DNA of 26,715 nt from a virus (taxonomy: Duplodnaviria; Caudoviricetes). A model generated the notes under the pieces. That model searched no databases. It was not told where the DNA came from and saw only the letters and a list, made by a program, of their open reading frames with translations. How positions within the stretch are numbered: the stretch's first letter is position 1; each line of letters opens with the position of its first letter. Shown here piece after piece: positions 1 through 26,715 of this stretch. The DNA lies in the IMG/VR virus record IMGVR_UViG_3300024247_000018, positions 1 to 26,715 of that record. One strand, given 5' to 3'. The position numbers and the translations under genes were made by a program.

Positions 1-777
1 CCAGTTTTTCTCAGGTACACTAGCATTTGTAGTAATACTCATATCTAAATCAGGACGGCCGTTATCAACAACATAGTCTAGCACACGGAATGTATTCTTA
101 TCTAGTAGTGGCTCGCCGCCTGTCATTCTAAAGTGTTTTAGTTTAGGATATAAAGTTGGCCACCATTTCCAAAACGCTTCTACATAAGGATTATGTTCTT
201 TTACTGGAATAGGATATTGTCCTGTTTCTTTAAAATACTCTATACTATTGTGTGGGACCTTTGTAGGATAAGGTCCGTTGCGTTCTATATCTTCTGCCCA
301 CTTGCTACTTAAATGGGGGCTACAATAGCTACACGCTAAATTACATGCATGATTAAAATTTACTTCTAAGTAGCGTGGCTCAATATCTCCATCTGCACCT
401 TTAGCAAGTACATCGTTCCAGCCTTCCTGAGCCCATGGCTCTGATGAACGATAAAACCTATCACTTAAATGGTCTCCTTGCATCGCTTCTACTTTCCAAC
501 AGGTACTGCACCCGCTAGGCTTGCCGCCAGATAACATCTCAGCACGTTCTTGTTTCTTTTGTTTAGTATTGTGAAGTGCTTTAAAGTTTTGTTCAACTTC
601 GTCTGCATCTATTTTATGTAAAGGAGGCAAGAAACAACTATTTGTTAATCCTGTAGTTAAATGTATACTACTCCATAGCCATTTAGCCATACACATTGTA
701 GGTGACAATTCGTCAAGTAACGGAATTACTTCTAGTGCAGCAGCTTGTGGGTCTGTTTCTGTTAATCTTTTAGCCAA
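1..777 (-). CDS. Radical SAM protein with N-terminal Twitch/SPASM-like Cys cluster (3' end runs off the window)
   Basis: Not in the ORF track; translated by hand: (M)AKRLTETDPQAAALEVIPLLDELSPTMCMAKW...NSCFLPPLH...CSTCWKVE...YLEVNFNHACNLACSYCSP...FRMTGGEPLL...ITTN. It has CxxxCxxC and GGEP motifs. Likely TTG start at 777 with GAGGA 6 nt upstream, overlapping the end of 762..1415. The frame is open to base 1. Confidence 0.9.
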   Translation of the reverse strand, partial: MAKRLTETDPQAAALEVIPLLDELSPTMCMAKWLWSSIHLTTGLTNSCFLPPLHKIDADEVEQNFKALHNTKQKKQERAEMLSGGKPSGCSTCWKVEAMQGDHLSDRFYRSSEPWAQEGWNDVLAKGADGDIEPRYLEVNFNHACNLACSYCSPHLSSKWAEDIERNGPYPTKVPHNSIEYFKETGQYPIPVKEHNPYVEAFWKWWPTLYPKLKHFRMTGGEPLLDKNTFRVLDYVVDNGRPDLDMSITTNASVPEKNW

Positions 778-1415
778 GGATATTCCTCTAGTATATATTC
801 TGCAAATACTGTATGTGTTTTAGGTCCAGGATGAGCATTGTCTAACGCATCATCGGCAGAAGGGTAAAGTTTCTTGTCATGAAAGTGACATAAATTTTCA
901 TAATCTTGAGGTGTGGTATACTTTAATTCTAATGTATTTCTTATTTTATGATATATAATTGGTGCAAAACTTATATATTTTATTCCTAAATCCTTTAAGT
1001 AATATCCTGTAAAATCTGCATACATTTTTGAAAGAAATATACCCGTAGCGTCATTATAAATACGACCATAAAACGCTTTTGCAGTTTTATTGGTGCCCGT
1101 GTCCCATGGTCCAATATTTTCATAGCCTATTTCAGTAACTAAATCTAAAATTTTGCACCAGCGTTCTATAAACGTCCAGTGAACTATACATATATCATCT
1201 TTTTGAAATTTGAAGTTTTTTATTCTGTTTACAATTTCTAAATTAGAACACCCTGGCTTCGATTGATTACTAAGTTCTATATCTAACCTTTCTGCTATTA
1301 TAGAAGGCCATGCAAGATTGCTATGCACCGGTCCTGCGTGACCATCTGTTGTACAACAGTCTTGCAATCCGTGACCGTATGTATAACTGCATCCAAATGT
1401 TACTAATCTTTTCAT
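762..1415 (-). CDS. SGNH/GDSL-like hydrolase (possible carbohydrate O-acyl esterase/transferase)
   Basis: Block I-like FGCSYTYG, block II-like SKPGCSN, block V-like DNAHPG (DxxHP). Confidence 0.7.
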   Translation of the reverse strand: MKRLVTFGCSYTYGHGLQDCCTTDGHAGPVHSNLAWPSIIAERLDIELSNQSKPGCSNLEIVNRIKNFKFQKDDICIVHWTFIERWCKILDLVTEIGYENIGPWDTGTNKTAKAFYGRIYNDATGIFLSKMYADFTGYYLKDLGIKYISFAPIIYHKIRNTLELKYTTPQDYENLCHFHDKKLYPSADDALDNAHPGPKTHTVFAEYILEEYPWLKD

Positions 1416-1432
1416 TTACTATATCCAAAAAT

Positions 1433-2707
1433 TTATAATGCTTCTAATAAATTGTTCTTTAGGTCTATATGCATTGTATTTGTTCTATATACCCAATGCC
1501 AGTAATTATGAATCAAAATATCATAACAATCGAAATACATTTGGTTAAGTTCTTTGTCTGATTTGTTTATAATATTTTCAATCTCTTTATATGCTGCTGA
1601 AAGTCGATCTATTTCATCTTCAATAGTATCATAAGTTTCATCAATAATCCCATCAAAGGTTTTGTAACCTAGCTTCCTTAAACACTTAAGATCATTTTGA
1701 GCGCCTATTAAAATAAAGGGCTGCATAAAAATCATAGGTTTAAAAATCTTTTCGCTAAAGAAATTTTGATTATTTGGTAAGTAAGTTTCTGTAACTATAT
1801 GTAAATACGAGTCATAAAATTTTTCTACTTTTAAATCTATTGTAGGATTTTCTGTATTTGCATCAATTCCGTCGTTAAATGTTAGAGGCAAAATGTTTTC
1901 TAATTCTGTAATTTTTTGTATTGTATCGTCGGGTAATTTATCTGACTGAAGCATTAGTTGGTTTATACTTTTATCCCAATAATAAGAACTATCATCTACA
2001 ATCTTATGACAAGTTAAAACACCTTTATGTCTATACTTTGAAAGTAAACTTGCAAGAATTATACGGTGCTTATGCGGTCTCCTATTTAAACATACAAACT
2101 TGTGCTGTCTGTTTTTTCTTGGCAAATGAAACAATCCTTCTCTACCATAATGGTTTACATTAAAACTGCTTTGTCCTAGATACTGTTGTTCCCACCAATT
2201 ATAATATATGTTTTTTGCTCCATACGTCGGTTCTTTCATATTACCTGTCAACATAACAAAATTACTATAAGATAAATTATATCTTTGTTTTATGTAATCT
2301 ATAGCTATTTTAAAGAAGCCCTCATGATCCCAACCTTCCATGTGGTTAATCATAAGTATTTTACATCTACCATTTCTAACATTTTCTAAATGTTCTACAG
2401 GTATATCTATAACATCGCCTAAATCTAACTCATTATGTACAGGATTCCAAGGAATAGGAAAATAATACTTTCCTTTATAAGAAGAAAAATTATCTTTTGT
2501 TAAAAATTTATAAACTTTCCAGGCTATATTTTGTACTGCACCGACTGCTATATATGGATCTCCGTGCGCATGAAATTTGTCAGGATGATCAAGTAGTATC
2601 CGTTTATTTAATCCACAATGAAAACTATGGAGGGCAAATCCATTAGGATCCCTAGGCCAATATTCTTCTACTAAATCATCTCTTGTATAAATGGCAACCT
2701 TTTCCAT
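1433..2707 (-). CDS. Putative glycosyltransferase (C-terminal half resembles GT10/GT-B sugar-nucleotide binding region)
   Basis: 424-aa ORF with FVCLNRRPHKHR and YLHIVTET...FFSEKIFKPM...PFILIG...LGYKTF...IDETYD, reminiscent of the E-(N/T)...(T/S)EK fucosyltransferase motif. CDS certain, function inferred. Confidence 0.5.
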   Translation of the reverse strand: MEKVAIYTRDDLVEEYWPRDPNGFALHSFHCGLNKRILLDHPDKFHAHGDPYIAVGAVQNIAWKVYKFLTKDNFSSYKGKYYFPIPWNPVHNELDLGDVIDIPVEHLENVRNGRCKILMINHMEGWDHEGFFKIAIDYIKQRYNLSYSNFVMLTGNMKEPTYGAKNIYYNWWEQQYLGQSSFNVNHYGREGLFHLPRKNRQHKFVCLNRRPHKHRIILASLLSKYRHKGVLTCHKIVDDSSYYWDKSINQLMLQSDKLPDDTIQKITELENILPLTFNDGIDANTENPTIDLKVEKFYDSYLHIVTETYLPNNQNFFSEKIFKPMIFMQPFILIGAQNDLKCLRKLGYKTFDGIIDETYDTIEDEIDRLSAAYKEIENIINKSDKELNQMYFDCYDILIHNYWHWVYRTNTMHIDLKNNLLEAL

Positions 2708-2708
2708 A

Positions 2709-3629
2709 CTATTCCTCTATATCTATAATTTCATCTAATCTAGTAGGATTTTGATATACTTCTTTAAAAAATTTACTTTGCTTACTACCTAAAGGAGTTA
2801 TTGCTATTGGTATATCTAGTTTACTAATAAGTTTACTACCAAGTTCTTCAATAGAGTCTTGTAGTCCTTCTGTTGATACCTTTGGTTCAACTTCTTCCCA
2901 CATACTATTAAGGTATTCAAAATCGCGGACATTTATGTAATCCCAATCTGTACACATTGTTTTATACAGTCCTTCGCGGGCTCCGTAAATTGCCCATTTT
3001 CCGTATTCTACATCTGCTCCTACCATTAACCAAATATACAAACGATGAAGATTTTTCCAATGATTTTTGTGGAATTCTTCAACAGTGACTTTTACGCCTC
3101 TGTCAAGAGCCATTTTTACACCTTCGCGAAACCCTGCTCTCCATGCTTGTTGTGCTGTTGCATTATTATAAACATCTGAAAAACAACTATTTTGTTGTAT
3201 ATACTGAACGTCCCAACAAAAATCTACTTGTGCATGTGCATTCTTAGGATCTGCGTTTTCATGTGTGCGCATTTTTAAAACGAAATCTTTAGGCCAGCAT
3301 TTTATGCCGCCGTTGCCGTACATTAGCCCATTTACAATATTCTTTCCGGCCCAGCTTATTACACAACTTTGTAAATCAGTATGTTCTTCAAAATTGATTT
3401 CTTGGTCTAAAAAATTTGGTCTAATTCTGTTGTCGCCGTCAATTGTAATAAACCTATCTGTTTCTGAAAGTTCTGCACATGCTTTGTGTGCTGAATCAGA
3501 TCCTTTTACACCGTGTACACGTTTTGCCCATGGCACCTTTGTGCATAGGTCTGCATAATTCTGCTCTGCATTTGGTTCGTCATAGCTTAAATAAATTATA
3601 TCGTAATCTAGAGGTTTGAATTTACTCAT
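2709..3629 (-). CDS. GT-A fold (GT2-like) glycosyltransferase-like protein
   Basis: DIIYLSYDEP first strand, AHKACAE helix, FITIDGDN (DxD), YGNGGIKCW, AWRAGFREGVKM. ATGA overlap with the upstream gene at 3626..3629. Confidence 0.65.
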   Translation of the reverse strand: MSKFKPLDYDIIYLSYDEPNAEQNYADLCTKVPWAKRVHGVKGSDSAHKACAELSETDRFITIDGDNRIRPNFLDQEINFEEHTDLQSCVISWAGKNIVNGLMYGNGGIKCWPKDFVLKMRTHENADPKNAHAQVDFCWDVQYIQQNSCFSDVYNNATAQQAWRAGFREGVKMALDRGVKVTVEEFHKNHWKNLHRLYIWLMVGADVEYGKWAIYGAREGLYKTMCTDWDYINVRDFEYLNSMWEEVEPKVSTEGLQDSIEELGSKLISKLDIPIAITPLGSKQSKFFKEVYQNPTRLDEIIDIEE

Positions 3630-4978
3630 TTAAATATCTCATATCCATAATTTTCAAAGTACTTAGTAGTGTATATACTAAGTTCCATTTCAGTAGGATC
3701 CCAGCCATCGTCAAAGTCTAAATAAATTTCTGTATCTCGAATCATTTGTTCAACAGAAACTGTAATTGACTTTAATAAGATATTTGGGTCATACTTTTCA
3801 GTAACACTAAAATACACAGTGTCATTTTTAGAATACCCTGCAAGTGTTATAAACTTTTTAGTTGCGGGGTCTAAAATTAATTCCCACCTTTTTAATTGAT
3901 TATTTTGTCTAATAAGCAAATCATGTACTTTTCCTGAATGAAAACTGTATAATTCTTTACCTATTAAAAGTTTATCTCCGTTTGTTAACTCGTTATTTTT
4001 TTTACTACTGCTGTGCATTTTTAAAAAGTCTTTTTCTATAGAATAAATGTCTTTAGTAGTTAAATTTATAACACTAAACCCATCATTATTGTATTCTATT
4101 AAATTATTTCCAGAATAGAAAAAAATGTCTCCAAAAGTGTGTTTATGTACAAGTTCATTTATATCAATCATATATAATTTATTATTATCTAAAAACTTAT
4201 CTCCTACAGTAGTCGGATCTTGAAATTTAAGATCTTTATTACTATCATCATATAGAATTACGTTTTCTACAATTAATTCACAATTACGTTTGCTAAAGTT
4301 TGTATTCTTTTTCTGATCTTTTTTAATTTTGTACACATTGCCATTATGATAGACATGTTGTCCAGTCACGTGATCTAGTTCTTTATACCATACATCAACA
4401 TGTATTCCGTCATATATTGGCACAGTGACTTCTAAAGATATTACATGATCTCTTGTTGATATATCTGACAACTTTACATCTTCAACAAAAAGCAATGTAT
4501 TGTCAAAATTAAGATCTTCACCTGGTTCGTTGTCTTTTAAAAATCTATAAACATTGTTGTTAAAAAAGACTAATTGATCTTTCCTATATCCATCTTGTTT
4601 GATAAAAATATCTATACTTACACCGTCGTATATTTTTTCTAAGTTAAAATGTCCTTCGCCGCCATTAATAGTTCTCGAGAATTCATGGATAAAAGATTCA
4701 GCACTATTATAATGATCTTCGTAGTTAATTTCTTTTACGACGACCTGTTTTAATGAAAAATCATATACAACTACAAAATCTGAGACACTTTTAGTTCCTT
4801 CTAAAATAGGCTTTACAATTTCTGTAGCAACTGAAACTATTTCGTATTCGGTGTCGATAGGTCTACGATTGGTAATTTTATATATTTTGCCGGTTGATTT
4901 TTCATAAGAAACATAGCTTTCATTTTGCTGTGCTTGCTGTACTTTAATACTATCGAGTAATTCTCTTAAATTAGACAT
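3626..4978 (-). CDS. Hypothetical protein with internal duplicated CBM5/12-like modules
   Basis: 450-aa ORF coupled to both neighbours (8-nt and 4-nt overlaps). Internal repeat at aa116-172 and aa188-244. Confidence 0.75.
   Translation of the reverse strand: MSNLRELLDSIKVQQAQQNESYVSYEKSTGKIYKITNRRPIDTEYEIVSVATEIVKPILEGTKSVSDFVVVYDFSLKQVVVKEINYEDHYNSAESFIHEFSRTINGGEGHFNLEKIYDGVSIDIFIKQDGYRKDQLVFFNNNVYRFLKDNEPGEDLNFDNTLLFVEDVKLSDISTRDHVISLEVTVPIYDGIHVDVWYKELDHVTGQHVYHNGNVYKIKKDQKKNTNFSKRNCELIVENVILYDDSNKDLKFQDPTTVGDKFLDNNKLYMIDINELVHKHTFGDIFFYSGNNLIEYNNDGFSVINLTTKDIYSIEKDFLKMHSSSKKNNELTNGDKLLIGKELYSFHSGKVHDLLIRQNNQLKRWELILDPATKKFITLAGYSKNDTVYFSVTEKYDPNILLKSITVSVEQMIRDTEIYLDFDDGWDPTEMELSIYTTKYFENYGYEIFK
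4247..4633 (-). repeat. Two diverged ~57-aa protein repeats (4463..4633 and 4247..4417), 72-aa period
   Basis: IYDGVSIDIFIKQDGYRKDQLVFFNNNVYRFLKD...LFVEDVKLSD aligns without gaps to IYDGIHVDVWYKELDHVTGQHVYHNGNVYKIKKD...LIVENVILYD. Confidence 0.8.
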
Positions 4979-5813
4979 TGAGTAACACCTTGTATCTTTC
5001 TAGCACAGGAGTTTTATTTACAAACTCATTTTCTGTGTAGTGTAATATACCTGACTGTAAAAAATTTCCTATTTTTATTTCACATTTAGGATTAACATAA
5101 CATCCTACTTTATCTAACCAACTCTGGGTTACTTGTTCCCAGCCTTGACAATACGGCTTCATGTGAGTGAATGTAGGATTTTTGACATACTTGTTTGTTA
5201 TTTTACTAGTGCAATTTAAATTTATTGACGCAATAGCAGCAACTATATCCATACTAGCAAAGTTAGGAGTAAATTTATCTAGCTCTATTTTATAAAATTC
5301 TTCATAATTTTTAACAATTAATTCTACTTCTTTATAAAAATTTTGAGCAAATTCATTCTTCTTAAAATAATGAAATCCAGAAAAAAGATTAGGAAGATTA
5401 TTATCAATAAATGCTTTTCTATAATAACTTGTATCTGCTATATTTCCTCTGTAATCATAAACTTTACTTGTATAGTATACATCGTAATTTTCTAAAAATT
5501 GCCACCACGAGTCTAAGTTTTCTAACACTAACATATCTGTATCTAAAACAATTGTTTCCTCATACGGTGTAGCATGATACAGTTTCCATCTATTTTCTAT
5601 TTTCCAATCTTTGTCTTTTGCATCATCACCAAACGGAATAGGAATAATGTTATCAAACAAGAATTTATAATTATCTGGTACTTCGTCATCTGTTACAATA
5701 CTAATAGGTGCATTGTTTGTAGCCTTTAAGCTCATTGCTAAAAGACAAGATTGAATAATATAATCACCAGAAGAAGAATTTTGTGCTAATACTAAAAAAC
5801 CTTTATTGTTCAT
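4971..5813 (-). CDS. GT-A fold glycosyltransferase (GT8-like/nucleotide-diphospho-sugar transferase)
   Basis: KGFLVLAQN start, ISIVTD, FDNII, TPYEETIVLDTD (DxD), late FTHMK His motif. Confidence 0.75.
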   Translation of the reverse strand: MNNKGFLVLAQNSSSGDYIIQSCLLAMSLKATNNAPISIVTDDEVPDNYKFLFDNIIPIPFGDDAKDKDWKIENRWKLYHATPYEETIVLDTDMLVLENLDSWWQFLENYDVYYTSKVYDYRGNIADTSYYRKAFIDNNLPNLFSGFHYFKKNEFAQNFYKEVELIVKNYEEFYKIELDKFTPNFASMDIVAAIASINLNCTSKITNKYVKNPTFTHMKPYCQGWEQVTQSWLDKVGCYVNPKCEIKIGNFLQSGILHYTENEFVNKTPVLERYKVLLNV

Positions 5814-6657
5814 TTGCTAGTTCCTTGTCTATTATACGCGACAAACTAAATTTATTCATAACATGTACATTTAATTTTTTTGTAGAAATAGCATGATATT
5901 CGCCGAGGTAATCTTTTTTTGCAACTAAAAAAAGCATATTTTCGTCAGTTACATTCCATAAAATATCTTGGTCTGTAACATATGTTAGTTTTCCTGGCAT
6001 CTTAGCTGCAAACTCTCCTTTTTGAAATCCATTTAAAATATGTATTGCAATACTAAATGCAAAGTCGTTTCTAAACAACAACGACTGAATTTGATAAATT
6101 CTTCTGTAATGATGCCACTCTTGCTGAATATGTTTTATCAAATCAAAAAACATTTTGTTTGTATCGCATTTTCTAAAAAATACACAAGTTGCCCAATAAA
6201 ATTCACAGCCGCTATCGCTGATAAACTCAAACTCTTTAGTGTTTCTAGTATTACTTAAATCATAAGAATCTTTATATAATAATAAGTCATGGGTGCTTTC
6301 GAAACAATTTAAGAACAAATCGTTAGATATAATAAAATCACTATCTAACAAAAGTGTTTCGTCGTATGGTGTTAGATCATATGCTGACGATCTTGAGGAG
6401 TTTTTAAAATTATCAGACTTTGATGATAATCCTCCATCAAAAAAATTACGTAAGTTCTTTGTATTATCGTGATCAATTTCTATTATTTTATCAAAAACAT
6501 TTTCATCAAAGGTTTTTTTCAAATAATCAACTCCATCCGTAATAATAGAAGTAGGTAGATTAAGATGTTGTTTTGCTTTTTTGGCTAGGAAAACAGCTTG
6601 TTTTACATAATCAATGTTACTATTATTTCTAGCAAAAACTATAATACCTTTACTCAT
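5803..6657 (-). CDS. GT-A fold glycosyltransferase (GT8-like), paralogue of 4971..5813
   Basis: KGIIVFARN start, TSIITD, FDKII, TPYDETLLLDSD (DxD), FRNDFAFSIA, VHVMNK. Confidence 0.75.
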   Translation of the reverse strand: MSKGIIVFARNNSNIDYVKQAVFLAKKAKQHLNLPTSIITDGVDYLKKTFDENVFDKIIEIDHDNTKNLRNFFDGGLSSKSDNFKNSSRSSAYDLTPYDETLLLDSDFIISNDLFLNCFESTHDLLLYKDSYDLSNTRNTKEFEFISDSGCEFYWATCVFFRKCDTNKMFFDLIKHIQQEWHHYRRIYQIQSLLFRNDFAFSIAIHILNGFQKGEFAAKMPGKLTYVTDQDILWNVTDENMLFLVAKKDYLGEYHAISTKKLNVHVMNKFSLSRIIDKELANEQ

Positions 6658-7006
6658 TTATTTGATCTACTAACTTTTCTGTTGATCGTTTTGTTTTCAA
6701 TGCAACAAATTCATTGTAATAATCGTTTGATGCATTAAAGTATACATTAAGAATTTCTGTCTGGAACTCTTCGAGATCTGTAACTTGTACAGGAAATTTA
6801 TTATCATCAATAAGAATAATTTCGGTATTTCCTGTCGATAATAATGTGTAACAAAAATTAATTAATTCTCGTGTTACTGTAAACTGAGATCCACTATGAT
6901 AGTAAAGTAGTTCTTGGTTATATTTTTCTTTTAAAACTCTTTTTTGGTTATTGAATGTAACCATGTAATTACTAAAGTCAAGTGCTTTTTGCAAGCGTTC
7001 GTCCAT
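6650..7006 (-). CDS. Hypothetical protein, first gene of the glycosyltransferase operon
   Basis: 118 aa; ATG preceded by AGGAGA; 8-nt overlap with the next gene. No recognisable catalytic motif. Confidence 0.8.
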   Translation of the reverse strand: MDERLQKALDFSNYMVTFNNQKRVLKEKYNQELLYYHSGSQFTVTRELINFCYTLLSTGNTEIILIDDNKFPVQVTDLEEFQTEILNVYFNASNDYYNEFVALKTKRSTEKLVDQINE

Positions 7007-7035
7007 AGAGATTCTCCTATTATACGTTAACTTAT

Positions 7036-7064
7036 AGTATATAACAGATTTTTTGGTTTGTCAA
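7036..7064 (-). promoter_or_regulatory. Sigma70-type promoter TTGACA-17 nt-TATACT
   Basis: Minus strand reads TTGACA (7064..7059), a 17-nt spacer (7058..7042), then TATACT (7041..7036), inside the 70-nt intergenic gap about 30 nt upstream of the ATG at 7006. Confidence 0.8.
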
Positions 7065-7076
7065 GGAAAGATTGGC

Positions 7077-8387
7077 TTATAGATTAGATATTGTAGTGCC
7101 TGTAATAACGCCGCTGTATACTACTGTATCTAAAGTTTGGCCATTGATTAGTATTTCACCGTTAGGTACAGCTAGGAACATTTGAGTAGATGTTGTTCCT
7201 TTAACATATTCGTCTATAGTTTCGCCGTGGAAATCTTGGCATTGTATTTTTATTTGCATGGTACTATTATTGACCATTAATGCATCAATAATTATTTGAT
7301 TATTTGAATAACTAGTAGCACTATTACTTGAATAGATCCTTGTATAAGTAGTACTTAGATCTGCATAACCTTTTGTAGATGTAATTCCGTTTGAATCGCG
7401 TGTTTTATTATAACCTATTCTTATTTGACCAACAGCTGCCATTAAATTTTTCCATCTGTTAGTTTTTAATTCTCCACCAGTATATAATAGCGATAAAGCT
7501 GATCTTATTTCGCCGCCTGCATTGAAGAAACTATTTGTTAATGCTTCGTTTGGAAAATTTACTGTAAAAATATGATTTATAGATGTTCGCCATTGTAAGC
7601 TTCTTGAAGATGATAGTACAAATTGTCCACTAGGTACAAACAACGGAACTATATCTGCCTGATTAACAATGTCTATATCGAATCTGTTAGCGTCTAAACT
7701 TGCAACTTTTGTTTCTAAATTTGATATGTATGCGTCTTCTACTTTATCAGTTGATCCTAAATTTATTGCATAATCGCCTACTACATACGGATCAATACTT
7801 ATACCCGATCCATTTTGATGTGCATCTATACGAACTATATCCTTATATAACTTAATATATTCGATATCATCAACTACGTCTATTATATTATTAACACTAG
7901 AGCTTAACAGTGTTTGTCCGTATCCGTACCCTGCTTCTCCCCTGTCTGATACTACAGTTCCTTTTCCAAAATCTAAAGGACTTTTACTAGGAGTTAGGGC
8001 TCGTTGAGCATCTGTTAGACCGTCTACCTGTACAACTGTTGAAAATTGTGCGGCGTAAAAGAAGTTATATAAAGTTTGTGATTGACTATATCCAAGTGCA
8101 ACAATGTCATTTACCCAATAAGCTATGCCTACAGCTCTTGCTTTTCTGTATAGTCCATATCTTGTGCCGAGACTTGTGCTAAAAGAGTCATTACTCTCAT
8201 AAAGATTTAATATAAAGTCTTTAGCTGCTAGTACATTACTCTTAGAGGCACCACCCCAGTAGGTTGATTTAAATTCATCATACCAGTCGTCCCAGTCATA
8301 TGTTGGACCTGATGCATTACCAAGTATTTGACGTACTCTTCCGTAGAGATCGTTAAATCGCGATGCTGTAATAACAATATTAGGCAA
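7077..8387 (-). CDS. Virion structural/fibre-associated protein (FNxGGEIR family) with a 121-aa inserted domain
   Basis: TTG start with AAGGAG RBS. Paralogous to the N-terminal ~310 aa of 8434..11664 (TASRFNDL/TAARINNL, ILGN, GYGQ, HIFTVNF/HEFTVTF, FNAGGEIR/FNTGGEIR). Structural role inferred from context. Confidence 0.7.
   Translation of the reverse strand: MPNIVITASRFNDLYGRVRQILGNASGPTYDWDDWYDEFKSTYWGGASKSNVLAAKDFILNLYESNDSFSTSLGTRYGLYRKARAVGIAYWVNDIVALGYSQSQTLYNFFYAAQFSTVVQVDGLTDAQRALTPSKSPLDFGKGTVVSDRGEAGYGYGQTLLSSSVNNIIDVVDDIEYIKLYKDIVRIDAHQNGSGISIDPYVVGDYAINLGSTDKVEDAYISNLETKVASLDANRFDIDIVNQADIVPLFVPSGQFVLSSSRSLQWRTSINHIFTVNFPNEALTNSFFNAGGEIRSALSLLYTGGELKTNRWKNLMAAVGQIRIGYNKTRDSNGITSTKGYADLSTTYTRIYSSNSATSYSNNQIIIDALMVNNSTMQIKIQCQDFHGETIDEYVKGTTSTQMFLAVPNGEILINGQTLDTVVYSGVITGTTISNL
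7938..8300 (-). repeat. Inserted domain copy C (aa30-150 of 7077..8387)
   Basis: YDWDDWYDEF...GTRYGLYRKARAVGIAYW...LTPSK...GKGTVVSDRG. It lies between GNASGPT and EAGYGYGQ, which correspond to contiguous GNGSGTTGYGQ in the paralogue. Confidence 0.9.
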
Positions 8388-8405
8388 TCTTTTACTCCTT
8401 AATAC

Positions 8406-8412
8406 TATTTAT
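8406..8412 (-). promoter_or_regulatory. Putative late promoter element ATAAATA
   Basis: ATAAATAGTATTAAGGAG just upstream of the 8387 start. The same motif recurs in the gaps at 13187..13199 and 17781..17787 and resembles the T4 late promoter TATAAATA. Confidence 0.55.
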
Positions 8413-8433
8413 TTCCTGTTACGTATTCATTTT

Positions 8434-11400
8434 TTAAGATGGATCAGGTAACACTGTTATTGTGTCTTGTCCGGTAATCGAGCCACCGGGCCCTGTCACC
8501 GTCATTGTCACAGTGTGGTCTCCTTCTGCTGTGAATCCATAATTAGGAGTAAAATAGAAAGCCCCTGGAGTATAATTTACAACATCTGTTGCTGTTCCTG
8601 AAGGTCCTGTAATCGTGTATTCTACTGAGTCAATATCACCTTCTGCCTGTATAAATCCTCTACCTGTTGATCCAAATAGGGCAGTCCCTACAATACCTGA
8701 CCATTCAGGTTCTACCAACCAAGTTGGAGGAATAGGGTCAACTGATCCAAATACTTCAAAACTTACTGTTTGAGCTGCTGTAGTTCCTTGACTATTTTGT
8801 ATAGTAAGAGTAGCAGTTTTTGTTCCTACATCTTCTATTGTAAATGATGTTGCACCTGTAGACCCACTTGGTAGAGCTAAATCACTATAATTCACGTCAT
8901 AATTGGTTACAATACTTGCGGAAGATGCATTTGCAACTTGATAAATTAGTCTAACTGGTGTGTTTATTTCTACATCGCCAAATGGTTCTGGATAAAATGC
9001 ACTAATTGTAGGTTCTGGTGCATTAACTGGTATAGTTACTGTTGCAGTAACATTGCCGCCTGCATTAGATGCTGTAATTGTAGCAGTAACATTGCCTGTT
9101 CCGTCTGCTTCTTCAAATATTATTATATCACTACTTCCGTTAAGCGTAGCGTAGGTATCGAGCTGTGATACTCCTAGTCCTCCTAGAGTTACAGTAACAG
9201 TGTCAGCATTTACCACATTCCATGTTGCAAAAATAGGATCTCCCCAGTATGCAACACTTCTATTAAATGACCAGCTAGTGATAGTAGGAGGATCTATTTC
9301 AATTGGTGGTTCTTCGCCGTCGGTACTTGTATCATTTATTGTAATACTTGCAGATATTGATGTATTATCTATTGTTAGCGTCATTACTTCTTGGCCTTCA
9401 GTAATTACATCTGCTACTGGGTTGTAATTCTTTATTGCTGTATTAGCATAGACTGTAAATGCATCTTGTAATTCGTTTGATAGAGTGCCTCCAGGAGTAC
9501 CCCTATTTCCTACTGTTCCAAAATTGCCTCTATCATATACAACACCGTTGCCTGCAGTTATGAATGGTTTATCTTGTGTTGTAGAAGCTTCAAGGCCATT
9601 TAATCCGCCAAAGGTCTCAGTTTCTTTACCAGCCTGGTAGAAAAAGTTATCCATTGTTGTTGTTCGAGAAGCGCCTTCCTGTATAGCATTTGTCCAATAT
9701 GCTATACCGTATGCCCTTCCTTTTCTATGTAAGCCATATCTAGTGCCTATAGATGTATTAAATTCATCATTACTTTCAAATAAGTTTTGTATAAAGTCTT
9801 TATCTGATAGTACTGATTCTTTTGTTGAAGTCCAGTTGAACACTGGCTGGAACTCGTCATACCAGTCGTCCCAAGTATATGATACTCCTGATCCGCTTCC
9901 AGTACCAATTAAGTATGTTTTGTTAGGTGTAAGTGATCTTGAGGAGTCAGTTTCAGTTCCGTTTGCCTGTATTTCATACCTAGGATTGTCGCTATCATTT
10001 ACAGCACTCCAGAATACGTTTTCCCAAGCGGATACATTTCTATTATACTGACGTATATATCTTGGTGTCCAATATGCTATTCCGGCTGCATCGGGCAGTC
10101 TAAACAGTCCATATCTTGTACCATAATTTTGTGTTTGATATTCATTGTTTGAATTATAATACGTATATATAAAATTAAAACCTTCTATCGCTTCTTCTTT
10201 AGTTAGGCCCGCAAGCAATGAATTTTGAAATTCGTTATACCAATCATCTAAGGTGTAAGTTCCGTCTGAAAGGTCTTCACGTTGAATTCCAGTTATAGTA
10301 AATGGTACTTGTGTACCGTTTGTTACGTTAGTAGTTGTTAGTATGAAACTAACTGTGCCGCCTTCATTCATACTTGTTGAACTCGGAGTGACTGTGTATG
10401 TTGCATCACCTGCTGCTGCACTGCTGTCATTTATCAAAATAGATGTTCGTGCTAGACTATTATCTAGTGCAATTTCAAATGTTTCTATTCCTTCTGATTC
10501 AGAATCTGCTACGACTGCAAAAGTTGCTATTCCTATACCATTGCTATTAACTGTAAAATTACCTGTTAACTCGCCTGATACTAGGTCAGCAGCACTTACA
10601 CCTGTAATGGTATACGGTACTGTGCTTCCTGATGGAACATTAAATGTACTTAATGTAACAGTAAATGCCGATCCTTCGTTAACTGCAGACACACTCGGTG
10701 TCAATACATATGAAGCGCCGTCAGTTGGTGCTTGACCTGTTAGGTCAACATTTGTAAATACGCCTGGCGCCGGAACAGTTACGTCTCCAGTAGCTCTATA
10801 CAACGTAATTAAACTTCTTAGAGTTCCGTCAACATTATTATCTACATTACCGTCAGCTGCAACATCGTTAAATTCAACTCTAAAAGATAGTTGGGTTTCA
10901 CTTACTGCTCTTGCTTTTATTATAAAAATATTCCCTGCATACACACCACTGTAAGATCCTGCACCAATTTTAGTATATATAGTTTGATATCCGCTAGTTA
11001 AAGTAAAATTACCTACGCTAGTTCCACTTCCAGTAGTAGCAGTTGTAGCAGAACTGTTAAATCTTACTATTCCTACTTCGTTTGTTAATGCTGCCCAATC
11101 TAAACCTTTAGGAGTGCTAGCATTTTCGTTAGTCGGGTCAATTCTAATTTCGCCGCCTGTATTAAAATAGTGGCGTCTAGCATCGCTACTGCCAAACGTT
11201 ACAGTAAACTCATGAAATATTAAACTATTCCAATTACTCGTTCTTGTTGAAGTAACTGCTGTCTGAGAGCTTGCTTGGCTAGGATGAACATTATTTTTGT
11301 CAGTTTCAGTCTTGCCCATCAACGTTTCAAAATCTGCAATACCCTTTTTTGTTCCTTGTGGGTCTTCAGTTTCTATCCCGTCATTATTAATAATAAACGA

Positions 11401-11664
11401 AGTATCGTCTGCAATTACGTTTTGATTTTCTAAAACTGTTTGAATTTCTGTAACACTAGGGTCACTCGGACCAACTTGGTGAATTCTAGCTTTTACAATA
11501 TCTATGTATAAATTATTTAAGTTATCAGCATCAATTAAATCTCCCGGTAACACTTGAGAACTTTGTATGATCTGTCCATAACCGGTTGTACCGGAGCCAT
11601 TACCTAAAATTAGTTCAATCCTAGATTGTAGGTTATTAATTCTTGCTGCGGTAACTTCTTGCAT
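8434..11664 (-). CDS. Multi-domain virion protein: FNxGGEIR domain + 2 Calx-beta-like repeats + 2 inserted domains + 3 Ig/PKD-like domains
   Basis: 1076 aa; AAGGA RBS. Repeats of the form YxxTPS...NEG...VPYTITG...AD...EG.E.....D.......IND. C-terminal Thr-rich beta-sandwich units (PPTITSW, EPTISAF, TVTMTVTGPGGS). Confidence 0.75.
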   Translation of the reverse strand: MQEVTAARINNLQSRIELILGNGSGTTGYGQIIQSSQVLPGDLIDADNLNNLYIDIVKARIHQVGPSDPSVTEIQTVLENQNVIADDTSFIINNDGIETEDPQGTKKGIADFETLMGKTETDKNNVHPSQASSQTAVTSTRTSNWNSLIFHEFTVTFGSSDARRHYFNTGGEIRIDPTNENASTPKGLDWAALTNEVGIVRFNSSATTATTGSGTSVGNFTLTSGYQTIYTKIGAGSYSGVYAGNIFIIKARAVSETQLSFRVEFNDVAADGNVDNNVDGTLRSLITLYRATGDVTVPAPGVFTNVDLTGQAPTDGASYVLTPSVSAVNEGSAFTVTLSTFNVPSGSTVPYTITGVSAADLVSGELTGNFTVNSNGIGIATFAVVADSESEGIETFEIALDNSLARTSILINDSSAAAGDATYTVTPSSTSMNEGGTVSFILTTTNVTNGTQVPFTITGIQREDLSDGTYTLDDWYNEFQNSLLAGLTKEEAIEGFNFIYTYYNSNNEYQTQNYGTRYGLFRLPDAAGIAYWTPRYIRQYNRNVSAWENVFWSAVNDSDNPRYEIQANGTETDSSRSLTPNKTYLIGTGSGSGVSYTWDDWYDEFQPVFNWTSTKESVLSDKDFIQNLFESNDEFNTSIGTRYGLHRKGRAYGIAYWTNAIQEGASRTTTMDNFFYQAGKETETFGGLNGLEASTTQDKPFITAGNGVVYDRGNFGTVGNRGTPGGTLSNELQDAFTVYANTAIKNYNPVADVITEGQEVMTLTIDNTSISASITINDTSTDGEEPPIEIDPPTITSWSFNRSVAYWGDPIFATWNVVNADTVTVTLGGLGVSQLDTYATLNGSSDIIIFEEADGTGNVTATITASNAGGNVTATVTIPVNAPEPTISAFYPEPFGDVEINTPVRLIYQVANASSASIVTNYDVNYSDLALPSGSTGATSFTIEDVGTKTATLTIQNSQGTTAAQTVSFEVFGSVDPIPPTWLVEPEWSGIVGTALFGSTGRGFIQAEGDIDSVEYTITGPSGTATDVVNYTPGAFYFTPNYGFTAEGDHTVTMTVTGPGGSITGQDTITVLPDPS
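9499..10257 (-). repeat. Inserted domain copy A (aa470-722 of 8434..11664), itself interrupted by copy B
   Basis: YTLDDWYNEF...YGTRYGLFRLPDAAGIAYW...RSLTPNKTYLIGTG-[SGSGVS + copy B]-NFGTVGNRG. Confidence 0.85.
9526..9879 (-). repeat. Inserted domain copy B (aa596-713 of 8434..11664)
   Basis: YTWDDWYDEF...GTRYGLHRKGRAYGIAYW...GNGVVYDRG. 40 of the first 62 aa are identical to copy C (hand count), and there is a 17-nt exact match between 9857..9873 and 8278..8294. Confidence 0.9.
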
Positions 11665-11673
11665 GATAATCCT

Positions 11674-13158
11674 TTATACCTTGAGAACACATTCTATCAG
11701 TTTTTCTTCTGCCTCGTCACTAGATTCTAAAGCAATACCTACTAAGCTGCCTCCATTCATTAGTGTACTTGCACATCCGTTATCGTCTACATAAACTGAT
11801 TGGCCTTTTTTAACTGTGCCTACAACTCGTACTGGTAGTCTTCCTTTTAGTCCGATGTATTGGCCGTCAGCTTCGCTATTCATCATAAATGCAGGATCAG
11901 TAGACACAACTCCAATTGCTATGCGCCCTTTGGATGTTTCTTCAACTTCATGGTCTTCATGCTCGCATACGCAAACTACAGTTCCTGCTTGAAGTTCTCC
12001 ACTAGTTGAATATTTTTCTGCTAAGTCAGCATATCGTGCTTGAGTAGCAGTACCTTGGAATAAATTTGCTGCTATGTTGCCCGTAGCGTCACGAACTGCA
12101 ATTGTATTATTAGCTGTTCCTACAGACGCTGTTCTATAATTTCCTGATCCGTCGTTTAATGACGCTGCTTTAGTTGCAACTCCAACAAAACTACTTGCAT
12201 ATATATCGTTCCATGTTAACGATGCACTACCTAAATCATAATTATTATTTATAGATGGATTTAACCCTGTACTAGTAAGTGTTGCAATATGAGTTTCTAC
12301 ACCACTGCTATTTGTTGCTTTAAATTTTATCTTACTATTTAAACCTGTAATATTTGAAATAACAGCTTCAGTTCCATTTTCTACAAATATTCTTAAGTCT
12401 TGACTGTCTCCTATTTGTATGCCTTGATCTGGAAATGATACCGAAGTAGTAAATGTAGGATTTGACGTTTGTATAAATTGATTCGCCGTTAATCCTTGCA
12501 ATCTATCTGAATCTAATGCAGTTCCTCCAAAACTTTGGCGCGGTGTTGTAAATGGAGTATAAGATGCTGTTGTATAATTTGGCAAAGTAATACCGTTATA
12601 TATAGTGCTATATCCTGCATCACTCAAAGATGTTTCACTTGCATTTAACACAAAATAGTCAAAGCTAATTATAGATACAACGTTGTCATTTACTGTTGCT
12701 GCAATTACGCTTCTAGTTGCTCCGCCACTATCTAGTACTTCACGACTTTGCATCTGTGTCACGCCTTCGCCAGCGTTTTGTGGACCAATTAAAACAAAAG
12801 CAGTGCCATTATAGACATATAACTGATCATTAGTGTTATCCCACCAAAAGTCACCTTCTGTAAGTCCTGCAGGGTCATCTGCACCAACTTCGGCGCCGCC
12901 GGTAGTTCGCCATTGTGTTCCGTCATAAAATTTTAATTTACTGTTACCACTGTCAAACCAAACTTGACCGCTTATTGGTCTTGCTGGTTGATTTGCTCCG
13001 CTAAAGTTTTCTAGCAAAAACAAAAAGTTTTCATTTTGTATTTCGCCGTAACCAGCATAATTTTTTCCGATAAATTTAAGATCAGTTGTTTGATCTACTG
13101 TACCGTCTTCTACTGTTGTTAACAGTGTGTTATTATATCTATCAATTTGATACGCCAT
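11674..13158 (-). CDS. Tail-fibre-like protein with C-terminal Peptidase G2-like (autocleaving chaperone) domain
   Basis: Shared N-terminal anchor (GKNYAGYGEIQNENFLFLLENF...GQVWFD...LKFYDG) and fibre motif NNNYDLGSASLTWNDIY. C-terminus YADLAEKY...GVVSTDPAFMMN...IGLKGRLPVRVVGTVKKG...GIALE. Confidence 0.7.
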   Translation of the reverse strand: MAYQIDRYNNTLLTTVEDGTVDQTTDLKFIGKNYAGYGEIQNENFLFLLENFSGANQPARPISGQVWFDSGNSKLKFYDGTQWRTTGGAEVGADDPAGLTEGDFWWDNTNDQLYVYNGTAFVLIGPQNAGEGVTQMQSREVLDSGGATRSVIAATVNDNVVSIISFDYFVLNASETSLSDAGYSTIYNGITLPNYTTASYTPFTTPRQSFGGTALDSDRLQGLTANQFIQTSNPTFTTSVSFPDQGIQIGDSQDLRIFVENGTEAVISNITGLNSKIKFKATNSSGVETHIATLTSTGLNPSINNNYDLGSASLTWNDIYASSFVGVATKAASLNDGSGNYRTASVGTANNTIAVRDATGNIAANLFQGTATQARYADLAEKYSTSGELQAGTVVCVCEHEDHEVEETSKGRIAIGVVSTDPAFMMNSEADGQYIGLKGRLPVRVVGTVKKGQSVYVDDNGCASTLMNGGSLVGIALESSDEAEEKLIECVLKV

Positions 13159-13186
13159 TTTTTGTCAAGCCCCTAAGTAATATACT

Positions 13187-13199
13187 TATTTATATTTAT
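13187..13199 (-). promoter_or_regulatory. Putative late promoter: overlapping ATAAATA / TATAAATA
   Basis: Minus strand ATAAATATAAATAAGTATA in the 46-nt gap before the 13158 start; contains an exact T4-type TATAAATA (13194..13187). Confidence 0.6.
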
Positions 13200-13204
13200 C
13201 GTTT

Positions 13205-15106
13205 TTATGGATATGCAGTGTCACTAACAAAATTCCATGCAGCACCATCTGAAGAAAAAGTAATAAGTTGTCTAGATGGTGTAAGCGTAGCACTACCAGA
13301 TGCAGTAGCATTTGCTACAATATCCTGTACAACTGCACCTGTGCCGCCTCCGGCTAGATCAACTTCTATAAATGATTTTTGTAAAACTTCTGTATTAGTA
13401 TCTGCAACAGATACATTAATACCACTAACTGTAGCACCAGAATAAGACGTTGCATGTATCTTAGCTGGTTTACCAGCATTTCCTAGTGCAGCAGGATATA
13501 AGTCATTTAAATATGTGATTAAGTTAGAATATAATGTTGCACCTATGCCTAAACCTGTAATATCCATAGAAAACACAATTGGTTCAATTGCGATTTGAGT
13601 ATCTGCATAGATTTTTGTAGCTGCATCTTGATTCTGGGTAGGATTAGCTAAACCTGTTATTTTTTGGTTATCTGTAACATGTATGTCGCCGGCACCTGTA
13701 ATTAAAATTCCTCTGCCGTCAATATCTGCGCCGTTTGCTATAACATTAAGTGTAGTAGCACTTTGTACAGTATTATTAATTGTAATTGTACCTTGTACTT
13801 CTAAGTTCTGTAGTTGACCTACTCTGGTAATACCAGTTGCAGTAACAATACTAGGATCGATTGTTGTATTAGTAAGTTTATCTACTCCGCCAATCTTATA
13901 ACTTGATGTAGTATTAAGTAAGTCAAAGTTTACGTTCGATGTAAATGCATTTGTAACATTTTTCCAAAGTATATCTTTACTTCCTGCACTACTGTTAACG
14001 CTAATACCAGATGCATCTGCTTGTATATTAGTAAGTTCTGTACTATCGTTTAATACACCAATTTCAATAATTTTATCTTCAACTCTTAGAGTTTGTACAT
14101 CAAGTGCAACTCTGTCGCCTTCAACAACTAAGTCTCCAGTTACTCTTAAGTCCCCGTTTACATCTAAAGTATACTGAGGTGTATTTGTAAAAATGCCTAC
14201 ACGTTCTGTTGATGCATCTATGTACAATGCATCAACAATAACTGCACCCGATGGCGTAGTTCTGACACGCAAACTTATATCATTATCTAATAATTGATTT
14301 TCAAAATAAAATCTTGGACCAACAACTTTTTGAACATGGTTTTGTGATAGACCGACTGTTAATCCACCTGAGTTTTGAATTGTTAGTGTACCGACGGTAA
14401 CTCCGTTAGCGTCCGAAGGCAAAAATTGATCAGCTGTTCTTATAACGCCAGCTCCTGTAATAAGAGCATTAGCACCACTAGCAGTACCATAAAATCTAAA
14501 ATTAGTAGCGTTAATTACATTTATGCCTTCATTTATTATTCCAGATGGATTATCATCTGTTACTAATCCTAAAATTCTTTGGCTATAAACAGGCGTAAAT
14601 GTTAATCCGCTTAACACAGCAACTAGTTCGCCGCCGATATATAAATTTGCCAGTGTTCTTGATCGAGATTGAGTATCTAGTATGCTTTCAATTTTAAATC
14701 CACTCACATCTTGTGATTCAGTATATTGCGGTCCAACTAAAATTAAATCATTGCCATCAAATGCATAAAGTTGATTTTTTAAATTATCAATCCATAAATC
14801 GCCAGCGACCATTTGCGGTCTAGTATTCTGTACATAAGGGCCGCCGCTGGCTTTCCATGTTGTGCCGTCATAGATTTTTAATCTTTCGTCTGACTTGTCA
14901 TACCATAGTTGACCTACTAACGGATTAGTAGGAGCCGAAGTGTTAGCAAAATTTTCAAGTAGTTTAATAAAGTTTTCATTAAACGCTTCGCCGTATCCTG
15001 AGTAGTTTCTGCCAACTAAAACAAGGTTAGTAGACGAATTATCAATTTGTCCATCTATTAATTCAGTAAGTAACGTTCCGTCTGTTTTGTTTAGTTGATA
15101 ACTCAC
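13205..15106 (-). CDS. Tail-fibre/baseplate-associated structural protein
   Basis: GTG start with GGAG RBS. Same N-terminal anchor (GRNYSGYGEAFNENFIKLLENF...GQLWYD...LKIYDG); fibre-type motifs VGIFTNTPQYTLDVNG and ITGLANPTQNQDAATKIYAD. Confidence 0.7.
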   Translation of the reverse strand: MSYQLNKTDGTLLTELIDGQIDNSSTNLVLVGRNYSGYGEAFNENFIKLLENFANTSAPTNPLVGQLWYDKSDERLKIYDGTTWKASGGPYVQNTRPQMVAGDLWIDNLKNQLYAFDGNDLILVGPQYTESQDVSGFKIESILDTQSRSRTLANLYIGGELVAVLSGLTFTPVYSQRILGLVTDDNPSGIINEGINVINATNFRFYGTASGANALITGAGVIRTADQFLPSDANGVTVGTLTIQNSGGLTVGLSQNHVQKVVGPRFYFENQLLDNDISLRVRTTPSGAVIVDALYIDASTERVGIFTNTPQYTLDVNGDLRVTGDLVVEGDRVALDVQTLRVEDKIIEIGVLNDSTELTNIQADASGISVNSSAGSKDILWKNVTNAFTSNVNFDLLNTTSSYKIGGVDKLTNTTIDPSIVTATGITRVGQLQNLEVQGTITINNTVQSATTLNVIANGADIDGRGILITGAGDIHVTDNQKITGLANPTQNQDAATKIYADTQIAIEPIVFSMDITGLGIGATLYSNLITYLNDLYPAALGNAGKPAKIHATSYSGATVSGINVSVADTNTEVLQKSFIEVDLAGGGTGAVVQDIVANATASGSATLTPSRQLITFSSDGAAWNFVSDTAYP

Positions 15107-15107
15107 T

Positions 15108-17159
15108 TTATTCTCCAGTATATATTATGTAGTTTACAGATAAAAATGGATTCATAGTTTCTATTGGTTGATTAAGGTCCCCTGTAGTTTTTACGCCACC
15201 ACTTGCAGGAAATGCTTGAGTTCCTCCTGTGCCTGGATCTATTGTAAATGTTATTGCTTCTTCATCAACTGGTTCGCCTGCGCCTACTCGCAGTCCATAA
15301 TATTGCGTTCCTGACGGCGCTTCCATATCGTGCTCGTGTTCAGGTAAATTATCTGTGTTAATTGTACTTGCTTCTCTTCCTGCATTTCCGCCTATTGCAT
15401 CTGCTGCAATATCGGTAACTCTGTTTGCAGATTGTCCTCCCATATTGTCTAAACCTAATGCAAATCGTCCGCGCAAATCTGGAAGTGCAAAACTGTTTAC
15501 TCCCTCATCTGCAAGCAAAGTTGCGTCTTTAAAGTTAAATCCAATTGCAACAAACAACTCAGTATAATCTGATTTTAAAACTTCTGAGCCGTCGCAAAAT
15601 AACCATCCTTGGGGAGCATTTTCTCCGCCATAGGGCATTATTGCACCTGGCGGAACTAAAGGAAGAGTTTTAAGGAAATTTCTTTTTGATATTCTATATA
15701 CACCAGTTGTTCCAGTTGTTGCATTTAGCAATAATTCGTCTGCATTAGATGCTTCAAATGTTAAATCTTTATTAGCAATAAAACTGTTAGCAACCTTTAT
15801 GTTAAAAGATTTACTGGTGCCGCCTTCTTGGCCGTCAAATTCAAAACTATTGTTTTCTACATCACCTGTTACAGAAAATGTAGTTGCAGCCGAAAGTCTA
15901 TCTGCAGACCCTGCTCTACCAGTAATTGTACCACTAACATTACCTTGTACATTACCTATAAAGGTATTAGCAAAAATTTGATCATATTTGTTATTTGTTG
16001 TACCAACATTTCTTGTACCAGACGTATCGGGAGCAATATTTCCTGTTTGTAATATTCCTCCTATATCTACGTTGCCGCCGACAAATAAATTTAAAGCAAT
16101 TCCGGCGCCGCCGCTGGTTGTAATAGAACCGCTGTTTATACTTGTGCTGTTGTTAGTGCTAGTTATGTTAAATATGCCAGATTCCGGAGAACCATCTCTA
16201 GGAGATATTGTTATATCACCTTTGACATCTAATTCTGTTTCTGGTGCAGTGGTATTAATTCCAACAAAACCTTCAGAATCTAATCGCATAACTGTAGGTA
16301 ATCCATTGGCTGTTTTCAACCTAAAATCAATATTAGATCCTACAATATTTTGTTGCAAAATTATTGCTTCATTTTCTACAGCAACTTTTAGTTGATTCCC
16401 TGAACCAACTGATACTCCTTCGTCATTTTTTACTATTAAAGGAAAACTTGTTTGGCTTATTGCATTGCCTCTAAGGAAATTTATTGCAGGTACAACTTCT
16501 TCACCAATAATAAGTGCTTCTGCTTTTTCAGAAATACCATTATATTTTAAAGTGTCATTAACTAAAGGCTGGTTAGTAATATTCATGCCAGCCTTTATAC
16601 CTTGTCTAAAACCTGGAATTACTGTTTTAGGCACAAAGTCGCTGTCTGATATAATTATTGCAGGCTTATCTTTAATTTTAATAGTTAATACTGAATAAAC
16701 ACTATCATTAGCGCCTATAATATTTTCAGATTGTGTACCTGTTAACAGTCCGTCACTAAATTCTGGACCAACTAACACCCAAGCAGCGCCAGTAAACAAA
16801 TATAGCTGCTGACTATCTGTGTTTACCCACAGATCACCTGATATGCTATTAGATACTTCTGGTTGACTTGTGCTTTTCTTCAATCCTCCGCTAGCAGTCC
16901 ATGTTGTGCCATCATATACTTTAAGTTGATTAACGCCTTCACTACTATCATACCATAACTGCCCTTCTACTGGTCGATCTGGGGAATTATTATTTGCAAA
17001 ATTTTCTAAGAGATGTAAAAAATTTTCTGCAATAGCCTGACCGTACGAAGTAACGTTACGGCCGGGTATAGTTAAGCTTGTCTCTTCATTAAGAGTAGCA
17101 TCTTCTACTATTATTGTTCCTTTGTTTACAATATCTGTATAACTAATTTGATATGCCAT
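15108..17159 (-). CDS. Tail fibre protein with phage tail collar domain
   Basis: Same N-terminal anchor (GRNVTSYGQAIAENFLHLLENF...GQLWYD). Collar signature PPGAIMPYGG...PQGWLFCDGS...Y.ELF..IG...FALPDLRGRF (~15463..15657), then NLPEHEH and NPFLSVNYII as in short-fibre/MdpB-like tips. Confidence 0.85.
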   Translation of the reverse strand: MAYQISYTDIVNKGTIIVEDATLNEETSLTIPGRNVTSYGQAIAENFLHLLENFANNNSPDRPVEGQLWYDSSEGVNQLKVYDGTTWTASGGLKKSTSQPEVSNSISGDLWVNTDSQQLYLFTGAAWVLVGPEFSDGLLTGTQSENIIGANDSVYSVLTIKIKDKPAIIISDSDFVPKTVIPGFRQGIKAGMNITNQPLVNDTLKYNGISEKAEALIIGEEVVPAINFLRGNAISQTSFPLIVKNDEGVSVGSGNQLKVAVENEAIILQQNIVGSNIDFRLKTANGLPTVMRLDSEGFVGINTTAPETELDVKGDITISPRDGSPESGIFNITSTNNSTSINSGSITTSGGAGIALNLFVGGNVDIGGILQTGNIAPDTSGTRNVGTTNNKYDQIFANTFIGNVQGNVSGTITGRAGSADRLSAATTFSVTGDVENNSFEFDGQEGGTSKSFNIKVANSFIANKDLTFEASNADELLLNATTGTTGVYRISKRNFLKTLPLVPPGAIMPYGGENAPQGWLFCDGSEVLKSDYTELFVAIGFNFKDATLLADEGVNSFALPDLRGRFALGLDNMGGQSANRVTDIAADAIGGNAGREASTINTDNLPEHEHDMEAPSGTQYYGLRVGAGEPVDEEAITFTIDPGTGGTQAFPASGGVKTTGDLNQPIETMNPFLSVNYIIYTGE

Positions 17160-17163
17160 ATTT

Positions 17164-17766
17164 TTATCCTGTCAAACTCTGTACTCTTACTGTATAATCA
17201 ATCTGTATCAAACGGTTAAGTGACTTTTGTACAGGATGGAAAATAACATGAGTAATCAGTCTGCCAGAGCCATCAGGACTATAACTTTTTAACCCTAATT
17301 CATCAAATACATAAACATCATTTGTGTTACTTGCTGTATCAAATGCCTGTTGTCCATCTGGTTCTCCGTAATCTAGTAAACAACTTACAAGAATATCGGT
17401 ATAGTTTGTTCCACTTAAATGCCTTGTTTCAATTTTATTCCTTGTAGGATCTATATTGTTTACACTAGCATCATCAACAACTTTAGTAAAAGTCTGATTG
17501 TAAAGTGCTGCATTTGTTCCTGTTGAGTTTGGTGTTAAGTATGTTATAATACCTGTTGGATCAATGTTTGTTCCTCCATTACCAAAACTCATCTCATATA
17601 TAAATCCTTCGCCTGCATTTGCAAGACTTTCAGCTAATGCAATGCTCATGTTTTCATAATGGATTGCATTACGCTTGTTAATGTATACCTCTTGTGATTC
17701 AGGGTCAAATATTTTAATGTGACCTTGTACTAATATTCCATGATTTTCTTGCATTATATTATCCAA
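17164..17766 (-). CDS. Conserved-looking virion structural protein (baseplate region)
   Basis: 200-aa ORF between the giant wedge gene and the fibre genes; motifs NAIHYENMS, FGNGG, FDELGL, HVIFHPVQKSLNR. Start may be TTG 17766 or ATG 17754. Function from context only. Confidence 0.6.
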   Translation of the reverse strand: MDNIMQENHGILVQGHIKIFDPESQEVYINKRNAIHYENMSIALAESLANAGEGFIYEMSFGNGGTNIDPTGIITYLTPNSTGTNAALYNQTFTKVVDDASVNNIDPTRNKIETRHLSGTNYTDILVSCLLDYGEPDGQQAFDTASNTNDVYVFDELGLKSYSPDGSGRLITHVIFHPVQKSLNRLIQIDYTVRVQSLTG

Positions 17767-17780
17767 ATTATCCTATACTG

Positions 17781-17787
17781 TATTTAT
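17781..17787 (-). promoter_or_regulatory. Putative late promoter element ATAAATA
   Basis: TAATAAATACAGTATAGGA directly after the stop codon of the giant gene and before the 17766 start. Confidence 0.5.
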
Positions 17788-20700
17788 TAAGGTTGTTCAT
17801 ATGTGCCAGCACGTAAGAATCTTGCTATTGAATTTTGTGAATTTCCTAGCATCTCGTTGTCCTTAGTCCATACTTGACCTTGTCTTTTTATTATTGTAAC
17901 CCTTGAATTTTCTTGTGGAGTATCTAATAACGTTATTGTGTTATTTTCTGTATCAACACTAAACTCTGCTGGTAAAATTATGTCTCCGGCTGGGCTGGTT
18001 AAGGCCTTATTCTGATCAAATACAGCTATTTCATTTTTACGCAACCGCTTACCAGCAGCAAATACTTCAATTTCGTTAATACTATCTATATTATATCCTA
18101 TAGTAAACGTAGTGCTTGCACCGTCGGCAATTAGATTTGCAACTAAATTTTGATCTTTGTAAGGTACAGTTTTATCTTTGTTTTGATTAAATACCTTTTG
18201 GCCAGTAATGTGAATCTCTGGCACTCCGGTGCCTAGTGTTCCTCTTCTTATCTGGCGTAATGTATTTTCTTCTTTAACAAAATATTCTATTCTTTCACCG
18301 TTAATGAAAATGATGCCTGGAAGATTTTTTCCTTTGTCAGGCATTGGCAAATCTTCTCCATTTTTTACTTCTATTCTAAGATCATTATATGCCAAATCTT
18401 CTACTAATACTGTAGAATGTGCATCTAGTCTTTTGTAGTGCGTTCTATTAAGTATATCTTTGAACTGTCTGTATGCAAATCCTTCTACTGTTAGATTTGC
18501 AGTAAAATGAATTATTTCTATTGTGTCATTTTCGTTTGGAATAGTTTCTAATCGCAATCTCATTTTGTCGTCAGTAATAAAATAATCAACACTAGGTGTT
18601 AACAACTCTCCATTTTTATTGACCCAGACATATTGTGCATCAATAGCAGGAGCTCTTAATTGTATTTCACCTGCTGTTAGTCTAAAGTATGTGCTTAGTT
18701 CAGTGTCAGTAATGAGTGCTTCTCGTTTTACAATATCATATTGTATTTTTTCTATTTCCTTTAAGTTATGATTACTAAATTGTGTAACATAGATATTTGC
18801 GTTATTAGCAGGAGTATCTTTAAGTGTAATTTGATTTCCGCTAATAATGTACTCGCTCTCGGCTATATTGTAAACTTCAATTGTATCGCCTGGTTGTCCG
18901 TACTCATCTCCTAGTATGATAGAACTATTAGAAATATCTAAGCGCCATTCTGTTGGTGTAAAAATTTGCTGTCCGTTTAAAAAGACTAGCATAGTTTCTG
19001 CATCCAAAGACCCTGCCGGCTGTTGGAATAATTCTAACTGATATTCTCTTTGGTTGTTTTCAGGTATGACAAAGTTCTTACTATACCCACTATTAAGAAC
19101 TTTTTGATCAACTCGTACAACAGTATTATGTTCAGTAGGAAGTGCATAAAATGGTGCTTGGCCTAATGTAAATACTTCTTGGCTGCCTGTTGCTACAAAT
19201 TCATCAGTAATAATTTGACTATAATTAACAGTTTCATTGTCTGACAATATTGTATAATTTAATGTTTGTCCTAGCGTTGCTGGATCAGTAAGTCTAAATG
19301 CTAGTCTATTATCACCTTCAACAATTGTTGAATAATCGAATATAGTTATGTCTTGTATATCACCGTTTAGAGTTACACTTAGAGCAGTTTTATCAGTGTA
19401 TTCGTAGTCTATTACAAAATCATATTGCTCTTGTTCTGTTATTAGTAATTCTCCACTGTCTATTATGTTAGTAGATGTAGTATCTTCTTGTAATATAATA
19501 GACAAAGTTTTGCGAGCTTCTACATCTACCGTTAGCTGTTTTGCTGGCCAGTTTACATTAAATTCTGACTTATCTAATAACTTACCATCATATTTTACAA
19601 GTATACTATCTATAGTTCCCGGAAGTATATCAAAATTATAAGTAAATGATCCTGTACTTCGTGTTCTAAAGTTTTTGCAAGTTATTAATCCTTGACTACC
19701 AGACTTTCTTGTAAAAACCTTTAAGTCTAATGTATCAAAAACAGATCCTGGCACTAATTCTTCTGTTTTTGCTCGAGAAGTAGAAACAAACAAATCACCG
19801 TCTGTGATTATTTCTTCTGCATTTATACCTGCTGCTGTAGTATAAGCTAAATCTCCGCCTTGTAAAGCACTATCATAGCTGTCTAAATCAGGAGCAACAC
19901 TACCGTCACTTGTAATTTTTCTTACAACTAATACGTCTCCGTCATTTAATGCTATTCCTAAATTTTGAGTTTCAATAATTGTAGTATTACCATCACCTAT
20001 GATACTATTAACTATTGCATAAGAATTTGTAGCTGCATCTTCGTCAAACTTAGGATCGTCAATTCTTACCCCATTTCTATATAAATTATAAACTACGTCT
20101 TCTTCAAGAGGAGCTCTTAGTTCTACAGCAATTGTAGAGCCATCAGATATAAAAATTTCGTCCTCAAACGTATTCTCATATATGTCCCATGCGTCTGTAT
20201 ACCAAGGTTGACTGTCCCATCCGCTTGGTCCGCCAAAATCAAAACTTTTTACTTCAACGCCGCCGTAATCTATGCCTGTCATTAATTGATTTAGATCTTT
20301 ACCAAACATATTGTTTGTAGGATTATATGCAAATTTTATTCTATCTGCTGCATCTAACAAACTTAATGGTTTATAATATTCCACTCTGATTGCAGCATTC
20401 GATGCTGGAGGTGTAGCAAATAAAATATTACCTTGTTCATAGGTGTAATCTTCTACTTTTTCAACATTACTTGCAACGTAAGTACTTCGTAACATTTCTT
20501 GATCATTTACAAACACTTTAATTTTATTTTTATTTAAATCTAAAGGCCATTTAAGATCAAAGTTAGCATCGATACCCGAACTAGTAAATGTTTCACTTAG
20601 GAACAAATCTTCAACAAAATAATCTCCAGATACTCTATCAAATTTAACTTTTATACTAGGTGTCCTTATTAAGCTTTTTCCTAGGATTGCAAATGCAGTT

Positions 20701-23700
20701 GCAATTTCACCGTCATCAGTTTGTGACCCTTCTAAAGTAATCTTAGGAGGAGTTATAAACATTCCTCCTGGATTACGAACTATAATTTTTGTAACTTTAC
20801 CGTATCCGATAAATGCTTCGGCTTCTGCTTTAGAATTATTATCTTCAATAATTACTTTAGGAGGAAATATATATCCAGATCCTGCATTTTTAATTTTTAT
20901 TTCTAGTATTTGAGCGCCGATATTATCTGTGAAGAATTTTCGTGGATATTCATCTAAAACAGTATCTACTTTTATAAGTTTATCTTCTTGTATTGTAGAT
21001 TTAATTGCTTCTATTTGTTTAGTAACATCATTATAATACGGACCTGCGTCAAAATCTGTAACTGCTGTATTTGTAGGTTCTAATCTATTATGTCTTGTAA
21101 CGAACTCACGTATTTTGCTGCTATACGGTTTTACTTCTTCTACATAATCTCTAAAATATGATAAATTATCATTTCTAAATGTTGCAGGTTGATCTAAGTC
21201 TCCTACATTGTGATTAATCTTGATAAAACTAGTTTTAAATGCCCAATCTAGTGTAGGTTGTTCTGCAACTGCATAGCGTAATCCGCAGAAGAATAAATTT
21301 GTATATTCATAAGCAAGATCATTTACAAATATCTTATCTCTTAATGTTTCAAATATTATTCTAAGTTCTCTAGAGGGATTATTATCAAATAGTACACTAT
21401 CAAAACTTCTATTATCGTATCCCACTGTTGTAGTTACATTGTCATACAATGTAGACAAAAGTGTTATAGTTCCTTTTTCTCGTCCTATCGTTTCGTAATC
21501 TACAGAATAATCTTCACTATTACTAGAACCGACTCTTTTTAATAAAAGCCAGCCGGATCCGCCAATATTTTTAATTTTAATAATACTATTAAATTCTGGA
21601 TTAATTGTTTGTAATTGATAAGAAGCATCGATTTCATAGTTTATATTTGTAAATTGGTTATATCCCGGTGCATACCAATCCTTGTAATCCCAGTATTTTG
21701 TTACATCAAAGCCTTGACTTAACCGACGGAACCAATTTTTTTGTATTTCGTTGTATCCATATACACTCCATATACTGTTTGCAGTAGAATCTGATTTTAC
21801 AAGTACACTAAATTTACGTACAGTAATACTTGTATCTGGGCCATAACCGGATCCTTGAGAAATAATTGTTGCACCTGTAACATTGCCTAAACTATTGATT
21901 ACTAATTCTATTTGTGCGCCGGTGCCTTTGCCGCGCAGTTCAATAGAAGGCGGAACTTTATAACCTCTGCCAGACGAAATTACATCAATCCTTATTATTT
22001 TTCCATTTGAAATAACTGGCTGCAATTTTGCTTGAGCAACGTTGTTGGTACTTACAAACTGTAGTTCTTCAAAAGTGTCTACAGTTGTGTCATACTCTCT
22101 CGATACTATGCTAGGAGTTTCATCAGTCAATAATAAATCAGAAATATCATAATCGTCAACTATTAATAATTCTTCAAACTTAAAATTTATTCTCTCTATT
22201 GTTTGTTTTAAAGCTTCTGCTCTATTAACAAACATTGTTTGACGAGGCTGATTAAGTATACCATACTTTTGTCTTTTTGGTAAGCTTATATCAGGAACAG
22301 GCCTATTATTTGTATCAAAGCCTATTAAACTATCAAACCATTTACGCTCAATATCTAAATCTAGTTTAGAATTGCTATCTCCTTCTGATAATAATTTAAA
22401 TTCAACGTGTTCGTTTGAATCTTTAGTAGGATTAGATTTATATTTGACATTAAGAACAATATCATTACTTAATATTAAATTATCAAAATTGTTTAAAATC
22501 ATCCTATTCTGGCCAGTAAAACTAATATATCTATATCCAGTTTCTCTAGGTGTGCGTATTAAGGACTCGATATCAAAAATACTAATTGTTCGATTTTTTA
22601 TTTCAGGTATAGTTCTTTTATTTTTTACCCAAAAGTAATACTTGGTAGAAAAAACTCTTGCTACTTCATCATAAGTTAATTTTGAACTAAATTTACTATC
22701 ACCATAAATTGGTTGTCCACTAATACCAATTTTAATTCCTTTTTCTGTGTCTGCAAGTTTAGAATACTGGCTTGGCAAATAATCCGTTTCTACCCATTCA
22801 TAAACATCTATTGATGCTCCTTCAGTCAATTTTGACCATGTGTTTTTTTGTTCAAGAATTGTTCCTTGGTATGGATAATCAAATCTTGCAGTGCTTATGT
22901 TCCACCAAACTTGTCCTACATGGTCGTCGAACCATGTCTGGTCTGGGTCAACTTCTCTTTCAAGGGTACTGCCAACATTATAATATGCAGGATCACTACT
23001 AGTTTTGTAAGTAATATTTGTTTCTGCGATTCCTGCAATTTTTCCTTGTATTGGATCTATATAATCAACATAAGAAACAATTCTATTTTCTTTTGTGTTA
23101 TACAGATATGCCCCTTCAATTAATTCTAAATTTACTGGTGGAACAATTTGTTTATACTCATTCCATGCTTTTTTACCTTTTGGTTTTCTATAATCTACTA
23201 GAATACCTTTTTCAGTTTCTAGATTATAAAACGGAATGCCTACATAAACGTGGTTATTTTTTGCAAGTAAATTTTTTCCAAATTCTGCTGTAGTACTATC
23301 AAATTTAAATTGCTCGCTGTATATGTAAGAATTATAAAGGTTTTCATAAACGTATACAACACCAGTGTCTATGCCAACATTTCTAAATTCAGTAAATCCT
23401 AGGTCGAATGTAGTTTCGGTTCTTTCTTCTGAATTTGTATCTAGTAAATAACCCGTTAGTCTATTTTCATATGTGTCGAATCTAGTTGGGATCTTTTGAT
23501 CGCCATTTAAGCTTGTAATTAATAAAGTTTCATCAGTAAACCCAATTTCGTAGCCAAAGTTTTCTGCAATTTCCCCTTGTGGGCTATATAAAAATTGTGG
23601 TTCTTGTGATGTAAAAGATCCATTATTTTGAGTGTATACTAAAACTAGTCCTTGTTTATATTTTCTAGTATTATCATTTAGTACACTAATAACTATCTGT

Positions 23701-26700
23701 GTACCATCAGGACTAATAGCTACTTTATGTGCCCAGTTTGTTTTATCTACAAAAACATCAGGAGTAGCATTTGGATTTAACGTTCTTGTACCCGTTGACG
23801 GAGTAGCAATTTCGCCAGCTGTATCCCTATAGACCCAATTGCCGTCTACATCTGTTTCAAATTTATCTAAATCATGATCCTGTAATTCAAACCCACTTAG
23901 TGGCGCTGAAATAGTTTCGTAAAGTTTATACTTACTATCTTCTTTCCTATAAATTGCTATTTTTTTATTTGACGTACTATCTGTAGATTCTAGCAGTGCA
24001 GTAACAACTAATATTTCTCCGTTTTTACTTACATCAAAGCTTTTACTAAATTCAATTATATTTTCATTTGGGTCAAAAACATCTTCACCTAATAAATTAT
24101 TACCTGTTAAGTTAGGCAAGTATCCTAGGTAATCTATACTACTAGAAATTTGTTCCCATAGATTTTCAGTAAACTCTGTTCCTGCTGCAATATTTGTTTT
24201 AGCTGCATAGAACATATTATTATATAAGACTATAGATCCTATTGCATAACCATATGTGTTATCCCAGTTTCCTCTATAGTTTTCGTCGACACCATACTTC
24301 CAACTAATATTGTTCCAAACAACAGAATCTAGAATATTTAATTGTATACCTTCGTCTGTATCTTTATTTGCAACATAAAAGTTGTCTTTATATAGAACAA
24401 TATCACCTCGTTGGTATACAGTAGACTGGTACTCCCCTTTAAATCTATCATTATCGGTCGGGCCATGAGTAAAAACTTCTATACTACCTGGATCAAATCT
24501 TGTAGAAGAATTTAAATCTCCTTTAGATCCAACTAATAGATGGTAGGTATTCCCAAATTTTCTAATTTTAACTTGATCGCCAAAATTTCTTTCATTTTGC
24601 TTATACTGACTTGTTAAAACGTAGTCAAATTCATATAGGCCATTAGGCTGTCGTCTATAGATAATTACAGCACCTTCGTTAGACAATCCGCTAGAAGTTC
24701 CTCTAATATTTGCTGGGATATTATACACTTGAGACCAATCTTTATTTAGACTGTTAGGTGCATTAGATAATCTATTAATGCCGCCTTCTATAGTTTCATC
24801 AAAGAAGTAATATTCTGATTCTAAAATCTCTGCATTGTCTACTGCTATAAACACATCAGTAGGGTCTTGACTATTTTTTTCAAATACTATTAATTTTCCT
24901 ACTTTGTCAGTTCCTAGTATTATACTGTTGTCTACATCCTCTACAGTACCCATTACACGATCGACATCGCCGGAGCCTCTGATTGCTTCATTTGCTAATC
25001 TTCGTATTTGGAATTTACCAATGTTGTTTAGCTGTGTCCATGAACCGGAAAGTACTTTTAAATAAACTCGGACTGAATTAAATTGTTTTCTGTAGCTAAC
25101 AATTTGAGCTGTACTAGTACTTTTACTAGTAAGAGCAAGTCCGCCTTGGCCGTCTCTAGGAAATTGTACATCTTGTATAACATCTCCTACAACAGGTTCA
25201 AATGGCTCACCGACAAAATCAAATTCTGTAAATTCAAAATCTATATACCCGTCCCAAATATCATACAGTTTATTTTCATTATTTAATTCATTAATGTTAT
25301 AACCTTTTGAATTAACATCATCTATAAAAGCTTGTGTTTCATTAAACTTTAATTTTAAAGTTTTGTTATTTTCATTGCCCGGACCTACTAATGCTCCTAT
25401 GTTATCTAATAAATCACTATAAGATTTTCCGACTCGTACTGCCCATAAGTTGCTTTCTTCGTCGGCAATATCACCTCTATAACTTAAATTTGTTAGAAAA
25501 CTAACACGATTTTTATTAAGAACAAAATTACCTATATCACTTACTGTGCTTTGTATATTATAATATACAAAAGGTCTAGTTACATCGTCATTGCTGCTAG
25601 GTCTAGTATCTGCATACACTAATCCCCTACCTATATCTAGGTATCTGCCATTGTTTGCATAAGTGAAACCAGATATTAGATTTCCTTGTTGATCAAACTC
25701 AGCTGTGTTGATGTACCAAAATCCTCCTACAGATGGCGTAGTTGCATAAGTTGATTCTTGAGAATAAAAACCTATAAAGTTACCATTGTTAAGATCAAAT
25801 ATTTCTCCAGTAATATCTATAATACCATTAATGTTTTTCAAATATATTACAGCACTATCTCTATAACTTGCTACGTAAAAAACTTCTCCCGATCCTGTAT
25901 CAGTTTCTACGATTTGACCTACTGTGGGTAAACTAACATATGTTTCTACAAAAAGAATCGAATCTATTTTTTCTATAATTTCGTGTTCTTGATTTAAAAA
26001 TTCGGGTGTAATTTCTGATATCTGGTTATCAAAAGGCAAATATTCATCGAGTGTAGGATATGCATAGCTTACTGAGTTCCATGCTAAACTAACTTTGTCG
26101 CCAGGTTGATCACCAATTTGACCTTTTGTTCCTATATACATGTCTAAAGGAGCACGTACTAATATATGGTCTATATTTCCTGTTGGTAATCCAAATTTAC
26201 CCGAAACTAAGAGCTGTAAATTAGTACTATCTGTATCATCTCTTGATGTTAAATCGATATAGCTATCAAAAGTAGAAAATGGCTGTGTTCCTATCTGAGG
26301 GAACACAGTTAAATTTGCTTGCCAAAAAGTTTCTCTAAATTTTACAACATCATGTTTTAAATATTCTACATCAGGATTAAAGTCGCCTAGATATTTTGTT
26401 TTTACGCCAGATGCATTTGGAACTCCGATTACTAAATATTCACCGTCGCTGCTTACATCAATGCTTGCTCCATATTGATCGAAGTAATCCATATAGCCAT
26501 TAGGAGAATCAATTTCTGTCCATTTAAAACTATTAAAAGTTTCTTCACTAGTATAGCGTTCATCGGGCTGTAATGTCAAATTAAGTAGATAATATTTGTC
26601 ATCGTATCTTATTCTTGCACCGTTTCTATATTCCGTAAATGGTTTCCAATCTGATATTTCGTCAAATGATAAAACTTGTTGTAATTGCAAGTTTGCATTT

Positions 26701-26714
26701 TCATTTGACCTTTT
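17787..26714 (-). CDS. Giant baseplate-wedge-like structural protein (5' end outside the window)
   Basis: The frame stays open upstream of the called TTG at 26690 (KRSNENANLQLQQ...) to the window edge, so the protein is >2,970 aa. Contains FG-GAP-like blades (YGASIDVSSDGEYLVIGVP, FSKSFDVSKNGEILVV, VAISPDGTQIVIS), CBM5/12-like modules, GSGY repeats and VKPYSSKIREF. Wedge identity inferred from motifs and position. Confidence 0.7.
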   Translation of the reverse strand, partial: KRSNENANLQLQQVLSFDEISDWKPFTEYRNGARIRYDDKYYLLNLTLQPDERYTSEETFNSFKWTEIDSPNGYMDYFDQYGASIDVSSDGEYLVIGVPNASGVKTKYLGDFNPDVEYLKHDVVKFRETFWQANLTVFPQIGTQPFSTFDSYIDLTSRDDTDSTNLQLLVSGKFGLPTGNIDHILVRAPLDMYIGTKGQIGDQPGDKVSLAWNSVSYAYPTLDEYLPFDNQISEITPEFLNQEHEIIEKIDSILFVETYVSLPTVGQIVETDTGSGEVFYVASYRDSAVIYLKNINGIIDITGEIFDLNNGNFIGFYSQESTYATTPSVGGFWYINTAEFDQQGNLISGFTYANNGRYLDIGRGLVYADTRPSSNDDVTRPFVYYNIQSTVSDIGNFVLNKNRVSFLTNLSYRGDIADEESNLWAVRVGKSYSDLLDNIGALVGPGNENNKTLKLKFNETQAFIDDVNSKGYNINELNNENKLYDIWDGYIDFEFTEFDFVGEPFEPVVGDVIQDVQFPRDGQGGLALTSKSTSTAQIVSYRKQFNSVRVYLKVLSGSWTQLNNIGKFQIRRLANEAIRGSGDVDRVMGTVEDVDNSIILGTDKVGKLIVFEKNSQDPTDVFIAVDNAEILESEYYFFDETIEGGINRLSNAPNSLNKDWSQVYNIPANIRGTSSGLSNEGAVIIYRRQPNGLYEFDYVLTSQYKQNERNFGDQVKIRKFGNTYHLLVGSKGDLNSSTRFDPGSIEVFTHGPTDNDRFKGEYQSTVYQRGDIVLYKDNFYVANKDTDEGIQLNILDSVVWNNISWKYGVDENYRGNWDNTYGYAIGSIVLYNNMFYAAKTNIAAGTEFTENLWEQISSSIDYLGYLPNLTGNNLLGEDVFDPNENIIEFSKSFDVSKNGEILVVTALLESTDSTSNKKIAIYRKEDSKYKLYETISAPLSGFELQDHDLDKFETDVDGNWVYRDTAGEIATPSTGTRTLNPNATPDVFVDKTNWAHKVAISPDGTQIVISVLNDNTRKYKQGLVLVYTQNNGSFTSQEPQFLYSPQGEIAENFGYEIGFTDETLLITSLNGDQKIPTRFDTYENRLTGYLLDTNSEERTETTFDLGFTEFRNVGIDTGVVYVYENLYNSYIYSEQFKFDSTTAEFGKNLLAKNNHVYVGIPFYNLETEKGILVDYRKPKGKKAWNEYKQIVPPVNLELIEGAYLYNTKENRIVSYVDYIDPIQGKIAGIAETNITYKTSSDPAYYNVGSTLEREVDPDQTWFDDHVGQVWWNISTARFDYPYQGTILEQKNTWSKLTEGASIDVYEWVETDYLPSQYSKLADTEKGIKIGISGQPIYGDSKFSSKLTYDEVARVFSTKYYFWVKNKRTIPEIKNRTISIFDIESLIRTPRETGYRYISFTGQNRMILNNFDNLILSNDIVLNVKYKSNPTKDSNEHVEFKLLSEGDSNSKLDLDIERKWFDSLIGFDTNNRPVPDISLPKRQKYGILNQPRQTMFVNRAEALKQTIERINFKFEELLIVDDYDISDLLLTDETPSIVSREYDTTVDTFEELQFVSTNNVAQAKLQPVISNGKIIRIDVISSGRGYKVPPSIELRGKGTGAQIELVINSLGNVTGATIISQGSGYGPDTSITVRKFSVLVKSDSTANSIWSVYGYNEIQKNWFRRLSQGFDVTKYWDYKDWYAPGYNQFTNINYEIDASYQLQTINPEFNSIIKIKNIGGSGWLLLKRVGSSNSEDYSVDYETIGREKGTITLLSTLYDNVTTTVGYDNRSFDSVLFDNNPSRELRIIFETLRDKIFVNDLAYEYTNLFFCGLRYAVAEQPTLDWAFKTSFIKINHNVGDLDQPATFRNDNLSYFRDYVEEVKPYSSKIREFVTRHNRLEPTNTAVTDFDAGPYYNDVTKQIEAIKSTIQEDKLIKVDTVLDEYPRKFFTDNIGAQILEIKIKNAGSGYIFPPKVIIEDNNSKAEAEAFIGYGKVTKIIVRNPGGMFITPPKITLEGSQTDDGEIATAFAILGKSLIRTPSIKVKFDRVSGDYFVEDLFLSETFTSSGIDANFDLKWPLDLNKNKIKVFVNDQEMLRSTYVASNVEKVEDYTYEQGNILFATPPASNAAIRVEYYKPLSLLDAADRIKFAYNPTNNMFGKDLNQLMTGIDYGGVEVKSFDFGGPSGWDSQPWYTDAWDIYENTFEDEIFISDGSTIAVELRAPLEEDVVYNLYRNGVRIDDPKFDEDAATNSYAIVNSIIGDGNTTIIETQNLGIALNDGDVLVVRKITSDGSVAPDLDSYDSALQGGDLAYTTAAGINAEEIITDGDLFVSTSRAKTEELVPGSVFDTLDLKVFTRKSGSQGLITCKNFRTRSTGSFTYNFDILPGTIDSILVKYDGKLLDKSEFNVNWPAKQLTVDVEARKTLSIILQEDTTSTNIIDSGELLITEQEQYDFVIDYEYTDKTALSVTLNGDIQDITIFDYSTIVEGDNRLAFRLTDPATLGQTLNYTILSDNETVNYSQIITDEFVATGSQEVFTLGQAPFYALPTEHNTVVRVDQKVLNSGYSKNFVIPENNQREYQLELFQQPAGSLDAETMLVFLNGQQIFTPTEWRLDISNSSIILGDEYGQPGDTIEVYNIAESEYIISGNQITLKDTPANNANIYVTQFSNHNLKEIEKIQYDIVKREALITDTELSTYFRLTAGEIQLRAPAIDAQYVWVNKNGELLTPSVDYFITDDKMRLRLETIPNENDTIEIIHFTANLTVEGFAYRQFKDILNRTHYKRLDAHSTVLVEDLAYNDLRIEVKNGEDLPMPDKGKNLPGIIFINGERIEYFVKEENTLRQIRRGTLGTGVPEIHITGQKVFNQNKDKTVPYKDQNLVANLIADGASTTFTIGYNIDSINEIEVFAAGKRLRKNEIAVFDQNKALTSPAGDIILPAEFSVDTENNTITLLDTPQENSRVTIIKRQGQVWTKDNEMLGNSQNSIARFLRAGTYEQP
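20730..22005 (-). repeat. Two pairs of 'I..I.I...GSGY...P.I' repeats (~21820..22005 and ~20730..20910)
   Basis: IIRIDVISSGRGYKVPPSI / VTGATIISQGSGYGPDTSI and ILEIKIKNAGSGYIFPPKV / VTKIIVRNPGGMFITPPKI. This repeat type is common in myovirus baseplate proteins. Confidence 0.7.
24148..26651 (-). repeat. Four CBM5/12-like aromatic modules (~26511..26651, ~26307..26387, ~24300..24443, ~24148..24279)
   Basis: DWKPFTEYRNGARIRYDDKYY; DFNPDVEYLKHDVVKFRETFWQA; EYQSTVYQRGDIVLYKDNFYVA; NWDNTYGYAIGSIVLYNNMFYAA...W. All fit the pattern W/F....Y..G..V.Y....Y.A. Confidence 0.65.
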
Positions 26715-26715
26715 G

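Follow-up and report, generated by a model that had tools for sequence, protein, structure and literature searches.

The Ig-like domains of phage virion proteins are reportedly exchanged horizontally, a case that Fraser et al. are said to have described in 2006. Accessory phage domains, as presented in the accessible part of one study, interrupt a conserved core, gather in large phages and are exchanged, with adhesion or stability proposed as their role; for the extra domains of tail sheath proteins, both stability and adhesion have been proposed in the same text (PMC9230969). The palindromic elements of Rickettsia, according to the available portion of another paper, insert in frame into unrelated proteins (PMC6649704). 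Among bacterial surface proteins, RsaA's N-terminal domain was described, in the part of the report that is accessible, as binding O-antigen (PMC6978808), and O-antigen binding was modelled for the DUF4214 protein Psh of Pseudomonas putida in the available part of a preprint (bioRxiv 10.64898/2026.09.02.748959). RsaA_NTD, a family characterised by O-antigen binding that depends on calcium, is part of the Caulobacter S-layer, and bacteria appear to use the DUF4214 repeat to anchor surface proteins on O-antigen, or to mask it. None of the DUF4214 literature found, in which subscription journals were thinly covered, concerned phage virion proteins by its title, and no relevant paper on inserted or shuffled phage domains turned up in that same coverage.

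The window analysed here (26,715 nucleotides, positions 1 to 26,715 of the virus record IMGVR_UViG_3300024247_000018) belongs to a marine jumbo phage, in which two likely virion proteins hold three in-frame copies of a domain of about 120 residues, one of them nested in another. Probably, this is a domain with a DUF4214-like core that serves as a surface module for host surface sugars, was placed by old and rare in-frame insertions and is swapped by recombination. Gene p1 (7077..8387, minus strand) encodes a likely virion protein of 436 aa and hosts copy C (7938..8300, minus strand; 121 aa), placed after residue 29. Gene p2 (8434..11664, minus strand; 1076 aa), the host of copies A and B, comprises an N-terminal virion domain (about 10753-11664, minus strand) paralogous to p1, two beta repeats and a PKD/Ig-like tail. 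Copy A including B spans 9499..10257 on the minus strand, its main part lying at 9880-10257 and its 9-residue tail at 9499-9525, and copy B (9526..9879, minus strand; 118 aa) is nested in the C-terminal loop of A. These three copies with their coordinates, frame and end motifs had been reported in an earlier, sequence-only reading, and all were found as claimed: the three minus-strand copies are in frame and free of stop codons, and copy C is 52% identical to B (BLASTP E 3e-32) and shares 38% identity with the first part of A (E 1e-16). PHROGs contains no family for the domain, nor for its hosts p1 and p2.

Each of the three copies interrupts a recognisable context. The p1 and p2 proteins share a paralogous N-terminal domain, and the motif of GNxSG followed by GYGQ, said to be interrupted by copy C, is continuous at the same site in p2. 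Copy A splits repeat 2 of p2 (9313..10401, minus strand; halves at about 10258-10401 and about 9313-9498), whereas repeat 1 (10408..10713, minus strand; residues 318-419) is intact and gives the uninterrupted state of site A. A profile of repeat 1 matches repeat 2 as two halves flanking copy A, so that the proposed split stands; the name Calx-beta-like given to this repeat is that of the sequence-only reading, as Pfam yielded no such match for the protein. The splitting of copy A by copy B was borne out by the p2 tree, in which five of the 12 orthologues carry A alone and end, by eye, more like the 9-residue tail after B than like the end of B itself. Nesting is preferred to a tandem A+B pair because the A-only alleles keep the tail, and the tandem pair was rejected. 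An assembly chimera had been named as a possible source of this arrangement; it is contradicted by a single contig and by diverged relatives of identical layout. Without a gap and with 13 differences, the contig (3,666 nt, from run X14, which may be the source sample) covers 7050-10715, and the layout recurs in L001, L002 and L114. That a chimera or a chance likeness explains the copies has a negligible probability and is refuted, because the junctions and the layout are shared by diverged relatives and by other contigs.

The domain also keeps stable boundaries, stands at non-homologous sites and occurs in many further host proteins, as had been expected of it. The copy reaches the end of the profile in 37 of 143 new matches, and the hosts, their remote contexts being judged by eye, contain tube, DUF4815, Ig, LCCL, glycine-rich and S8 peptidase domains. 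Its hosts include a T5-p140-like tube protein, and self-nesting was seen a second time; for the tube protein P0089, a search for empty alleles found none. A one-pattern scan of 185,579 prokaryote genomes gave no confirmed copy, and 50,697 annotated phage records gave none except one match at E 0.3. In five searched records, which are 12-27% complete for full genomes estimated at about 350 kb, each of the eight matches falls within a long open frame of a p1/p2 orthologue and none lies outside genes or in housekeeping genes. A homologue of p2, PQE65_gp360 of phage PA5oct (NC_071039), is found in a syntenic cluster and annotated with ESI-MS/MS detection; it is 31% identical and matched in the host domain only. 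Judging from this homologue of the shared domain, p1 and p2 are likely to be virion proteins. An accessory virion domain is recognised by its occurrence in unrelated virion proteins and by empty sites in relatives; the first was seen for the domain as a whole, the second for B and C.

Empty-site alleles, named in the sequence-only reading as a sign that would support mobility, exist for B and C, but none was found for A, for which an empty orthologous allele was sought among the relatives. Site C is empty in 18 of the 30 p1 orthologues of the tree, including L125, which is placed within or beside the filled group; its vacant site may be ancestral or may stem from a clean loss (AU p 0.39). When 55 copies were placed in a tree, a single group (22 rows, support 99/98) took in B and C, and the 14 C rows clustered (90/95); copies from the same genome do not pair, the grouping being by site. 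Within genomes the copies are synonymously saturated (pS 0.64-0.78 in 12 of 12 pairs), with no young near-identical copies among these pairs. By-site grouping together with saturation suggests, therefore, that each site was filled long ago; on the same grounds, concerted evolution within genomes was rejected. In every pair with computable dS, dN is below dS, which indicates purifying selection on the insert.

These observations bear on the dedicated or selfish mobile element proposed in the sequence-only reading. Junction repeats are no more frequent than chance would give (4 of 48 tests with p<0.05, none common), and neither terminal inverted repeats nor target duplications were found at the copies. 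No conserved RNA fold was detected over 15 copies, with z-scores from -2.8 to +2.6 (for copy B, -2.2 in one run and -1.3 in another), and Rfam gave no match in the window. In its first ten codons the domain shows no higher synonymous identity than in the interior (0.55 vs 0.65, two-fold sites). A self-mobile element is not supported, because end repeats and a conserved RNA fold are lacking, dN is below dS and the copies cluster by site. An insertion sequence, MITE or palindromic element is likewise not supported, as no terminal inverted repeat, target duplication, hairpin or young copies were found. Inteins start with Cys or Ser, end with His-Asn and have a beta HINT fold; the insert starts with Tyr, ends with Arg-Gly and is modelled as helical, and an intein was rejected on these terminal residues and on the model. 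Contigs from RNA libraries, in which DNA carry-over is possible and rare forms are dropped, bridge 7938, 8300, 9499/9526 and 9879 unspliced and contain no joint that skips an insert. A self-splicing intron was rejected on these bridged junctions and the lack of an Rfam match. A selfish in-frame element of the Rickettsia kind, or an insert of the intein or intron type that is later excised, would account for in-frame placement at unrelated sites and for nesting, but it is very improbable in view of the absent hairpin, Rfam match and intein end residues, the helical model, the bridged junctions and the location of eight of eight matches in the frames of p1/p2 orthologues.

A block of 475 bp at copy C (7938..8412, minus strand), running from a promoter-like motif through the ribosome site and the first 29 codons of p1 to the end of the copy, is exchanged among divergent phages, an exchange that came to light in this analysis. 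Its 5' edge is the motif ATAAATA (8406..8412, minus strand), located just upstream of p1. This motif is likely a late promoter and resembles the late promoter of T4; it has six matches in total vs 22.6 expected, four of the five minus-strand matches lie immediately upstream of virion-cluster genes, and all 8 aligned loci share it unchanged. Between the window and L003, dS is 0.09 in C as compared with 1.64 for the remainder of p1 and 1.61 for p2; the comparison with L006 gives 1.05 in C vs 0.66. The best change point falls at codon 142-157 in 7 of 21 pairs, the domain ending at codon 148 or 150, and in two further pairs of the 21 the break falls within the domain, a pattern expected of ordinary crossovers. 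A boundary-specific mechanism, too, would be expected to give breaks at the domain end again and again.

Such a mechanism, a phage recombinase or a homing-like gene conversion acting at the ends of the domain to copy or swap it, seems quite improbable. It would explain the seven pairs whose break is no more than 9 codons away from the domain end (an estimated three events at least), the runs of invariant DNA in the 3' third of C across both allele groups, the position of C, in 3 of 13 pairs, as the first- or second-ranked identity island, and the patchy distribution of B on the p2 tree. However, the exchanged block includes a further 112 bp upstream of the domain, as far as the promoter-like motif, some breaks fall inside the domain, and A and B show no swap comparable to that of C. 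The domain also has no end repeats, synonymous identity is not raised in its first ten codons, the same loci contain other near-identical islands, and swapping affects further genes as well.

The link to DUF4214, like the block-wise swapping of copy C, had been missed in the sequence-only reading. A compact domain, as proposed there, is predicted by the AlphaFold2 model of copy C (pLDDT 96.4, pTM 0.89), which is mostly helical. Foldseek gave no match at E<=0.001 in PDB or BFVD, and the VIA structure search over 48,161 chains gave a best Z of 4.6, with none >=5 and with the RsaA NTD absent among the best 50 matches. Sequence searches of solved structures yielded nothing useful and no solved host structure. 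These null searches do not amount to a new fold. With Pfam, copy B matches DUF4214 (PF13946) at E 1.6e-4 and 22.1 bits, another window copy at 14.8 bits and one not at all, all below the gathering cut-off of 23.2 bits. Matches at E<=0.1 were obtained for 12 of 27 copies, and 2 of 10 rescanned copies, picked from these 12, reach the cut-off (25.2 and 24.0 bits). The match extends over only about 35-60 residues. In the nearest Atlas clusters, DUF4214 occurs in 39% of members and RsaA_NTD (PF19198) in 26%, at a recognition value (2298) slightly below the Atlas threshold. The DUF4214-like motif, of which R, G, A, Y and W are invariant in 27 copies and Pro-Asp is variable, supplies five of the six invariant columns of the alignment. 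Alignment to DUF4214 repeats with hhalign gave 97.6% over 37 columns vs 0.07-0.41% for six controls, a test that is partly circular because the repeats were chosen by this motif. Taken at the sequence level, the core of the domain appears to be related to the bacterial surface repeat, and by analogy the domain may be sugar-binding.

The same history might instead have spread a structural or protein-binding decoration, acting in stability, fibre attachment or shielding, which we regard as possible though unlikely. The fold searches returned no carbohydrate-binding protein, only the core matches DUF4214, and stability is also among the roles proposed for extra sheath domains, in the accessible text at least (PMC9230969). 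The concentration of invariant columns in the DUF4214-like motif speaks against a decoration, as do the further putative binding modules of several carriers (e.g. CBM_5_12 and LCCL), and allele swapping among phages would fit a host-facing trait. A bolder proposal, which we hold to be improbable, is that jumbo phages made the DUF4214 repeat into a closed, insertable binding module whose alleles are swapped as a boundary-precise cassette by dedicated recombination; if true, it would place a host-range switch at the level of a single protein domain.

Under the preferred history of old, rare insertions, a domain now present at non-homologous sites, with B and C empty in relatives, would have entered each site in one or a few ancient, rare events of non-homologous recombination. 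Tidy boundaries could result from the survival of only those landings that were in frame and in loops, and a landing inside A would leave the split host repeat foldable, which a tandem copy would not. The copies were then inherited by site, with dN below dS. Copy C was exchanged together with the gene start among divergent phages, its 3' break lying at the domain end, which might reflect homologous recombination between conserved patches and selection against breaks inside the host fold. The insert would stay in the mature protein and aid adhesion of the virion, perhaps to O-antigen. These findings add an uncatalogued helical domain to those that phages shuffle over their particles, and the link to a bacterial surface family whose function is poorly known provides a testable ligand, O-antigen. 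As the allele swaps indicate, a module is able to sweep through divergent marine jumbo phages without its host gene moving along with it; from the dated breakpoints of these swaps one can ask what sets phage recombination sites, domain borders or DNA homology. A domain of about 120 residues tolerated in many loops is also a possible display scaffold.

Among known systems, the virion cluster of the Pseudomonas jumbo phage PA5oct is similar in its homologous host domain and in syntenic genes annotated as detected by mass spectrometry, but no copy of the domain was found in the annotated phage records apart from the one match at E 0.3. In contrast to the Rickettsia elements, the domain has no palindrome and no young multi-copy family, is under purifying selection and was seen here only in virion-type proteins. 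With DUF4214, which has Psh and RsaA_NTD as neighbours, it shares a motif of the type R-x-P-D-x-x-G-x-x-Y-W and the helices that follow. However, DUF4214 is a short tandem unit of secreted bacterial surface proteins, its matches being several short repeats that cover only profile positions about 45-92, whereas the phage domain has a single core per unit, which additions on its N- and C-terminal sides bring to about 120 aa. Finally, accessory phage domains are mostly beta-sandwiches, while the domain of the window is mostly helical, matches no solved fold in the Foldseek and VIA searches, nests within itself and is swapped with breaks that coincide with its boundary.

The three in-frame copies of a domain of about 120 residues described in the sequence-only reading were confirmed by sequence checks and pairwise comparison. 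Copy C (7938..8300) lies in p1, a likely virion protein of 436 aa (7077..8387, minus strand), while copy A (9499..10257), with copy B (9526..9879) nested inside it, lies in p2 of 1076 aa (8434..11664, minus strand); these places are non-homologous. All junctions are found on one contig of sequencing run X14 and the same junctions occur in diverged relatives, thus the layout is no assembly chimera. The Calx-beta label for the p2 repeats (repeat 1, 10408..10713, intact; repeat 2, 9313..10401, split by A) was the earlier reader's own, and Pfam does not assign Calx-beta here.

The window, which is the entire record, contains virion-type genes in a minus-strand run, then small enzyme-like genes. 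Completeness estimates of its relatives (67.6 kb corresponding to 19%) give a genome size near 350 kb, and at least 0.89 of the sampled words are present in 14 DNA runs from seawater or marine samples. The N-terminal domain of p2 matched only PA5oct-like Pseudomonas jumbo phages (11 of 50,697 annotated phage records, about 31% identity), and its PA5oct homologue is located inside a syntenic cluster where genes are annotated ESI-MS/MS. The motif ATAAATA, a likely late promoter, is located on the minus strand directly upstream of virion-cluster genes (8406-8412, 13187-13199 and 17781-17787), being otherwise depleted in the window (6 observed, 22.6 expected). The enzyme-like genes at 1-6657 form a conserved block adjoining the virion cluster; Pfam matches there were sub-threshold only, and by their motifs we take these genes to be of radical SAM, SGNH-like and glycosyltransferase appearance, possibly with a role in virion or host-surface glycans.

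Empty alleles in relatives, expected for a mobile domain, were found for sites B and C. At site A an empty orthologous allele was sought and not found: all orthologues found with repeat 2 contain A, so the empty state of this site is known from repeat 1 only. Site C is filled in 12 and empty in 18 of the 30 p1 orthologues in the tree, where the filled ones form a single group (support 100) together with the empty locus L125; the comparison of loss of C in L125 with C never having been present gave an AU p of 0.39. Record 3 of run X14 is a relative in which 2,013 letters separate the start of A from the p1 match, by hand calculation the same spacing as in L125. An empty-C phage appears to co-occur in this run with the window's type. 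Site B is filled in seven and empty in five of 12 A-bearing orthologues, with the states interleaved on the p2 tree, and nesting of B in A is favoured over a tandem pair because the ends of A-only alleles resemble, by eye, the short tail after B. In the sister group the domain follows repeat 1 in the linker in 6 of 30 rows and is absent in 12. The 1,542-aa p2 of locus L003 has its copy B at 7037-7501, with loops expanded by about 8 and 20 residues, and extra C-terminal repeats occur in this p2 and in that of L016.

A tree of 55 copies, in which the 'win' rows are the near-identical P0001 and P0005, shows inheritance by site: the B and C copies cluster together (99/98), with their origin among the A copies, and no two copies from one genome are paired. 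Saturation was seen in 12 of 12 within-genome pairs (pS 0.64-0.78), and all computable pairs have dN below dS, as under purifying selection. Junction repeats around 24 copies gave p<0.05 in four of 48 tests, none recurring; conserved RNA folding was not found over 15 copies, nor any Rfam match in the window. All eight domain matches in five partial records are in open p1 or p2 frames. Removal at the RNA level, also raised earlier, was not seen: RNA-library contigs of runs X15 and X16, where DNA carry-over is possible, bridge the junctions, keep the inserts and contain no joint skipping one. Together these results indicate that the domain entered new sites rarely and long ago, and that the DNA ends are unmarked. 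With unmarked ends, copies grouped by site and saturated pS, the proposal of a mobile element with a dedicated mechanism was not upheld.

The history of copy C departs from that of p1. Between the window and L003, dS is 0.09 in C and 1.64 in the remaining p1, while for the closer relative L006 the value for C (1.05) exceeds that for the host (0.66). A common C (dS 0.45-0.56) is found in L006, L012 and L016, on hosts at 2.0-2.5. The shared block extends from the promoter-like motif at 8406-8412 to the end of C. The best break fell at codons 142-157 in seven of 21 pairs, those with a common C type and different host lineages, and C ends at codon 148 or 150, so that these swaps end at the domain border; breaks inside C (codons 79 and 92) were found in two of the 21. 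At least three exchange events would lie behind the swaps. Breakpoints at the domain end might also be left by a boundary-specific enzyme, but no other positive sign of one was found and we consider it improbable; homologous exchange between conserved patches would be the preferred reading. The dS comparisons revealed no such pattern for A and B. In a control by sliding identity over 13 locus pairs, C was the first or second identity island in three pairs and 12th of 320 windows in the window-L004 pair, with other islands in the same loci at 0.92-0.98. These are mosaic phages in which C stands as one hot spot that recurs. Other recently exchanged islands (window about 15-815 and 2716-3715, L006 6351-6701; 92-98% identity against medians of 66-74%) are located in the first ORF, in a 306-aa ORF and at the end of the gene that lies upstream of p2.

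A 27-copy profile gave 1,728 matches at E<=0.001 among 1.84 billion representatives. The top 150 included 143 new ones; in 37 of these the copy extended to the profile end, and most of the others matched the core only. Carriers were annotated with Pfam (30 scanned) and PHROGs (31). One of them, P0089, was assigned to Baseplate_Tube_p140 (E 5e-17); it carries the domain at 256-384 and is 434 aa long, where the family has 298. The copy in this T5 p140-like baseplate tube protein is of a type close to the window's copies. Transfer into a quite different phage group is suggested; the P0089 locus and an empty allele were sought and neither was found. Four DUF4815 proteins have two internal copies apiece. 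Domains of the Ig, glycine-rich, LCCL or S8 peptidase kinds occur in other carriers, where the copies stand in tandem, at the C-terminus or internally. Protein P0071 (residues ~147-394), judged by eye against P0025 and P0074, probably represents an independent instance of the domain nested in itself, at the hairpin instead of the C-terminal loop used in the window. Also by eye, P0024 has three copies within Ig-like repeats, with uninterrupted repeats in the same protein, and the p1 orthologue P0020 (563 aa) has a different domain inserted in C, flanked by proline-rich linkers and having a precomputed DUF4214 match. At locus L128, where the cluster is arranged in freshwater style or in another unrelated way, a protein of 2,268 aa is interrupted in glycine-rich stretches by two copies (7104-7454 and 7998-8345).

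The AlphaFold2 model from a 27-row alignment (pLDDT 96.4, pTM 0.89) is mostly helical with one hairpin, and no fold match was found with Foldseek against PDB and BFVD or in the VIA structure search. Pfam DUF4214 matches in 12 of 27 copies (above cut-off in two of 10 rescanned), profile searches that run into DUF4214 proteins, and, more weakly, Atlas neighbours with DUF4214 and RsaA_NTD point to a DUF4214-like domain; the profile-profile match to DUF4214 (97.6%) is partly circular. Since the core alone is common to both, the domain is called DUF4214-like and not a DUF4214 member. According to PMC6978808, the RsaA NTD is helical and binds O-antigen; bioRxiv 10.64898/2026.09.02.748959 describes Psh, an RTX-DUF4214 protein conferring phage resistance, with modelled binding to O-antigen. 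By analogy, glycan binding by the domain may be taken as a lead.

Insertion would have been rare and illegitimate, with survivors filtered by folding, and the domain would be retained in the virion, where it might act in adhesion. Virion proteins interrupted by additional domains, which accumulate in large phages and are transferred horizontally, are described in PMC9230969 and PMC7824862. The present domain has the interruption of likely virion proteins and horizontal movement in common with them; what it adds to these known systems is its connection to DUF4214 and the exchange of alleles measured here.
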